DNA from: SAR202 cluster bacterium bin22
GTDB lineage: Bacteria; Chloroflexota; Dehalococcoidia; Lucifugimonadales; UBA3495
Direction: 5' to 3'
NCBI GenBank assembly: GCA_002238505.1
Contig: MPMM01000001.1
Location: forward strand, 973,811 to 1,037,810
Length of the DNA stretch: 64,000 bases
Both the position numbers and the translations under genes were made by a program. The notes under the pieces are model-generated. The model was given only the letters and a program-made list of their open reading frames with translations. It made no database searches and had not been told where the DNA came from. Shown here piece after piece: positions 1-64,000 of this stretch. The first letter of the stretch is position 1. Each line of letters begins with the position of its first letter.

Positions 1-600
1 AATTTTTCCTACCAGGTCAGAACCTACGTCTGCAGCCTTGGTAAATATCCCCCCGCCCACGCGGGCGAAGAGAGCAATAGAACTTGCGCCAAATCCAAAG
101 CCTGCCACGGCGCTGATGTCCTGGAAGATCAGGTAGAGTATGGACACGCCCAGCAGGCCTATACCGACTACCGTCACACCCATTACCGTGCCACTGGAGA
201 AGGCAACTCGCAGCGCCGGATTCAGTCCCCTCATGGCGGCCGCCGCAGTACGCACGTTTGCGCGCACCGCCACATTCATACCCACAAAACCGGCCAGCCC
301 CGAGCAGATAGTGCCTACCAGGTATGAAATGGCCGTTGCTGGCACCCCAATGTCATGGGTGAAAAGCGTATAGTCCAGGATCGCCAGGACTATGGTTACT
401 ATTACCACCAGGGGCAGCAAAGCCAGGTACTCCCGGCGCAGGAACGCCGACGCTCCCTCGCGGATGGCGTCGCCGATTTCAGTCATTCGTTCATTGCCTG
501 CCTCGGCTCCTACCACTCGCATGGCCATCAGAGCTGCGAAGGCCAGCGCTATCACGCCGGCCGCCAGTGGCAAGGCAATGAGTAAGACGCTCGAATCCAT
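1..600 (-). CDS. hppA: Membrane-bound H+/Na+-translocating pyrophosphatase, N-terminal 200 codons (rest of gene lies beyond window start)
   Basis: Not in ORF track because it runs off the edge. Hand translation of minus strand from ATG at 600-598 gives MDSSVLLIALPLAAGVIALAFAALMAMRVV...FARVGGGIFTKAADVGSDLVGKI. It has multiple hydrophobic helices and the GGGxxTKAADVGxDLVGK motif typical of M-PPases. Confidence 0.85.
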   Translation of the reverse strand, partial: MDSSVLLIALPLAAGVIALAFAALMAMRVVGAEAGNERMTEIGDAIREGASAFLRREYLALLPLVVIVTIVLAILDYTLFTHDIGVPATAISYLVGTICSGLAGFVGMNVAVRANVRTAAAAMRGLNPALRVAFSSGTVMGVTVVGIGLLGVSILYLIFQDISAVAGFGFGASSIALFARVGGGIFTKAADVGSDLVGKI

Positions 601-861
601 CTAACCCACCTCGAAATTACGGAAATGCGCTATCACAAGCGTTGGAAACGTACCATAGACCCCTAGGGGTGTCAACTTGCGCCAACACCATGGCCTATTG
701 TGGGCAGCGGGAGACCTGCCATCCCGCAAATTGCCGGAGTCGCAGAAGTATTGAGTCCATCAGGCCCAGGGACAGTCAATATTTGCCATCGGACTCTTCG
801 TCTAAACTAAGCCGGAAAGCAACCGGTAACCCGACCTCCGCGTGTCCCCCAGGATGAGGGT

Positions 862-872
862 TGTGGTAGAGT
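862..872 (+). promoter_or_regulatory. Candidate extended -10 promoter element TGTGGTAGAGT upstream of SDR gene
   Basis: tgtggtagagt lies ~34 nt upstream of the ATG at 906, with AGGAAG SD between. The same 11-mer class recurs at 23902 (guaA) and inside both copies of the structured repeat. Confidence 0.4.
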
Positions 873-905
873 AGTCGGACTTTTCAGGGTCTCAGGAAGT
901 AGAAA

Positions 906-1679
906 ATGAACATTCAGGAACTCTTCGATCTATCCGGCAAAGTTGCCATCGTAACGGGTGGCAACGGCGGACTTGGACTGGGCATGGCCAGAGGGCTGGC
1001 CGGAGCCGGAGCCAATGTCGTTGTGGCAGCCCGCGATCAGGAAAAAACTGACGAAGCGGTAGCTGAACTGGAGAAACTGGGAATCCGGTCGCTGGGCCTG
1101 AAGGTGGACGTTACTCAGGAGCAGGAAATCCAGAAAATGGTTTCCGATACTGTCGATGCCTTTGGCCGGGTGGACATCCTCGTCAACAACGCGGGCACGG
1201 TGGTTCGAAAAACGCCGGACCAAACCTCAACCGCCGAATGGGACCTGGTGCAGGACGTGAACCTGCGGTCTTCATTTCTGGCCTCCCGTGAAGTCTATCC
1301 CCACATGAAAGAAAAGGGGGGCGGGAAAATCATCGGAATCGGGTCCATGTACTCGCTGTTCGGCGGCGGCGGCAGCGGCGCCCCCTACTCGGCCAGCAAG
1401 GGCGGCGTGGTTCAGCTTTCCAAGAGCCTTGCGGTGGCCTGGGCTAAGGACAACATCCAGTCCAACGCCATCCTGCCCGGCTGGTTTATGACCACCCTCA
1501 CATCGGACATTCCTGTGAACCAGCCCGAACGCTACCAAATGATCAGCGGCCGCATACCTACCGGCCGATGGGGCGACGTGGACGAACTGCAGGGCACAGT
1601 AGTCTTCCTTTCCAGCAAAGCGTCAGACTACGTAACCGGAGCAGTCATAACCGTGGACGGGGGATACTCGGTGATGTAA
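906..1679 (+). CDS. Short-chain dehydrogenase/reductase (SDR) family oxidoreductase
   Basis: 257 aa. N-terminal TGGNGGLGLGMARGLAGAGANVVV Rossmann motif, NNAG, and YSASKGG catalytic Tyr-x3-Lys. Confidence 0.9.
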   Translation: MNIQELFDLSGKVAIVTGGNGGLGLGMARGLAGAGANVVVAARDQEKTDEAVAELEKLGIRSLGLKVDVTQEQEIQKMVSDTVDAFGRVDILVNNAGTVVRKTPDQTSTAEWDLVQDVNLRSSFLASREVYPHMKEKGGGKIIGIGSMYSLFGGGGSGAPYSASKGGVVQLSKSLAVAWAKDNIQSNAILPGWFMTTLTSDIPVNQPERYQMISGRIPTGRWGDVDELQGTVVFLSSKASDYVTGAVITVDGGYSVM

Positions 1680-1810
1680 GGAGCACGGGGTCGAGAATGC
1701 CAGCAGGGGCAGACCTGTGTGCCTGCCCTTGTCCGTTCTCAATTCCACACTCTTTGTGTAACCCTGCCTGAAAGCGGGACGCACCTTTAAGAGTATTCTT
1801 GGAACTGGCA

Positions 1811-1840
1811 AGGGCGGGTTTGCAGCCCGCCCTTTATTTA
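1811..1840. terminator. Hairpin terminator between convergent genes
   Basis: agggcggg (1811-1818) pairs with cccgccct (1826-1833), followed by ttattta. Sits between the SDR (+) and formamidase-like (-) 3' ends. Confidence 0.6.
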
Positions 1841-1863
1841 CCCGAACAACGATAACCGAGAAG

Positions 1864-2739
1864 TTACCCCAGCTGCTCCAACGCTTCCCGCGAAAGCATC
1901 ATTTTCACCGGGCTGATGGGTCGGAACGTGCGGGATACCCTTACATCCCCGGCTAGACTGCAGAGGGTGTAGGCATCGTAAGGCGCCATGCCCTTTTCCT
2001 GCACCAGGAATTCCACCATGTCCCGTACCGCCTGCTTCATTGCCGGCTCCAGGTCCTCACCATACGACAGCACCACAAAGTGCTGCGGCGTTACCGCCCG
2101 GGGACTGTCGATTTTCATCCCCTTTTCCACGGTAACCCGTATGTGGGTATCGGACGAGCATTCCGCCCCGGTACCGGCCACGGCGCCATCCCCTACTATG
2201 GCATGGCAATCGCCCAGGGCCAGCATCCCGCCATCAACAAAGACGGGCATATAGATGGCGCTCCCCTCCACCAGTTCCTTCATATCTATGTCCCCGCCAT
2301 AGGGGCCGCTGTCGCTGGCGGTGCTCTGCACGTAGGTGGGCGTCGTCGCCACCAGTCCCATGGATGGCAGCATATTCAGTCGGATGCCACTGGGCAGGAC
2401 TAGCTGGTTACCCTCTATGGTCATCACCGTCGGGTACCCTTCGGTGAATTCCTCTTCCAGGAATCCCCGTCCGGGCATGACCATGTGGGCGGGTCCTTCC
2501 TTTGGCGTGATTTTCAGAAACTCCACCTTGAGGGCGTCTCCCGGCTCAGCTCCGTTTACGTAGATGGGGCCGGTGGCGGGTCCCTTCAGGGCCTTTGCGT
2601 CCAGCTGGACCGGGTCCCGTAAGCCTTCAAAGGCATCCCAGGTCTCCACCATCAGCTCTTCCCCGGACTCGATGGTTATGGCCGGCTCGGCTTCGGGGTC
2701 GAGATAATAGATTCGCTTTTCCCTGCTCAAATGCTTCAT
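1864..2739 (-). CDS. Acetamidase/formamidase family protein
   Basis: 291 aa. GPIYVNGAEPGDALKVEF, PGRGFL and LALGDCHAIVGDGAVAGTGAE blocks match the FmdA/AmdA family pattern. Confidence 0.8.
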   Translation of the reverse strand: MKHLSREKRIYYLDPEAEPAITIESGEELMVETWDAFEGLRDPVQLDAKALKGPATGPIYVNGAEPGDALKVEFLKITPKEGPAHMVMPGRGFLEEEFTEGYPTVMTIEGNQLVLPSGIRLNMLPSMGLVATTPTYVQSTASDSGPYGGDIDMKELVEGSAIYMPVFVDGGMLALGDCHAIVGDGAVAGTGAECSSDTHIRVTVEKGMKIDSPRAVTPQHFVVLSYGEDLEPAMKQAVRDMVEFLVQEKGMAPYDAYTLCSLAGDVRVSRTFRPISPVKMMLSREALEQLG

Positions 2740-3530
2740 TAGTCCTCTCTTCCAGCCACGGCTGCGGGTTCGGGCGGTACCGGATTCAACGGCCCTTCCA
2801 GGGGAATTATTGCCTGATTCACCGTTACGCCGGCAATCCTGTCCAGTTCCACTACATTCACACCAATGTGACCGGAACGGGGCGAAGACCCCAGGGGTGA
2901 CCCCGAGTAGAATGCCGCCGTATCACCCTGGGAAACCTCGCAATGCCGCTCCCAGTGGCCGAGGGCAAGGTAGTGGCAGGACGCCCCCAACACCTCCTCC
3001 GGCTGAATCGGGGAAGATCGGAGATCGGTGTCTTCCGGAAAGTGGAAGTGACCGTGGGCCAGGGCTACCAGCCAGTTGCCGTCCCCGCCTTCAGGCATGT
3101 TCTCCAGCGGCCTAAAGTCCGGAGTATGCTGGGTCATTGCTCGACCCCAAACGTCCAGACCCAGTTCCGATAAAGAGATCGTCTGGCCGGATTGCCCGGT
3201 AAGCAAGTGGAAATTGGGGGGCGGGTTGTTAAACGGCCTTCTCAGGTATAGGGAATCTTCGTGGTACAGATCGTGGTTGCCGGGGAGGGTTACAACCGGT
3301 CGGTCAATACGGGCAATCTGGTCCAGGTAGAATTCAAGCACCCGGTCAGGCACCCTGGCGTGGTCAAAGACATCTCCCACCACCAGCAAAGCATCAGCTT
3401 CGAGATGCTCCACGCTGTCAATAACCCGGGCAAAGGCAGTCTCCGCAAGGTCAGACCGCCAGTCGTCACCCAGATGGGTATCCGAAGTGTGTATCAGCTT
3501 TAATGTCCTGTGGTCAACCAAAATAACCAT
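2739..3530 (-). CDS. Metallophosphoesterase (calcineurin-like)
   Basis: 263 aa. Motifs HTSDTHLG, VVGDVFDH, LPGNHD and GHFH. Its TAA stop overlaps the downstream ATG by 1 nt (TAATG at 2737-2741). Confidence 0.8.
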   Translation of the reverse strand: MVILVDHRTLKLIHTSDTHLGDDWRSDLAETAFARVIDSVEHLEADALLVVGDVFDHARVPDRVLEFYLDQIARIDRPVVTLPGNHDLYHEDSLYLRRPFNNPPPNFHLLTGQSGQTISLSELGLDVWGRAMTQHTPDFRPLENMPEGGDGNWLVALAHGHFHFPEDTDLRSSPIQPEEVLGASCHYLALGHWERHCEVSQGDTAAFYSGSPLGSSPRSGHIGVNVVELDRIAGVTVNQAIIPLEGPLNPVPPEPAAVAGRED

Positions 3531-3560
3531 CCCTAGGTTGAATTCTTGCGGCCCCGCGAA

Positions 3561-4766
3561 CTAGGGCCCTTTGCCAATAACCCCTTGCTCCTTAAGCCTG
3601 GCTATGTCGCTCTCGTCATATCCCAGTTCGCCCAGCACTTCATCGTTATGCTGACCCAGGAGAGGCGGAGGACGCTTGATAACCGGAGGTGTTTCCGCCA
3701 GCTTCAGGGGAGAATTGGGAATCTTCAGGTCAGGCACGTTCGGATGGGTGAGTTCCGCAATCATATTTCGGGCGTTGACTTGCGGATTATTGACCACGTC
3801 ATCCACCCGGTTGATGGGGCCGCAAGGCACACCGCACTGCTCGATTATGTCAACCCATTCCGCCACGGTCTTAGACTGAAATATTCCGCTCAAGACCTCT
3901 ACGCACTCGGCGCGGTGCACCACACGATCATCATTGGTCTTGAACCTCGGATCTTCCTTAAGTTCCGGATGTCCTACCCCCTCGCAGAACCGCTCCCACA
4001 ATCCCTGGTTGGCCACACCCAGTATGAAGTAGCCGTCCGAGGCCCTGAAGCTCTGGTAAGGGACAAGGCTGGGATGGCCGGACCCCATCCGCTGTGGCAC
4101 CACGCCGGTGGCCAGATAAGCGGTGGCGTGGTAGCTGAGGGCTGCCACCTGGCCGTCCAGAAGCGCGGCCTCCAGGCGTTGGCCCTGTCCGGTCTGCTGC
4201 TTGTGGTAAAGCGCTGTGGCAATTGAACCGAACGCCATCATTCCGGTAAAAAGGTCCACCAGGGAAAAACCCACCCGCAGGGGCAACCCGTCGGGTTCGC
4301 CGGTCAGGTCCATCAGGCCGCTGTAAGCCTGGATGATCAGGTCGTATCCCGGCTTTTCGGCCATGGGGCCCGTGCGGCCATAACCCGAAATCGAGCAATA
4401 AACTATGCCCGGGTTTATGCTGCGAATCTCCTCGTATCCCAACCCCATGCGTTCCAGGGCGCCTGCCCTGAAACTTTCAATCATGACATCGGCGTCCTTC
4501 GCCAGATTCCGGACTATTTCCAGTCCTTCCTTCTCCCTAAGGTTGAGGCTCAGGCTGCGCTTGTTGCGATTAAAGGAGACAAACTGGGTGCTTTCCCCAT
4601 TCCAGAAGGGTGTCCACGAACGGGTCTCATCCCCCCGCTCCGGTTCCTCTATCTTGACAACATCGGCTCCCATATCCCCCAGCATCATCGTGCAAAAGGG
4701 ACCGGCCAGCGTGCGGGTCAAATCCACGACCTTGATGTTCTCCAGAGCCGCGACCATGGGCATCAA
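3561..4766 (-). CDS. Family III CoA-transferase (CaiB/BaiF type)
   Basis: 401 aa. N-terminal VVDLTRTLAGPFCTMMLGDMGADVVKIE signature. TTG at 4766 or ATG at 4763 are possible starts. Confidence 0.9.
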   Translation of the reverse strand: MMPMVAALENIKVVDLTRTLAGPFCTMMLGDMGADVVKIEEPERGDETRSWTPFWNGESTQFVSFNRNKRSLSLNLREKEGLEIVRNLAKDADVMIESFRAGALERMGLGYEEIRSINPGIVYCSISGYGRTGPMAEKPGYDLIIQAYSGLMDLTGEPDGLPLRVGFSLVDLFTGMMAFGSIATALYHKQQTGQGQRLEAALLDGQVAALSYHATAYLATGVVPQRMGSGHPSLVPYQSFRASDGYFILGVANQGLWERFCEGVGHPELKEDPRFKTNDDRVVHRAECVEVLSGIFQSKTVAEWVDIIEQCGVPCGPINRVDDVVNNPQVNARNMIAELTHPNVPDLKIPNSPLKLAETPPVIKRPPPLLGQHNDEVLGELGYDESDIARLKEQGVIGKGP

Positions 4767-4886
4767 TCACCTGTTCAACGAACTGCGCGAAAGCGCCGCA
4801 AACTTGCGGAGGTATGCGCGCGCCGGAATTATAGCACGGCCCAAAGGGCGTCTGAACCATCACCCGTTGACCGGCTGACTAGTCTG

Positions 4887-5861
4887 ATGGTAGGTTACCT
4901 GCACCTTGACTCTGTAGCTGAAATTATGACAACCGGACAGGACGGCCCCCGCATAGTAGTGCTGGGAGGCATAAACATCGACCTAGTGGCGATGACTCCC
5001 CGTTTTCCCCAGGCGGGGGAGACGGTAGTAGGCAACCGCTTCCTGAGTTACGGAGGTGGCAAAGGCGCCAACCAGGCCGTAGCGGCGGCTCGCATGGGCG
5101 GCCAGACCTCCATGGTAGGCCGCGTTGGGGACGACATCTTTGCCCCGCAAGCCCTGCAGGCGCTAGTGGATTCCGGCGTCAACGTTGAGCCGGTGGGGGT
5201 TACACCAGGCGAAAGCACGGGAATCGCGGTCATCAGCATTGACGACATGGCCCAGAATCAGATTATCCAGGTACTGGGCGCCAACACGACCTGCGGTGAT
5301 GAGGAGGAGGCCCAGATCCTCACTCTCCTCGAACACGCCTCCACCCTCCTGCTACAACTGGAAGTCTCCGTGGACCTGTCCCTGCGCTGCGCCCAGGCCG
5401 CGAAAGAAAGGGGTGTGCGGGTTATCCTGGACCCCAGTCCTGTTCGCCCCCTGCCTGAGGCCTTCTTTTCCTGCTGCGACATCATCACCCCCAACGAAAC
5501 CGACGCCCAGGCCCTGGTTGGCAAGGCAGTATCCAACCCTGACCAGGCCGCCGAGGCCGCCGCAATACTGCTGGAGAGAGGAGTTGGCGCCGCAATAGTC
5601 ACCCTGGGGCCCCAGGGAACCCACTGGGCCACCAGGGAAGGCAGCGCATTTGTCCCCGCCTTTCCTGTTGATGGCATTGACTCGGTAGGAGCCGGCGATG
5701 CTTTCAACGGCGCCCTTGCCGTGGCTCTGGCCGAGGGACGTGACCTTGGCAGCGCCGTAAGAGTCGCCTCGGCCGCGGGGGCCCTTTCCGTCACCAGGAG
5801 CGGCGCCCAGGACTCAATGCCCACCCGCGCTGAGGTCGAGGAGTTGCTGCGCTCCAGGTAG
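4887..5861 (+). CDS. rbsK: Ribokinase (PfkB family)
   Basis: 324 aa. GGKGANQAVAAARMG and C-terminal GAGDAFNGALAVAL motifs. The true start may be the internal ATG at 4926. Confidence 0.85.
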   Translation: MVGYLHLDSVAEIMTTGQDGPRIVVLGGINIDLVAMTPRFPQAGETVVGNRFLSYGGGKGANQAVAAARMGGQTSMVGRVGDDIFAPQALQALVDSGVNVEPVGVTPGESTGIAVISIDDMAQNQIIQVLGANTTCGDEEEAQILTLLEHASTLLLQLEVSVDLSLRCAQAAKERGVRVILDPSPVRPLPEAFFSCCDIITPNETDAQALVGKAVSNPDQAAEAAAILLERGVGAAIVTLGPQGTHWATREGSAFVPAFPVDGIDSVGAGDAFNGALAVALAEGRDLGSAVRVASAAGALSVTRSGAQDSMPTRAEVEELLRSR

Positions 5862-5883
5862 AGGAGTATCCGGCAGGCTGGAA

Positions 5884-6378
5884 ATGGAACAGCGAGACAA
5901 ATTTTGTTCAGGATGCGCCACCGAACTGGAACTAAAGGAGTCCGGTGGCGCGGTTCGTCCGGTGTGCCCTGCCTGCGGTCGTGTCGTGTACTACGATCCC
6001 AAGGTGGCGGCCGTCACCCTGATCAGCCGCGACGAAAAGGTCCTGCTGGTGCGCCGGGCTAACCTTCTGGGCTACGGTCTTTGGAGTGTTCCGGGTGGCT
6101 ACGTCGACCGGGGTGAAGTTGTAGAAGTAGCCGCCGCCAGGGAAGTTCTTGAGGAAACCGGGTTAAAGGTGAAAATCGACGGACTCGTCGGATTGTTTTC
6201 CGAAGCGGGACGCCCGGTCATCGTGGCGGCCTTCAGCGGGACCGAGACAGGCGGGGAACTTTCCCCGGGCCCCGAAGCCCTGGATGCAGGCTTTTTTGCC
6301 CTGGACGACCTTCCTCCCATGGCATTCCCGGGCGACTCGAACATCCTCCAGCAGTGGTCACAGGGCAGAAAAGGCTAA
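5884..6378 (+). CDS. NUDIX hydrolase with N-terminal zinc-ribbon
   Basis: 164 aa. CSGC...CPAC zinc ribbon, then Nudix box GGYVDRGEVVEVAAAREVLEETGL. Confidence 0.85.
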   Translation: MEQRDKFCSGCATELELKESGGAVRPVCPACGRVVYYDPKVAAVTLISRDEKVLLVRRANLLGYGLWSVPGGYVDRGEVVEVAAAREVLEETGLKVKIDGLVGLFSEAGRPVIVAAFSGTETGGELSPGPEALDAGFFALDDLPPMAFPGDSNILQQWSQGRKG

Positions 6379-6454
6379 ATGCGCTCCTCTCCGGCCATTT
6401 CCCTCGTCCCACGCACCGGTCTGGTCCGTCCAGACTTCTTTCTCACTCCGTGAC

Positions 6455-7180
6455 ATGACACCAATCTTCCGCAACGTTCTCAAATCGGCAGTTGACCTGG
6501 TCCTGCCCACCTATTGCCTGGGCTGCGGAAGCCAGGGCGACATTCTCTGTCACACCTGTGTAAGCAGTCTGCCCCGGCTGGCCCCTCCCTTTTGCGACAT
6601 TTGCTCAGATCCGGGGATTGCAGGAATTTGTCGAATCTGTCGCCGCCAGTTGCGGTTCTCTACCGCAAGCCTCGCGGGGATTAGATCGCCGTATATCATG
6701 GAGGGGACACTGAGGGAAGCCATCCACAGCTTCAAATACCGGAACGCTCGGATAGCGGCTGAGTGCCTGGGAAACCTGCTGGCAGACTACTTCAGAAACA
6801 ATTGCCTGCCCGGTAACGTTCTGGTGCCTGTGCCGCTCCACCACAGCAAGCTGCGGCACCGTGGCTACAACCAGGCAGAATTGCTGGCCAAAGCCCTGGG
6901 CAACTCGTCCGGCCTGCCAGTCGAAACCGGCTTGCTGACCCGGTCCCTGAATTCTCCGCCCCAGGCTGGCTCCACCGATGTCAATGAGCGTAGAGACAAC
7001 ACCGCCGGCGCTTTCAACTGCCGAACCGATGCTTCCGGCCTTGCCTGCATCCTTGTGGACGACGTCTGCACCACTGGCAGTACCCTGGGCGCATGCGCCG
7101 ACGCTCTGGTAAAGGCCGGCGCCTCTACCGTGTGGGCCCTTACCCTGGCCCGTGAGACGCTCGATCCCGCGACCAAGTGA
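6455..7180 (+). CDS. ComF-family protein (phosphoribosyltransferase domain)
   Basis: The track ORF starts at 6284 but overlaps the Nudix gene. The ATG at 6455 gives MTPIFRNV..PTYCLGCG...CHTC...CDIC zinc-finger N-terminus and a C-terminal PRTase loop ILVDDVCTTGST. Confidence 0.8.
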   Translation: MTPIFRNVLKSAVDLVLPTYCLGCGSQGDILCHTCVSSLPRLAPPFCDICSDPGIAGICRICRRQLRFSTASLAGIRSPYIMEGTLREAIHSFKYRNARIAAECLGNLLADYFRNNCLPGNVLVPVPLHHSKLRHRGYNQAELLAKALGNSSGLPVETGLLTRSLNSPPQAGSTDVNERRDNTAGAFNCRTDASGLACILVDDVCTTGSTLGACADALVKAGASTVWALTLARETLDPATK

Positions 7181-7198
7181 GCCTGACTTCACTTGAAC

Positions 7199-7858
7199 CT
7201 ACGGTTCGCTCCTGTCCCAGTCGGGCAGGGCGTGGTAGCCCACAAAGGGTATGTCAACTTTGGCTTCCAGTCCCTGGGCCTTCTTCAGCCGCTGGATGTT
7301 GTAAAGGTGGGTCAGGTACTCAAAGTAGCGATGACGGAAAGTAGCTTCCAGGGTTATGTAACCCCAGGGTGGGTCGTTGGGCTCTTCCCTGACCCCCGAG
7401 GGATGAGCATTCAACCAGTGAAGCTGACCACTTACCGAACTCCGCAACTCCCTGCTTCGCATTGAGTCCACCGTCTCCGATTCCAGCACCGAACAGGCGA
7501 AGTCCAGGCTCTTGCGAAGCACTGCAAAGATGGACTCCACCTCCCAGTACTTCGACTCGTCCAGCCGGCGGTCGTAGGGCGATTCGATGATCCCGTCCCA
7601 GTCGTCAATTTCCGGCAACCCGTCGCTGAACAGGTTCTCTCCCCATCGCAGCAAAAGCCACCGGAAGTCTCCCGATGCCACGTGGCTCAGGTTCCGGCGG
7701 ATGCTCCATTCGCTCCACCCACATTTGTCCGACTCGAAGTCCAGCTGTTCGTCGGTAAGGCCCGCGAGTTCTTCCCGGTACATATCGTAGATTTCCTGAC
7801 GGAACTGGGGAAAGAGGACTATGCCTGGCGAGTTGTCGGTAATTTCCTGCTGGGCCAT
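7199..7858 (-). CDS. Hypothetical protein, DinB-like
   Basis: 219 aa. LAGLTDEQLDF...WSIRRNLSHVA resembles DinB-superfamily helix-bundle proteins. The assignment is tentative. Confidence 0.55.
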   Translation of the reverse strand: MAQQEITDNSPGIVLFPQFRQEIYDMYREELAGLTDEQLDFESDKCGWSEWSIRRNLSHVASGDFRWLLLRWGENLFSDGLPEIDDWDGIIESPYDRRLDESKYWEVESIFAVLRKSLDFACSVLESETVDSMRSRELRSSVSGQLHWLNAHPSGVREEPNDPPWGYITLEATFRHRYFEYLTHLYNIQRLKKAQGLEAKVDIPFVGYHALPDWDRSEP

Positions 7859-7919
7859 GAATCGCTACCTCCAACGGTGGAATTTCGGCTCAATAAACTC
7901 TGGTACGCCTTTAGCTCCG

Positions 7920-8504
7920 CTATCCGGGCCGCACCCAGGTTTCGGACCAGGCCAGGCAGGCGCTGCTGCTCTGCTTGTCTCCCCTCATTTCCAGCCAGGG
8001 CTCGCCTTCGACCGGATTGCCGTTAATAGTCAACTGGGCCCGGCGTGACGGAATAAAACAGCTGTACACACCATGGGGGCGTCCTGGGACGCTGCCCGCT
8101 TCTACGCGCAGCATGTAGGGCTCAAGGAAGTCGTACCAGGTCAGGTGTATTTCGTCGTCGTCACTGAGCACTTTTTCCGTCCAAAAGGAACGAACGTCCC
8201 CCGATTTGCTGAATTCCGCGTCGCTGACGGGAATGCTTTGGTCGGCGAATTCAGGAAACAGCAGGCTCTCTATCTCTTCCTGCAGCCAGCGGGCCAGCGC
8301 GATGTTGTCGGCGTAGATGCGAACTTCGTTGTCCATCTCATCGCTCTTCATGAAAAGCACGTGGCCCGCCCCGGCGGGGGACCACAGCACTCGCCAGTGG
8401 CTGGTACGGGTAGCCTGGTTGTTTCCGCCATCGTGAGATAGGCGTATGAACGAGTTTTCGCCGGTGACTCTTACCTGGTTAGGGTCAGTGGGATTGGTGG
8501 TCAT
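7920..8504 (-). CDS. Hypothetical protein
   Basis: The track ORF extends to 8711, but ATG at 8504 is preceded by GAGGGGG SD and avoids overlap with the upstream gene. 194 aa starting MTTNPTDPNQVRV; no family recognised. Confidence 0.6.
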   Translation of the reverse strand: MTTNPTDPNQVRVTGENSFIRLSHDGGNNQATRTSHWRVLWSPAGAGHVLFMKSDEMDNEVRIYADNIALARWLQEEIESLLFPEFADQSIPVSDAEFSKSGDVRSFWTEKVLSDDDEIHLTWYDFLEPYMLRVEAGSVPGRPHGVYSCFIPSRRAQLTINGNPVEGEPWLEMRGDKQSSSACLAWSETWVRPG

Positions 8505-8652
8505 GTGTTGCCCCCTCAAAATAGTTCGCTGGGAGAATAACTGATCGTGAAAAGTTTTTGCCCGAGGGCAAACAGCACAGGAATCTCTGACAATCAAGCG
8601 GGGCCACCCTTGCCAGAGCGGCCCCACCAATTTCCTGCTTCGTCGGAAAGCG

Positions 8653-9867
8653 TTAATCCTTGGCCGGGAACCAGTCCTGCTTCCAGGGGAAGTCGCCTTC
8701 CGCAGAGTCAAAAGCGGGCAAGCCGTTTTCCACCCGCTCCCGGTAGGGGCTGGCGATTGGCTCGCGGTAAGGGTAAATGCCGCCTTCGTAAACGCTGGGG
8801 CCTTGCTTGAAGTGGCGGGCCTGCTCCAGAGTTTCCACGAAGGGCATGTTCATGTCGTAAAGCTGCTCGACCCGCTTGGGACGGGGACCCGCCTTGGAAA
8901 CGTGGCCGTAGAGTTCGCGGCCTACGACACGCTCGGCCATCCACACGCAGTCAATGAGCTTGTCGATATCTACGCCGGTCTCTACGCCCATGTCCTCCAT
9001 CATGTGGAGCAGGTCTTCCGTGGGGGCCATGCCGGTGGCGCGGCCGTTGCCGCAGTAGGGGCAACCGCCGTACCCGCCGATGGTGCCGTCCAGTTCCAGG
9101 GTGTCCTCGGGACTAAGGGTCCGCATAGCGGCGTAAGCCGATGCGATAGCCATGTTCCGGCCATTGTGGAGATGCAACCGGAAATGGTTGATTTCAGGCC
9201 AGCGCTCCTTGACCCGGCTGATGCTCTCTTCGACCTTCGCCGGAGTGCAGTGGCTCATGGGGTCACCCATGGAGCAACTCACTACCTTTATGCCTACCTC
9301 GTCCCACATGCCATGCTGCTTTTCAAAAAGGGTCATGAGGTTATCTACCGGAAACTCTCCCAGGAAGTTGGAACCCCAGCTGGCATTGCAGCCGATGCCG
9401 GCTTCCCTGATGTTTAGTTCCTGGGCCTGCGCCACTACCTGCGGCCACCGCTCCATTTCTTCCATCTGAGAACGGTTGGTGTTGCGCCGCACGAAAACGT
9501 CGCACATATGGCAGTTCAGTCGCGGGTAGGGATCGCGTTCAATGGTGAGAGGCGGGGAGTAGGCGCGGGCCCGCTCAACTCCCCGGGAGTTGAGGGCCAA
9601 GGCCGTATAGGTCACATCTGGATTAGGATTGAACTTGGACACGATGTCGTCGATGCGTTCCATCTGGGGCGTCCACTTGGGACTCACAAAAGAACCTACA
9701 ACGATCTGCTGCAAGCCCGTCTCCGACAAAGCATCCAGCAATTCAATCTTGTCTTCTACGGAAATGCTGGAATCCTCGATCTGCATGCCTTCCCGCATGC
9801 CCTCTTCTTTATAAACCACCTTGGGCCACTGATACATAAGAGTCCTCCTCTGGTTGAAGACGTCCAT
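8653..9867 (-). CDS. HMG-CoA-lyase-like (pyruvate carboxyltransferase domain) protein
   Basis: 404 aa. N-terminus EEGMREGMQIE...KIELLDALSETGLQQIVVGSFVSPKWTPQM matches the HMGL-like TIM-barrel pattern, and HLHNGRN is a metal-binding motif. Confidence 0.75.
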   Translation of the reverse strand: MDVFNQRRTLMYQWPKVVYKEEGMREGMQIEDSSISVEDKIELLDALSETGLQQIVVGSFVSPKWTPQMERIDDIVSKFNPNPDVTYTALALNSRGVERARAYSPPLTIERDPYPRLNCHMCDVFVRRNTNRSQMEEMERWPQVVAQAQELNIREAGIGCNASWGSNFLGEFPVDNLMTLFEKQHGMWDEVGIKVVSCSMGDPMSHCTPAKVEESISRVKERWPEINHFRLHLHNGRNMAIASAYAAMRTLSPEDTLELDGTIGGYGGCPYCGNGRATGMAPTEDLLHMMEDMGVETGVDIDKLIDCVWMAERVVGRELYGHVSKAGPRPKRVEQLYDMNMPFVETLEQARHFKQGPSVYEGGIYPYREPIASPYRERVENGLPAFDSAEGDFPWKQDWFPAKD

Positions 9868-10026
9868 TCATAGGCGAATTGGCGCGATTGTAGGATTTCA
9901 GGGCCAAATTTGTCAAGGAAACCGCTTCTGGCGAAAGAGAAACCAGGTGAAATTCAGATAGCCTGAACCCTGGCCTCAAGCCCAGCCCAGGTGGGTCAAG
10001 TTGCGAGGGAGTCTCTCATTCTGAGG

Positions 10027-10135
10027 GGAGCGGAGAATCCCATCTGTTGCCAGAACAAGCACTGGATGTTGGAATACCGTTTCCCTGGAGCCTCGGGATT
10101 CTCCGTCGCTCCGCTCGCTGGAATGAACGGATGAA
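10027..10135. repeat. Long imperfect inverted repeat (hairpin) in divergent intergenic region
   Basis: cattc..ggagcggagaatccc (10027-10051) pairs with gggattctccgtcgctcc..gaatg (10105-10135). The loop is about 50 nt. Confidence 0.5.
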
Positions 10136-10293
10136 TCAGACAAGCCCGCAGGTGCAAGCACCCTGTCGTGCTTCCTCTCATATTGACCGCAATTTTTCTG
10201 CGTGATAGCTTGACAGAAATCCCACCCTGAGTGGATAACCCGGCATTCCACTTTCTGATTTGTCCACGGGGGATTCCTCTAGCGGGAGATGGT

Positions 10294-11943
10294 ATGTCCA
10301 CTGGTTCAAGCGAAAAACAGGCAACCTGGGAAATGTCCCTCGGCGAGTTCCTGCAAGAGGCAGTCAACCGAAATCCGGACAGGGTCTTTCTGCAGATCGC
10401 CGGGCAGCAAATAACCTACGGAGAGCTCTACTCCAGGGTCCGGCAAGCCGCCACAATGTTTGCCAGTCTGGGCATCCGGCGGGGAGACCGCGTCTGCCTT
10501 TTCCTGCCCAACGTGCCCGAGTTTCACTATTGCTGGTTCGGTTTGTCGCTGCTCGGGGCCATCAGTGTCCCGGTAAACGTGGCCTACAAGCGGAATGAAG
10601 CGGCGTACATCTTCGACAACGCTGGAGCATCGGCTGTAGTAACCCATCGAACCCTGCTGGACGTGGCCGAGGCCGCGTCCGCTATCTCTCCCACAGTTAA
10701 GCACAAGCTCCTGGCCACCACCGAGCTTGAATCCGAACTTTCCCAGCCCACTGCGGAAACATCGGCCCCTGGATGGCTCAATCTGGGCGAACTCCTGGCA
10801 CAGGCCGAAGAACTTGCGGACCTGCCAGATGTTTCAACCCACGAGATTTCCATGCTGGTTTACACCTCGGGAACGACCGGCAACCCAAAGGGCGTTCAGG
10901 TCACCCACCTCATGTACGTCGCTGCCGGTCAGGGATTCGCCTACTGGACTGAAGCAACCGCGGCTGACCGTTTCTTTACCTGCCTGCCTTTCTTCCATGC
11001 CAACGCTCAGTACTACTCCACTATGGGGTCGCTGGCCGCCGGCGCCACCCTGGTAGTGGCGGAGCGATTCAGCGCGTCCAGATTCTGGGACCAGGTTCGG
11101 GAAGCCAACGCCACAGTGGTCAACTTCATCGGAATGATGATGCCGGTCTTGGCCAAGCAGCCCGAATCTGAACTGGATCGGCAGAATAGCGTTCGCCTCT
11201 TCTACGGTTCACCCGCTTTTTCGCCCGACTTTCTCGAAGCCTTCAAGGAACGTTTCGACACAGAAATCATCGTGGGCTTCGGGATGACCGAGACCTGCTA
11301 CGGCTCCATAGAAAAGATCGGTCAGCAAAGGCGGCCCAACTCCTCCGGCCAGCCCCGCCTGCACCCCGATTCCGGGTTCGTCAACCGCATCAAGATAGTG
11401 GACGATGACGGCAACCCGGTCGCCACCGGTCAGCCCGGCGAAATTACCATCAACAACCCGGCGGTCATGCCGGGATACTGGCGCAACCAGGAACAGACAG
11501 ACCTGGCCCTAAGGTCAGGCTGGCTTCACACTGGCGACCTGGGCTGGGCCGACGAAGACGGGTTCCTCTACTTCGTGGACCGGAAGAAGGACGTTATCCG
11601 CCGCCGTGGCGAGAACATTTCCTCCCAGGAAGTTGAGGACGTAATCAAGCGGCATCCCACGGTTCTGGACTGCGCGGTAATTGCGGTACCCTCCGAGCTA
11701 GGCGAGGACGAAGTCAAGGCTTACGTCACTCCCAGGCCTCCCGCCACTGTGGATCCTGAGACTATCGTACGCTGGTGCGCGGAGAACCTGGCCTACTTTA
11801 AGGTCCCCCGCTACATCGAGGTCCGAGAGGAGATGCCACGAACCCCCAGCCTGCGGGTGAGAAAGGACCTCCTCCGCCAGGAAAGAGAAGACCTGATTGA
11901 AGGTTGCTTCGACCGTGAAGCCGCCGGTATTCAGATCAGATAA
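10294..11943 (+). CDS. AMP-dependent acyl-CoA synthetase/ligase
   Basis: YTSGTTGNPKG AMP-binding motif, GMTET, and GWLHTGDLG...DRKKDVIRRRGENIS. ATG at 10294 is preceded by GGGAGA SD (track start is 10231). Confidence 0.9.
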   Translation: MSTGSSEKQATWEMSLGEFLQEAVNRNPDRVFLQIAGQQITYGELYSRVRQAATMFASLGIRRGDRVCLFLPNVPEFHYCWFGLSLLGAISVPVNVAYKRNEAAYIFDNAGASAVVTHRTLLDVAEAASAISPTVKHKLLATTELESELSQPTAETSAPGWLNLGELLAQAEELADLPDVSTHEISMLVYTSGTTGNPKGVQVTHLMYVAAGQGFAYWTEATAADRFFTCLPFFHANAQYYSTMGSLAAGATLVVAERFSASRFWDQVREANATVVNFIGMMMPVLAKQPESELDRQNSVRLFYGSPAFSPDFLEAFKERFDTEIIVGFGMTETCYGSIEKIGQQRRPNSSGQPRLHPDSGFVNRIKIVDDDGNPVATGQPGEITINNPAVMPGYWRNQEQTDLALRSGWLHTGDLGWADEDGFLYFVDRKKDVIRRRGENISSQEVEDVIKRHPTVLDCAVIAVPSELGEDEVKAYVTPRPPATVDPETIVRWCAENLAYFKVPRYIEVREEMPRTPSLRVRKDLLRQEREDLIEGCFDREAAGIQIR

Positions 11944-12082
11944 GCCCTGCTTCACGCAGGAGTACAACTTGCATACCTGGATGTCCTAATCACGCCATAA
12001 ATCCGCTATAATCTTTGCAATACCTGCGCAAGCAGAGACCAGCGCGAGAGGCGCCAAAAGGCTGCTCGCCGGAGAGGGTGGT

Positions 12083-12430
12083 ATGAACAAGATTGAAGCC
12101 ATAATTCGACCAGAGAAGCTCACTACCGTCAAGGACGCACTGTCCGACGCGGGGTTGCCTGGCATTAACGTGGCCCAGGTTACGGGCCGGGGCGCACAGC
12201 GGGGAATTGAAGTCGGTGGACCTCGCGGCGTGGCCGGCAGCTACGTGGTGGACATGCTACCCAAGGTGAAGCTTGAGACCGTGGTCCGGGACGAAGACAC
12301 CAGGAAGGCCATCGACATCATAATCGAAACTTCCAGGACAGGTAACATTGGCGACGGCAAGATATTCGTAACTCCAGTGGCCAATGCCATCCGTATCCGC
12401 ACGGGAGAAGAGGGCGAAGTCGCCCTTTAG
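12083..12430 (+). CDS. glnB: P-II family nitrogen regulatory protein
   Basis: 115 aa. MNKIEAIIRPEKL...TGNIGDGKIFVTPV...IRIRTGEEG matches the GlnB/GlnK framework. The T-loop is atypical (see findings). Confidence 0.9.
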   Translation: MNKIEAIIRPEKLTTVKDALSDAGLPGINVAQVTGRGAQRGIEVGGPRGVAGSYVVDMLPKVKLETVVRDEDTRKAIDIIIETSRTGNIGDGKIFVTPVANAIRIRTGEEGEVAL

Positions 12431-12576
12431 GCGCGACCTCTATCTTCCGGATAGTTTCATCCCGGGTCCCGGCAACCCAAATGATTGGTGCAACGGGACT
12501 GGGAAATCCAACGCACTGGACGCCCAGGTAACGCCATCCTTAACGGGCGTCGCAAGCAAACACCCGGACAGAGAAA

Positions 12577-13071
12577 ATGGCTGAAGAAGAAAAAAGATAC
12601 TGGCTGTTCAAATCTGAGCCTGGAAACTACTCCTTTGGCGACCTGCTGAACGAGGAAGACCAGATTGCTGAATGGGACGGCGTTCGCAACTATCAGGTGC
12701 GGAACTTCATGCGCGACGAGATGAAAGTTGGCGATGGCGTGCTCTTCTACCACAGCAGCGCCAAACCCACCGCCGTCATGGGCACGGCCCGCATTGTCCG
12801 CGAAGCCTACCCCGACCACACCGCCTGGGAGTTGGGCGCCAAGTATTACGATCCCAAGAGCGACCCCAATAACCCCACCTGGCTGATGGTGGATATCCAG
12901 GCAGACCAGGCCTTCAGCCGCCCGGTAACCCTCCAGGAAATCAAGGACAACCCAAAACTGCAGGGAATGATTGTGGTCAGGCGTGGAGTGCGCATTTCCA
13001 TTCATCCCGTGGACCAGGCCGACTGGGACGAAATCGTGGCCTTGGGCACCGGCGCCAAACCCGCCCCGTAG
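12577..13071 (+). CDS. EVE (PUA-like) domain protein
   Basis: 164 aa. YWLFKSEPGNYSFGDL...WDGVRNYQVRNFMRDEMKVGDGVLFYHS is the typical EVE/DUF55 N-terminal pattern. Confidence 0.85.
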   Translation: MAEEEKRYWLFKSEPGNYSFGDLLNEEDQIAEWDGVRNYQVRNFMRDEMKVGDGVLFYHSSAKPTAVMGTARIVREAYPDHTAWELGAKYYDPKSDPNNPTWLMVDIQADQAFSRPVTLQEIKDNPKLQGMIVVRRGVRISIHPVDQADWDEIVALGTGAKPAP

Positions 13072-13132
13072 GCCATCTCTGCCTGCTCCGGCCGCTCGAC
13101 CGAGCCCGCAATCCTTTAGCCCGAAACCCCAT

Positions 13133-13164
13133 GAAGCCCCGAGGCCACGTTGCCTCGGGGCTTC
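13133..13164. terminator. 13-bp GC-rich hairpin between convergent genes
   Basis: gaagccccgaggc (13133-13145) pairs with gcctcggggcttc (13152-13164), then tcaatt. Confidence 0.65.
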
Positions 13165-13196
13165 TCAATTACGAAGATCTGCCGTTCTTGCGGTGG

Positions 13197-14876
13197 CTAC
13201 AGTGCTCCGTCGATGCTCACGTTAATGACTGAAGGCTTCCCGCTGCCAATTGCCTGTTCCAGGGCAGGGCCCAGGTCAGAGGGATCCTCCACGTTCCTTC
13301 CCGAAACTCCCAAGGCCTCCGCAACCTCCGCCAGCGGCAGGGGAGTGGCAAAGTCCATTCCCACGTATTCGCTGTCGCGCTGGTTGTCCTCCAGCATTCC
13401 CCGCAGGTAAACGTCCATGTTCACCTTCAGAATGCGGTACGCCCGGTTATTGCATATGGCGTACGTTACGGGAATGTTGTAGCGGGCCGCCGTCCACAGG
13501 GCCTGCACCGTGTACATGGATGCGCCATCGCCCACCACCGCCACCACCGGCCGATCCGGATTGGCCAGCTTTATGCCCAGCGCTCCCGGCATGGCCCAGC
13601 CCAGTGCGCCGCCTCGAATGGCGTAATAGCTGCCCGGTTCCGAGGGCTCCAGGGCCTGGAGCAGCGCCCCCCGGGACGTAATGGCCTCGTCAGCTATCAC
13701 TGCGTTGTCTGGCAATGCCTGGGAAAGCTCGTACATCATCCGGTCCACCGGCATGGGACGCGTATCTGGCATCGACTGCATGCGGCCCAGGTATTCTGCC
13801 CTGGCCTGTCGTCTGGCATCGCTCAGGGTGGCCGCGCGGGTGGCGGCGGCTTCCTTTGCCGATGCAGACATCCCCTGGTCCAGCGCATCAGCTAGTTCAG
13901 CCAACCCGGCTTTGGGGTCGCAAGGTATTCCCACATTGGTGGGGTAAACTTTCTCAATTTCCTTCTGGTTATTATCCATGTGCACCAGCTTGGTGGCCGG
14001 CGACAGGAAGGGTTCAGATACATACAAGAAGGAGGAAAATACGTTGGTTCCCACCGCCAGCACCACATCCGCCTCTGCCAGTTGGCGACGGGTGGCGGAA
14101 CTGTTGAGATTGAGCATCCCCGCGTACTGGCCGTGGTTCAGGGGGAAGCTGATTTCGGAATAGGTGTAGGAGCTTGCGTAAACCTTCGCCCCCAGCTGTT
14201 CGGCCACCCGTACCAGTTCAGCCCCACCTCCGGACTGACCTACCCGGTCGCCAATCACCACAACGGGATTCTCCGCCTGGGCCAGCAGTTCCACCGCGCT
14301 GCTGATCGCCGCCGGATCCGGCCGCATGCGATAGTAGCCTGTGGATGAGGGTGTTATGTCAACATCCACCTCTTCGTCCATCGTATCCCAGGGGAAAGAC
14401 AGAAAGACCGGTCCTACAGGCGGAGTCATAGCTTCCTTGAAGGCCCTCCGCACCGCCATTGGTATATTCTCGGCCTGGGGAATTTCGGCGCTCCACTTGG
14501 TGAACTGCTGCGTCATCTCCACCAGGTCGCCCGAGAGAACCGGATCGCTCAGCAGCATCCTTGTGTCCGAGTTCCCCGCAGTCAGCACCAGGGGTGTTCC
14601 GCCCCGGTAGGCGTTATAAAGCGCGCTGATGCCGTTGGCCAGGCCGCCCGCAATGTGGATGTTGGCGAAGGCCGGCTTGCCCGTAGCCCGGGCGTATCCG
14701 TCGGCCATACCCACAGCAGTCCCTTCCTGCAGCGCCTGGATGTATTGAAGGTTCGGGTAGTCCTGGAGAACGTCCAGGAAGGGAGTTTCGCTGGTTCCCG
14801 GGTTGCCGAAGATATACTCGACACCCTCCGCTACCAGCATCTGGGCCAAAGCTTCTTTACCGGTCATTCGCGCCAT
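13197..14876 (-). CDS. Thiamine-diphosphate-dependent enzyme (acetolactate synthase / benzoylformate decarboxylase-like)
   Basis: 559 aa. N-terminal GVEYIFGNPGTSE and ThDP-binding motif GDGASMYTVQALWTAARYNIPVTYAICNN. Confidence 0.85.
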   Translation of the reverse strand: MARMTGKEALAQMLVAEGVEYIFGNPGTSETPFLDVLQDYPNLQYIQALQEGTAVGMADGYARATGKPAFANIHIAGGLANGISALYNAYRGGTPLVLTAGNSDTRMLLSDPVLSGDLVEMTQQFTKWSAEIPQAENIPMAVRRAFKEAMTPPVGPVFLSFPWDTMDEEVDVDITPSSTGYYRMRPDPAAISSAVELLAQAENPVVVIGDRVGQSGGGAELVRVAEQLGAKVYASSYTYSEISFPLNHGQYAGMLNLNSSATRRQLAEADVVLAVGTNVFSSFLYVSEPFLSPATKLVHMDNNQKEIEKVYPTNVGIPCDPKAGLAELADALDQGMSASAKEAAATRAATLSDARRQARAEYLGRMQSMPDTRPMPVDRMMYELSQALPDNAVIADEAITSRGALLQALEPSEPGSYYAIRGGALGWAMPGALGIKLANPDRPVVAVVGDGASMYTVQALWTAARYNIPVTYAICNNRAYRILKVNMDVYLRGMLEDNQRDSEYVGMDFATPLPLAEVAEALGVSGRNVEDPSDLGPALEQAIGSGKPSVINVSIDGAL

Positions 14877-14967
14877 TTGTTCATTTCCTCAAGATAAAAT
14901 TCGGGGCTGCAGAATCGTGCCCGTTTCTTGTCAGCATTTCCTGCCCCCTTTCCCCGGAAAACCGGGC

Positions 14968-15375
14968 TTACAGGTAAATCATCCATTCCAGCAAATTGTC
15001 ATCTGGGTCCCGGGCGTAAAGACTGACCGCCGGCAGACCGCCCCCGGCCCTGGCTCCCTTGCGAGGACCAGGCCCTCGTATTACTTCCACGCCGGCTTCA
15101 GCCAGCATCTTCTGGCACTCTTCAACAGTGCCGGCCCAGACGAAGCAGATGTCCGTGCACCCAGGAACTGCCGTGTTGCCCCGCAGGGTAGCCGTGTACC
15201 CTTCCGGATGAACGTTTACCTTCGAATCGCCAATTTGTATGGAAAAGATTCCAACCTCGCCCTTGCGCCACTTGTCTTCGTCGTTAATAGTGAAGCCAAG
15301 CCGCTTGTAGAACTCTATGAGCTTTTCGGCGTTGGCAGTTGGCATTGCGATGTGGTCAATTGCTATGGTAGCCAT
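14968..15375 (-). CDS. VOC (glyoxalase/bleomycin-resistance/dioxygenase) family protein
   Basis: 135 aa. IDHIAMPTANAEKLIEFYKRLGF start and overall beta-alpha-beta-beta-beta pattern. Confidence 0.8.
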   Translation of the reverse strand: MATIAIDHIAMPTANAEKLIEFYKRLGFTINDEDKWRKGEVGIFSIQIGDSKVNVHPEGYTATLRGNTAVPGCTDICFVWAGTVEECQKMLAEAGVEVIRGPGPRKGARAGGGLPAVSLYARDPDDNLLEWMIYL

Positions 15376-15432
15376 TAAACAAACCTCTAAATCGCGGTGG
15401 GTGAACAGTTAGTTCCCAGGGACGGCTGGAAA

Positions 15433-16278
15433 TTAGATTCGCAACTGGGCGGCCGTTTCCGCCAGGAATTCTTCAATCATCCCCCTGGTTCGGCGGGCTT
15501 CAATTGTCAGCAAACCGTGTTCCGCCCCTGGAATTACGTGAAACTCGGAACCGGCAATACCCTGGTGCAACTGTAAACCGCAGGCAATGTTAATCCGGCT
15601 GTCGGCGTCACCATGAACAATCATGCTTGGCATTGTCAGCTCATTGAGCCTGGATTCCAGCGAGTCCTGTATGTCCAGGTAGCTCTGGATGGTCTTGACG
15701 ATTCCGTCAAACTGCTCCAGGTTAATCGCCTTGAGCCTGGCGAACTGGGCCGGATCGGACTCCTTCATACCCGGCCAGCGGGAATTAAGACCCGCCTCCA
15801 CTGCGGCATCCTTGCCCTGGTCCGCCAACACCTGCTTTATCTCGTCCAACTCGCGCTGACGCACAACCCGTTCGGACTCCTGGACGTAGGTCATGGTGTT
15901 GATGAGGAGCAGGGAAAGAGTCCGTTCCGGGTTCTCCAGGGCGAATTGCAGCGCAATGGGGCCACCTGCTGAAGATCCCAGGATGTGTGCCGTGCCGACT
16001 CCCAGGTGGTCCAGCAATGACCGCAAATCCTCCGCGTAGTTGGGGATTGAATATCCGTCCTGCGGAGTTTCGGACCGTCCCGCAGCCCGCCGGTCATAGG
16101 AAATCACCTGGAAACTTCCTGAGAGAATATCGGCGTGGTGTTCCATGGTCTGGGCACATCCCTCGCCGCCCCCTAGTCCTCCATGAATCATCACCAGCGG
16201 CTGGCCAGATCCGTGGGTCTCATAGTACATCCGGAAACCGTTTATCACTGCTTCGGGCACTCTTTCCCTCCCGTACAA
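15433..16278 (-). CDS. Alpha/beta-fold hydrolase
   Basis: 281 aa. HGGLGG oxyanion region, nucleophile elbow LGSSAGG, and C-terminal GAEHG. GTG at 16260 with GGGAGGG SD is a plausible alternative start. Confidence 0.85.
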   Translation of the reverse strand: MYGRERVPEAVINGFRMYYETHGSGQPLVMIHGGLGGGEGCAQTMEHHADILSGSFQVISYDRRAAGRSETPQDGYSIPNYAEDLRSLLDHLGVGTAHILGSSAGGPIALQFALENPERTLSLLLINTMTYVQESERVVRQRELDEIKQVLADQGKDAAVEAGLNSRWPGMKESDPAQFARLKAINLEQFDGIVKTIQSYLDIQDSLESRLNELTMPSMIVHGDADSRINIACGLQLHQGIAGSEFHVIPGAEHGLLTIEARRTRGMIEEFLAETAAQLRI

Positions 16279-17095
16279 TCAAAAGGTAGCCAGGCTTGAT
16301 GAGCAACCTCTGGGATGACTCGAAACTCGAGGGAAGAGGCCATCCACCTGGGCCAAGCTCATATTAGCCCCTGCCCTAAGCCGTGGCAAGCAACGTGTAC
16401 CGGTGTGCCGCACCGTCGCCTGCCTGGATAACAAACGAGCGGTTACTCCTCCGAAGAGTCAACCAACGCTGCCTGCCCCAGTTCATTGACGCCACACAAT
16501 TCCCTTTCCCGACTGCGTAACCCTGGCCTACAATGAAAGTGGACAGTTAGGGGAGAGCGGATAGTTACCGGAGTGAATAGACGGTGCCTTCCCTATCCCG
16601 CCAGAATTCGCCATTTTGGCTCAGCATCTCTGCTCACAGCTTTGAATTGGTGGCGGGGAAAACCGTCAGTCCGACTCCACGTCTGTCCGGCATGGGCAGT
16701 TGCTCAAGTACAAAATGAGCGCAAGAGAGCACAAACAGAGATGAATTTTCATTTTTCCTGGGTGGGAGACCCCGGGTCAGCTTGAATGTGCCGTCTCCAG
16801 TCCTCCCGTCCCGGGGCAATCGCATCCTGGTTCAACGTCATTTCGACCGGATTCGAAGAATCCAATCTACGTCCCAGGAACCGGATTTCGGATGGCAAAG
16901 CGAGCCGATGGAAAGAATTCCTGGTCCGTCGGCTGCGCTGAGTGTGACACACACTTCTTGCCACAGGGTCCTGTGTAATACACGAACAAGTTAAATCGCG
17001 ATCGCCCTCGTAGTTCCGGTTGACAGTACAATTCAAGCTAACTTAATCTGAATTCCCGTACAAGATGGCCATCTAAACTTAAAGCGCGGTGAGAT

Positions 17096-17551
17096 TTGTC
17101 CACTAATTCGCAAAGACCTCCCGTCCCCGTGGACCCGAAGAGGCTCCGCTTGAACGACCCTGATGGCGCCTCTGGAACCCTGCTCGGTATGCGTTGCCTC
17201 AAATGCGGCGTTTGCGTTTTTGGTGACGCCATATTCTGCCAGGCCTGTTCCTCGGATGAACTGGAGGCAGTTGACCTGAGCAGTAGCGGCGTCCTATTCA
17301 GCTACACAATCGTCCGGGTCCCTCCCGATGGTTGGCCAGGCCCGGTACCCTACGTCCTCGGCGAAGTGGAATTGCCCGAAGGCCCCCATGTCCTAGCGGA
17401 AGTTATCGGAATGGAACATGCGGACCTGCAGATAGGAAAGGAAGTCCGGTTGGCCCTTGAGCCGGTTCAATCCGGAGAAACTGGTCCAACTCTGATGGTT
17501 TACAAGTGGGCGCCCTCGGCCATCCCCACAGCGTCCCGACAGGAGGGTTAG
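17096..17551 (+). CDS. DUF35 Zn-ribbon/OB-fold protein (thiolase partner)
   Basis: 151 aa. CLKCGVCVFGDAIFCQAC zinc ribbon followed by an OB-fold (VLFSYTIV...LGEVELPEG..VLAEV). The start is uncertain (TTG 17096, GTG 17129 or TTG 17150). Confidence 0.8.
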   Translation: MSTNSQRPPVPVDPKRLRLNDPDGASGTLLGMRCLKCGVCVFGDAIFCQACSSDELEAVDLSSSGVLFSYTIVRVPPDGWPGPVPYVLGEVELPEGPHVLAEVIGMEHADLQIGKEVRLALEPVQSGETGPTLMVYKWAPSAIPTASRQEG

Positions 17552-17553
17552 CC

Positions 17554-18708
17554 ATGACCCAGTTCAAACCCAACCGTGAAGTAGTGGTCGTAGGCGTTGG
17601 CCTGCACCCCTTTGGCCGCTTTCGCGGCAAAGACCTGGCCACGCTGGCCCGGGAAGCCGTGGTAGAGGCCCTGAAGGACTGCGGAGTTCGCTGGCGTGAC
17701 ATCCCGGTCGCCTACTTTGGCCACGTCTATTACCACGGCATGTCCGTTGGAGAGACAGCCCTCGGCAGCCTGGGCCTGACGGGCATCCCCATAGTAAACG
17801 TGGAAAACGCCTGCTCCAGCGGCTCGACCGCCTTCTGGCAGGCCTATTGGGGCATTACCTCCGGGGTTTACGACCTTGCCTTGGCCTTCGGAGCCGAGAA
17901 GGTCCCTGGCGGTCCCGTAACTGTCACGGCTGCGGACAGCCCCGAAAGGTATATCGGCGGCGACCACATGATGGCCGGCTACGCCCTGCGTATGCGGCGC
18001 TACATGGAAGAGACCGGCGCACCTGCCTCCGCCCTTGCCCAGATATCGGTAAAGGCCCGGCAGAATGCCGCCTTGAACCCCTACGCCCATCGCAAGGAGA
18101 CCTATACGGTAGAGGACGTTCTGTCCTCCCGACCCATTGCAGACCCACTAACCCTTTTCCAGTGCTGCCCCACCAGCGAAGGCTCGGCTGCCGCCGTGCT
18201 CTGCGCCAGGGAGGTCCTGGGAAGCTACGGACTGGACGAATCCCGGGCCATTAAGGTTGTTGCGGCGGCCCTGACCTCGGGCAACTACAACGGACGGGGC
18301 AGCGACCACTCTGCTTTTAGCCCGTATCGCACCGAACCCGCCGCCCTCGCCGCCTACGAAATGAGTGGACTTGGGCCCGAGGACGTGGACCTGGTCCAGG
18401 TACACGACGCCGCCACCATTGGGGAGCTTCAGCAGATCGAATCCCTGCAGTTGACGCCCAAGGGGGAGGCCTGGCGCGCCACGGTAGAGGGACGCACTGC
18501 TCTGACCGGTGACATTCCGGTCAATACCGACGGCGGCCTGCTGGCCATGGGGCATCCCTTTGGCGCTACCGGAATCCGAATGGTCCACGAAACGGTAACC
18601 CAGTTGCGTGGCGAGGCCGGAGCCAGGCAGGTCAACAACCCCCGAGTGGGAGTGGCCCAGTGCTCCGGGGCCGGCGACGTAACTACGGTCCAGATTTTCG
18701 CCAGATAG
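17554..18708 (+). CDS. Thiolase-fold protein (SCP-x / lipid-transfer type acetyl-CoA acyltransferase)
   Basis: ATG at 17554 follows AGGAGGG SD and the DUF35 stop. Motifs NVENACSSGSTAF (active-site Cys) and GHPFGATGIRM. Confidence 0.85.
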   Translation: MTQFKPNREVVVVGVGLHPFGRFRGKDLATLAREAVVEALKDCGVRWRDIPVAYFGHVYYHGMSVGETALGSLGLTGIPIVNVENACSSGSTAFWQAYWGITSGVYDLALAFGAEKVPGGPVTVTAADSPERYIGGDHMMAGYALRMRRYMEETGAPASALAQISVKARQNAALNPYAHRKETYTVEDVLSSRPIADPLTLFQCCPTSEGSAAAVLCAREVLGSYGLDESRAIKVVAAALTSGNYNGRGSDHSAFSPYRTEPAALAAYEMSGLGPEDVDLVQVHDAATIGELQQIESLQLTPKGEAWRATVEGRTALTGDIPVNTDGGLLAMGHPFGATGIRMVHETVTQLRGEAGARQVNNPRVGVAQCSGAGDVTTVQIFAR

Positions 18709-18792
18709 GCGAGTGACGTTTTACACTTTTGTGCGGCAGGCGTAAATGGGTAACCACATGAATGGGATACCCAGAATTTTGCGGCGGTCAAA

Positions 18793-19080
18793 ATGCCAGC
18801 CTTCGTAGTCCTGGCCGCAATGAAGGGTCGCTTCGTTTCCCAGCACGGGAACCACTACGACAACTTCCAGATGATGGGCTATTCCATTGCGGAGAACCCG
18901 CATCAGGCGGTCACCAACTTCTTCGACCAGCCACCCTATCCCATTCGCTGGGAAGACGTGGAATACCTCTGGGCCGAGCAACTGGCGGATGCCTTCCACA
19001 CCGGCCACCATGGCGAATACGAGCGGGTGTACGTTGACTCGTTGCGCCGGCGGTGGGAGTCTCCCGGCCCCGGGGCCTGA
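18793..19080 (+). CDS. Hypothetical small protein
   Basis: 95-aa ORF with genome-like GC3 bias and sensible composition (HGNHYDNFQMMGYSIAENPHQ...). No SD seen and no family recognised. Confidence 0.4.
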   Translation: MPAFVVLAAMKGRFVSQHGNHYDNFQMMGYSIAENPHQAVTNFFDQPPYPIRWEDVEYLWAEQLADAFHTGHHGEYERVYVDSLRRRWESPGPGA

Positions 19081-19091
19081 CTGATCCGCCC

Positions 19092-19874
19092 CTAACCCTC
19101 GCCGGCCACTTCCCGCAGTGCGGCGAAATCCCTCCGGTATGCCTCGGCCAGCGTACGGCGGTCGGTGGTGTGCAAGACGAACCGCGCCCCCTGCCGCACC
19201 CAGTGCGCGGAGAGGTCTGCCGTCTGGTGATGAACCAGGGTCGGAATGCCGTGGGCTTCGGAAGTGTCGATGACCTTCTTCACAATGTCCTGGTATTCGG
19301 GCCGGTCATATTGGTCCGGGAACCCGACGGAAATGCTCATGTCGTTGGGCCCTACAAAAATGCCGTCAATCCCCGGCACCTGGAGAATGGCTTCCAGGTT
19401 GTCCACTGCCTGCACACTCTCAATGCCGATGATGGCCACCGTATTGCGATTTCGGTTCTCAAGGTAGGCACGGCTGGCATCGCTGACGTGTTCTCCCGAG
19501 TCCATCAGGGTTCGGACAGCCTCCCCTTTAAGGGGCCGCCACTTGGCCGCACCGATCACTTCCTTGACCTCTTCCACCGTTTCGCAGTAGGGCGCGAGGA
19601 TGCCCTGTGCTCCGGCGTCCAGAGCCATGGTCACGTAGTGAGAAGTGGGGATGGGAATGCGTACTATGGGAACTACCGGCGAGTTGGCGAATGCCGCCAG
19701 GTAGTCCGCCATCTCGGCCCGGCTTCGCGGACCGTGCTCAGTATCAATCACCACGTAGTCGAGCCCAATCCCTCCCAGGGCTTCCACCCACCGTGGATTG
19801 CGCCCATGGGTAATCATGCTCCCGTAAACCCGGCCTCCCCCAGCCAGGGTAGCCTTCAATTCAGCTCCGTTCAT
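19092..19874 (-). CDS. HpcH/HpaI-family aldolase
   Basis: 260 aa. GLDYVVIDTEHGP, VRIP and IESVQAVDNLEAIL..GIDGIFVGPNDMS are characteristic of the family. Confidence 0.85.
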   Translation of the reverse strand: MNGAELKATLAGGGRVYGSMITHGRNPRWVEALGGIGLDYVVIDTEHGPRSRAEMADYLAAFANSPVVPIVRIPIPTSHYVTMALDAGAQGILAPYCETVEEVKEVIGAAKWRPLKGEAVRTLMDSGEHVSDASRAYLENRNRNTVAIIGIESVQAVDNLEAILQVPGIDGIFVGPNDMSISVGFPDQYDRPEYQDIVKKVIDTSEAHGIPTLVHHQTADLSAHWVRQGARFVLHTTDRRTLAEAYRRDFAALREVAGEG

Positions 19875-20020
19875 CAGGTCCTCCGGTCAACTTCAGACTG
19901 CTTGGGTTACCCCAGGCTCAACGTTCAGGACAATTGAAGCTCCCGTGTTGAGCCCTGAGCCCCAGCCAGCAAAGTATAGCACCGGGTTCCTGCCTGACGA
20001 TCCTTGCTATAATCCAACTG

Positions 20021-21187
20021 TTGCCACGGCCATCCATCACGCGGGGAGTCCATTTGAACAGGCCCCAGCTCATAGCCACCCAGGATAATTGGGACAAAAC
20101 AGCCGCGCTGTTAACCTCGGAGCCAGAACTGGCCATCGATACCGAGGCCAACAGCATGTACGCATACCGGGGAAGAATCTGCCTGATTCAGATTGCAACC
20201 AGAGAGGCGGCGTATTTGCTCGACCCCCTGGCGGTGCAGGACCTTTCCATGCTGGGCCAGATCCTGGCCGACCCGGCAATAGGGAAGGTATTTCACGGCT
20301 CGGACTATGACCTGCGCTCATTCCATAGAGAGTATGGTTTTGTAGTCTCGGGGCTGTTCGACACCGAAACAGCCGCCCGGTTCCAGGGAATGGTAAGTCC
20401 CAATCTGGCCGCAGTATTGAAGCAATTTCTCGAAGTTGACATACCTAAGAGCAAGCGCCTGCAACGATCCAATTGGGGGCTACGACCGTTGAGCGCCGAG
20501 GCGGTGAGCTACGCCGCCGCGGACGTTACGTACCTGATTCCCCTCGCTGCCAGGCTGAAGCAATTGCTCAGCATGGCGGGCAGGCTGGAATGGGTTGAGG
20601 AGGAATTCGTCCGACTGGAACACATCGGGGAATCTGCTTCCGAACCTCCGGCACCAGACTTCCTTCGGGTAAAGGGAAGCGACCGCCTGGACTCAGGGCA
20701 ACTCGCCATATTGAAGCATTTGTTTGAACTAAGGGAGGCCGAGGCTGAACGAATTGACCTCCCTCCATACCGGGTGATGGGAAATGATGCGCTGATACAG
20801 CTATCCATGGAACCCTTAACCCCCCTGGAAAGCCTGCCAAGCCTGGCGCCTGCCGCCATGCGAAGGCTGGGCGGCAGGATAAGGGATGCGATTCAGCAGG
20901 GCATGCGTGGACCCGGCATGGAACGCCCACCCAGGCCCAGGCGTCAGCCACCCACCAGGGAAACGCAGGCGAGGCTTCAGAAGCTTAAGCAATGGCGCTC
21001 GGACCAGGGAGCAAATCTGGGACTGGACCCGGCATTGTTGTGGCCCGCAGTCAGCCTCGAGAGGCTGGCGCAGGACCCAGAGACGCTGCAGTCAGAAACC
21101 GGAGGGAACGGTGGCGCGGAAGTGAGAGACTGGCAAAGAAGAGAGTTCGGGCAAGACCTGGAATCAACGCTGACAGCGTTGCGATAA
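20021..21187 (+). CDS. rnd: Ribonuclease D (DEDDy 3'-5' exonuclease + HRDC)
   Basis: LAIDTEANSMYAYRGRICLIQIAT, FHGSDYDLRSF and YAAADVTYL motifs. An alternative TTG start at 20054 has GGGGAG SD. A TATAAT sits at 20007-20012. Confidence 0.85.
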   Translation: MPRPSITRGVHLNRPQLIATQDNWDKTAALLTSEPELAIDTEANSMYAYRGRICLIQIATREAAYLLDPLAVQDLSMLGQILADPAIGKVFHGSDYDLRSFHREYGFVVSGLFDTETAARFQGMVSPNLAAVLKQFLEVDIPKSKRLQRSNWGLRPLSAEAVSYAAADVTYLIPLAARLKQLLSMAGRLEWVEEEFVRLEHIGESASEPPAPDFLRVKGSDRLDSGQLAILKHLFELREAEAERIDLPPYRVMGNDALIQLSMEPLTPLESLPSLAPAAMRRLGGRIRDAIQQGMRGPGMERPPRPRRQPPTRETQARLQKLKQWRSDQGANLGLDPALLWPAVSLERLAQDPETLQSETGGNGGAEVRDWQRREFGQDLESTLTALR

Positions 21188-21210
21188 CGGGTTCCGCGCA
21201 CAAGACGAGT

Positions 21211-21246
21211 AAGGGCCCGGCGTTATGCCGGGCCCTTGGTGTTTTC
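21211..21246 (+). terminator. Rho-independent terminator after rnd
   Basis: aagggcccggc (21211-21221) pairs with gccgggccctt (21227-21237), followed by ggtgttttc. Confidence 0.7.
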
Positions 21247-21273
21247 AGATACTTGCGGGATATTCGAAAGGCT

Positions 21274-22362
21274 CTAAGACTGGTGCCCTTCCAGCATTAG
21301 ACGGCGACAGAAAGCGGCTGTATTGACCAGGTCCGGAACTACCACGTACTCGTCAACGGTGTGCATCTCGTTGGTGGACATTCCCACAACTACGCTCTGG
21401 ATGCCTTTCCGCCGCATCACGTTTCCGTCGGTACCCCCTCCCGAAGGCCGAATGTCCGGCACCAGAGCCATATCCTCCATTATCCGCCGGGTCATCCGTA
21501 CCACACCCTCCTCCGGGTCCAGGTTATACATCTGGAACAGCACCTCAAATTCTTCCTCAATGGTGGCGTCCCGGTACTTTTCCCGCGCCTGCTGAAGGGT
21601 TTGCTGAACCTGCATTCGCAACAGGTCAAAGCTCTCCGTATTGCGGCTCCGAAATTCACCGCCGAAGACAGCCTCTACCGGAACTGCATTGCGAACGGTT
21701 CCGCCCGAAATCAGCCCCACATTAAAGGTTGTCTCCTCGTCCAGCCGTCCCTGTGGCAGTTCCTGGATGAGTTCCGAGGCGATTCGAATGGCGGACAAGC
21801 CTTTTTCAGGTTCGACTCCGGCATGGGCGCCACGACCCTTAACCGTCACGTCAAAGCTCATGTAACTGGGACTGGAACCGGTGATAGTATTGACCGGGCC
21901 ATTGCCGTCGAATACAACGGCCTCCAGGGCACGGATCATGGAGTAATCCAGGTTGGTGGCTCCTATCAACCCGATTTCCTCGCCTCGCGTAAAAACAACC
22001 TGCACCGGTCGGTGGGGCAGGCCTTCTTCCACTACCGACTCAAGCCCCTCCATTATGGCTGCAATGCCGGCCTTGCAGTCGCCTCCCAGGATGGTCTGGC
22101 CCTGCGACACGATACGGTCCCCTTCAATGACCGGAACAATTCCCCGGCCGGGTTCCACGGTGTCCATGTGGGCGGACAACAACAACGGTAACTCTCCCGG
22201 TTCCGTGGCGATGACATTGCCGTGGGCGTCCCGCTCCACCGTCAGGCCCAGGTTCTCTAGCCTGGGAATCAAGTGTTGTGCTACTTCCTCCTCTTCATCG
22301 GAGGGGCTGTCAATCCTCACCAGATCACAGAAGGAATTTACCAATCTTTCCCGGCTTATCAT
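21274..22362 (-). CDS. M20-family metallopeptidase (peptidase T-like)
   Basis: 362 aa. SPSDEEEEVAQHL, AHMDTVEPG and EEIGLIGA motifs. Confidence 0.8.
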   Translation of the reverse strand: MISRERLVNSFCDLVRIDSPSDEEEEVAQHLIPRLENLGLTVERDAHGNVIATEPGELPLLLSAHMDTVEPGRGIVPVIEGDRIVSQGQTILGGDCKAGIAAIMEGLESVVEEGLPHRPVQVVFTRGEEIGLIGATNLDYSMIRALEAVVFDGNGPVNTITGSSPSYMSFDVTVKGRGAHAGVEPEKGLSAIRIASELIQELPQGRLDEETTFNVGLISGGTVRNAVPVEAVFGGEFRSRNTESFDLLRMQVQQTLQQAREKYRDATIEEEFEVLFQMYNLDPEEGVVRMTRRIMEDMALVPDIRPSGGGTDGNVMRRKGIQSVVVGMSTNEMHTVDEYVVVPDLVNTAAFCRRLMLEGHQS

Positions 22363-22480
22363 TGCCTTTCACCTCGGAGTGGATACCTTAATTGCCGAAA
22401 ATTATAACATTCGGCCGGGGAATAACGGCCCCACAGCAGCCTGGACGAGGCTTGGCTTCCCAATTCGGGGAGACGTCGCG

Positions 22481-23356
22481 CTACGGGGAAACTGCAATTA
22501 ACACCAACCCTACCAGTATCAAGCAGGAACCCAGCAGGCGACCCCCGCCGAAAGGTTCTTTGAGAATGACCACTCCGGCCAGCACACCGATGACTATGCT
22601 GACCTCTCGGGCAGGGGCAACGTAGCTTACCCTGGACAAGGAAAGGGCAGTCAGCGCCAGACCATAGGCAACAAAGACGAGCAATCCCGCGACTAGTATG
22701 GGCCAGGTATGGGCCCGCCATTCCCGAACAACCGGGGCCCAACCGTAGTTACGAAGGATGTAAGGAGCAAGGCCAACTGCTACTCCAATTGTGAGCAGGT
22801 ACATGTAGAGAATAGGTTGCACATGTTCGACGCCCCGCTTGTCCACCAGGGTATATACCGTTATGGTCAGCCCGGTGAGGATCGCATAGCGAATGCCACC
22901 ATCGCGAAGGAAGGACAAGGGTCTGGACACGATGTCCCGAAATCGTCCCCACCATGAAACGATATAAATGCCCACGACTATGGAGACAATGCCCAGTACC
23001 GCCGGCCACGCAATTTGCTCACCCAGGGTAAGGACGGCCAGAACCGGCACCAACATGGGGCCAATCCCTCGGGCAATGGGGTACACCAGGGACAGGTCTC
23101 CCCGGGCATAGCCCCGTCCCAAGAGTACAAAGTAATAGACGTGCACCACGATCGTAGCCAGGACGAGCCAGTAGCCCGGCGGAGGTATGGGGTTTAGCCA
23201 GAATAGTACCGCCCCCAGGGGAGCCAGTAACAGGCTGCTTCCAACCAACAGGCTCCAGACGAAAATCTCTTTGTTGTCGGACCGCTTAAGGAGCAGATTC
23301 CAGCCAGAATGAGCCGCGGAGCCCAGCAGGACCAGAATCAGGGCGAGAGTAGTCAT
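22481..23356 (-). CDS. EamA/DMT-superfamily transporter
   Basis: 291 aa. About 10 hydrophobic helices in two EamA-like halves. Confidence 0.85.
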   Translation of the reverse strand: MTTLALILVLLGSAAHSGWNLLLKRSDNKEIFVWSLLVGSSLLLAPLGAVLFWLNPIPPPGYWLVLATIVVHVYYFVLLGRGYARGDLSLVYPIARGIGPMLVPVLAVLTLGEQIAWPAVLGIVSIVVGIYIVSWWGRFRDIVSRPLSFLRDGGIRYAILTGLTITVYTLVDKRGVEHVQPILYMYLLTIGVAVGLAPYILRNYGWAPVVREWRAHTWPILVAGLLVFVAYGLALTALSLSRVSYVAPAREVSIVIGVLAGVVILKEPFGGGRLLGSCLILVGLVLIAVSP

Positions 23357-23408
23357 GGGGTAAGTATAAGCCAGTCCACACCCCGCAGGCTGTAAGGTAG
23401 CCCAACGG

Positions 23409-23438
23409 GCAAAAAGAAATGCCGCTCAAAAGCGGCAT
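23409..23438 (-). terminator. Rho-independent terminator downstream of tRNA-Glu
   Basis: On the minus strand, atgccgct-tttg-agcggcat is followed by ttcttttt (plus-strand 23411-23438). Confidence 0.6.
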
Positions 23439-23477
23439 CAAGCATACTGGCGTTATGTTTAGTTAACGACTAGGTGT

Positions 23478-23554
23478 TGGTAGCGCATAGGGGATTCGAA
23501 CCCCTGATCTCCGCCTTGAGAGGGCGGTGTCCTGGGCCGCTAGACGAATGCGCC
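23478..23554 (-). tRNA. tRNA-Glu (anticodon CUC), CCA encoded
   Basis: Hand-folded from the minus strand: GGCGCAT/ATGCGCT acceptor, anticodon stem CCGCC/GGCGG with loop CTCTCAA, T-arm AGGGG-TTCGAAT-CCCCT, then ACCA. It closely resembles the canonical tRNA-Glu body. Confidence 0.9.
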
Positions 23555-23599
23555 ACATCAACGACTGGATACAAGGCCCAATCAGTATCCAGCGGTAAA

Positions 23600-23628
23600 A
23601 ATATATCAGAACTGGTATTGTTTGTAAA
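23600..23628 (-). promoter_or_regulatory. Candidate sigma-70-type promoter for tRNA-Glu
   Basis: Minus strand TTTACA-17 nt-TATATT, about 45 nt upstream of the mature tRNA 5' end. Confidence 0.5.
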
Positions 23629-23763
23629 CCACCTTTAGAGGAGAGTGTCTGGCCCAGCCAGAACAGGCATGGAAATGGTGAGAATGCAAACATCCAGACC
23701 TGCCTCTAAGTGCCTTGAACCCTCCACCCAGGTTTGCACTAACCGCTACGGAGTCTAAACTCG

Positions 23764-23848
23764 CCTGGAGAGGATGGTCCGGAAGGGGCCCATACCCTTG
23801 CGATGTCCGGTACCCAGGGTTAATCCTCGCCCAGGCAGAGGTCTTTTT
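23764..23848 (+). ncRNA. Candidate structured RNA / orphan terminator-like element
   Basis: Nested helices: cctgg-a-gaggat...atcctc-gc-ccagg, ggtccgg...ccgg(t)acc, and aaggg-gcccata-ccctt, followed by ttttt (23844-23848). No plus-strand gene lies upstream. Possible promoter TTGCAC-16-TAAACT at 23734-23761. Confidence 0.3.
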
Positions 23849-23901
23849 GCTGTTGCCGTCATTTGGGTACATATACCTGCATCTGGCACCCGAAAAGGCC
23901 C

Positions 23902-23912
23902 TGTGGTATATT
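23902..23912 (+). promoter_or_regulatory. Candidate extended -10 element TGTGGTATATT upstream of guaA
   Basis: tgtggtatatt lies ~65 nt upstream of the guaA ATG. It is the same motif class as at 862. Confidence 0.4.
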
Positions 23913-23976
23913 ATTCCAGCTACAATATTACCGATTTCGTAACTACAGGATCAGTAACCGTACAGGAAGGAACCTG

Positions 23977-25581
23977 ATGGTCACCGCTCCCAAAACCTGC
24001 AACTGGGGTACCCATCAAACCGGCAGCACCGTCGGCGAAGGTGTTGTAATTATTGATTTTGGTTCCCAGTACAGTCACCTTATCTCCCGCCGGGCCCGGG
24101 ATCTCAAAGTGTACTCCGAGGTAGTCTTCTCAACCGCTACCTGGGAAATGGTTAGCCGCAGATTTATTCCCAAGGGAGTAATACTTTCTGGCGGTCCTGC
24201 CAGCGTCTATGAGCCCGGCGCTCCTCTAATTCCAGATTGGGTATTTGAGCAGGGATTACCGGTGCTGGGCATCTGCTACGGCATGCAGGCGCTGGTCCAT
24301 CAGCTGGGCGGCAAGGTAGCCGCCAGTGACTTGCGGGAATACGGTTCAGCCGAAGTTTCCCAGGTGGGCGAGACTGATTCCCCGTGCAGCCTCTTTTCGG
24401 GCGTTACGCCTTCCTTTCAGGTATGGATGAGCCATGGCGACCGGGTTGATGCTTTGCCTGAGGGCTTTAAGTCTGTGGCATCCACCGATAACTCCCCTCA
24501 TGCCGCCATTAGCAACGGCAGCAACTACTTTGGTCTTCAATTTCACCCGGAAGTTGAGCACACACCCCAGGGCCAAACGGTTCTGGAAAACTTTCTCTAC
24601 CACGTATGCCAATGCCAGGGTACCTGGACTGCCGGCAATTTCGTGGCCGATTCAGTTAGCCGTATCCATGACCAGGTAGGCGACGGCAAGGTTATATGCG
24701 CACTCTCCGGCGGGGTGGATTCTTCAGTTGCCGCTCTCTTGCTGCATCAGGCCATCGGTGACCGGCTTACATGTATCTTTGTCAACAATGGCCTTCTCAG
24801 GAAAGAAGAGGCTGAGCAGGTGCAGGAAACCTACCGCAAGAACCTCGGCCTGAACCTGCTGTATGTGGATGCGGCGCAAAGATTCGTTTCCCGCCTGGCC
24901 GGCGTGACCGACCCTGAAGTAAAACGCAAGACCATCGGCGAAGAGTTTATCCGGGTATTTGAGGAATCGGCGGCAGAACTCAGTGATACCAAATTCCTGG
25001 CCCAGGGCACCCTCTACCCAGATGTTATAGAGAGTGAGACCCCCGAGAACCGGGCCTCCGCCAGGATTAAGTCTCACCACAACGTAGGGGGACTGCCGGA
25101 ACACATGGACCTCGACCTGGTGGAGCCTCTCCGCTACCTGTACAAGGATGAGGTTCGGGAAGTAGGCCTGGAACTGGGCCTTCCACGGGAAATTGTTTTG
25201 CGGCAGCCCTTCCCCGGGCCCGGCCTGGCCATCCGAATTATCGGAGAAGTTACCGAAGAGCGCCTGGATATTCTCAGGGAATGCGACTGGATTGTCCTTG
25301 ACGAAGTGCGCCGCGCCGGCCTCTACGAAGACATCTGGCAGAGCTTTGCTGTCCTCAGTGACAGCCGCACCGTGGGGGTGATGGGCGATTTTCGTACCTA
25401 CGGCTACGTCTGCGCCATCCGGGCAGTTGATAGCAGCGATGCCATGACCGCTGACTGGGTCCGGTTGCCCTACGACGTGCTGGCGCGGATTTCCAGCAGA
25501 ATCGTGAATGAGGTTTCTGGTGTCAATCGCGTAGTCTATGACATTACCAGCAAGCCGCCCGGCACCATCGAATGGGAGTAG
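23977..25581 (+). CDS. guaA: GMP synthase (glutamine-hydrolysing)
   Basis: ATG at 23977 follows AGGAAGG SD (track start 23863 adds an implausible leader). Motifs [29 protein letters not shown] and the C-terminal PPGTIEWE. Confidence 0.95.
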
Positions 25582-25687
25582 CTCCTCAACCTTATCAGCC
25601 CGACTTGGACACCCTGACCTCTTGCTTAACTGGGACTACTTTCAGACTTATGTCAACCATGTCAGTTAACCCCGGAGATATCGTTTC

Positions 25688-27004
25688 GTGAAGATCCTCG
25701 TTGTTGGTTCAGGGGCCAGAGAACACGCCCTCTGCTGGCGATTGAATCTTAGCCCTAACGTCTCTGACATTTGGGTGGCCGACGGAAATTCGGGCACTGC
25801 CCAGGTTGCCAGCAATATGCCCGTATCTCCGGAAGATGTGGACGGGCTTGCCAGTCTGGCCAGCCAGTTACAGGCAGATTTGGTAGTTGTTGGCCCTGAG
25901 CAGCCCCTGGTGAATGGACTGGTGGACCGCCTTGGCGAAATGGGGATTCCAGCCTTCGGCCCCTCTGCCAGCGCCGCCCAGTTAGAGGGCAGCAAGAGTT
26001 TTGCCCGACAGGTAATGACCGATGCCGGTGTGCCTGGCCCCGACTATCGGGTTTTCCGGGACACCGCCGCTGCGCTGGAGTTCCTTGGCGGACATTCCTC
26101 TCCTGTAGTAATCAAGGCCGACGGGCTGGCTGCCGGGAAGGGTGTGGCTCTGTGTTCCGGACCAGAGGAAGCAGTGCTGGCAGTCAAGGGATGCATGGAT
26201 GATCGCATTTTCGGAGCAGCTGGCGAAACCATCGTTATGGAAGAGTGGCTGCGGGGTACCGAGGTCAGCGTGTTCGCCTTCTGCGACGGAGAGCGCCTTT
26301 CTGCCCCGGTGGCGGCCTGTGACTACAAGCAGCTGGGCGATGGCGATCAGGGTCCCAATACCGGCGGCATGGGAAGTTTCTCGCCCCCACCTTTTTGGAA
26401 CGACAAGCTATCAGAACAGGTATGCCGCACAATTCTGGAACCCACCGTAGCCCGAATGGCGGAAATCGGTTCCCCCTACAAAGGTATGCTTTACGCCGGG
26501 CTGATGTTGACCAGGGATGGGCCGAAGGTACTGGAATTTAATTGCCGATTCGGCGACCCCGAGACGCAGGTAATTCTTCCACTGCTGGAAAGTGACCCGG
26601 TTGAGGTTATGCAGGCCTGCATTTCCGGGGGCCTGGCCCAGTCCCCGGTGCGGTGGGGCAATCGGGCCCACGTTGGCGTGGTTATGGTCTCCGGCGGCTA
26701 CCCCGGGGCGTACGAAACGGGCAAGGAAATTACAGGTATCGATGGTCATTGCCAGTCCGCAGAGATGCCTGGCCTGGACACAGATTGTTTTATCTTTCAT
26801 GCCGGGGCGAAACCGGTGACTGACGAGCCGGGTGACACCAGGACCATGACTTCGGGAGGCCGGGTATTAACCGTAGTGGGATGCGGTCAGTCCATTGGCG
26901 AAGCCCGAGATGTGGCCTACAAAAGGGTAAAGCAGATCCATTTTGAAGACGCCGGATACAGACTGGATATCGGCGACTTGTCTGAGGGAAGTCGGAGCGG
27001 CTAA
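25688..27004 (+). CDS. purD: Phosphoribosylamine--glycine ligase
   Basis: 438 aa, GTG start. MKILVVGSGAREHAL, ATP-grasp core, and GDPETQ. Confidence 0.95.
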   Translation: MKILVVGSGAREHALCWRLNLSPNVSDIWVADGNSGTAQVASNMPVSPEDVDGLASLASQLQADLVVVGPEQPLVNGLVDRLGEMGIPAFGPSASAAQLEGSKSFARQVMTDAGVPGPDYRVFRDTAAALEFLGGHSSPVVIKADGLAAGKGVALCSGPEEAVLAVKGCMDDRIFGAAGETIVMEEWLRGTEVSVFAFCDGERLSAPVAACDYKQLGDGDQGPNTGGMGSFSPPPFWNDKLSEQVCRTILEPTVARMAEIGSPYKGMLYAGLMLTRDGPKVLEFNCRFGDPETQVILPLLESDPVEVMQACISGGLAQSPVRWGNRAHVGVVMVSGGYPGAYETGKEITGIDGHCQSAEMPGLDTDCFIFHAGAKPVTDEPGDTRTMTSGGRVLTVVGCGQSIGEARDVAYKRVKQIHFEDAGYRLDIGDLSEGSRSG

Positions 27005-27630
27005 TGAGCCCAGGAACATCTTCAATAGACCGCTTCGAGTTGGCCCAGGCTTACCGGGAAACAGCGCAGACCGGCGTCCTGGCCAGTTACTGGAAGCGCC
27101 GTTGGCAGCGGTCGCAAGAAATGGAAGTATGGCTCGAACCGGAGGCGTTGCCGGCGCTTTCAGAGCAGCAGGCCAGGGCCCTGTACCGGGCGTCAGGCAG
27201 TTCCAGGATCAGCGAATTCTCGACCAATTCCCTGGCCGAGATTTCTGATACCATAGATTTCCTGCTTTTCGACACCGTCACTTTGGAAGCCCGTTTCAAC
27301 GAGTGCGTTGCCGAAGATGGAGCTTATCGCCTGGCCGGGGCTGGCAAGGAGTTTATTTCTTACTTGCTTTGCCTGCGTCAGCCGGGATTGCTGGCTGTCT
27401 GGAATACGGCGGCCGAAAGGGCCCTGCGCCGCTTGGGCAGGTATCCCAGGAGTTTGGGCAAGGGTCACCTTGGACTACGGTATATGGACCTGCTGGACGT
27501 GGCTCATCGCCTCCGTCCCGAGTTTGGGCTGGCAGATTTTCGCGAAGTGGACGAGTTTTGTTATTTCGTCAGCCGGAAGGCCTTCTCGCCGGACCGGAAC
27601 GAACCCGATGATTCGTCCAGAACTAGCTAA
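27004..27630 (+). CDS. Hypothetical protein (pur-operon embedded)
   Basis: 208 aa. Its ATG overlaps the purD TAA (TAATG). No family recognised; coding-like composition. Confidence 0.7.
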   Translation: MSPGTSSIDRFELAQAYRETAQTGVLASYWKRRWQRSQEMEVWLEPEALPALSEQQARALYRASGSSRISEFSTNSLAEISDTIDFLLFDTVTLEARFNECVAEDGAYRLAGAGKEFISYLLCLRQPGLLAVWNTAAERALRRLGRYPRSLGKGHLGLRYMDLLDVAHRLRPEFGLADFREVDEFCYFVSRKAFSPDRNEPDDSSRTS

Positions 27631-27660
27631 AGGGCAGAAAAGAAGGAGTGCAAGGTACCA

Positions 27661-28158
27661 ATGGCCTGGCAGGATGAATTGATGGCCCTGAGAGGCGAGG
27701 TTGAGACGGCTCTTACCCGGATATTGGGTGAACCTGTTGAGGAAGACGCTGACGTCATTCGTGACCGTGCTGAACTATATCAGCTGGCAGCCAGCCTGCA
27801 GATAGCCCAAATGTTGCTGGATATGAACGAAATCGTACTCAGCGGCACCGGGAGGGTGGAATCAACTTCCCTGATGGAATACTATGATGAGGACGAAAAT
27901 TCCTTCCAAATGGAAGACCTCAGAGACGGTGGAGAGCAGGAAGAGGAGGAAGACGAAGAGGAAGACGTTGAAGAGGAACTGAGGCTCACCCTCTTCTGGG
28001 AAGACTCCACTGAGTGCGCCGTTGACGTGGAGCTGGGCAAGTCCGATGGTCGAATTTATCTGCTGGTGAACGGTGAAGAAGTTCGGCAGCAGCGGGAAGT
28101 CCTGGAAACGGCCGTTCTGGACGCTTTCAGGAAAGAGATGAATCTTCTGGCGAGTTAG
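27661..28158 (+). CDS. Hypothetical acidic protein (pur-operon embedded)
   Basis: 165 aa preceded by GAAGGAG SD. Contains a central acidic run GGEQEEEEDEEEDVEEE. No family recognised. Confidence 0.65.
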   Translation: MAWQDELMALRGEVETALTRILGEPVEEDADVIRDRAELYQLAASLQIAQMLLDMNEIVLSGTGRVESTSLMEYYDEDENSFQMEDLRDGGEQEEEEDEEEDVEEELRLTLFWEDSTECAVDVELGKSDGRIYLLVNGEEVRQQREVLETAVLDAFRKEMNLLAS

Positions 28159-28184
28159 CAAATCTACAGGAAAGGAATAAGAAA

Positions 28185-28643
28185 GTGCCACTAGTAGGAG
28201 TAATAATGGGCAGCGCTTCCGACGAGCCCGTCGTCAAGGAAACGCTGGAAGTTCTCGAGCAAATGCAGGTTGACTATGAAGTGCGGGTCATGTCGGCTCA
28301 CCGAACCCCGGAAAGGGTTCAGGAGTATGCCACCACGGCCCGGGAAAGGGGAATCGAGGTCCTGATATCCGCTGCCGGCGGTTCTGCCGCCCTTGGCGGA
28401 GTCCTTGCCTCCTGGTGCACCCTGCCGGTAATAGGAATACCCCTGGCCTCCAGCGAACTCAACGGCTGGGATTCATTGCTGGCAACTTCCCAGATGCCTC
28501 CCGGAATTCCGGTGGCCTGCATGGCCGTGGGCGCCTGGGGAGCGCGAAATGCCGCCTTCTTCGCTGCTGAAATCCTTGGCCTGCGCCACGAGCATATCCG
28601 GGAAGCCTACGAAAATTATCGGAAACAGTTGCGGGAGCGTTAG
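28185..28643 (+). CDS. purE: 5-(carboxyamino)imidazole ribonucleotide mutase
   Basis: 152 aa. VGVIMGSASD, MSAHRTP, AAGGSAALGGV and PVIGIP motifs. Confidence 0.9.
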   Translation: MPLVGVIMGSASDEPVVKETLEVLEQMQVDYEVRVMSAHRTPERVQEYATTARERGIEVLISAAGGSAALGGVLASWCTLPVIGIPLASSELNGWDSLLATSQMPPGIPVACMAVGAWGARNAAFFAAEILGLRHEHIREAYENYRKQLRER

Positions 28644-28644
28644 G

Positions 28645-29301
28645 GTGATCCCGGCGATACTCACCGACTTTGATGACACTGCCGCGGTTCAGAACGTCGC
28701 GGAAATGCTGCTACACCAGTACGGTGACTATTCCTGGCAGGACGTAAGGGCAAGGTTCCGCGCCGGCGAACTCTCCTTGAAGGACTACCAGGAAATCGCC
28801 TTCGGGGACATTCGGGCAGACCGGGCAACCATGCAGGACTATGTGAGGAAGAACGCCAACCTGCGTCCTCACTTCACAGAACTTTGGGAGTATTGCCAGG
28901 AACTGAACAGCCCCATGGCAGTGGTGAGTCTGGGTCTGGACTTTTACATCCAGGCATTACTGGACGAGGAGGGCGCCCGTGACGTGCCCACTTACTGCGT
29001 GAACACCAGGTTCACGCCGGAGGGCATCAATTATTACTATCACCACACTTACCCCGGAGAGCCGGAGCGAGGCAACTCCAAGGGCCTGATCGTGGACCGG
29101 TACCGGCAGCTGGGTTACCACGTAATCTATGTGGGTGATGGCCGATCCGACTTCGAGGGAGCGGAAAGGGCGAATACGGTCTTCGCCCACAGTGTTCTCG
29201 CCGAAGAATGCGAGCGGAAGGGGATCTCATACCGCCCCTTTAGTGACTTTGGCGATGTCCTGGCCACAACCAAGGAACTGCTGGGACTGACAGGAACGTG
29301 A
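28645..29301 (+). CDS. HAD-IB family phosphatase (MtnX/phosphoserine-phosphatase-like)
   Basis: GTG at 28645, 1 nt after the purE stop. DxDxT motif (LTDFDDTA) and C-terminal VGDGRSDFEGA. The track ORF start at 28549 overlaps purE. Confidence 0.75.
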   Translation: MIPAILTDFDDTAAVQNVAEMLLHQYGDYSWQDVRARFRAGELSLKDYQEIAFGDIRADRATMQDYVRKNANLRPHFTELWEYCQELNSPMAVVSLGLDFYIQALLDEEGARDVPTYCVNTRFTPEGINYYYHHTYPGEPERGNSKGLIVDRYRQLGYHVIYVGDGRSDFEGAERANTVFAHSVLAEECERKGISYRPFSDFGDVLATTKELLGLTGT

Positions 29302-29368
29302 CGGGAAAGCTATAGTTAGAGATGTTTACGCGCGTTGGCGCTATGAGGATAATCTCGGAGGAATCTGA

Positions 29369-30688
29369 TTGATTGACCGATATTCACGACCGGCAATGAA
29401 GAAGGTCTGGTCGGACGAGAATAAATACCAGAAATGGCTGGACGTGGAACTGGCTGTGGCCGAAGCCTGGACCGAGGAGGGTGTAATTCCTCTGGAGGAT
29501 ATGGAACGGCTTCGTCCGGTACAGTACAACCACCAGCGCATGATGGAACTGTTTGAAACCACACGCCATGACGTAACTGCCTTCCTCTCTTCCATAACCG
29601 AGGGCATTGGCCCGGAAGGGCGGTGGCTGCACTTGGGTATGACCTCTTCGGACATGCTGGACACGGCCCAGAGCCTGCAAATGGTAGAGGCCGGTCAATT
29701 GCTCCAACAGGAACTCGCCCAGGCCATTGAGGTGTTGGAAGTGCAGGCTGTGGCCTACAAGGACACCATCATGATGGGCCGCACCCACGGCGTCCATGCG
29801 GAGCCAATGACCTTTGGACTGAAGCTGGCTCTCTGGCGGGAGGAGTTGCGGAGGCAGCAGGAGCGCCTGGTAGCCGCCTGCGAAAGCATTCGCGTGGGAA
29901 AAATCTCTGGCGCCGTTGGCACCCACGCCACCATTCAGCCCTCGGTGGAGGATACGGTCTGCCGGCGCCTGGGACTGGAAGTTGCTCCTGTATCTAACCA
30001 GGTTATCCAGCGGGACAGGTATGCCCATTTTATTGGCACCCTCGCTCTCATCGCAGCCTCGCTGGAGAAGTTCGCCACTGAAGTCCGTACATTGCAGCGT
30101 ACCGAACTGCACGAGGTAGAGGAGCCTTTCGGCCAGGGACAGACCGGGTCATCCTCCATGCCCCATAAGCGCAATCCCGAATTGGCCGAGCGAATCTGCG
30201 GACTGGCCAGGCTGATTCGAGGCAACAGCATAACCGCCCTGGAGAATGTAGCCTTGTGGGGAGAGCGCGACATCAGCCACTCGTCGGCCGAGCGCATAAT
30301 CCTGCCAGACTCATGCCTCGCGCTGGACTACATTCTGTCCATTTTCACCCGTATCGTGAAGGACTTGCGGGTAAATTCCGACAGGATGTGGGACAACGTG
30401 GAAAGCAGTCGTGGCCTGGTGTTCAGCCAGAGGGTATTGCTGGCCCTGGTGGACAAGGGAATGGGGCGCGAAGATGCCTACAAGGTGGTTCAGCGCAACG
30501 CTATGCGCAGTTGGGACACCAAGGCCGACTTTCGTGATTTGCTCCGGGCCGATGACGAGGCCAGGGACTGCCTTCCCGGCGAAGAGCTTGAGGAACTGTT
30601 TGATTACGGCTACTACACCCGATACGTTGACGAGACTTTCCAGCGAATCGGGCTGCTCCCGGCAGGGGTTGCGGCGGGGAAGCAGTAA
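29369..30688 (+). CDS. purB: Adenylosuccinate lyase
   Basis: 439 aa. MIDRYSRPAMKKVWSDENKYQKWLDVE, TSSDMLDT and GSSSMPHKRNP signature. Confidence 0.95.
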   Translation: MIDRYSRPAMKKVWSDENKYQKWLDVELAVAEAWTEEGVIPLEDMERLRPVQYNHQRMMELFETTRHDVTAFLSSITEGIGPEGRWLHLGMTSSDMLDTAQSLQMVEAGQLLQQELAQAIEVLEVQAVAYKDTIMMGRTHGVHAEPMTFGLKLALWREELRRQQERLVAACESIRVGKISGAVGTHATIQPSVEDTVCRRLGLEVAPVSNQVIQRDRYAHFIGTLALIAASLEKFATEVRTLQRTELHEVEEPFGQGQTGSSSMPHKRNPELAERICGLARLIRGNSITALENVALWGERDISHSSAERIILPDSCLALDYILSIFTRIVKDLRVNSDRMWDNVESSRGLVFSQRVLLALVDKGMGREDAYKVVQRNAMRSWDTKADFRDLLRADDEARDCLPGEELEELFDYGYYTRYVDETFQRIGLLPAGVAAGKQ

Positions 30689-30834
30689 TTGAGCGATTTC
30701 CAACATCTCGGGTGGGTAGCCCCTGAGCAGCAGGTCACCCGCGGTCATTGGCAGATATACAAGGGACGGACTTCAGGAGCCACATTCAGATTTCAGGTCG
30801 AATCACAAAATAAACTAGATTGCAGGGTTTAAGT

Positions 30835-31731
30835 ATGCTTATCGAAACGGGACTTCCTAATCAACTCCATCGCGGCAAGGTCAGAGACACCTATGCCATC
30901 AATGACGAACTGCTTCTCATGGTCGCCACCGACCGGATCTCCGCCTTCGACGTGGTACTTCCCACTGGAATTCCGGAAAAGGGCAAGGTTCTGAACCGCA
31001 TTTCCAGTTTCTGGTTCGATAAGACCGCCCACATTGTCCCCAATCACCTGATCGCGCTTGCCGATTCCAGCGACGCGCCAACTCTCCTGGCAGGAAACCC
31101 CGACCTGGCCGGCATAACCGAAGAATTGGCCAGCCAGGCAATGATCGTCAAGCGAGCGCAACGCATTGACATGGAGTGCATCGTTCGTGGCTACATCACC
31201 GGTTCCGCCTGGTCGGAGTACCGGCGGCAGGGCACCGTTTCCGGCAAGCCCATGCCCGAAGGACTGGTTGAGGGGATGGAATTTCCCGAACCGCTGTTCA
31301 CTCCCACCACCAAGGCTGAAGAGGGCCACGACGAGAATATGTCCGACCAGGAAGTTGAGGACATGGTTGGCGCCGAAATGGCTCAGAAGCTGGCCGATGT
31401 CAGCAAAGCCGTTTACAAGTACGCCCACGACTATGCCCGGGAACACGGCATCATCCTGGCCGATACCAAGATGGAATTCGGAACGCTGAATGGAGAGTTA
31501 ATCCTGATTGATGAGTTGTTGACTCCCGATTCCAGCCGATTCTGGGACATGGATGGGTACGGCCCCGGCAAGTCGCAGCCCAACTTCGACAAGCAGTTCG
31601 TTCGTGACTGGCTGGTGGAGCAGGGATGGGACCAGGAGCCTCCGGCCCCAGAATTGCCAGAGGACGTTGTATCCCGAACCACCGATAGGTACAAGGAAGC
31701 CTATCGCAGGCTCACCGGCACCGAACTCTAG
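30835..31731 (+). CDS. purC: Phosphoribosylaminoimidazole-succinocarboxamide synthase
   Basis: ATG at 30835 (track TTG is at 30820). LHRGKVRDTY, TDRISAFD, ADTKMEFG and LTPDSSRFW motifs. Confidence 0.95.
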   Translation: MLIETGLPNQLHRGKVRDTYAINDELLLMVATDRISAFDVVLPTGIPEKGKVLNRISSFWFDKTAHIVPNHLIALADSSDAPTLLAGNPDLAGITEELASQAMIVKRAQRIDMECIVRGYITGSAWSEYRRQGTVSGKPMPEGLVEGMEFPEPLFTPTTKAEEGHDENMSDQEVEDMVGAEMAQKLADVSKAVYKYAHDYAREHGIILADTKMEFGTLNGELILIDELLTPDSSRFWDMDGYGPGKSQPNFDKQFVRDWLVEQGWDQEPPAPELPEDVVSRTTDRYKEAYRRLTGTEL

Positions 31732-31769
31732 GAAGAAAAAGATAGCCCCACCCAACCGGAGGTATCAAA

Positions 31770-32432
31770 TTGCCAGTATCACGGCGCCGGCGGCGAAGGT
31801 CATCCCAGAGTGGCCGCCAGGCGGAAATGGTCATCAACCCGTCCCGCCCCAAACCAAACTATTGGTACATCGGGGCTTCCGCGATCATCGCGTTTTTGGT
31901 AATAGCGGGCTTTGTGGTTGGTGGCATCAGCTTTAGGGGAAGCGATGACGGGGTCGGCTCCAGTGACGAATACGTGGAAGGCGTGGGCGAACAGCATGTG
32001 ATCATGCCTACACGCATTCACGTCTCCGAAGACCAGAATGTGGATTACAGTACTACACCGCCCACTTCCGGTGACCACTGGGACTGGTGGGCGCGCTGTG
32101 GGTTCTACGAAGACGGGCTGCCCGACGAGCGCATTGTCCACAACCTGGAGCATGGGAATATCGTTGTCAGCTACAATCTCCAAGAGGGTCCTGCGCTTGA
32201 ACAGTTGAAAGATTTCATGGACAGCTTTGAACTCGCACCTTCATGGGCGGTGACCCGTTACTACGACAAGGTCCCGGAAGGGACAATCGCCCTGTCGGCC
32301 TGGGGGGTACTGGACACTATGCAAAGTGTTGACGAAGACCGTATTGAAGACTTCTTCCGCACCTACGCCGGCACTCTTGGGCCGGAGTTTCCCAATGGCG
32401 CGCCCTGCACCACCAGCGGCGTGATGGAATAA
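31770..32432 (+). CDS. DUF3105-domain membrane-anchored protein
   Basis: 220 aa. N-terminal TM helix, then Y..TPPTSGDHW and HNLEHGNIVVSY motifs typical of DUF3105. An alternative ATG is at 31827. Confidence 0.75.
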   Translation: MPVSRRRRRRSSQSGRQAEMVINPSRPKPNYWYIGASAIIAFLVIAGFVVGGISFRGSDDGVGSSDEYVEGVGEQHVIMPTRIHVSEDQNVDYSTTPPTSGDHWDWWARCGFYEDGLPDERIVHNLEHGNIVVSYNLQEGPALEQLKDFMDSFELAPSWAVTRYYDKVPEGTIALSAWGVLDTMQSVDEDRIEDFFRTYAGTLGPEFPNGAPCTTSGVME

Positions 32433-32452
32433 CCGGCAGGCAGGCACCGATT

Positions 32453-32707
32453 TTGTACCTAGCCAGGGTTTACATCACACTCAAACCCACGGTCAACGAC
32501 CCCCAGGGTATTACCGTATTGGGCGGACTTAAGAGCCTGGGGTTTGAAACAGTCTCTGAAGTCCGCGTGGGAAAGTTCCTGGAAATCAGGCTGGATGAAG
32601 CAGACCGGCATCGCGCCGAGTCTGCAGCAAGGGAAATGTGCGAGAAACTACTGGCCAACCCGGTAATTGAACAGTACTCAGTAGAGCTGGTAGAACTGCC
32701 TGGCTAG
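32453..32707 (+). CDS. purS: Phosphoribosylformylglycinamidine synthase subunit PurS
   Basis: 84 aa. VYITLKPTVNDPQG..VLGGLKSLGF...MCEKLLANPVIE is the PurS pattern. Confidence 0.9.
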   Translation: MYLARVYITLKPTVNDPQGITVLGGLKSLGFETVSEVRVGKFLEIRLDEADRHRAESAAREMCEKLLANPVIEQYSVELVELPG

Positions 32708-32812
32708 GAATTTATCTCTACGGTCTCCGCTTTTTGAAGATAATCGGTTAAGAAACAAGGGCTGTTCACAAAGCCGTTTGGATTAGCTGACATGATTAAA
32801 GCATTTGGCAGA

Positions 32813-32837
32813 GGCAGCCCGGTTGGCTGCCTTTTCC
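32813..32837 (+). terminator. Rho-independent terminator after purS
   Basis: ggcagcc (32813-32819) pairs with ggctgcc (32825-32831), followed by ttttcc. Confidence 0.65.
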
Positions 32838-32885
32838 ATTTAGGGAAATCAATTAAACCGAGACCTGGCCTTCTGCCCATTTCTG

Positions 32886-32914
32886 TTGACAATAACTTGC
32901 CGTTTTGTTGCAAT
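32886..32914 (+). promoter_or_regulatory. Candidate sigma-70-type promoter
   Basis: TTGACA-17 nt-TGCAAT, about 45 nt upstream of the GTG at 32960, in an AT-rich gap. Confidence 0.5.
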
Positions 32915-32959
32915 AGCTCTACACCCATTCTCCACAAATTGCATTAAGGAGATGTTCCC

Positions 32960-33955
32960 GTGACAACCACCAACAACGATACTTATGTTTACGTGGGCGC
33001 TGAAAGCAGCGGGCTCTACCGGCTCTCACCCGGTTCTGAAAGCTGGGAGGAGTTGACCAACGGACTGCCGGAAAATCCGATTGTTCCTGGCGTTGCCGTA
33101 CATCCCAGCAACCCTTCCATCATTTACGCTGGAACCCAGAACGGCCCCTACCGCAGCACAGACCGGGGCGACCATTGGGAACGCCTTGATTATCCTTCGC
33201 TGGCTCCGCCAGTATGGACTTTCCTGTTCCGCCCCCGGGACCCACAGGTGATTTACGCCGGCACCGCTCCAGGCGAACTTTACCGCAGTACCAACGGCGG
33301 AGATTCCTGGGCAAAACTGAACCTGCCTATGGGTTCCAACGAAGTATCCATGGCCTTTCCCACCCGGGTAATTGGTTTGACTGCCGACCCAACCTTCCCC
33401 GACGAAATGTACGCTGCGCTGGAAGTGGCCGGAGTAATGCGGTCCTCCGATGGGGGTGACACCTGGGATGAAGTTACCGGCTCCCTGGCGCCCAGCGAGG
33501 ACACCCTCGACCTGCACGGCGTCCAGTGTACCGCTGCTTCGCCGCATACGGTGTTCATCACCACCAGGGTGGGTCCCTTCATCGGCCCTGACCGGGGAAG
33601 CGAATGGATTCCCATCGACTTCGGGCAGTTTTCGGAGATTACCTACACGCGGGACCTGTATGCCGCGCCCCACGAACCGAACATGCTGTACGTGTCCATT
33701 GGCGCCGCTGCCCGCAGCGGGCAGGGTGCCTTGTACCGCAGCCGGGATCTTTTCAAGACTTTTGAGCCGGTGGGCGCCGGTGTTGCGGCCAGCAGCACAA
33801 TGATGGCGGTCCGTGTCAACCCGAGGCAACCTTCCCATGTATTCTGCGCAGCCCGGGACGGCCAGGTATTTGGTTCCCTGGACGATGGCGCAACCTGGAG
33901 CAGCTACGATTTGCCCGACAAGGCGAAAGAAGTACGGGGTCTGGCCGTGGGCTAG
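32960..33955 (+). CDS. BNR/Asp-box repeat beta-propeller protein
   Basis: 331 aa with repeated SxDxGxxW boxes (STDRGDHW, STNGGDSW, SSDGGDTW, SLDDGATW). Confidence 0.8.
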   Translation: MTTTNNDTYVYVGAESSGLYRLSPGSESWEELTNGLPENPIVPGVAVHPSNPSIIYAGTQNGPYRSTDRGDHWERLDYPSLAPPVWTFLFRPRDPQVIYAGTAPGELYRSTNGGDSWAKLNLPMGSNEVSMAFPTRVIGLTADPTFPDEMYAALEVAGVMRSSDGGDTWDEVTGSLAPSEDTLDLHGVQCTAASPHTVFITTRVGPFIGPDRGSEWIPIDFGQFSEITYTRDLYAAPHEPNMLYVSIGAAARSGQGALYRSRDLFKTFEPVGAGVAASSTMMAVRVNPRQPSHVFCAARDGQVFGSLDDGATWSSYDLPDKAKEVRGLAVG

Positions 33956-34113
33956 GCAACATTACCTGCAATTGGATAGCCTGCGCCCCTCGATGGAATT
34001 GACCGGGGACGCGCCTGCGCCACCAGAAACCAGTTTCGCAGAGCAAACAAGAAGGAGCCACCGCCCGATGGGCGATGGCTCCTGTCTTTACCGGAGTACC
34101 GTTCAGGTTCCTG

Positions 34114-34701
34114 TTACCCGGCTATGCCCTGCTGGAGCTTGTCTATAATTTCTTCCACCGTAGCCTGCTGCCATGCCTCGGCTCGGGTTGCCATGCGAGT
34201 GCGCCGTTCCCGGCCAAAGTCCTGGTCGTTAATGTCGGGGTTCTCCGCGCGAATGGCCTCCTCTATCTCTTTTGACTCCTTCTCCGCCACTTCAGGCTTT
34301 TCGATCCAGTGAAGAATGTAGCGGTGGTCGGAAGTGTAGAAAACGGCTGTGGGGATGGACATCCACTGCCCTTCCTTCAGGAATTCGTTCATAATGTCGT
34401 GATGCTGGTCGCGAGGGAAGACCCGCATATCCCAGCCGGCAGCCTCTGCCATGCGGGCCAGTACGGGCAGGCCCCGCACCACATCGCCGCACCAGTCCTC
34501 TCCCAAAACCAGCAGCTTTGTGGGGCCGTCGGAGTTGGCTGCAAGTTCCTTTAGAGAAGCTTCGTTTTCGGGAGTTACTTTGAAAATCTCATAGAAACCG
34601 TCCATCCGGTCTTTGTTGACGTTTATCTGCGCCATGTAGTCGGCATAGGTGAATCCCTCTTCAAACCGTTGAGGGGTCACAACGCTGGTATTGCTGGCCA
34701 T
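34114..34701 (-). CDS. Thioredoxin-fold family protein (Thioredoxin_9-like, WCGD motif)
   Basis: ATG at 34701 has a strong GGAGGAAGG SD (track start is 34734). LVLGEDWCGDVVRGLPVLARM and SIPTAVFY (cis-Pro) are thioredoxin-fold hallmarks. Confidence 0.75.
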   Translation of the reverse strand: MASNTSVVTPQRFEEGFTYADYMAQINVNKDRMDGFYEIFKVTPENEASLKELAANSDGPTKLLVLGEDWCGDVVRGLPVLARMAEAAGWDMRVFPRDQHHDIMNEFLKEGQWMSIPTAVFYTSDHRYILHWIEKPEVAEKESKEIEEAIRAENPDINDQDFGRERRTRMATRAEAWQQATVEEIIDKLQQGIAG

Positions 34702-34788
34702 TACCTTCCTCCTGCTCTCTACCTGATTTCTCATTGGGCGTGTTGCTTGTACCTTGCTGGTCCGGCCAACTGGCCGCTAACCGATTTC

Positions 34789-35004
34789 TCAACCTCGGTG
34801 ACCTTCGAATCCAATCTCAACGCTGCCGTCGGGATAAACTATGATGGGTACAGAGTCTCCAAAAAGCAGAGCTTCGTCCAGAGTGTCCTGGCTCTGATCA
34901 ACCCGTTTTTCCTCGTATTGAATGCCCTGGCGACGCCACGCGTCGCGCAAACGGTCGGAGGCGGGTCAAACTGTTAGCGTGTAAACCACCGGAATATCGG
35001 CCAT
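34789..35004 (-). CDS. Candidate selenoprotein: glutaredoxin-like protein with in-frame UGA (Sec) at codon 13
   Basis: Absent from the ORF track. Hand translation from ATG 35004 (GAGGAGG SD 7 nt upstream) gives MADIPVVYTLTV-[TGA]-PASDRLRDAWRRQGIQYEEKRVDQSQDTLDEALLFGDSVPIIVYPDGSVEIGFEGHRG-stop. The TGA at 34966-34968 sits where the CxxC/S Cys of glutaredoxins lies, and a hairpin follows. Confidence 0.6.
34930..34946 (-). promoter_or_regulatory. Candidate bacterial SECIS hairpin
   Basis: Minus-strand GCGACGC-GUG-GCGUCGC is a perfect 7-bp stem with a G-containing apical loop. It starts 19 nt after the in-frame UGA, and the loop is 26 nt from the UGA. Confidence 0.5.
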
Positions 35005-35062
35005 TCTTCAACCTCCTCTGCTTGACTCCCTGGGAGCCTCGCCCCTCAGAAATGTTTGAGCC

Positions 35063-35091
35063 ATTCTACATCGGCCCGGCGTTGGTGTCAT
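35063..35091 (-). promoter_or_regulatory. Candidate promoter for the Sec-glutaredoxin-like gene
   Basis: Minus strand ATGACA-17 nt-TAGAAT, about 60 nt upstream of the ATG at 35004. Confidence 0.45.
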
Positions 35092-35133
35092 TAATAGAGC
35101 TGACTCTCGGAAGCTCACGCGCCCTCTATTCGG

Positions 35134-35162
35134 TTGTCTTGCCGGGAGGCCCCGGATATAAT
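35134..35162 (+). promoter_or_regulatory. Candidate promoter for the ABM gene
   Basis: TTGTCT-17 nt-TATAAT, about 90 nt upstream of the ATG at 35253. Confidence 0.5.
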
Positions 35163-35252
35163 GGCCGTGTTCAAGTGGCGCCGAGCCGGAAGGCCGAAGA
35201 GCTGCCACTGCATAACAATTAACCAGGACATGAACCATTCCGAGGAGGAACA

Positions 35253-35582
35253 ATGATCGCGCTTTTGGTGACTATCAACATCAAGCCCGGCTTCAAGCAG
35301 CAGTTCATGGATTCCATGATGGGCGACGCCATCGGCTCCAACAACGACGAGCCCGGCTGCCTGCGCTTTGATGTGCTACAGGACAACGAACACGAGAACC
35401 GGATCCATCTTTTCGAGGTTTACGAGGACGAGGCAGCCGTAGAGGCCCATCGGGCTGCGCCCCACTACACTAAGTGGCGCTCCGAAGTGGCAGACTGGTT
35501 TGACGGTGAAATAGGCCGCAATGTCGCCACTCCCGTTTACCCGGCTCCCGAAAAGTGGGAAAAGCGTCCGCCGGTAGCATAG
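35253..35582 (+). CDS. Antibiotic-biosynthesis-monooxygenase (ABM) domain protein
   Basis: 109 aa. Ferredoxin-like pattern EPGCLRFDVLQD...IHLFEVYEDEAAVEAHRAAPHY. Confidence 0.85.
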   Translation: MIALLVTINIKPGFKQQFMDSMMGDAIGSNNDEPGCLRFDVLQDNEHENRIHLFEVYEDEAAVEAHRAAPHYTKWRSEVADWFDGEIGRNVATPVYPAPEKWEKRPPVA

Positions 35583-35610
35583 CCCTTGACTCGACTGGCC
35601 TGACAACCTT

Positions 35611-35642
35611 GCGCCCCGCAACAGAAGCGGGGCGCTTTTTTG
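35611..35642 (+). terminator. Rho-independent terminator
   Basis: gcgccccgc (35611-35619) pairs with gcggggcgc (35627-35635), followed by tttttt. Confidence 0.8.
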
Positions 35643-35667
35643 TACAAACTTCAGGAAGGGCAGGCTA

Positions 35668-36996
35668 TTAAACGTTTCGAGCCAATGCGGTTCGGAATGC
35701 GTCCAGAAAGTCCGAAATGTCTCGCTGGGTGGTTGAGGTCGATATGGACCCAACCAGATTAGAGGCCATAAGAATCCCCTCATTGAGCAGGCCCAGAAAC
35801 ATGCGATCTCGCAGGTCGAAGTCTCCGTCTGCAATATCCCGGTAATTCTGGATGGGCTGGTCAGTGAAGTGGATGCCAAACAATGAACCCAGCCCCGTAA
35901 CCTGCACCGGTATTTCCAACTCCGCGCAGACATCCCTGATCCCCTGCTTCAGTTCCTCCGTCCTCTCTGCCAGGTTTCGGTAAACCTCTGCTGTCAACTG
36001 CTGAAGGGTGACAGTCCCGGCCAGCATCGTCAAAGGATTGGCATTGAAGGTACCGGCGTGGGAGACGTTTGGCCCAATCGTGGGGTCATACAGGTCCATA
36101 ATTTCGCGTCGGCCACCGAAGGCGCCCACTGGCAGGCCTCCGCCGATAATTTTGCCCAGAGCGGTCATATCAGGAGTAATTCCGTAATACTCCTGAGCCC
36201 CGCCTGGGGCAACCCGGTAGCTGATTACCTCATCGAAAATCAGTACGCTGTTGTTGGCGGTGGCAAAGTTCCGCAGCGAGGCCAGGTATTCCTGATGGGC
36301 CGGAACCATACCCACAGACCCCAAAACCGGTTCAATTATTATTGCTGCCAGGTCCTCGGCATTGTCTTCCAGGATTCGGAGGGAATTGACCGAGTCATTG
36401 AAAGGAATCACCACCACCTGGTCCGACACTCCAGGAGTCAGGCCCGCGCTTCCCAGGACGGGGACGGGGCTGTCCGGGTCGCCGGCAACGTCAGGGTCCA
36501 CGCGAACGCTGACAGTTACACCGTCGTGGGTTCCGTGGTAGCCACCTTCCACTTTAGCGAATCTGGTGCGGCCGGTGAAAGCGCGAGCCGCGCGCAAGGT
36601 GTTCAGGGTGGCTTCAGTGCCAGAATTGGTGAAACGCACCAGGTCAAAGCTGGGAATCCGCTCACAAAGGATTCGCGCCAGATCTATCTGCCGCTCGTTG
36701 GGAGCATTGTAGCCAATGCCCCGGTTAAGTTGCCGGCGCACGGAGTCCATGACAGCTTCCGGGCCGTGGCCAAGAATCATTGTCGTCATGGTATTGATGA
36801 AGTCTATTCGCTGCACACCATCAGCATCCATCACCCTGCTTCCCGAGGCATCAGTAATGAATATAGGATAAGGCTTCCAGAATATGGAATTGCGGCTGTC
36901 GCCACCGGGAAGGTATTCCTTGGCCTCTGACCACATAGCTCGGGACTCAGGGGTGGCCTCCAGATATCGTTCCAGTTCAGACTTGGCTTGTACCAA
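35668..36996 (-). CDS. Class-III (GSA-aminomutase-like) PLP-dependent aminotransferase
   Basis: 442 aa. LPGGDSRN, FTNSGTEATL, DEV and the GK..GGG.P Lys region. Confidence 0.9.
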   Translation of the reverse strand: MVQAKSELERYLEATPESRAMWSEAKEYLPGGDSRNSIFWKPYPIFITDASGSRVMDADGVQRIDFINTMTTMILGHGPEAVMDSVRRQLNRGIGYNAPNERQIDLARILCERIPSFDLVRFTNSGTEATLNTLRAARAFTGRTRFAKVEGGYHGTHDGVTVSVRVDPDVAGDPDSPVPVLGSAGLTPGVSDQVVVIPFNDSVNSLRILEDNAEDLAAIIIEPVLGSVGMVPAHQEYLASLRNFATANNSVLIFDEVISYRVAPGGAQEYYGITPDMTALGKIIGGGLPVGAFGGRREIMDLYDPTIGPNVSHAGTFNANPLTMLAGTVTLQQLTAEVYRNLAERTEELKQGIRDVCAELEIPVQVTGLGSLFGIHFTDQPIQNYRDIADGDFDLRDRMFLGLLNEGILMASNLVGSISTSTTQRDISDFLDAFRTALARNV

Positions 36997-37226
36997 TTGA
37001 TACCCTCCTGGGATTCAACATTCATCCAGCCCGCGAGGGCTTGGTCTCCTGTGATACCTGAATTTAGATAAGCGCATGAACCCCCGTATCGGAGCAGGCT
37101 GATACCACCTGACCATCCGACTGCTTCGAGCGAACGGCGCAAGTTTACTAAGGGACCTGCAAAGAAACAGGGCAGTGTCGGGATTTATGGCCGGTGGCCC
37201 CTGGTATTCCAGCCCGGTCGAAGGGA

Positions 37227-38507
37227 CTACGCCGGCGACACCGCAGGGGTGCGGACAAAATATATGCCGCGCAGGGACCCGTTGGCCAGGCTCAAAAGCA
37301 TCGCCACTATAAAAGCGGCCCCTCCCACTGACAGTATCAGCGGAGCATTGAGGAATGAGACATCCACCAAGCCAGCGTTGGCCGCGTTAGCAAGGGCCAT
37401 GCTGCCTCCAACGTGGAAGGAATAAACGCCGGACACCCGTCCACGCACCGAATCGTCAACGATAGATTGAATCACCGTGTGCGTGATGGTCATGAATCCA
37501 CCCTGGTTCATGCCCATTATGACAGTTGCGCCCAGCGACACCCAGACATCGGAAGACAATGCCAGGATAATTGGCCCCAGGCCGCTGCTAAGCCCAAAGA
37601 TCAGAAACAACCAGCCCCTGGTCTTTTCGCTGCGTATGCCTGCCAGCCAGATTGCCGTAAACATGGCCCCCAGACCCACGCCCATAATCAGCAACTGGGT
37701 TCCGCCGTCCGAGCTGATACCCAGCTTGTCCTCCGATATGGCCGGCAGCACAGACTCAAAGGACATAGTGAGTGAGCAGTGGCCCAGGACAATCATAATC
37801 ATCGCCAGCAACTGAGGACGCCGGTAAACGTAGGCGAATCCTGCAACCAGGTTTCCAAAGAAACCGCGGCGGGCGTCAATTCTGCCGGTAGAACGGGTGG
37901 CAATGCGCGCGACCTGAACCAGGCCGAGGGCGTACAAAACGGCGCAGGCCCAAAACACGGGTTCGTTTCCGAAATACAGCGCTACCAGGAAGCCCACCAT
38001 ACCGCCGACAAAGCGCGAGCCCTGCTGGGTCGCCTCATTCAGGGCTATGGCATTGGGCAATAATTCCCTTGGCACCAGGTTGGGCACCAGTGACTGGGTA
38101 GTAGTCATCTGGGCCGAACGCAACGTGCCATTCAGCAATGACAACCCTACCAGCCACCAGATGTTGGCCAGCCCGACCATCACCAGCAAGGCCAGGAGGA
38201 TGTTGTGGGCCAGGTTAAGGGTGTAGGTCCACTGCAGGACGGTTTGGCGATTAAAACGGTCGGCCAGGAAACCCGTTATTACCGTGGAGAATACCCGTGG
38301 AATCATCGCGGCGAAGGTTACAACGCCCACCCACAGGTAGAGTTCGGTATATTCGTTTGCCAGAACGGCCCGAGCGCCGATTAACGCCCAGGCTGCCGCG
38401 CCGGCACACAGATTGGCTGTCCAAAGAATGAAGTAATCCTTGTGCTCGAGCGCAAGGAGAAAGCGGCTGAAGGGTGTGGCGAGAGAGCCTCTGAGTCCAC
38501 CTGCCAA
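37227..38507 (-). CDS. MFS transporter
   Basis: 426 aa. About 12 TM helices and a GFLADRFNRQ loop motif. Confidence 0.85.
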   Translation of the reverse strand: MAGGLRGSLATPFSRFLLALEHKDYFILWTANLCAGAAAWALIGARAVLANEYTELYLWVGVVTFAAMIPRVFSTVITGFLADRFNRQTVLQWTYTLNLAHNILLALLVMVGLANIWWLVGLSLLNGTLRSAQMTTTQSLVPNLVPRELLPNAIALNEATQQGSRFVGGMVGFLVALYFGNEPVFWACAVLYALGLVQVARIATRSTGRIDARRGFFGNLVAGFAYVYRRPQLLAMIMIVLGHCSLTMSFESVLPAISEDKLGISSDGGTQLLIMGVGLGAMFTAIWLAGIRSEKTRGWLFLIFGLSSGLGPIILALSSDVWVSLGATVIMGMNQGGFMTITHTVIQSIVDDSVRGRVSGVYSFHVGGSMALANAANAGLVDVSFLNAPLILSVGGAAFIVAMLLSLANGSLRGIYFVRTPAVSPA

Positions 38508-38853
38508 AACTGCTCTCCGGTTGACAAACTCCGGCGCTTGAAACCGCTTTTCGAGTCAGTTGGCGTAACTCCCCTGTATCGATCGAACATACTAGAGCAG
38601 GTCAACAGGAAAGCGTTAGCGTCACATACCCCGAAACTCGACGGGCCGGGTTCCGCCGGGTTGGGCGGATTATATACCCTGAATTCACCAAACAAAAGGC
38701 TGGCCAGATACAGTGGCAATGATTAGAGGCAGTCAGTTTCGGTGTGGGCCCCGAAGGAGCAGCCCTCGCGGAAGACTGCTGGGCCGCCGCGACAGGAGCA
38801 AGGGCTGCGAATGTCCCTCGCCGATTGATGACAGGCGCGGACCGATTACAGGA

Positions 38854-39147
38854 CTAACTGACGGCAGCCCAACGGGGCAGGGAAGAAATGCGTACACTCG
38901 CTACCAGGTAGAAGGAGTCGTCCTTGCGCTGAATCTCCAGTTCATGGAACTGGTCGTCCACCTCCAGGTGTCGGGAGATGACATTCAGCAGGTCTCGGCG
39001 CAGCGATTCAACGACGTCGGGCGCCAGCAGGTCGTACCTGTCCCGGTTCAAGGCGTTATACAGCCTCTCCCTGGCAATGCTTCGTGAGCCGTCCGGGCCG
39101 GACCCGATACCCTCGCGGCCTCTGGGTCGCCGCAGCTTGCTAAGCAT
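38854..39147 (-). CDS. minE: Cell division topological specificity factor MinE
   Basis: 97 aa. SRSIARERLYNALNRDR...LRRDLLNVISRHLEVD pattern. Overlaps the minD stop by 8 nt. Confidence 0.9.
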   Translation of the reverse strand: MLSKLRRPRGREGIGSGPDGSRSIARERLYNALNRDRYDLLAPDVVESLRRDLLNVISRHLEVDDQFHELEIQRKDDSFYLVASVRISSLPRWAAVS

Positions 39148-39958
39148 GGGTGTACTCGCTTCGGTTGATTCCCATCAAATACCTGACCCGGTCCATCAAC
39201 CCGCCTTTAGGTTCCAGGTCCATAAGCGGCACGTCGTCGCCGTCGATGCGGGCCGTAATGCGCGAGAAGGCCAGCCCTGAGGGGGCCTTCTTGTCGTGGA
39301 TAACAGGTACGCCCTGGTTGGTGGCCGTGATCAGCCGGTCGTCTGCTGGCACCATCCCCAGGATTTCCACGGCCAGCAGGTCAACGATGTCATCCTTGTC
39401 CAGCATATCTCCCCGCTTGACCATCCCCGGCCTGATGCGGTTGATGATCAGCTTCGGACGATGCAACTCCGATGCCTCCAGCAGCCCAATAACCCGGTCC
39501 GCGTCCCGCAGGGCTGAAACCTCGGGCGTGGTGACTATGATCGCCTCTTGCGCCGGGCCTATTGCGTTGCGGAAACCCTGCTCGATTCCCGCCGGACAGT
39601 CAATGATTATGTAATCAAACTCCAACTCCAGATTACGGCAGAGGTCTGTCAACTGCTCGGAATTAATGCAGTTTTTGTCACGGGTCTGGGCCGCAGGAAT
39701 CAGGTAGAGTTCAGGCAGGTGCTTGTCGCGAATCATAGCCTGGCTTAACTTGCATCGCCCCTCAATAACATCCACAAGGTCGTAGACAATTCGATTCTCC
39801 AGGCCCATCACCACGTCCAGGTTTCGAAGGCCGATGTCGGTATCGAGGACCACTACCCGGTGGCCTCGAAGCGCCAAACCCGTGCCGATATTGGCAGTTG
39901 TAGTGGTCTTGCCGACGCCACCTTTGCCCGAAGTGATGACGATGGTCTTACCCTTCAT
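39140..39958 (-). CDS. minD: Septum site-determining ATPase MinD
   Basis: ATG at 39958 has GGGGGAGGA SD. MKGKTIVITSGKGGVGKTT deviant Walker A and a C-terminal amphipathic tail. The track start at 40060 adds an implausible leader. Confidence 0.95.
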   Translation of the reverse strand: MKGKTIVITSGKGGVGKTTTTANIGTGLALRGHRVVVLDTDIGLRNLDVVMGLENRIVYDLVDVIEGRCKLSQAMIRDKHLPELYLIPAAQTRDKNCINSEQLTDLCRNLELEFDYIIIDCPAGIEQGFRNAIGPAQEAIIVTTPEVSALRDADRVIGLLEASELHRPKLIINRIRPGMVKRGDMLDKDDIVDLLAVEILGMVPADDRLITATNQGVPVIHDKKAPSGLAFSRITARIDGDDVPLMDLEPKGGLMDRVRYLMGINRSEYTHA

Positions 39959-41111
39959 AAGGAGTTCCTCCCCCATATTCTTCGCGCCGTTGCGTAAAGG
40001 GAGCAACGTAGATGGTACGCCTCCGCAGGAAGGCAATCTGAGGATTGACGGAACGGCCATTCCTCTTTGGTTTTCCGGCAGTACGAGGCGCTTCCCCCAC
40101 GTGGGAGCCGATTTGCAGGCGGTGCGATTCCAGTTTCAATGCAAAAATTGTGGCTTTAGGGTTTCCCTCGGCGCCGGCGTGGGCCATTCCACGAAGGGCC
40201 CCCAGCACCATGATGTCGCCACCGGCGACTATTTCTGCTCCGGGATTAACATCACCGTAAACCACCACATCTCCATGGTGCTTGACGACCTCGCCGGAGC
40301 GGCAAGTGTGCTTTATCAACAACGTATGGTCGTCTGGCGTGGACCAGGCGTCAGTCAGACTCCATATTTCATTTTCAGGGACAGAGGAAGTTTGAGGAGG
40401 CTCGACCACTTGCCAAGCGTCCTGTTCTTTCGTTTCCTCTTCGGTAGTCGCTGAGCCCGGACCGGACGTCACAGTTCCCGGGGAAACGTTCTCTTCCCCT
40501 GATACTGCCGGCGCTTCCTCGACGTGTCCCTTGCCATTTTCGACATCAGTCGAAGGTTCGGACACTGTTTCAGTCATTACTATCGGGATCTGGACGGTAA
40601 GGGCAGCGTCCCGTGCCTCGTCCAGTTCCGGAAAGAGCATGGAAAGTTGCTGACCATGGCCTTTCTCCGTTCCTTGACCTCTGACGGAACCGACGCCATC
40701 TTCCAGCTCAACCGCTTCTTCCTGCTGCTCAACCTTCGGCGACACAAAGCCGGCCGAATTACCTGATTCAGCCGACACGTCGGCGGCAAATTCCAGGTTT
40801 GGGGAAGGCAGGGCCCGCCGGCACTCCGGGCCATCCAGGGCCTTCCGCAGCACGTCGGGCGAGCACCAGTACCGAGAAACGGTCAACCCGGTTTCCTGAT
40901 TCAGGATGCCCCTGATGGTGGACATCTGGTCAGGGGCGAGAATCCGGCGTCCCACATTTATGGAGACCGTACCCCTGGAATAGAGGCCCCGACAGGCCAT
41001 AAGGTATTCGCGGAGGCTGCGCTCCGCCAACTCGAAGGGCACCGCATCGTCAATCGTGAAATCGACGTTAGTACCCCGGCCAAGGACCTGGATAGTTTCT
41101 GTTTTTGCCAT
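39948..41111 (-). CDS. minC: Septum site-determining protein MinC (with unusually long linker)
   Basis: 387 aa. MinC N-domain, a ~150-aa low-complexity E/S/T/V/G-rich linker, then a C-terminal beta-helix GDVVVYGDVNPGAEIVAGGDIMVLGALRGMAHAG. Overlaps the minD start by 11 nt. Confidence 0.85.
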   Translation of the reverse strand: MAKTETIQVLGRGTNVDFTIDDAVPFELAERSLREYLMACRGLYSRGTVSINVGRRILAPDQMSTIRGILNQETGLTVSRYWCSPDVLRKALDGPECRRALPSPNLEFAADVSAESGNSAGFVSPKVEQQEEAVELEDGVGSVRGQGTEKGHGQQLSMLFPELDEARDAALTVQIPIVMTETVSEPSTDVENGKGHVEEAPAVSGEENVSPGTVTSGPGSATTEEETKEQDAWQVVEPPQTSSVPENEIWSLTDAWSTPDDHTLLIKHTCRSGEVVKHHGDVVVYGDVNPGAEIVAGGDIMVLGALRGMAHAGAEGNPKATIFALKLESHRLQIGSHVGEAPRTAGKPKRNGRSVNPQIAFLRRRTIYVAPFTQRREEYGGGTPYEG

Positions 41112-41126
41112 GGGGTTTCTTCTTAT

Positions 41127-41303
41127 CTAGACTTGCATCCAGTCGATGAAGACTGAATTGCCAAAGTTGTCCAGGGTAAAGCCATAGGTGAGGCCACCGG
41201 CCTCCCAAAGTGACTGGACTATTTCTTGCGTATAGGTCTCCAGGAAATGAGAAATAATGAAAAAGAAACCCAGAAAGTAAGTGGGGTTATACCCGTAGAT
41301 CAA
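41127..41303 (-). CDS. Possible small membrane protein upstream of minC
   Basis: Below the track size cut-off. A TTG start gives 58 aa: MIYGYNPTYFLGFFFIISHFLETYTQEIVQSLWEAGGLTYGFTLDNFGNSVFIDWMQV. It has one hydrophobic segment and coding-like codon pattern, and ends 16 nt before the minC ATG. Confidence 0.3.
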   Translation of the reverse strand: MIYGYNPTYFLGFFFIISHFLETYTQEIVQSLWEAGGLTYGFTLDNFGNSVFIDWMQV

Positions 41304-41344
41304 GCGGCCACCGCCTCACACACATCATCACAATTTGTACATTT

Positions 41345-41374
41345 TTTATAACAATTGTTTGGATTTTCGGTCAA
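41345..41374 (-). promoter_or_regulatory. Candidate promoter of the min operon
   Basis: Minus strand TTGACC-18 nt-TATAAA in an AT-rich stretch. It overlaps the perfect palindrome AACAATTGTT. Confidence 0.45.
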
Positions 41375-41432
41375 GGGCCATTTCAGGCGTCTTTTGCGAG
41401 TTTTCCGCAAATGCCTCCGAAATCGGAAAACT

Positions 41433-41580
41433 CCCAGGGTCTTTCGATTATCTTGGTAGAGTATCTTCCACCGTTCGCCCTGAGCCCGTCGAAGGGCCGC
41501 CCGGAATGATTCTCCAGGCTCACCGCGGACGGACTCGAGGAGTTGCCACCGACAATCGAAAGACCCTGGGAAACCACCCA
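41433..41580 (+). repeat. Structured palindromic repeat, copy 1
   Basis: The 134-nt core (41436-41569+) aligns without gaps to 49411-49544 with 12 mismatches by hand count. The termini cagggtctttcgatt and aatcgaaagaccctg form a 15-bp stem. Confidence 0.8.
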
Positions 41581-41727
41581 TCCGGTATTGACCCCGTCCT
41601 GTTAGCATCCTGCGGCAATCCAGTGGTCAGGATATACCCCAGGTCAGCACTTACCCGCCTGGAACGGATCAGCTTGGTACGCTGCCTATACACCAGCGTT
41701 AACACCACCAGCGCTCCGAACCGATGG

Positions 41728-42900
41728 CTATTCGGCCGCGCCAAAAATTGCCACCGAGCAGGTGAATGACCCCGGCCTGCCCCCAAGGTTATGCGTCAAC
41801 CCAAGGTCGGCTTTGCGGAGCTGTCGAGCGTCCGCCTTGCCCTGCAACTGTTTGTAAACCTCGTAAATCATACGAATTCCGCTGGCGCCAATGGGGTGGC
41901 CAAAACACTTCAAACCGCCATCCGTGTTCACCGGCAACTCGCCCTCCAGGGTGAAGGAGCCACTGGCTACGTCCTCACTGGCACGACCGCGTTGGCTCAA
42001 TCCCAGGTCTTCGTAAATTATCAGCTCGGTGATGGTGAAACAGTCGTGAACCATGGCCATATCCAGCTCTTCGCGGGGGCTGGAAATGCCTGCCTCCTGA
42101 AAAGCTGACTGGCTGGCCCGCACCGTCTCCGGAAAATGTGTGAAATCCCAGTCACTGCGGATAGCGCCAAAGGCCCCAACGGACAGGGCCAGCGCCTTGA
42201 CCAGAACGTAGTCCTGGCGAAAACTGCGGGCGATTTCCGGAGTTGTGATAATGGCAGCCGCGGCGCCGTCACTCACGCCGCAACAATCAAACAGCCCCAG
42301 GGGCCAGGCAATCATGGGCGCGTTCACCACCTGGTCAACGCCTATTTCCTGCTGAAAATGGGCGCGCGAGTTAAGGGTGCCGTTGTGGTGGTTCTTGGCG
42401 GCAATCTGGGCCAGGGTGCGTTTCCCATCCTCGTAGGGAATGCCATATTGGTGGAAATAACGGGTAGCGGCCATGGCAAACTGGGAGGGAGGCGGTGTCG
42501 GAGGCGTTACATCGGAGCCGGGGGCCTCTGGAACAGCGAGTCCCGAAAAGCCGGAGTCCTTAAGTTTCTCCACACCCACCGCCAGGACGATGTCATAGAT
42601 ACCGGCAGCCACTGCGTATGAGGCATTGCGGAAGGCATCGGTAGCCGTGGCGCAGGCGTTCTCTACCCTGGTAATGGGTATGTAATCCAGCTTTAAAGCT
42701 TCCGCCAGGGGTTGCCCGGTACGGAAACTGCTGACCGTACCCAGCCAGGCCGCCTGAACGTCGCTGGACTCAATGCCGGCGTCGGCATAGGCCTCGTAGG
42801 CAGCTTCAACCATCAGGTCGGCGGCGCTGGCGTCCCAGCGTTCTCCAAACTTGGTGCAGCCCATTCCAATAATGGCCACCCGGTCTCTTATGCCGTTCAT
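41728..42900 (-). CDS. Thiolase-fold protein (SCP-x type acetyl-CoA acyltransferase)
   Basis: ATG at 42900 has GGAGG SD directly after the upstream stop. Motifs RVENACATATDAF (Cys present) and GHPIGASGIRM. Confidence 0.85.
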   Translation of the reverse strand: MNGIRDRVAIIGMGCTKFGERWDASAADLMVEAAYEAYADAGIESSDVQAAWLGTVSSFRTGQPLAEALKLDYIPITRVENACATATDAFRNASYAVAAGIYDIVLAVGVEKLKDSGFSGLAVPEAPGSDVTPPTPPPSQFAMAATRYFHQYGIPYEDGKRTLAQIAAKNHHNGTLNSRAHFQQEIGVDQVVNAPMIAWPLGLFDCCGVSDGAAAAIITTPEIARSFRQDYVLVKALALSVGAFGAIRSDWDFTHFPETVRASQSAFQEAGISSPREELDMAMVHDCFTITELIIYEDLGLSQRGRASEDVASGSFTLEGELPVNTDGGLKCFGHPIGASGIRMIYEVYKQLQGKADARQLRKADLGLTHNLGGRPGSFTCSVAIFGAAE

Positions 42901-42902
42901 TT

Positions 42903-44348
42903 CTAACCTCCGACCTGTTCCGATTCCAATGCCGCGAATCGCCGGGGAATAGCCTTCCAATAGTAGTTGTGAATGCCGTTTACCACCCTCAGCTTGCGAA
43001 AGCTCATGCTCACCGGCATTCCCACCTTCACTTCTTCCAGTTCCCGGTCGGTCATCATGCAGATAACCCGGCCGCCGCCCTCAAAATCCACCACGCTTAC
43101 CACCAGGGGAGTATCAACGGCCCCTGCTATGTAGTCCATGGAGTAGGTGAAGACCTCGCCCGCTTTATCGCTCAGCCGTACGGAAGAACTTTCGTCCATT
43201 GCCTGGCAGTTGACACAAACACGCTGGGGCGGGTATTGAACGTACCCACATGCGTCACACCTTCCTGCATAGAAACGAAGGTTCTTGTTGGCTTCCCTCC
43301 AGAGGGCCGACACGGAAGGCGAGGAAGGGGCAGGCCGCCGTGCCGCGTCATCGGTGAGCCAGACCTCCCGCCACTTGGCGTAGGTTTCATAGCTGGTTAT
43401 TGCCGCCCGGGATTCAAGGTGACCGCCCATACCGCCGGCGCCGGTATCGGCCCCATTCAATGAGGAGTTTGTGCGGAAGGCAAGGACATCGCTGCCATCG
43501 CCGTAGGAAACAGTGAGAAGCAACTGGTTTGGCTCAGCCGATTCCAGCGCCGCAACAAGCAACATCAGCGGAAATGCCGCCCCGGTATTGCCCAAAGACC
43601 CAAACAGAGGATCCTGTATCTGATCGGCATTGATGCCCAAACGCCTGGCAAGGCGGGTGTGACGTCGCGCGTCGGGACCATAGAGCGCGACTTTATCGAT
43701 GTCCTGAATATTCAGGGTATATTTGTCCAGAAATCCGGCTACAGCTTCAGGGATTATTCTCTCCAGGCCCTCTTCCGTTGCAAAACGGTCCTCCCACGAC
43801 CTGATAAAGGGATCGCCCGAGGAACGCCAGTTGTCCAGCATGTTATCGGTGATGGTGTGGAATCCCGCGAATTCGGCAAAGACGTCATCAGTTCCGACCA
43901 GGAACGCTGCCGCGCCATCTCCTGAATTGCGCTCGGTCTCGCTGCGAGGAGCGCCCTGGCGACTGTCCGCCGCTACGACCAGGACCTGTCGCGCGGTCCC
44001 CGCCGCTACCGAGTCCAGAGCCGACCTCAAGCCGCTGGTGCCAGCGCGGAGGACATCAGTTATGTCCGCGGTAAAAATGTCCTGACGCAAATCCAGGGCG
44101 GCCGCAATTATGGCCGCACCCTGCTTCTCGGCGTAGGGCACGGTGGTGCTGGCAAATATCAGGCCGTCGATGGCTTGACGGTTCCTGTCCTTGATACAGT
44201 CCAGACCGGCGGCAACCGCCATGGTCACGCTGTCCTCGTCAAAGTTGGCGACCGCCCTCTCTGCTGACCCCGTCCAACCCTCCGTTTCAGGGCCCATCCG
44301 GAACCTGGGCACATAGGCGCCGCAGGCGATTATACCCGTCAAATCCAT
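42903..44348 (-). CDS. HMG-CoA-synthase-like domain fused to C-terminal DUF35 (Zn-ribbon/OB-fold)
   Basis: 481 aa. The N-terminal ~340 aa resemble archaeal-type HMGCS/KAS-III (GIIACGAYVPRFR, PYAEK, LRAGTSGL). The C-terminus has a CDACG...CVNC zinc ribbon and an OB fold. Confidence 0.8.
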   Translation of the reverse strand: MDLTGIIACGAYVPRFRMGPETEGWTGSAERAVANFDEDSVTMAVAAGLDCIKDRNRQAIDGLIFASTTVPYAEKQGAAIIAAALDLRQDIFTADITDVLRAGTSGLRSALDSVAAGTARQVLVVAADSRQGAPRSETERNSGDGAAAFLVGTDDVFAEFAGFHTITDNMLDNWRSSGDPFIRSWEDRFATEEGLERIIPEAVAGFLDKYTLNIQDIDKVALYGPDARRHTRLARRLGINADQIQDPLFGSLGNTGAAFPLMLLVAALESAEPNQLLLTVSYGDGSDVLAFRTNSSLNGADTGAGGMGGHLESRAAITSYETYAKWREVWLTDDAARRPAPSSPSVSALWREANKNLRFYAGRCDACGYVQYPPQRVCVNCQAMDESSSVRLSDKAGEVFTYSMDYIAGAVDTPLVVSVVDFEGGGRVICMMTDRELEEVKVGMPVSMSFRKLRVVNGIHNYYWKAIPRRFAALESEQVGG

Positions 44349-44543
44349 ACCTTCCTGGCTTGTGGTTGAAGCAATGCTATCAGCGCATTTTCAGCTATGT
44401 CAATTTGGCTGTGCGGGCCACTCACGCGCCAGACTGGACTCGTCCTTAAATTCTCCTACCTGACCCTATGTTAAAATTAAATACTTACCCAGTCAGTTTT
44501 ATTGGGTCAGCGCAAACCCATCCTTTAAAGGAAAACTCCCCGC

Positions 44544-45752
44544 GTGAACAAGCTCAGGCTTTTTGGAACCTATCTGGTAGTAATGGCGGTGGGCGCTGTC
44601 CTGGCGCTGGCCGTGAACTACGTCATCCAGGGAACCTTTAACACCCCCGAACCGGAAATCGAATCCTCTGCTGAATTGCCTACTGAATTTGGTCGGCTGG
44701 GCGAGGTACTGGACCTCCTGGAGAAGGAACATATCGACCGCAGCACACTCAACGATACTGACATGGGCAGTGGCGCCATCCGGGGTATGCTGGCGTCACT
44801 GAACGATCCCTATGCCTCTTACCTGGACCCGCAGCGGTTTGGGGAGGAGGAATCCAAGATCCAGGGAGTATTCGAGGGCATAGGAGCGCAGGTAAGCATC
44901 CGTGACAATCACCTCACTGTCATTGCCCCGCTGCCGGATACGCCGGCGGAGAGGGCAGGCATACGGGCCGGTGATGTTATCCTCGAAGTGAATGGAGAAA
45001 GCACCGAGCATCTTTCTCTCCAGGAGGCTGTATCCCTGATACGCGGAGAGCGGGGTACCACGGTAAACCTGCTTGTGCGTCACGCCAACCAGGTTGACCC
45101 GGTGCTTATTCCGATCGTGCGGGGCGAGATTCCCCTGGAAACAGTCCGGTTCTCCATGCTGGACGGCGATATCGGCTACCTGCAAATCAGCAGTTTTGCC
45201 TCCACCACTAATGACCATGTAAAGGAGGCTGTTGAAGAGTATCGTAATGCCGGAGGCCGGGGCATGGTCGTCGACCTTCGCTACAATCCTGGCGGGTTGC
45301 TGGGAGTCGTAGTGGACGTAACCAGCCAGTTCCTTGAGGACGGGTTGGTTACCTACGAACTGGATGGCCTGGGCAACCGCAGGGAATGGGAAGTTAGATC
45401 GGGCGGAACCGCCAGGGACATTCCCATGGTAGTGCTGGTCAACCAGTACAGCGCCAGCGCCAGCGAAGTGTTTGCCGGCGCCATTATTGACCACAATCGC
45501 GCCCCAGTGGTTGGGGAATCGACTTTCGGCAAAGGAAGCGTCAATACCAGGCACCGCCTTTCTGACGGTTCCGGGGTGTATTACACTATCGCCCGGTGGT
45601 ACACGCCCAACGGGACGTTGATTGAAGGCTCGGGTATTACTCCAACTATTGAGGCGGTTAACGACCCAGAATCCGAGACAGACCTCCAGTTGCAACAGGC
45701 ATTAGAACTGCTTGGGGGACAACTTGGCCCGGCCTCACAACCTCAATTCTAG
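44544..45752 (+). CDS. ctpA: S41 carboxy-terminal processing protease with PDZ domain
   Basis: 402 aa, GTG start. N-terminal TM helix, PDZ (PAERAGIRAGDVILEVNG), catalytic Ser block NQYSASASEVFAGA, and the Lys region. Confidence 0.9.
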   Translation: MNKLRLFGTYLVVMAVGAVLALAVNYVIQGTFNTPEPEIESSAELPTEFGRLGEVLDLLEKEHIDRSTLNDTDMGSGAIRGMLASLNDPYASYLDPQRFGEEESKIQGVFEGIGAQVSIRDNHLTVIAPLPDTPAERAGIRAGDVILEVNGESTEHLSLQEAVSLIRGERGTTVNLLVRHANQVDPVLIPIVRGEIPLETVRFSMLDGDIGYLQISSFASTTNDHVKEAVEEYRNAGGRGMVVDLRYNPGGLLGVVVDVTSQFLEDGLVTYELDGLGNRREWEVRSGGTARDIPMVVLVNQYSASASEVFAGAIIDHNRAPVVGESTFGKGSVNTRHRLSDGSGVYYTIARWYTPNGTLIEGSGITPTIEAVNDPESETDLQLQQALELLGGQLGPASQPQF

Positions 45753-45779
45753 CAACATCGTCATACACAGGGTAAATGA

Positions 45780-46271
45780 ATGCCCAGCAGAAAGAAGAAA
45801 ACAACAGCCAGCGAACAGCCTAACAACCGGCCGGTTACCTCGAATCGCCAGGCCTTTTTCAATTACGAGATCCTGGACCGATACGAAGCGGGACTGGCCC
45901 TGACCGGCACCGAGATCAAGTCAATCCGGGCAGGAAAGGTGGACCTGCGAGACGCCTACGCCAGACCCCTGGAAGGTGAGTTGTGGCTGCAAAATTGCCA
46001 CATCGCCCAGTACGATCCGGCCAGCATCTATAACCACGACCCCAGGCGGCCCCGCAAATTACTGCTGCATAGGGAACAAATCGAAGAGTTGATCGGCGAG
46101 GTCTCCCAAAAAGGCTTGACCGTTGTCGCCCTGCGCCTCTACATCAGGAATCACGTAGCCAAGGTGGAATTGGGCCTGGCTCGAGGTAAACGACAGTACG
46201 ACAAACGAAGGGCCATCAGGGACCGGGAAATGGATATGGCCGCTCGCCAGGCAATACGTGCCTTGAGATAG
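45780..46271 (+). CDS. smpB: SsrA-binding protein
   Basis: 163 aa. NRQAFFNYEILDRYEAGLALTGTEIKSIR and LLLHREQI motifs. Confidence 0.95.
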   Translation: MPSRKKKTTASEQPNNRPVTSNRQAFFNYEILDRYEAGLALTGTEIKSIRAGKVDLRDAYARPLEGELWLQNCHIAQYDPASIYNHDPRRPRKLLLHREQIEELIGEVSQKGLTVVALRLYIRNHVAKVELGLARGKRQYDKRRAIRDREMDMAARQAIRALR

Positions 46272-46325
46272 GAGAGAACAGGACTGGAACTTCCCGAAAA
46301 GGGATGGTCTTAAGGTAAGGAAACA

Positions 46326-46357
46326 GGGAGGGTTGATAGCCCTCCCCATTTTCGTTT
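46326..46357 (+). terminator. Rho-independent terminator after smpB
   Basis: gggaggg (46326-46332) pairs with ccctccc (46340-46346), followed by cattttcgttt. Confidence 0.7.
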
Positions 46358-46457
46358 GTCGCTACGGTATAATCCCTGTCCAGTTACCATCCGTCCTCTG
46401 CTTGCTTAAGAGAAGGCGTCGCGGCTTGGCCGCACAATAAATATCAGGAGGAAAGAC

Positions 46458-46964
46458 TTGATAAGGAGCCTCGGAGACAAGACCCCAAGAATCGCGGACA
46501 CGGCATGGGTCAGCGAGTTCGCCTACGTTGTTGGCGACGTTGAAATAGGTGAATACAGCAGCATCTGGCCCGGCGTCACAATCCGGGCCGACGGCGAAGA
46601 GAAAGTCGTCATTGGCAATTATGTTAATGTCCAGGAAGGCGCCGTGATTCACGGTAATGGCCTCGTTATTGAAGACTACGTCACGGTGGGACACGCGGTG
46701 GTCGTCCATGGTATGCGCATCGGCACCGGGTCCCTGCTGGGCAATAATTGCACCTTCCTTCACCGGTCATACATCGGGGAACAATGCCTCATAGCGGCCA
46801 ACTCGGTGGTACTCTCCGGCGCCGATGTGCCTGACCGCTCCTTTGTGACTGGCATTCCGGGCACCGTAAAACGGCAGGTCAGCGAAGACCAGATTGCTAA
46901 TATGAAACATACAGCCGATTCCCTGGTCGAACGGGCGAAGGTCTTCAAGGAAAACGGATTGTAG
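46458..46964 (+). CDS. Gamma-carbonic-anhydrase-like hexapeptide-repeat protein
   Basis: 168 aa. TTG start with AGGAGGA SD. Left-handed beta-helix repeats and an IWPGVTIRAD..IGNYVNVQEGAVIHG pattern. Confidence 0.85.
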   Translation: MIRSLGDKTPRIADTAWVSEFAYVVGDVEIGEYSSIWPGVTIRADGEEKVVIGNYVNVQEGAVIHGNGLVIEDYVTVGHAVVVHGMRIGTGSLLGNNCTFLHRSYIGEQCLIAANSVVLSGADVPDRSFVTGIPGTVKRQVSEDQIANMKHTADSLVERAKVFKENGL

Positions 46965-46970
46965 CGGAAA

Positions 46971-47009
46971 AGGTCGGCGCCAGCGTCCAAGTCATTCCGG
47001 CGCCGACCT
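46971..47009. terminator. 11-bp GC-rich hairpin between convergent genes
   Basis: aggtcggcgcc (46971-46981) pairs with ggcgccgacct (46999-47009). The loop is 17 nt and there is no U-tract. Confidence 0.45.
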
Positions 47010-47042
47010 CGTAGCTGCTGAGCCCTGGGTCTATCTTCGGAA

Positions 47043-47981
47043 TCAGCCTAGTCGATGAGCCACGGGTAGGACTTCACGGGCCAAATGTTCCATGACCCCG
47101 ATACAGGCATCAACTCCTTCCACCCGGAAGTCGTAAGTCAGTTGGTCGATGCCCAGTTCGCGGCAATAGTGGACGTCGTCAATTACTTCCTGGGTGGTTG
47201 CAATTATTACGCCCCCGGTACGCACGGATTTCTCCTCGCCGGCTCCCAGGTCGGTGAAATGCAGGCTGCGCTTCAGCGATACGGATATTGAAGCAGGGTC
47301 GCGGCCAGCCCGTTCCGTCTGCTCTCGCAGGTAAGGAAGATTCTGGGCGACAAAGTCAGGAGTCTGACGAGTTGTATGCCAGCAATCGCCTAGCCTGGCG
47401 GTCCTGCGCAGCGCGGCACGGCTATGGCCTCCTACCCAAATCGGAATGTGGGGTTGCTGAACCGGCTTGGGATAGAACTGGATTCCCTCGATGTCGAAAT
47501 ATTTGCCGTGGAACTCCGGATCGGGCTGAGTCCAAAGAGTTCTGAAGATCTGAAGGTATTCGTCACTCATCGCACCTCGTTCAGCGTAAGGCACCCCCAG
47601 CGTGTCAAACTCCTTCTCCAGCCAACCTACCCCAACACCGCAGATCATTCGCCCGTTAGTCAGCACGTCCAGAGAGGCGAACATCTTGGCCTGAACCAGG
47701 GGGTTACGATAGGGGAGAATTATCACTGTACTGCCAAGCTTGATGCTGCTTGAGCAGGCGGCCATATACCCCAGCATGGTCATTGTTTCAAGAAACGGTT
47801 CGTCCGCAGGGCGCGAAAAGGAACCATCGGCAGTGTAGGGGTATTGATTGGTACCGCCGGTAGGCAACAGTATGTGGTCCCCGGCCAGAACCGACTCGAA
47901 CCCCAATTCTTCAGCCCTTTGGACAAACTTGCGAATACCTTCGGCGTCGGGAAGCCTGGGAATGCTTAGTCCGATATTCAT
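47043..47981 (-). CDS. Luciferase-like (LLM class) flavin/F420-dependent oxidoreductase
   Basis: 312 aa. AEELGFESVLAGDHILLP and a TIM-barrel LLM pattern. Confidence 0.85.
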   Translation of the reverse strand: MNIGLSIPRLPDAEGIRKFVQRAEELGFESVLAGDHILLPTGGTNQYPYTADGSFSRPADEPFLETMTMLGYMAACSSSIKLGSTVIILPYRNPLVQAKMFASLDVLTNGRMICGVGVGWLEKEFDTLGVPYAERGAMSDEYLQIFRTLWTQPDPEFHGKYFDIEGIQFYPKPVQQPHIPIWVGGHSRAALRRTARLGDCWHTTRQTPDFVAQNLPYLREQTERAGRDPASISVSLKRSLHFTDLGAGEEKSVRTGGVIIATTQEVIDDVHYCRELGIDQLTYDFRVEGVDACIGVMEHLAREVLPVAHRLG

Positions 47982-48370
47982 TGCAGCAACGTCTCCTTTG
48001 AATCAACACTTGGAGAAACAACCGTCCCTGCGCCAACCGAAACAGTCGGTGACGGAACGTCAAGCAGAATTGTAGCAGGGAACTTGAGGAAAGCCCGGAA
48101 GGGTAAGCATAATGGTGGGCACTTGAGCTTCGGGCCATCTGGAGCAACTTTGGTTGGGGGCAGGAAAACACCCGGCGCTTCAATCCCTGGCGCTATTGGC
48201 ACTGATCATCTTGGGTGTACGAACTTACCCATCCATACAGGTCTATACGGGTGATTTCCATCCCTATCTGCTGGGCAACCTCTTTTGCCTGTCATAATTC
48301 GGGGCCGCTAATGTTTGTGCTAATATAGGGCCAGATGTATCCGCTCGAGGCGGAATTTGGAGGATTTTGT

Positions 48371-48835
48371 ATGGCAACTATGATTGACGGCGAGTCTTAT
48401 CTTGGACGTGTTATGGTCCGGCCGCTCAGCAAGCAGGGCGACGTCACCATGTACCTTTGGCCCCTGCGCTGCTTGAAGGGCAAGTTCGGCGGACCCACCT
48501 TTGGCGTAGACGTTAAGGGCGTGGAGATAGTTCGCTTTGACCCTCACGGTTCTCGTGGGCACTGGCACAAGGGCGGCTACGACAAGCTGGGCGCGGGCGG
48601 ATCCCATGTTGACTTTCCCGAAGGCATGAGGGAAATGGACGCCCAGTTGGAGTGGGCCCTCGGTCAGTTCCGGGAGCAGACCGGGAACTACCTGGAAGAG
48701 GCCGGATATTCCGAAGCCGCGGCCAACCTGGACCCCGAACTCATCGGCTCTGCTGCTGACGCCATCATGCAACACCTTGAGTCCCAGGGTGATCTGGTCT
48801 CCGATGCCATTGCCAAGGACTTAATCACCGCATAA
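48371..48835 (+). CDS. Hypothetical protein with His-rich RFDxxxxxxHxHxG motif
   Basis: ATG at 48371 has GGAGGA SD (track start is 48335). 154 aa. VEIVRFDPHGSRGHWHKGG resembles the repeated motif of the 59744-60622 protein. Confidence 0.65.
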   Translation: MATMIDGESYLGRVMVRPLSKQGDVTMYLWPLRCLKGKFGGPTFGVDVKGVEIVRFDPHGSRGHWHKGGYDKLGAGGSHVDFPEGMREMDAQLEWALGQFREQTGNYLEEAGYSEAAANLDPELIGSAADAIMQHLESQGDLVSDAIAKDLITA

Positions 48836-48861
48836 GTTTTCAGATAGTTTTGACCAATGGC

Positions 48862-48896
48862 GGGGGCAAGCTAACGTTTGCCCCCTTTGTTATTTT
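48862..48896 (+). terminator. Rho-independent terminator
   Basis: gggggcaa (48862-48869) pairs with ttgccccc (48878-48885), followed by tttgttatttt. Confidence 0.8.
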
Positions 48897-49234
48897 CGCT
48901 CCTCCACGATGCCCCGGTCCGCACTCTTAGCCTGGCTCGCTGGTAGCGGCCATTCCCTACAGCAGTAGAGCTGGTCCTGCTACCCGCTCCTGCCCCCCAA
49001 TGTGACACTGTTCCGGGTTTCACAGCGATCTGAATGGTAGCGATCAATTATTCTATCCTGAGTCACTACAGGACATTAATTCAATCCATCGCGAGGGCCG
49101 TCTTAGTGGTGTCGGAGCAGGATTCTTCAGGATTTCCATCCCGAAACTTGAGCGCCAACGACAATAACAAGAACCTGCCTTTCTCGAGCGGTTCTTCGTA
49201 CAAATCGCAACTGGAAGCGAGTCTTCAAAAGGAG

Positions 49235-49320
49235 TGGTGCCGAAGGTCGGATTCGAACCGACACGGGGTTGCCCCCACCGGTTTTTGAGACCGGCGCGTC
49301 TACCATTCCGCCACTTCGGC
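49235..49320 (-). tRNA. tRNA-Leu (anticodon CAA), type II with long variable arm, CCA encoded
   Basis: Minus-strand fold: acceptor GCCGAAG/CTTCGGC, anticodon stem CCGGT/ACCGG with loop CTCAAAA, variable arm TGGGGGCAACCCCGTG, T-arm TCGG-TTCGAAT-CCGA, then ACCA. Confidence 0.9.
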
Positions 49321-49408
49321 ATGAGGCTTAATTCTGGCCCTTACGGGTTGGTGGGAAAATATTATACCACCGGTTTGAAACCATTAACCAAGGGGAAAGG
49401 ACCAGGGC

Positions 49409-49544
49409 CCCAGGGTCTTTCGACTATTGTGGTAGAGTCTCTTCCACCGTTCGCCCTGAGCCCGTCGAAGGGCCACCCGGAATGGTTCTCCAAGCTCACT
49501 ACGAACGGCCCCGAGGAGTTGCCACCGACAATCGAAAGACCCTG
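49409..49544 (+). repeat. Structured palindromic repeat, copy 2
   Basis: Same orientation and ~91% identical to copy 1. Lies in the gap between tRNA-Leu and rpmH. The track ORFs 49234-49545 and 49384-49659 are read-through artefacts of it. Confidence 0.8.
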
Positions 49545-49716
49545 ACCAGTCCCCCGCCCCTTTGCTTGCCCGTATCCGCCACCTTTGATTCAAATGAATA
49601 CACGCGTGGACGCATTCAGCCCAGCAGCAAAGCTCATTTAACCAAGCCGAAGGTGGCAACTGACAGGCTCACGAGAGTTTCGAAATAGGGTCGCCCCGCT
49701 TTCCCGATGGTTTGCC

Positions 49717-49746
49717 TTGACGCAAATACACCAGCAATCCTATAAT
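49717..49746 (+). promoter_or_regulatory. Candidate sigma-70-type promoter of the rpmH-rnpA operon
   Basis: TTGACG-18 nt-TATAAT, 26 nt upstream of the rpmH ATG. Confidence 0.6.
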
Positions 49747-49771
49747 CTATGGCCTGGAGTGTGTCCCTACT

Positions 49772-49909
49772 ATGCCTAAAAGAACTTACCAACCGAAAAA
49801 GCGACGCCGCGCCAGAGTGCACGGCTTCAGAGCCCGTTCCCGAACTTCCGACGGGCGCGCAGTCCTCCGTCGCAGAAGATTCAAGGGTCGCCATCGCCTG
49901 ACGGTTTAG
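49772..49909 (+). CDS. rpmH: 50S ribosomal protein L34
   Basis: Below the track cut-off. Hand translation: [45 protein letters not shown]. Confidence 0.9.
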
Positions 49910-49923
49910 GCGGCGGCCGGCCA

Positions 49924-50274
49924 ATGCAGCGCCGCTTCAGTCTGACTGAAGGTAAACGCTTCGCCCAGATTCACCAGGAGGGCATCAGCGCGGTCAACAG
50001 GTTGTTGGTCGTAAGGGCCCTCCCTAACGGACAAGAGCACAGCCGGTTTGGGTTTGTAGTCAGCAAGCGAATTGGCAATGCAGTTACCAGGAACCAGATA
50101 AAACGTAGATTGCGTGAAGCAATCCGAGAGAACGAAGTAAAGGGAGGATGGGACGCCGTTTTCATAGCTCGGCGCGGCGCCGCAGACGCAGGATTCCAAC
50201 AGTTAAAGCAAGCCACAAATCAACTGTTGCGGCGCATCAGGTTAGTTCAGACCGACCCTTCCTCAACATTGTAG
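49924..50274 (+). CDS. rnpA: Ribonuclease P protein component
   Basis: 116 aa. [25 protein letters not shown] (RNR motif). Immediately downstream of rpmH. Confidence 0.9.
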
Positions 50275-50281
50275 TCAGCCG

Positions 50282-50491
50282 ATGAGAACTCTTGCCCTGG
50301 GACTGATACGCCTCTATCAAGCTGCCGTTTCTCCCTACCTTCCCTCGGTTTGTCGATTTACTCCGACCTGCTCCAGCTACGCCGCTCAGGCGATTGTTCA
50401 GCATGGAGTTTTTCGGGGCAGTTTTCTGGGTATCAAGCGCATCATCAATTGTCGGCCAGGGGGAGGTAAAGGGTACGATCCCGTACCATAA
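50282..50491 (+). CDS. yidD: Membrane protein insertion efficiency factor YidD
   Basis: 69 aa. [27 protein letters not shown] and GGKGYDPVP motifs. Confidence 0.9.
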
Positions 50492-50494
50492 ATA

Positions 50495-51937
50495 ATGTCC
50501 TTTCTTTCAGTTTTCCCGTTTCTCCCGTCAGCCTTGTTTTCCCGTTTTTCATACAGCACAACCACCGGTCAATCCAGCAACAATCGAAGGGCCCGTTTCT
50601 GCACTTTAGCGGCGGGTTTCCTGGTCTTGGTTCTTGGGGTTGGTGGTATCGCCTGCACGCCTGGCCTTGGCGGAGACAATGTTGGTTGGGCTCCTGTCTC
50701 AGTTGCCTTCTCCGATGAACCCGGTGATCCAACCAGGGTTTTCGTTGCTTCTCAGATGGATGGCGACCTGAATGAACTGGAAACCGAGACCGGACTGGAT
50801 TTAGGTGATGACGAAAGAAAAGTGAAAATTCGGGCGATGGAGGACTTTGGATCTGGTTCTCCCCGCGTACTTTGGACGTATCCACCACTGGGAAGTGGAA
50901 CCGGGCTGGAAGGAGTGTTTGGCCCGCCCGCGGTGAGCAAGGAACTGGGCCTGGTTTATGTAGGCGCAGTTGATGGAAACCTTTACGCCCTTTCCCTGGA
51001 AACGGGCGATGACGGACCCGGCTGGAAGCGGGCAGTTCGCGACGACCCTTCAATGGATCCCCTGCCTATAGTTGGGGCCCCGGTCCTTGCCGAGATTGTC
51101 AGCAGTGAAAGCGGACCTTCCACCGTCCTGGTTGCTGTTTCCGAGGACGGCAACCTCTACGCCTTCGATGCTGCTTCCGGAACCGAACTTTCCTGGTCCC
51201 CCTTCCGCACGGAAGGAAAGCTGTGGTCAACTCCCTCAGTACAGAATGGTATTGCTTATTTTGGCTCCCACGACCACTCCATTTATGCGGTTGACCTGAG
51301 GGATGGCAACGAACTATGGAGGTTCGAAACAGGCGGAGCCGTAGTTGGTAATCCCCTGCTCTTCCGGGGCAAAGTGTTCATTGGTTCCTTTGACAAGAAG
51401 CTTTACGCACTGGACGCTGACGACGGTGAGCTGGAATGGTCCTTTGAGAGTGGTAACTGGTTCTGGGCGGGCCCTGCCACTGACGGCGAGACCATCTACG
51501 CGCCGGCTATGGACGGGTTTGTCTATGCCCTGGAGCCGGGCAATCCTGGTTCCGGTGAAAACAAGCAAGCCCTCTGGCGTCACAACATGGAAAGTCCCAT
51601 TGTTTCGTCCGCCGCCCTCGTCCCCCTGGGACTGATAGTAGCCTCGGTGGATGGGAAAATGCGGTTGTTGAGCACCAATCCCTCGAATTTGGCGGACGGC
51701 GAAGTCATAAGCAACCTCCCTAACCTGGAGGAAGGCGAATTAAAGGCGCCGCTCATTGCTGGGGCCCCCGCAAATCCTTCTCTGGGTACCGATGCCCCGG
51801 CGATTTCGGTAATCCAGCGTTACTCGGTGTTTGCCGGCGGCGACAATGGAATCGTTCGCCGGGTGGCGGTTACTGAAGGCCAGGATAAGGAGTCCATCTG
51901 GTGCTTTGACAGCACCATTCACAGGCAATGCAATTAA
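50495..51937 (+). CDS. PQQ-like beta-propeller repeat protein (probable secreted/lipoprotein)
   Basis: 480 aa. Hydrophobic N-terminal region ending GGIAC. Repeated G.LYA.D...G...W blades (GNLYALSLETG, GNLYAFDAASG, HSIYAVDLRDG, KKLYALDADDG, GFVYALEPG). Confidence 0.8.
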   Translation: MSFLSVFPFLPSALFSRFSYSTTTGQSSNNRRARFCTLAAGFLVLVLGVGGIACTPGLGGDNVGWAPVSVAFSDEPGDPTRVFVASQMDGDLNELETETGLDLGDDERKVKIRAMEDFGSGSPRVLWTYPPLGSGTGLEGVFGPPAVSKELGLVYVGAVDGNLYALSLETGDDGPGWKRAVRDDPSMDPLPIVGAPVLAEIVSSESGPSTVLVAVSEDGNLYAFDAASGTELSWSPFRTEGKLWSTPSVQNGIAYFGSHDHSIYAVDLRDGNELWRFETGGAVVGNPLLFRGKVFIGSFDKKLYALDADDGELEWSFESGNWFWAGPATDGETIYAPAMDGFVYALEPGNPGSGENKQALWRHNMESPIVSSAALVPLGLIVASVDGKMRLLSTNPSNLADGEVISNLPNLEEGELKAPLIAGAPANPSLGTDAPAISVIQRYSVFAGGDNGIVRRVAVTEGQDKESIWCFDSTIHRQCN

Positions 51938-51993
51938 ATGGGCATTAGGCTCGAAATCGGTCATCCACCGGTCCTGGACGTCTAGGAGTCCTT

Positions 51994-52917
51994 TTGGAAT
52001 TCTTTTTTCTCCTTTGGAACGAAATAATCATCCGCCCCATGCTCAACACCCTTATGGTGTTGTACGTGCTCTGTTTCAACAACATGGGGCTGGCCATCAT
52101 AGCTTTTACCGTCCTGGTAAGGCTGATTACCCTGCCCCTGACCCTCAAACAAATTCGCCAGATGCGGCGGATGAGCGAACTGCAACCCCGCATGAAGGAG
52201 ATTCAGGAACGTTATAGCGGGGACCGGGCCAGGGTTTCGCAGGAAACCATGAAGCTGTACCGGGAGTCTGGCGTCAGCCCCATAGGTTGTCTGGGGCCCC
52301 TGGTAGTACAGTTGCCCATTCTCATCGGCCTGTTCCGGGTCTTGATTCAAACCCTGTTCACCAAGCCCGAAGACCTGGTTGGGTTGTCGCAGAAACTCTA
52401 CCCCTGGATAACCTTCGTCCCCATACATTCCGCCGCTCCTTTGAGCGACACTTTCCTTTGGCTTAAGCTGGGAGAACCGGATCCTTCTCCCGTAGTGCTG
52501 CCCATATTGGTGGCCGCGTCCACCTGGGTGCAGCAAAAGATGACCATGACCCCCTCCCCGGATCCTCGCCAGCAATCCAGTCAAACCATGATGCTCTGGA
52601 TGATTCCCATTTTCCTGGGCTTCTTTTCGCTCCAATGGCCCAGCGGCCTTCCGCTTTACTGGATTGTTTCTAATATAATTGGCGTAGGTATCCAGTACTT
52701 TATTACCGGTTGGGGGCCGCTGTTCCCACTGATTCCCAGGTCGGCCTCGGCGCCTAGCCGGCCGGCCCAGTCCGCCGACTCTGAATCGGCGACCGAGGAG
52801 ATTGACGACGATGGACTCCGTAGAACGAACCGCCAGAACCGTAGAAGAGGCCGAAGAACTGGCCCTGAAGGAGCTAGGCGTAGACCGCAACGAGGTAGAG
52901 GTAGAAATACTAAGTAG
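51994..52917 (+). CDS. yidC: Membrane protein insertase YidC (short, Gram-positive-like form) with basic C-terminal tail
   Basis: 307 aa. TLPLTLKQIRQMRRMSELQPRMKEIQERY, LPILIGLF and GLPLYWIVSNIIG motifs, then an Arg-rich tail. Confidence 0.9.
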   Translation: MEFFFLLWNEIIIRPMLNTLMVLYVLCFNNMGLAIIAFTVLVRLITLPLTLKQIRQMRRMSELQPRMKEIQERYSGDRARVSQETMKLYRESGVSPIGCLGPLVVQLPILIGLFRVLIQTLFTKPEDLVGLSQKLYPWITFVPIHSAAPLSDTFLWLKLGEPDPSPVVLPILVAASTWVQQKMTMTPSPDPRQQSSQTMMLWMIPIFLGFFSLQWPSGLPLYWIVSNIIGVGIQYFITGWGPLFPLIPRSASAPSRPAQSADSESATEEIDDDGLRRTNRQNRRRGRRTGPEGARRRPQRGRGRNTK

Positions 52918-53563
52918 GGGCAAGGCCGGATTCCTGGGCATCGGCGCAGAAGTAGCCCGGGTGCGGGTGACCATGCTCGGCGCAGTAAGCGCCAATCCAG
53001 CCCCTTCGGCCCCTGCCAGCGAAGCGCCGGCCGAGGAATCCGAAGAGGCCGAAAGCGTGATTGACTCACCCGTAGTCCCGGCAGCTGCGGGCTCAGGGGA
53101 AGGCACTGTTGCAGGGCTGGCGATTGTCGCACTGAACAACATACTCTCAACTTCCGGTGTGAACGTTTCCTGCACTGTACGCACGGCAGACGACCCCGAA
53201 GTAGGGGGACCAGTAATCGACATCAGCGGCGAAGACTCGGGTCTCTTGATCGGGCGCCGGGGCCAGACCCTGCAGTCGCTTCAGTTCATAGTGAACCTGA
53301 TCGTTCGCCGGGAATTCGGCGAGAGTGTTCGCGTAGTGCTGGACGTAGAGAGTTACCGACAGCGCCGGGAAGCATCCTTGCGGGATATGGCAACCAAAGT
53401 TGCCGAGCGAGTCTTGCAGACCGGGCGAAGCATTACCCTGGAACCCATGTCGGCGGCTGACAGGAGAATCGTCCACATTTCTCTGGCCGACCGCGAAGAC
53501 GTCAGTACCGAGAGTGTGGGGCTTGGTGAAGAACGAAAGGTCACAATTATCCCCAAACGGTAA
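52811..53563 (+). CDS. jag: Jag/KhpB RNA-binding protein (Jag_N, KH, R3H)
   Basis: ATG at 52811 (TTG at 52802 is also possible). MDSVERTARTVEEAEELALKELGVDRNEVEVEILSRGKAGFLGIG is a Jag_N domain, and the C-terminal LEPMSAADRRIVHISL is an R3H domain. Confidence 0.85.
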   Translation: MDSVERTARTVEEAEELALKELGVDRNEVEVEILSRGKAGFLGIGAEVARVRVTMLGAVSANPAPSAPASEAPAEESEEAESVIDSPVVPAAAGSGEGTVAGLAIVALNNILSTSGVNVSCTVRTADDPEVGGPVIDISGEDSGLLIGRRGQTLQSLQFIVNLIVRREFGESVRVVLDVESYRQRREASLRDMATKVAERVLQTGRSITLEPMSAADRRIVHISLADREDVSTESVGLGEERKVTIIPKR

Positions 53564-53770
53564 GCAGTACCGGTACAATGTTTGGTTTTGGTCCGTTCAG
53601 CCAAAGATCTCAAGAGGGGTGGTTTCTGCTTGATGGAAGCCGTGCGCAGGGTGGCAGGGAAGCCTGAAATTGTACCTTGCACCCTCACCGGCCAGGACTA
53701 GAGTTCCGCAATTGTTCCAATAACTCCGGTTTCGTTGACCGAGACTATGCAGGGAACGTAAAATAGGCCC

Positions 53771-55213
53771 GTGGATATCGAGGGAGCGCACCTCAAGCCC
53801 ATGTTCCCCTTCGACCACCCTCGAGAAGAGTGTGGGGTGGTTGGCGCATATATTCCAAACGCCGAAGCCAGCAGAGTTGCTTTCTTCGGCCTTTTTGCTC
53901 TTCAGCACCGTGGACAGGAAAGCGCCGGAATCGCAGCCGCGGACGGCCAGACTCTCAACGTTCACACCGACATGGGTCTCGTCACCCAGATTTTTCGGGA
54001 ACGAGACTTCCTCCCCCTCTCCGGCGAATTCGCCATCGGCCACACCCGCTACTCGACCACTGGTACCAGCCAGCTTTGCAACGCTCAACCCCTGGTCGTC
54101 CAAGGCTTGGCGGGAAAGCTGGCCCTGGCCCACAACGGGAACATCATTAACGCCTCGCAGCTGAAGAAACAGCTCAAAGAGCAATGGGACTGCGCATTTA
54201 ATACCACTACTGATTCGGAAGTCATCGCTTACCTGATGGTGAATGCACCCGGCAATAGCTGGGAAGAAAGGGTCTTTCACTGCATGCGTACCCTGGACGG
54301 CGCCTTCTCCCTCGTAGCAATGACTGAAGATACAGTCATCGCCGCCCGAGACCCGCTGGGCATTCGCCCCCTGTGTCTGGGGCGCCTGAGCGGCGGCTGG
54401 ATTGTTGCGTCGGAGACCTGCGCGCTGGATCACCTGGGAGCCGAGTTTGTACGTGACGTCCAGCCTGGCGAGGTCGTCATCTTTGACCGGCAGGGTATGA
54501 GGTCAGCAGTACGCCAGGAACCGGAACGCAGCAGGGCTATGTGCATTTTCGAGCACATCTATTTCGCCAGGCCGGATAGCGTTCTGGACGGCACCTTGGT
54601 TTACACCGCCAGGCAGAGAATGGGCGCCCAGTTGGCCAAGGAACACCCAGTGGAGGCCGACCTGGTCATAGGTATTCCCGACTCTTCTACGGCCGCGGCA
54701 GTGGGCTATGCCAGGGAATCAGGAATACCATACAGCGATGGCCTGATCAAGAACCGGTATGTTGGCCGGACGTTCATCGAACCGGAACAAAGGCTGCGGG
54801 ATCTGGGCGTACGTCAGAAGTTCAACCCGCTGCCCGATGTAATTCGCGGGCAACGCCTGGTGGTGGTGGATGACAGCATTGTACGCGGAACCACCACACC
54901 CCACGTTATCAAGGTGCTCAAGAGGGCCGGCGCCAGGGAAATTCACATTCGCGTGTGCGCCCCGCCCATCAAGTTTCCCTGCTACATGGGTGTCGACATG
55001 GCCGACCAGGATGAACTGATCGCGGCCAACAAGACCGTAGAAGAAATCCGTGAACTGGCAGGCGCAGACTCCCTGGGATTCCTCAGCATTGAGGGCCTTC
55101 TAAAGGTATCAAACGGCGAGCATGATGGTTTCTGCGATGCCTGCTTCACTGGAAATTACCCGGTACCGGTGCAATTGCAATTGGGCAAGCTGGTGCTTGA
55201 ATCCGATAACTGA
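53771..55213 (+). CDS. purF: Amidophosphoribosyltransferase
   Basis: 480 aa. Propeptide then CGVVG Ntn-Cys, LQHRGQESAGI, the PRTase loop VVVDDSIVRGTT, and C-terminal Cys ligands (CYMGVD, FCDACFTGNYP) of the Fe-S type. An alternative ATG is at 53801. Confidence 0.95.
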   Translation: MDIEGAHLKPMFPFDHPREECGVVGAYIPNAEASRVAFFGLFALQHRGQESAGIAAADGQTLNVHTDMGLVTQIFRERDFLPLSGEFAIGHTRYSTTGTSQLCNAQPLVVQGLAGKLALAHNGNIINASQLKKQLKEQWDCAFNTTTDSEVIAYLMVNAPGNSWEERVFHCMRTLDGAFSLVAMTEDTVIAARDPLGIRPLCLGRLSGGWIVASETCALDHLGAEFVRDVQPGEVVIFDRQGMRSAVRQEPERSRAMCIFEHIYFARPDSVLDGTLVYTARQRMGAQLAKEHPVEADLVIGIPDSSTAAAVGYARESGIPYSDGLIKNRYVGRTFIEPEQRLRDLGVRQKFNPLPDVIRGQRLVVVDDSIVRGTTTPHVIKVLKRAGAREIHIRVCAPPIKFPCYMGVDMADQDELIAANKTVEEIRELAGADSLGFLSIEGLLKVSNGEHDGFCDACFTGNYPVPVQLQLGKLVLESDN

Positions 55214-55304
55214 CTTCTATCCAGCCGTCTTCACACCGCCATGACACCTCTGCCAACACCAACACTCTTATCACCAACACCCCGCAATCTCGGAGAAACG
55301 ACCA

Positions 55305-56324
55305 TTGACCGGTGACACCTACCAGGCTTCCGGTGTGCAACTGGATGCCATGGAAGACCTCAAGGACCGAATCAAGGCCTTCGCATCCATGACTTATGGG
55401 CCGGAAGTCCTGGCATCCAGCGGAGGATTTGCCGGCCTCTTTGAGCTGTCCGGTTACAAGTCTCCGGTACTGGTAGCCAGCGCCGACGGTGTAGGAACCA
55501 AGCTGAAAATAGCAGCCCAACTGGGACACTACGAATCCATCGGCCAGGATCTGGTGACCCTCAACGTTAATGACATCCTTACCAAGGGCGCCAAACCTCT
55601 CTTCTTCCTGGACTATGTATCCTTCAGCGAACTGGACCAGCACAGGATGGAAACGCTCCTGCGGGGCATCACTTGGGGCTGCCGGGAAGTTGGCTGTGCC
55701 TTGCTGGGTGGAGAAACCGCCCAGATGCCCGGTCTTTACACGGGAGACGACTTTGACCTGGCCGGGTTCCTGGTAGGTGTAGCAGAAAAGGATGGCCTGT
55801 TGGACAGCCAGGCAATTGTGCCGGGCGACATTCTGTTGGGCATCCCTTCGAGCGGTCTCCACACTAACGGCTTTTCCCTGGTTCGGCACGTTTTCGATTC
55901 CGATGCCCAGCCTTCCGTGTTGTTCAAGCAGTTCGACGACCTAAATCACCGGTTGGGCGAGGAACTATTGGCCCGCCACCGTTGCTATTTTCCGGAATTG
56001 CAGCCGGCCATGCCATTCATGAAAGGACTGGCCCACATTACCGGCGGGGGACTGCCCGGCAAGGTTGCCGGGATCCTTCCCGCGAATGTTGCGGCGGTCT
56101 TTCAGAAGGGTTCGTGGGAGATATTGCCAATCTTTTCGCTGATTCAAAAGGAAGGCAAGATTTCTGACGAAGAAATGTACCGGGTTTTTAACATGGGGCT
56201 TGGCATGGTAGCCGTATGCCAGCAGGACCTATTCGACAAAATCAGCGACGCCGCGCCTGACGCAGTTGTAGTTGGTGAAATCGTAGAACGAACCGGCGAC
56301 CAGCAGGTATTTCTGTCCGGTTAA
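55305..56324 (+). CDS. purM: Phosphoribosylformylglycinamidine cyclo-ligase
   Basis: 339 aa. TTG start with GGAGAA SD. ASADGVGTKLKIA, DYVSF and LGIPSSGLHTNGFSL motifs. Confidence 0.95.
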   Translation: MTGDTYQASGVQLDAMEDLKDRIKAFASMTYGPEVLASSGGFAGLFELSGYKSPVLVASADGVGTKLKIAAQLGHYESIGQDLVTLNVNDILTKGAKPLFFLDYVSFSELDQHRMETLLRGITWGCREVGCALLGGETAQMPGLYTGDDFDLAGFLVGVAEKDGLLDSQAIVPGDILLGIPSSGLHTNGFSLVRHVFDSDAQPSVLFKQFDDLNHRLGEELLARHRCYFPELQPAMPFMKGLAHITGGGLPGKVAGILPANVAAVFQKGSWEILPIFSLIQKEGKISDEEMYRVFNMGLGMVAVCQQDLFDKISDAAPDAVVVGEIVERTGDQQVFLSG

Positions 56325-56349
56325 TTGAATGCCTGGACATTCAACTTTT
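56325..56349 (+). terminator. Weak hairpin terminator after purM
   Basis: ttgaatg (56325-56331) pairs with cattcaa (56338-56344), then cttttag. The stem is AT-rich and only 7 bp. Confidence 0.4.
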
Positions 56350-56398
56350 AGAGTTAGCAGGTCCCGCAAATTACAGGTGTTTAGCGAGGATATATCCA

Positions 56399-57937
56399 TT
56401 GAGAGCATTACTTAGCGTATTCGACAAGACCGGCATTGTGGAGTTTGGACAGCAATTAGTGGACGCCGGGTTTGAACTGGTCAGTACTGGAGGCACTCAC
56501 CGCACCCTGGCCGAAGAAGGAGGATTGCCGGTCCGCCAGGTTTCCGATGTCACCGGGTCTCCCGAGATCCTGGATGGCCGCGTCAAAACCCTGCACCCCG
56601 TGGTCCACGGCGGAATCCTTGCCCGCCGGGACCTTCCGGCCCACATGCAGGAACTGGAAAGCAACGGCATCAGCGCCATAGACCTGATTGTGGGAAATCT
56701 GTACCCCTTCGCGGCAACCATAAGCGAGCCCGACGTTACCCTGGACGACGCGCTGGAGAACATTGACATAGGCGGGCCTACAATGCTGCGGGCCGCCGCC
56801 AAAAACTTCCCCTCGGTGGCAGTGGTCGTGGACCCAGAGGACTACGGATGGGTGGCAGAACGCCTAGCCGGCGAAGGGTTGTCCGAACAGGAACGCCGCA
56901 GCCTGGCGGCCAAAGCCTTCCAGCATGTGGCCGAATATGACGCCACCGTCGCCGGATACTTGACCGAGCAACAGGAAGACTCATCGCTTCCGGAAAAGCT
57001 CAACCTGACGTTCGACCAGATTACCACCCTCCGGTACGGAGAGAACCCCCACCAGCAGGGAGGTCTCTATGTACCGTCAGGCGCCTCCGGAGGAGGCATT
57101 GCTTCGGCCCGCCAGTTACATGGAAGGGAGCTATCCTACAACAATCTGATGGATGCGGACGCAGCTTGGCGTACTGCAAGCGACTTTGCACAACCCACTG
57201 TGGCAGTAATCAAGCACGCAAACCCTTGCGGGCTTTCCAGCCACGACGTTCTGTCCCAGGCCTATCTCCAGGCCTACGAAGGGGACACGGTTTCCGCCTT
57301 TGGCGGCATTGTAGGCTTTAATCGTACCGTCACGGCAGCTGCCGCAGAGGCGATGAATCCGGTTTTCTACGAGGTAGTAGTGGCTCCCCGATACGAATCC
57401 GAAGCCCTCGAGATTCTCCAGAAAAAACGCAATCTTCGTGTGCTGGAAGTGGATGCCGGCGGCTCGGAACTTGGCGGCATTGACCTGGATATTCGTCCCA
57501 TTACCGGCGGCGTTCTTATCCAGACCCCTGACACAATCTCAGAATCCGCAACTGAGTGGAGTACGGCTACGGAGCGAGCGCCCACCGAGGCGGAAATGGA
57601 CGACCTGGCTTTCGCCTGGGTGGCCTGCAAACACATCAAATCCAATGCAATAGTCTTCGCCAGGAACCGGACCCTGGTCGGTATGGGAGCAGGTCAGCCC
57701 AACCGGGTAGTAAGCGTTCACCTGTCCCAACGGATTGCAGGTGAGAAGGCCAAAGGCTGTGTGCTGGCATCGGATGCCTTCTTCCCCTTCCCAGACAACA
57801 TCGAACTGGCTGCTGAGGCCGGCGTAACCGCCATAATCCAGCCCGGTGGTTCTATTCGGGACGAAGAGGTCATTGCGGCCGCCAATAACCATGGCCTGGC
57901 AATGGTCTTCACCGGCGTTCGCCACTTCCGACACTGA
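56399..57937 (+). CDS. purH: Bifunctional AICAR transformylase / IMP cyclohydrolase
   Basis: 512 aa. ALLSVFDKTG, GGRVKTLHP-like (DGRVKTLHP), DIGGPTMLRAAAKN, and the C-terminal FTGVRHFRH. Confidence 0.95.
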   Translation: MRALLSVFDKTGIVEFGQQLVDAGFELVSTGGTHRTLAEEGGLPVRQVSDVTGSPEILDGRVKTLHPVVHGGILARRDLPAHMQELESNGISAIDLIVGNLYPFAATISEPDVTLDDALENIDIGGPTMLRAAAKNFPSVAVVVDPEDYGWVAERLAGEGLSEQERRSLAAKAFQHVAEYDATVAGYLTEQQEDSSLPEKLNLTFDQITTLRYGENPHQQGGLYVPSGASGGGIASARQLHGRELSYNNLMDADAAWRTASDFAQPTVAVIKHANPCGLSSHDVLSQAYLQAYEGDTVSAFGGIVGFNRTVTAAAAEAMNPVFYEVVVAPRYESEALEILQKKRNLRVLEVDAGGSELGGIDLDIRPITGGVLIQTPDTISESATEWSTATERAPTEAEMDDLAFAWVACKHIKSNAIVFARNRTLVGMGAGQPNRVVSVHLSQRIAGEKAKGCVLASDAFFPFPDNIELAAEAGVTAIIQPGGSIRDEEVIAAANNHGLAMVFTGVRHFRH

Positions 57938-58022
57938 TGCCTGCGGTCTCCATGTTCCCCGGAAAGCTGGTGCTCGTGCCCAGCGACAGTCGCTGGGGCT
58001 TCCCCTTCGGGAGGCAGTGCTG

Positions 58023-58748
58023 ATGTCTGCCTCGGTGGATGTGGTCGTGCCTGTTTATAACGAGGAAGAAGCACTGCCGGAGAGCATAGACCGCCTTACT
58101 GCCTTCCTGGCCGACAACCTCGTAAACCGCTGGCATGTCATTATTGCCGACAATGCTTCCATTGACGGAACGAGGGAAGTGTCGGAGGCGCTGTCCCGCA
58201 AATATGAGAGAGTCAGCTACTTTTCTTTGCCTCAGAAGGGTCGAGGCCGGGCCCTTAAGGCAGCCTGGCTCAACAGCAATGCCGACATTGTTAGCTATAT
58301 GGACGTTGACCTTTCCACCGACTTGTCCCACTTCCCCCAACTGATAGCCGCGCTGGAATCCGGATACGATGTGGCAACCGGCAGTCGTCTCAGCCAGGAT
58401 TCGCAGGTTACGCGTTCCTTCAAGCGGGAGTTCATATCCCGGAGCTATAACCTTCTGATCAAGTCCATGTTCTTCACTAGCTTTCCGGATGCCCAGTGTG
58501 GGTTCAAGGCCCTTACCCGGCAGACCGCCAGAACCATTATCCCCTACATCGAGAACAACAACTGGTTCTTCGACACGGAGTTGTTGATTATTGCCGCCAA
58601 ACGAGGCTACCGCATTATGTCCATTCCGGTGAAGTGGGACGATGACCCCAGCAGCACCGTCAACATTACTAATACCGCCCTGGAAGACATCAAGGGACTG
58701 CTACGCCTGCGGTTTGGAGGCATCCCCAAGATCCCCGGGCCACAATAG
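58023..58748 (+). CDS. Family 2 glycosyltransferase (polyprenyl-phosphate sugar transferase-like)
   Basis: ATG at 58023 gives MSASVDVVVPVYNEEEAL...ADNASIDGT...YMDVDLS (DxD). The track start at 57846 overlaps purH. Confidence 0.85.
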   Translation: MSASVDVVVPVYNEEEALPESIDRLTAFLADNLVNRWHVIIADNASIDGTREVSEALSRKYERVSYFSLPQKGRGRALKAAWLNSNADIVSYMDVDLSTDLSHFPQLIAALESGYDVATGSRLSQDSQVTRSFKREFISRSYNLLIKSMFFTSFPDAQCGFKALTRQTARTIIPYIENNNWFFDTELLIIAAKRGYRIMSIPVKWDDDPSSTVNITNTALEDIKGLLRLRFGGIPKIPGPQ

Positions 58749-58831
58749 GGGCCCTGCCCCTCAAGTGGTTAATTCCCCGACCTGGCCCTTCCAGTTATCA
58801 AGTCGTTCGGCGGTTCACAAGGAGTTCAAAC

Positions 58832-59626
58832 ATGGAACTAGGCCTTAAGGGCAAGAATGTAATCATTACCGGCGGTGGCTCCAACATCGGCCGGGCCATC
58901 GTCCACGCCTTTGCCGCCGAGGGCGCCAATATCACCATTGCTGAACTGGCCCCGGCTCAGGGCGAACTGGTAGCGGCTGAAGTCGCCAGGATGAATACCG
59001 GCAGCCTGGCCAGGGTAATTCAAACGGACGTAACCGACCGGGCCCAGGTTGAGGCAATGGTGGAACAGTCCGTGGCCGAATTCGGCAGCGTGGACGTACT
59101 GGTGAACAACGTGGGCTGGACTGTCGACCGCCTGTTCATGGAGAAGCCAAGGGAAGAACACGAAAAAGAGGTTGCGGTTAACCTCTGGAGTCCCATCAAC
59201 TGTATTCATGCAGTGCTGCCCCACATGATTGAACGGCAGGCGGGGTCTATCGTCAGCATCAGTTCCGACGCGGGAAGAATGGGCGAGTACCGGGAGGCAG
59301 TGTATTCAGCGTGCAAGGGTGGTGTCATTGCCCTGAGCAAAGCAATTGCCAGGGAAACCGGGCGGTATGGACTGCGCCTGAATGTGGTGTGTCCCGGCCT
59401 GATAGTTCCCCCAGAGGACGAGGAAATCAGCCCGGAGAGCATGTGGAACCAGATGCGAGACATATTCACCGATGACGTATTGGAACGAGTGGAGCGGGCG
59501 TACATTCTGAGGCGGATGGGAAAGGCCAGTGAAATTGCCAACGCGGTGGTATTCCTGGCATCTGATGCAGCCAGCTTCGTGACTGGCCAGACCCTGAGCG
59601 TCAGCGGCGGATACACGATGATGTAG
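58832..59626 (+). CDS. SDR family oxidoreductase (FabG-like)
   Basis: 264 aa. TGGGSNIGRAI, NNVG, and YSACKGG catalytic motif. Confidence 0.9.
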   Translation: MELGLKGKNVIITGGGSNIGRAIVHAFAAEGANITIAELAPAQGELVAAEVARMNTGSLARVIQTDVTDRAQVEAMVEQSVAEFGSVDVLVNNVGWTVDRLFMEKPREEHEKEVAVNLWSPINCIHAVLPHMIERQAGSIVSISSDAGRMGEYREAVYSACKGGVIALSKAIARETGRYGLRLNVVCPGLIVPPEDEEISPESMWNQMRDIFTDDVLERVERAYILRRMGKASEIANAVVFLASDAASFVTGQTLSVSGGYTMM

Positions 59627-59684
59627 GGACCGGAGGCAGAATATCCCGGTTCTCGTTTCTGAGTCCGATAATCCAACAATGCAA

Positions 59685-59712
59685 AACGGCCCGGCGATTA
59701 CGCCGGGCCGTT
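59685..59712. terminator. 12-bp GC-rich hairpin between convergent genes
   Basis: aacggcccggcg (59685-59696), atta loop, cgccgggccgtt (59701-59712). Flanked by aaaa and ttg. Confidence 0.7.
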
Positions 59713-59743
59713 GCCGATTGGCCTGTAATCTGAAGACGGAGTC

Positions 59744-60622
59744 TTACAGAGCGGCTACTCGCTCCCGCAGGGTCTCAATTTCCTTCAGCAGGGCAGCCTT
59801 GGGGTCGTTGTCCCGGTTCTGGTTTTCCATCACCAGTTCCAGGGCTCGCTTCTCGATGGCGGGCATAGTGGCCTGCAGCAAAACCTCGTCCACATCGTTG
59901 GCGATGGTGGGGTAGCCGGCGCGGTCTATCATCTTCTTCATGTTGCCGGCATAGAACTGGTCCAGGGTCCAGCGCAGGGTCTCACCGGAGGTGGTGGTGT
60001 CCCAATAAATCCGGATGTCCTGGTTGCGGGGGCCATAGTGGTAGTGGGGGCCGTTGATGAAGCAGTCAAAAGCCAGCAACTCCACGTTCTGACCGGCCAC
60101 GTCGGAGAGGACGTGAATGGCCAGGCCCTCAGTGTTGGCCTGGGGGAGAATCCGGTACTCCAGACCGATGCGCAGGTTGCCAACGGTGAATACATCGTCG
60201 TCCAGCATACGCTCGAACATATGAGTCACGGTCCGGCGCATATTCACGGACATCTCGCGACCTTTGTTTTCCACGGCGTCCAGAGTCTCCGAGGAAACAG
60301 GGTTAGCTTCTACCGCGTCAGCCAGATCGTCATAGCCCGAGCGGCGAATCATCTCTGGCAACTTGGTCCGAAGATGGTTCACGGTCCAACCGAAAGGATT
60401 GCCGACCGTAGTCTTGTCCATGTTCAACCGGATGTTGTTATTGGCGGGACCATAGTGGTAGTGGGGCATCTGGTCAAAGCAGTCAAAGCGAAGGATTTCT
60501 ACGTCCTCGCCGCCAACTTCGCCAAAAACCTGTACGCACAGGCCCTGATCAGGCATGAGTTCCCGGTACTCCAGGGTAATGTCCACTGCACCGGCGTTGA
60601 AGATCACACTTCCTTTGTCCAC
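59744..60622 (-). CDS. Hypothetical protein built from two tandem copies of an uncharacterised FDCF-x4-PHYHYGP domain
   Basis: GTG at 60622 is 7 nt after AGGAGG (the track start 60679 lacks SD). The halves align: ITLEYRELM..VEILRFDCFDQMPHYHYGPANNNIRL..GWTVNHL..SGY versus IGLEYRILP..VELLAFDCFINGPHYHYGPRNQDIRI..RWTLDQF..AGY. Confidence 0.7.
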   Translation of the reverse strand: MDKGSVIFNAGAVDITLEYRELMPDQGLCVQVFGEVGGEDVEILRFDCFDQMPHYHYGPANNNIRLNMDKTTVGNPFGWTVNHLRTKLPEMIRRSGYDDLADAVEANPVSSETLDAVENKGREMSVNMRRTVTHMFERMLDDDVFTVGNLRIGLEYRILPQANTEGLAIHVLSDVAGQNVELLAFDCFINGPHYHYGPRNQDIRIYWDTTTSGETLRWTLDQFYAGNMKKMIDRAGYPTIANDVDEVLLQATMPAIEKRALELVMENQNRDNDPKAALLKEIETLRERVAAL

Positions 60623-60889
60623 GTTAATCCTCCTGATTAATATGAGGTGTCCTGATGTCTGAGTACGCCTGAGATCCATCGACCCCTGTTTCGGGGTCGA
60701 ACCCTGCGGGCCGTAACACCAACCTCACATCATCCGCCGACGGCTCCGAAATGGACCTGCCACACTGATGATACGGCAAATCCAGGCAACAGCCTGCCAT
60801 TACGGCCGACTGTCTAGGTATCCCGATTATAGCACGGCGTAAACATTTGGCAAATTAACTTCGGTGCAATTAGTAGGGAAAACGCGTTA

Positions 60890-62023
60890 ATGACTCGGCA
60901 CACTAGGCATTGCAATATCCGGAAGGCAGGATTAAATTCCGATACCGTGCCAGTTAAGTGTCCACAAACAGCAGTAATGGTATTCTCCCTGGTGTTAACA
61001 GCAGCGGCGGTCTTTTCCCTATCGACAGGCTGCGGTCCAGAAGGGCCCGACGATACCCAGCAGACTCGACCAGGTACAGTATCACCTACCCTGACGGCAT
61101 CCGTTACGGTGCAGGATGGCGGGCCCAGTCTGCTGGTCAATCCAATGCCAATTCCCACGCCATTCTCTTTACCTTTGCCCACAATGACCGCAAGCCGGCA
61201 GGAGCCTCTCGTCATTTTGCCGACTTCGCGAGGGCAGTCAGGGCCCGTTTCCACTTCCGCCCATAAACCGGATGTGCCGGCCATCCCATTGCCGGGAGAT
61301 TCTCCCACTATCATTCCGTTCGTAACAGCGGCTGGGAGCCTGGTGGCGCCCAAAGCCCCCAGTCTTGTACATCAAATAGAGCCAGAGGCCACGTCAACCG
61401 GAGATGGGATAGTTATTCAGTACCCTGAACCCCGGAATTTCGTCGCATCAGCCCTTGTGCTGGCAGCTCCGGTATTCGACCCGACTCCATCACCGGTCGC
61501 GCCAGGGAACAACACCCAGATGCCGGGTCCCAGCCCTTTGCCGCCCTCTACGGTCGAGGTAGTCCCCGCGCGGGCAGTAACCCCCATACCCACGCCCTTG
61601 GCAACGGCGACAGCGGCGCCAACGGCGACTCCCACTCCAGCGCCTCCGGCTACCCCTCAGCCACCGGGTACCGCTCAAGGTGATGTAATTATCGAGTGCA
61701 TCTTTTTCGATGGAGAAGTACCCAGATCCGAGGCGGACGAGTATGTACAGTTGACTAACCAGGGAAGCGTCGCGGCAGACTTGAGGGGATGGACGTTGGT
61801 CGATCTGGATGACAGAGGACAGATGTTTACATTTGGTGAATCCTACAGCATTGCGCCCGGGGGAAGCGTCAGGATTTACACCAACCAGGTTCACCCCGAG
61901 TGGGGCGGCTTCTCCTTTGACTATGGCCGGTCCATATGGAACAACTCAAACCCGGACACAGCCGGTCTATTTGACCCATCAGGGAACCAAGTGTCGAGAA
62001 AGAGCTATCCGCCGGGGTGCTAA
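60890..62023 (+). CDS. Probable lipoprotein with Pro/Thr-rich linker and C-terminal lamin-tail domain (LTD)
   Basis: Hydrophobic signal MVFSLVLTAAAVFSLSTGC (alternative ATG at 60977). Long P/T/A-rich spacer. C-terminus FFDGEVPRSEADEYVQLTNQGSVAADLRGWTLVD...IAPGGSVRIYT matches the LTD pattern. Confidence 0.7.
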   Translation: MTRHTRHCNIRKAGLNSDTVPVKCPQTAVMVFSLVLTAAAVFSLSTGCGPEGPDDTQQTRPGTVSPTLTASVTVQDGGPSLLVNPMPIPTPFSLPLPTMTASRQEPLVILPTSRGQSGPVSTSAHKPDVPAIPLPGDSPTIIPFVTAAGSLVAPKAPSLVHQIEPEATSTGDGIVIQYPEPRNFVASALVLAAPVFDPTPSPVAPGNNTQMPGPSPLPPSTVEVVPARAVTPIPTPLATATAAPTATPTPAPPATPQPPGTAQGDVIIECIFFDGEVPRSEADEYVQLTNQGSVAADLRGWTLVDLDDRGQMFTFGESYSIAPGGSVRIYTNQVHPEWGGFSFDYGRSIWNNSNPDTAGLFDPSGNQVSRKSYPPGC

Positions 62024-62188
62024 TCAGGCATCAAGGGAGGGGGAAACGCAAACTGGAGATATAAGCCGCGGAGCTACCTGGGCAAATCCTTAGGACAAAA
62101 CGAAGATCGGAGAAAATAAGATCCGGGCGCCAGCGTCTACCGTTCTGGCCGACCGGCCATACTGCCCCTGGACTTCTTCAGAGTTACT

Positions 62189-62860
62189 CTACAGCTCGTA
62201 CTCTTTCAGGTCAGACGCAGCTATCAGATTTGCCGCCGTAAGTTCCTGCACTTCCTCAACCGTCCAGCCCGGAGCAACCTCTTTCAGGACCAGTCCCTCA
62301 GGTGTAGGCTGCATCACCGCCAAGTCAGTCACTATCAGGGACACGCAACCCTTTCCCGTGATTGGGTAGGTACAGTCCTGGACTATCTTGGCATTGTTTT
62401 GGCGGTCGGTATGTTCCATGGCCACAATGACCTGCTTGGCGCCGGCCGCCAAATCCATGGCGCCACCGATATTGCCCACTCCTCGCTCGGGCAACATCCA
62501 GTTTGCCAGGTCTCCCGTGGCAGAAACCTGGTGGGCGCCCAGGACGGTAACGTCCACATGACCACCCCTGATCATGGCGAATCCATCCACGGTGCTGAAG
62601 AAGGCCATCCCGGGCACCATCTGCAGAAACTGTCCGCCGGCATTGATCAGGTCAATGTCCTGTTCGTCCTCCTCTGCCAGTGGCCCGCAATTAAGAACTC
62701 CACTCTCGCTGTGATAGAAGACGACGCTGCCATCGGGTATGAAGTTTGATACCAGGGTGGGAATGCCAATGCCCAGGTTTACGAAGCCGCCGTCGGGCAG
62801 TTCCTTGGCCACCCGCATGGCTACTACTTCCCGCGGCAAACGTTCTTTTTCATCAACCAT
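62189..62860 (-). CDS. Family I CoA-transferase, subunit B
   Basis: 223 aa. NLGIGIPTLV and the HSESGVL (SENG-type catalytic Glu) motif. Confidence 0.9.
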   Translation of the reverse strand: MVDEKERLPREVVAMRVAKELPDGGFVNLGIGIPTLVSNFIPDGSVVFYHSESGVLNCGPLAEEDEQDIDLINAGGQFLQMVPGMAFFSTVDGFAMIRGGHVDVTVLGAHQVSATGDLANWMLPERGVGNIGGAMDLAAGAKQVIVAMEHTDRQNNAKIVQDCTYPITGKGCVSLIVTDLAVMQPTPEGLVLKEVAPGWTVEEVQELTAANLIAASDLKEYEL

Positions 62861-62894
62861 GGTGTTGCCTCGCCAATTGGGCGCCCACCGGCGC

Positions 62895-64000
62895 CTATTC
62901 GTACGGTGAGAATCCTTCGGGACGTACTACCAGCCGGTCAACGTACATGCCGGGCGTTACAATCAACTCCGGGTCCAGTTCACCAGGCTCTACTACCTCG
63001 TCCACTTCGACGATGGTAATACGGGCGGAGGGAGCCATTACCGCGTTAAAGTTCCTGGAAGTCCCCTTGTAAACCACATTGCCCATAGTATCAGCCTTGT
63101 GGCCTCGAATAAGGCAGAAATCAGCTGTCAGCGCCTGTTCCAGGATGTATTCCTTCCCATCTATTACTCGCGACTCCTTGCCCTCCGCGATCAGCGTGCC
63201 GGCGCCGGTGGGGGTGTAGAAGGCGTAGATACCTGCTCCGCCGGCCCGCAACCGCTCGGCCAGGGTGCCCTGGGGGACAAGTTCCAGCTCAACGTCCCCG
63301 CGTCGATAGGCCAGTTCAAAAGAACTGGGGTTGGACATTGACGGCGACACGGGATAGGTGGCAATGGCCTTTGCCACCTGGCCATTGTCAACAAGTATGG
63401 AATGGTCTATGGCCAGTTTGCCCGGGGGCGTGCCGAAATTCACGGAGCGCGCAATTCCAATGGTGTTGCTAATTATGGTAAGTCCCCTGGTGCCCTGGTC
63501 CCTGAGGGAAACCAACAGATAATGGGCCATGCCGCCAGGACCACCAAAGCCGTCAATCATTACCGTAGCCCCATCATGCAGGTCTGCGATAGCTGACGGG
63601 CCATCGGAAAAGACCTTTCCGGCTCGCTCAGCGTTCAACGCTTCCAGATTGGGCGCTATCTCTTTCAGATTACTGGCCTGGGCAAGCGGTGCGCCGGTCA
63701 CAGCCGCTACCTCGTCGTAACTCCAGCCCGGGGCAACTTCCGAGAGAACCAGGGCCCCGCTTTCCACTCGGATTACGGCGATGTCGGTAATGATGACGTT
63801 GACGCAACCGCGTCCATCAGCTACCGGGCTGGAATCGGCGACAATGTTGGGGCTGCCATCGCTGCCGGTGTGGGGAAGCATGGCAATTACTTTGCGCCCC
63901 CCGGCGGACAGGTCCACGGTTCTGCCCGGGGCGAAAAGGCCCGGCGTCGCCGCAGTTGTCCACCCCAGGAGGTCCCCAGAAGCGTACACCCGCGCTGGCT
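62895..64000 (-). CDS. Family I CoA-transferase: subunit-B-like C-terminal segment fused in frame to a complete subunit A (5' end beyond window)
   Basis: The reading frame is open to the window edge. The first ~110 aa in the window parallel the C-terminus of the downstream B subunit (VIITDIAVIRVESGALVLSEVAPGW.. versus LIVTDLAVMQPTPEGLVLKEVAPGW..). It then runs without a stop into KVFSDGPSAIADLHDGATVMIDGFGGPG, which is a subunit A N-terminus. Confidence 0.8.
   Translation of the reverse strand, partial: PARVYASGDLLGWTTAATPGLFAPGRTVDLSAGGRKVIAMLPHTGSDGSPNIVADSSPVADGRGCVNVIITDIAVIRVESGALVLSEVAPGWSYDEVAAVTGAPLAQASNLKEIAPNLEALNAERAGKVFSDGPSAIADLHDGATVMIDGFGGPGGMAHYLLVSLRDQGTRGLTIISNTIGIARSVNFGTPPGKLAIDHSILVDNGQVAKAIATYPVSPSMSNPSSFELAYRRGDVELELVPQGTLAERLRAGGAGIYAFYTPTGAGTLIAEGKESRVIDGKEYILEQALTADFCLIRGHKADTMGNVVYKGTSRNFNAVMAPSARITIVEVDEVVEPGELDPELIVTPGMYVDRLVVRPEGFSPYE

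Follow-up and report, generated by a model that had tools for sequence, protein, structure and literature searches.

A hidden glutaredoxin-like gene with two in-frame UGA codons in a SAR202 cluster bacterium: a probable double selenoprotein in a small redox operon

Results

A glutaredoxin-like gene overlooked by gene callers

The window analysed here is a stretch of 64,000 nucleotides from SAR202 cluster bacterium bin22. Direct reading of its minus strand revealed an unannotated glutaredoxin-like gene that starts at ATG 35004 and ends with the TAG at 34777-34779 (34777..35004; 75 codons plus TAG), with orthologues in 80 genomes. When both in-frame UGAs are written as U, the translation gives the product MADIPVVYTLTV-U-PASDRLRDAWRRQGIQYEEKRVDQSQDTLDEALLFGDSVPIIVYPDGSVEIGFEGHRG-U-EIG. 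Six independent assemblies agree fully in the sequence of the gene, and all six public gene calls leave a hole at the locus; no gene caller annotates it, as an earlier note on this DNA had expected. That note had proposed that the stretch hides a selenoprotein gene of the glutaredoxin fold, that a SECIS-like hairpin follows its UGA and that the gene belongs to a small redox operon; this proposal was supported on every test run. The ATG and the in-frame TGA at codon 13 (34966-34968) are both present in the window, and the product reads as the note gave it, with MADIPVVYTLTV before codon 13 and PASDRLRDAW...EGHRG after it. The proposed length of 71 codons had to be revised: the start at ATG 35004 stood, but not the end at 34789, as TGA 34789-34791 is most likely read through and the stop is TAG 34777-34779. 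Since the note took UGA72 for the stop, it missed the G-U-E-I-G tail and a second hairpin (SECIS-2) past the true stop. We conclude that this stretch is a real 75-codon glutaredoxin-like gene, and that both of its UGA codons are most likely read as selenocysteine (Sec).

A scan of a genome collection confirmed 186 matching stretches in species-representative genomes. The comparative set consisted of 80 species-representative Dehalococcoidia genomes and comprised 84 sequences including the window and metagenome contigs. Among the database matches listed, all homologues (120/120) end at Gly71. So far the family has been seen only in Dehalococcoidia/SAR202-type Chloroflexota.

Putative expression signals and the partner gene

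A promoter-like ATGACA-17-TAGAAT element, noted earlier, is present on the minus strand at 35091-35063 (35063..35091); it is putative, as the consensus scan (10/12 matches) provides a consensus match only. Of the 19 loci inspected, most have a -10-like box (TGTAGAAT/TGTAAAAT) ahead of the gene. The Shine-Dalgarno sequence GAGGAGG was read directly at 35012..35018, minus strand, 7 nt ahead of the ATG, where it had been described. The 19 inspected loci all have a GGAGG-type core (in one case GGAG) equally far from the start.

Downstream on the same strand, 34114..34701 encodes a 195-residue protein of the Thioredoxin_9 family (Pfam PF14595, E = 5.6e-26) with the single-Cys motif W-C-G-D-V; this gene ends in TAA. 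The thioredoxin-fold WCGD gene had been taken as a sign of a redox operon, and in 80/80 genomes it is indeed the next gene downstream, on the same strand. Its motif does not co-vary with the state of codon 13, being W-C-G-D-V in both the Sec13 and the Cys13 class. The two-gene unit is closed by a terminator-like hairpin at 34053..34083, minus strand, with a 14-bp stem (10 G-C) and a T-rich tail, again a consensus match only. The neighbours at the locus are ABM, aminotransferase, MFS, Thioredoxin_9 and pur genes. The locus is very probably a redox operon of two genes, the first of which codes for a minimal protein of the glutaredoxin/NrdH fold, 75 residues long and containing two selenocysteines.

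Every in-frame TGA in the window was screened by coding score, which yielded three weak candidates, none with a redox motif. TGA ends 6 of the 39 long ORFs in the window, including that at 7178-7180; none of these six has a conserved-looking tail or a well-placed hairpin, and no further selenoprotein gene was found in the 64-kb window. TGA 19078-19080, cited earlier as an ordinary stop, closes a 108-codon stop-to-stop ORF. A global reassignment of UGA, already considered improbable in the earlier note, was rejected because TGA ends such ordinary ORFs and is also the true stop of the glutaredoxin-like gene itself in 60 of the 84 sequences.

Fold and family membership

With U written as C, the product matches the Pfam Glutaredoxin family PF00462 with 25.3 bits (gathering score 22.9) over residues 6-56, across codon 13. 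The gathering score is reached only if the codon 13 TGA is read through; the part after this TGA alone has no match in Pfam. Most database homologues carry a precomputed PF00462 match, and V-P-I-I, the putative cis-Pro strand, is invariant in their sequences. The AlphaFold model of a homologue with 85% identity (pLDDT 74.6) predicts a beta-alpha-beta-alpha-beta-beta arrangement without a C-terminal helix (beta 6-9, alpha 14-26, beta 31-34, alpha 39-46, beta 54-56, beta 62-64). In this model helix 1 begins at the redox motif, as in thioredoxin-type folds. In a Foldseek search with this model, Mrx1, NrdH and Grx structures scored in the range 0.70-0.78 (TM 0.78 for Mrx1, 0.74-0.75 for NrdH and 0.71 for cGrx1).

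The best NCBIfam matches are the Uxx-star Grx-like selenoprotein models. Uxx_star itself scores 42.1 bits, and residues 6-73 align to profile positions 2-69 of 70, where the mapping of single residues is deduced from the matched ranges. All Uxx-star models score below their curated cutoffs (42.1 vs 66, 28.7 vs 72, 32.8 vs 100 and 22.5 vs 97). The name U-x-x-star denotes two residues after Sec, and the tail here is U-E-I-G-stop, with three residues, in 84/84 sequences. The GUXX description, a small Grx-like domain with Gly before a C-terminal Sec, agrees with the invariant G71-U72. Membership in two further families was rejected because of profile score and gene context: NrdH-redoxin (TIGR02194) gave 16.5 bits against a cutoff of 85.75, with no nrd genes nearby, and mycoredoxin gave 23.3 bits against 89.5, with a gene context that also speaks against it.

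UGA13 replaces the catalytic cysteine

UGA13 (34966..34968, minus strand) is a Sec candidate at the first redox-motif position (U-P-A-S), as suggested by the alignment with Cys, its recurrence and the six assemblies. It takes the place of the leading Cys in a motif, C-P-A-C, that is otherwise invariant. The Cys expected to align at codon 13 was found in 114/114 database proteins and in 47/47 genomic Cys forms, and Cys is invariant at both codons 13 and 16 in the 114 database homologues; the 114 and 47 homologues together provide the Cys/Sec pair typical of a bacterial selenoprotein gene. TGA occupies codon 13 in 33 of the 80 species-representative Dehalococcoidia genomes, always with Ser16. 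The tally of genomic and metagenomic sequences is 36 TGA/Ser (33 other species-representative genomes, two metagenome contigs and the window), 47 Cys/Cys, 0 Cys/Ser and one TGA/Cys. This single outlier, the metagenome contig L081, keeps Cys16, has a Cys-type downstream sequence and forms 3/7 hairpin pairs. The gene is also carried by the assembly GCA_034421815.1; the closed chromosomes OZ247428.1, OZ244136.1 and OY761558.1 contain Sec13 forms, and CAXXRM010000005.1 and OZ241919.1 contain Cys13 forms. CPxC and CPxS had earlier been given as alternatives for the motif; the relatives are strictly C-P-A-C, and the Ser at position 16 occurs only together with UGA13. One clade encodes this Ser by TCN, another by AGC.

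Conservation was predicted on both sides of the UGA and was found there: codons 2-12 of the TGA forms show 3458 synonymous versus 644 non-synonymous pairwise codon differences. A read error at TGA 34966-34968, a possibility raised in the earlier note, does not explain the codon, since the six independent assemblies agree letter for letter.

The putative SECIS-1 lies within the coding sequence

Bacterial SECIS (bSECIS) elements are described by a loop of 3-9 nt, a stem of 4-16 bp, a G in the first two loop positions, a spacing of 16-37 nt and an MFE of -7.5 kcal/mol or lower (PMC13188914). The perfect hairpin GCGACGC-GUG-GCGUCGC reported before is present within the coding sequence at 34930..34946, minus strand (SECIS-1; possible extension 34928-34949); it begins 19 nt past UGA13, and its loop GUG (34937-34939) lies 26 nt past it. 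With G first in the loop, 6-7 bp, the spacing of 26 nt and an MFE of -12.7 kcal/mol, it fits the bSECIS description, as had been anticipated. The hairpin is also kept in the orthologous TGA loci: every one of the 36 Sec13 forms retains 6-7 of 7 pairs, compared with 0-6 in Cys13 forms. Third positions of codons 14-26 are frozen only in the Sec13 forms (0.49 vs 1.23 bits, p = 2.8e-6). Conservation of the stem does not extend to its outermost pair, and in one subclade the stem contains an A.C mismatch.

The folding energy of SECIS-1 is not unusual for its GC-rich context (z = -0.01 for 54 nt, -1.4 for the 25-nt core) and was therefore not counted as support. No covariation or compensatory changes were seen among the Sec13 forms, because the hairpin hardly varies. 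In Rfam no family matches SECIS-1 or SECIS-2, and permissive thresholds over the gene returned chance-level miRNA and snoRNA matches. UGA13, Ser16 and SECIS-1 form a strictly linked package that some of the orthologues at this locus carry, and as judged from the sequences, the recurrence of TGA, hairpin and Ser16 is comparative evidence far beyond chance.

UGA72 is followed by three constrained codons and a conserved stop

The second Sec candidate is UGA72 (34789..34791, minus strand), the codon earlier taken as the stop. It is TGA in 84/84 homologues, and the codon before it is GGT in 84/84; among these 84 sequences there is no Cys72 homologue and no TGG, TGC, TGT or CGA at codon 72. The matched ranges are consistent with its falling at the U of the NCBIfam Uxx_star profile. 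The tail Glu-Ile-Gly (codons 73-75; 34780..34788, minus strand) shows only synonymous variation. In the 84 sequences Glu is GAA in 59 and GAG in 25, Ile is ATC in 62, ATT in 12, ATA in 10 and ATG in 0, and all four GGN codons are used for Gly; pairwise differences in codons 73-75 amount to 735 and 1189 synonymous changes in the two form classes and 0 non-synonymous ones. The true stop, TAG 34777..34779 (minus strand) in the window, is at the same position in 84/84, with TGA in 60, TAA in 14 and TAG in 10 sequences. Coding constraint thus continues for three further codons past UGA72 in 84/84, as in bacterial selenoprotein genes. Codon comparison shows that both UGAs are embedded in sequence under protein-level purifying selection.

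SECIS-2 is located in the 3' UTR just past the stop at 34763..34776, minus strand, with the stem CGGCC/GGCCG and the loop AGUU at 34768-34771 (possible lower stem 34759-34782). It too fits the bSECIS description (5 bp plus lower stem, 17 nt, MFE -13.3 kcal/mol). The loop starts 17-18 nt past UGA72 in 73/84 sequences, with 46 distinct stems, and the loop G is invariant; the spacing from its own UGA thus differs from that of SECIS-1 (26 nt). A single column structure for all 3' hairpins was rejected, since these use two registers. In 31 distinct same-register sequences, 92.3% of cells are paired, compared with 20-49% in slid controls, and 0 of 500 shuffles reached as high a value; both sides have changed in 7/8 pairs in a compensatory manner. 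The energy z-score in the window is modest (-1.5), and no T-run follows the hairpin. UGA72 together with a covarying hairpin is universal across the family sequences examined.

Selenocysteine machinery

Neither the 64-kb window nor 83 related loci yielded tRNA-Sec, selA, selB or selD. The window was scanned with ARAGORN and Rfam and 35 of the loci with ARAGORN, and E. coli SelA, SelB and SelD were compared by tblastn with the window and the 83 loci (~1.6 Mb). This outcome is uninformative, because all the loci sample the same neighbourhood. Sec decoding in SAR202 bin22 therefore rests on comparative and literature evidence: SelA, SelB and SelD were found in 5/5 sponge SAR202 bins (PMC5649159 Table S4), and Dehalococcoidia MAGs with 46-49 predicted selenoprotein genes are contained in BSepDB (PMC13326102).

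Discussion

Proposed decoding of the two UGAs and rival explanations

We infer that the residue inserted at both UGAs is Sec. Translation would start at ATG 35004; at UGA13 the in-frame SECIS-1 would recruit SelB with Sec-tRNA(Sec) and place Sec at the nucleophilic position (U-P-A-S), and at UGA72 SECIS-2 past the true stop would direct the second Sec, giving the tail G-U-E-I-G.

Very unlikely, in our judgement, is the reading that only UGA13 is recoded, UGA72 being a real stop and the hairpin behind it a non-coding element that stabilises or attenuates the transcript. Every public gene call and the 120/120 database proteins among the matches listed do end at Gly71, hairpins behind stop codons are common, and the energy z-score of SECIS-2 in the window is only -1.5. 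Against this, the nine bases past the TGA vary at third positions only, always synonymously and with Ile never ATG, and an in-frame stop follows at one fixed place in 84/84 with all three stop codons in use; the hairpin lacks a T-run, lies at SECIS distance and has an invariant loop G, and the NCBIfam Uxx_star profile aligns across the TGA. A small chance remains with read-through of both UGAs without SelB or a Sec pathway, for example by near-cognate Trp, Cys or Arg insertion stimulated by the hairpins. Structures downstream of a stop codon can promote its read-through, and the Sec machinery was not found in the window and the 83 related loci. But UGA13 aligns with the catalytic Cys as in a classic Cys/Sec pair, both hairpins fit the bSECIS model including loop G and spacing, and the nearest curated families consist of selenoproteins that carry U at these two positions. 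SAR202 sponge bins, moreover, have SelA, SelB and SelD, and codon 72 has no sense variant in 84 sequences, though this would have been an easy route if an ordinary residue sufficed.

That the window copy is a pseudogene or a sequencing error, with a TGC-to-TGA nonsense change and C16S decay, might be argued from the facts that TGC to TGA is a single-base change, that both active-site cysteines are gone and that contig L081 (Cys16 kept, 3/7 pairs) resembles a plain nonsense or erroneous TGA. This reading is effectively refuted and extremely improbable: six independent assemblies are identical, the package of TGA, Ser16 and hairpin occurs in 33 other species-level genomes, both flanks of the TGA are under purifying selection with Shine-Dalgarno sequence and start codon kept, and the frozen synonymous sites downstream of the TGA are not a product of decay. 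The ORF list contains a 53-residue ORF with a TTG start (34789-34950), and the N-terminal part of the Sec13 clade might accordingly be dead and the product from TTG 34950 the functional one. We consider this, too, to have next to no chance of being correct, as such a product would lack beta-1 and the redox motif and has no Pfam match, and codons 1-12, the ATG and the Shine-Dalgarno sequence are conserved, with mostly synonymous change, across 35 distinct Sec13 sequences. Insertion of Sec at both UGAs thus remains the preferred reading.

A possible redox relay

If both UGAs are decoded as Sec, a redox relay and a diselenide can be suggested purely by inference. In larger glutaredoxins beta-4 is followed by a helix; here the tail takes that place, and the flexible C-terminal Sec72 might work together with the active site. 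The common form would then make a Cys13-Sec72 selenenylsulfide and the window's form a U13-U72 diselenide, and electrons or substrate might be exchanged with the co-transcribed single-Cys Thioredoxin_9 protein. The resolving Cys16 may have become dispensable or harmful after Sec took position 13. We put forward only tentatively, and as rather doubtful, the wider proposal that U13-U72 is a natural intramolecular diselenide centre which evolved in place from a Cys13/Sec72 selenenylsulfide, that Cys16 was lost twice independently, and that the family is an obligate-Sec72 relay with Thioredoxin_9 and not a conventional glutaredoxin. Under this proposal, the TCN and AGC serine codons would represent the two Cys16 losses, Cys16 would have been counter-productive, and a single 228-nt mRNA would carry an in-frame SECIS and a SECIS past the stop at unequal spacings.

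Several consequences follow for annotation and evolution. Database "glutaredoxin" relatives are four codons short and lack a probable catalytic Sec, an error that presumably affects every genome with this family. Orthologues at one locus that differ only in Cys13/Cys16 versus Sec13/Ser16 plus SECIS constitute a clean natural Cys-to-Sec experiment, in which the resolving Cys is lost every time Sec arises, apparently by two routes, and in which SECIS-1 was carved from coding sequence at the cost of ~13 frozen codons. A short mRNA with a translated and an untranslated SECIS at unequal distances is a compact test case for the spacing rules of SelB, and a natural diselenide in a minimal Grx fold, if true, would be a rare redox centre. 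An obligate Sec codon in a gene conserved throughout SAR202-type Dehalococcoidia implies widespread Sec decoding and a selenium requirement in this abundant ocean and sponge-associated lineage.

Comparison with known systems

The closest known proteins are those of the Uxx-star set (NF041212; families 1-3 NF041114, NF041211, NF047338), in which family 1 corresponds, according to the model names and a review table, to 'Distant Grx-like protein 1' of the GOS survey. Like the present family, they are described as minimal Grx folds of ~70 residues with Sec after Gly near the extreme C-terminus, so that in both the SECIS must lie past the stop. Binding of metals or metalloids has been proposed for UXX-star proteins. 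The present family is set apart by its U-E-I-G-stop tail, with three residues instead of two, and by its scores below the cutoffs. The review table (PMC13188914) gives UxxT as the motif of UXX-star family 1 and counts two Sec residues in it, the second Sec lying, as here, in an N-terminal U-x-x-T/S redox motif. As far as the model names and the review table go, the two differ in C-P-A-C or U-P-A-S versus UxxT, and by analogy family 1 may serve as precedent for a minimal Grx architecture with two Sec.

Grx1 of Clostridium (Alkaliphilus) oremlandii is likewise a small Grx with Sec first in the redox motif and an in-frame SECIS, and structures of its Cys form (7c10, 7c12) match with TM 0.71 and a sequence E of 0.02. 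In the review's account it has UxxC with a resolving Cys and a single Sec (Kim et al. 2011, via PMC13188914) and, unlike the present family, no C-terminal Sec tail. NrdH-redoxins and mycoredoxin-1 (4fiw, 4hs1, 1h75, 2lqo) are the best structural matches of the modelled homologue (TM 0.74-0.78); they are about as long and also have CxxC where helix 1 begins. They have no Sec and keep the C-terminal helix that the present family is predicted to lack, and sequence similarity is marginal.

Mammalian thioredoxin reductase has a C-terminal Gly-Cys-Sec-Gly tail that is thought to shuttle redox equivalents with a buried dithiol. As in the present family, Sec is carried on a flexible C-terminal tail after Gly; the reductase has an unrelated flavoprotein fold, and its Sec is paired with the adjacent Cys of the tail, whereas the tail described here has no Cys and the partner of Sec72 would be residue 13. 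Using recombinant expression in E. coli, Arner and co-workers reportedly observed in 1999 that a bacterial SECIS is functional when it lies past the stop codon. SelL, said to have been described by Shchedrina and co-workers in 2007, is reportedly a selenoprotein from aquatic organisms with a UxxU diselenide, and UxxU forms also exist among bacterial Prx-like proteins (PMC2398784). These proteins share with the present family the thioredoxin fold and two Sec residues able to form a diselenide. In SelL and the Prx-like UxxU forms the two Sec are three positions apart within one motif; here they would be 59 residues apart and depend on two SECIS elements.

A Glutaredoxin-Like Gene Extends Across Two In-Frame TGA Codons

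The reading frame proposed in the earlier note was recovered: from the ATG at 35004 on the minus strand, 12 codons are followed by a TGA (34966-34968, UGA13) and 58 further codons lead to a second TGA (34789-34791, UGA72), the translation agreeing with the one proposed. The GAGGAGG SD is located 7 nt upstream of the ATG and the promoter-like ATGACA-17-TAGAAT at 35091-35063 (minus strand); most of the loci inspected keep both the SD and a -10-like box. As claimed, the standard ORF list misses the gene, containing only a 53-codon fragment with a TTG start. UGA72, taken by the note as the gene end, was not borne out as such: a conserved tail and a fixed stop lie beyond it, the true stop being the TAG at 34777-34779. 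The predicted product is thus 75 residues long and ends with G-U-E-I-G.

When Cys is substituted for U, the read-through product matches Pfam Glutaredoxin with 25.3 bits (gathering score 22.9). The match crosses UGA13, and the part after UGA13 alone has no Pfam match. A protein search returned 242 homologues, with identities up to 86% among the matches listed; 114 of the 120 listed are exactly 71 residues long, and one is named SAR202 cluster. Sequence-only comparison gave weak Grx and NrdH matches and nothing else. For a Cys homologue with 85% identity, AlphaFold predicts (pLDDT 74.6) a beta-alpha-beta-alpha-beta-beta order without a C-terminal helix; the nearest solved folds to this model are mycoredoxin-1, NrdH and Clostridium cGrx1 (TM 0.70-0.78).

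Codon 13 Encodes Cysteine or Carries a TGA in Orthologous Genes

Homologues were expected to carry Cys at codon 13, and codons 13-16 indeed read C-P-A-C in all 114 of the 71-residue database proteins. The window has TGA-P-A-S; since both cysteines differ, a pseudogene had to be considered. Relatives were sought at the DNA level because gene callers cannot report TGA-containing copies. The scan of species-representative genomes identified at least 80 loci, all in Dehalococcoidia/Chloroflexota MAGs: in 33 of the 80, codon 13 is TGA and codon 16 always encodes Ser (TCC, TCG, TCT or AGC), and the remaining 47 have Cys at codons 13 and 16. A metagenome pattern scan, for which TGA at codon 13 was a search requirement, yielded two additional TGA/Ser copies and one outlier. 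Including the window, 36 sequences are U/S, 47 are C/C and one is U/C; the C/S combination does not occur among them. In all 80 genomes a Thioredoxin_9 gene is next on the same strand downstream and a divergent ABM gene is located upstream, and the Sec13 (U/S) and Cys13 (C/C) forms are therefore orthologous at one locus.

A sequencing error or a pseudogene private to the window is excluded, since six independent assemblies of the organism from which the window derives share an identical 228-nt gene with both TGAs (NCBI GCA_034421815.1, two from JGI, two from ENA and one from Logan); the gene is missing from all their gene calls. Conservation also extends upstream of UGA13, codons 2-12 of the TGA forms showing 3458 synonymous versus 644 non-synonymous pairwise codon differences; judged by these counts, this part is under purifying selection. 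The outlier (L081, metagenome contig LXNJ01033792.1, 557-772) combines TGA13 with Cys16, Cys-type downstream sequence and three of seven pairs of the hairpin downstream of UGA13, and retains UGA72, the tail and the hairpin behind it. Such a pattern is expected from a simple nonsense mutation or a read error; the copy is either one of these or a U-P-A-C intermediate. Global reassignment of UGA was considered unlikely in the note, and the data agree: the 39 long ORFs of the window end with TAG (18), TAA (15) or TGA (6), and TGA is the true stop of 60 of the 84 glutaredoxin-like genes, so that it is a normal if infrequent stop and not globally reassigned. TGA seems under-used for a window of 57.5% GC. 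No sign of a Sec extension was found for the six TGA-terminated ORFs.

In a neighbour-joining tree, which rests on a short and noisy alignment of 171 nt, Sec13 forms with TCN and AGC serine codons fall into two separate clades, each beside Cys forms. A single step separates either codon type from TGC, yet the hairpin is the same in both clades, which suggests either that U13 arose once together with its hairpin and Cys16 was then lost twice, or that recombination took place.

Both UGA Codons Are Followed by Candidate SECIS Hairpins

The bSECIS model demands a loop of 3-9 nt with G in its first two positions, a stem of 4-16 bp, a UGA-to-loop distance of 16-37 nt and an MFE of at most -7.5 kcal/mol (PMC13188914). 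The hairpin claimed downstream of UGA13 (SECIS-1) is present at 34930-34946, perfect over 7 bp with a GUG loop; it has a stem of 6-7 bp, a spacing of 26 nt and an MFE of -12.7 kcal/mol. SECIS-2, downstream of the true stop, has the loop AGUU, a stem of 5 bp plus a lower stem, a spacing of 17 nt and an MFE of -13.3 kcal/mol. Both fit the published geometry, as the note had proposed for the first; Rfam has no family matching either.

The segment GACCGGTTGCGCGACGCGTGGCGTCG downstream of UGA13 is nearly invariant across TGA forms. Six or seven of the seven SECIS-1 pairs are present in all 36 Sec13 forms, and 0-6 in Cys13 forms, confirming the predicted conservation. Third-position entropy in codons 14-26 is 0.49 bits in Sec13 and 1.32 bits in Cys13 forms, compared to 1.23 and 1.26 bits in the other codons (Mann-Whitney p for lower values in codons 14-26: 2.8e-6 and 0.72, respectively). 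Residues D17-Q26 are invariant among TGA forms, with five variable positions among Cys forms. An A.C mismatch is present in one subclade, and conservation does not extend to the outermost pair. No compensatory substitutions were found in SECIS-1 because it scarcely varies, and its folding energy is not unusual for its composition (z = -0.01 and -1.4).

The best NCBIfam matches, all below cutoff, were Uxx-star family glutaredoxin-like (seleno)proteins, and Gly71 with the supposed stop reads GGT-TGA without variation. For these reasons the downstream sequence was examined. In 84 of 84 sequences UGA72 is followed by GAR-ATH-GGN (Glu-Ile-Gly; GAA 59, GAG 25; ATC 62, ATT 12, ATA 10, never ATG; all four GGN), by a stop at a fixed position (TGA 60, TAA 14, TAG 10) and, directly behind it, by a hairpin. 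Within the tail, codons differ between sequences only synonymously (735 and 1189 pairwise differences in the two form classes, non-synonymous 0). The SECIS-2 loop starts 17-18 nt past UGA72 in 73 of the 84 sequences, and 46 distinct stems share one invariant loop G. Across 31 distinct sequences in the same register, pairing holds in 92.3% of cells versus 20-49% with the partner slid; changes occur on both sides in seven of eight pairs, and the observed values were reached in 0 of 500 shuffles. From the conserved tail, fixed stop and covarying hairpin we infer that codon 72 is translated throughout the family. None of the 120 database homologues listed has the tail, so all those entries are truncated.

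The Gly71 codon (34792-34794) is GGT in all 84 sequences, the other Gly codons of the gene being free at the third position and the codon upstream of UGA13, unlike this one, not being frozen. Insertion of Sec in place of termination may depend on this codon context.

Genomic Neighborhood and Proposed Mechanism

The downstream gene (34114-34701) is of the thioredoxin fold, as noted earlier; it belongs to the Thioredoxin_9 family, carries W-C-G-D-V in both Sec13 and Cys13 classes, ends with TAA in the window and is followed by a strong terminator-like hairpin (34083-34053, minus strand). The surroundings (24114-44701) are a housekeeping neighborhood devoid of selenium-metabolism genes: a purine-biosynthesis cluster (PurS, SAICAR synthase, adenylosuccinate lyase, PurE, PurD, GuaA) occupies one flank, and the other encodes MinCDE together with a class-III aminotransferase and an MFS transporter. 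A tRNA-Glu(CTC) is located at 23478-23554. One related locus (L012) has two tRNA-Glu(CTC) upstream of the glutaredoxin-like gene (7190-7266 and 8468-8544, 1.2 kb apart) and lacks the ABM and aminotransferase genes other genomes have there. Blastn detected a 136-nt direct repeat (91% identical, approximately 41433-41568 and 49409-49544), its second copy about 90 nt from tRNA-Leu(CAA) (49235-49320).

Neither tRNA-Sec nor SelA, SelB or SelD is encoded within the 64-kb window or the 83 related loci of the same neighborhood. SelA, SelB and SelD were reported for five of five SAR202 bins from the sponge Aplysina aerophoba (PMC5649159, Tables 2 and S4), and BSepDB contains Dehalococcoidia MAGs in which 46-49 selenoprotein genes are predicted (PMC13326102).

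Comparison of the loci showed that both UGAs lie inside constrained coding sequence, each with a conserved bSECIS-compatible hairpin downstream. Sec would be inserted at both in a SelB-dependent manner. The tail Sec could then act in a redox relay with position 13, through a diselenide in the window's form or a selenenylsulfide where position 13 is Cys, as in the common form, and the single-Cys Thioredoxin_9 partner may take part in electron or substrate transfer. Cys16 might have been lost because an internal resolving thiol is superfluous or harmful with Sec at position 13.

Comparison With UXX-Star Proteins

UXX-star family 1 comprises double-Sec glutaredoxin-like proteins with a UxxT motif (review, PMC13188914), and a two-Sec glutaredoxin-like architecture is thus already catalogued. 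UXX-star proteins have been suggested to bind metals or metalloids (same review), and the protein described here might conceivably do so as well. With the tail included, residues 6-73 align to positions 2-69 of the 70 in the Uxx_star profile, as expected if U72 occupies the U position of that profile. The family described here scores below every curated cutoff of the UXX-star models and differs in its U-x-x-x-stop tail; therefore we do not count it as a UXX-star member. No Cys72 variant occurs in the 84 loci or the 120 database proteins among the matches listed, and Sec72 is apparently obligate. As far as the available sources show, both this apparently obligate Sec72 and the in-place switch from Cys13/Cys16 to Sec13/Ser16 among orthologues look new.
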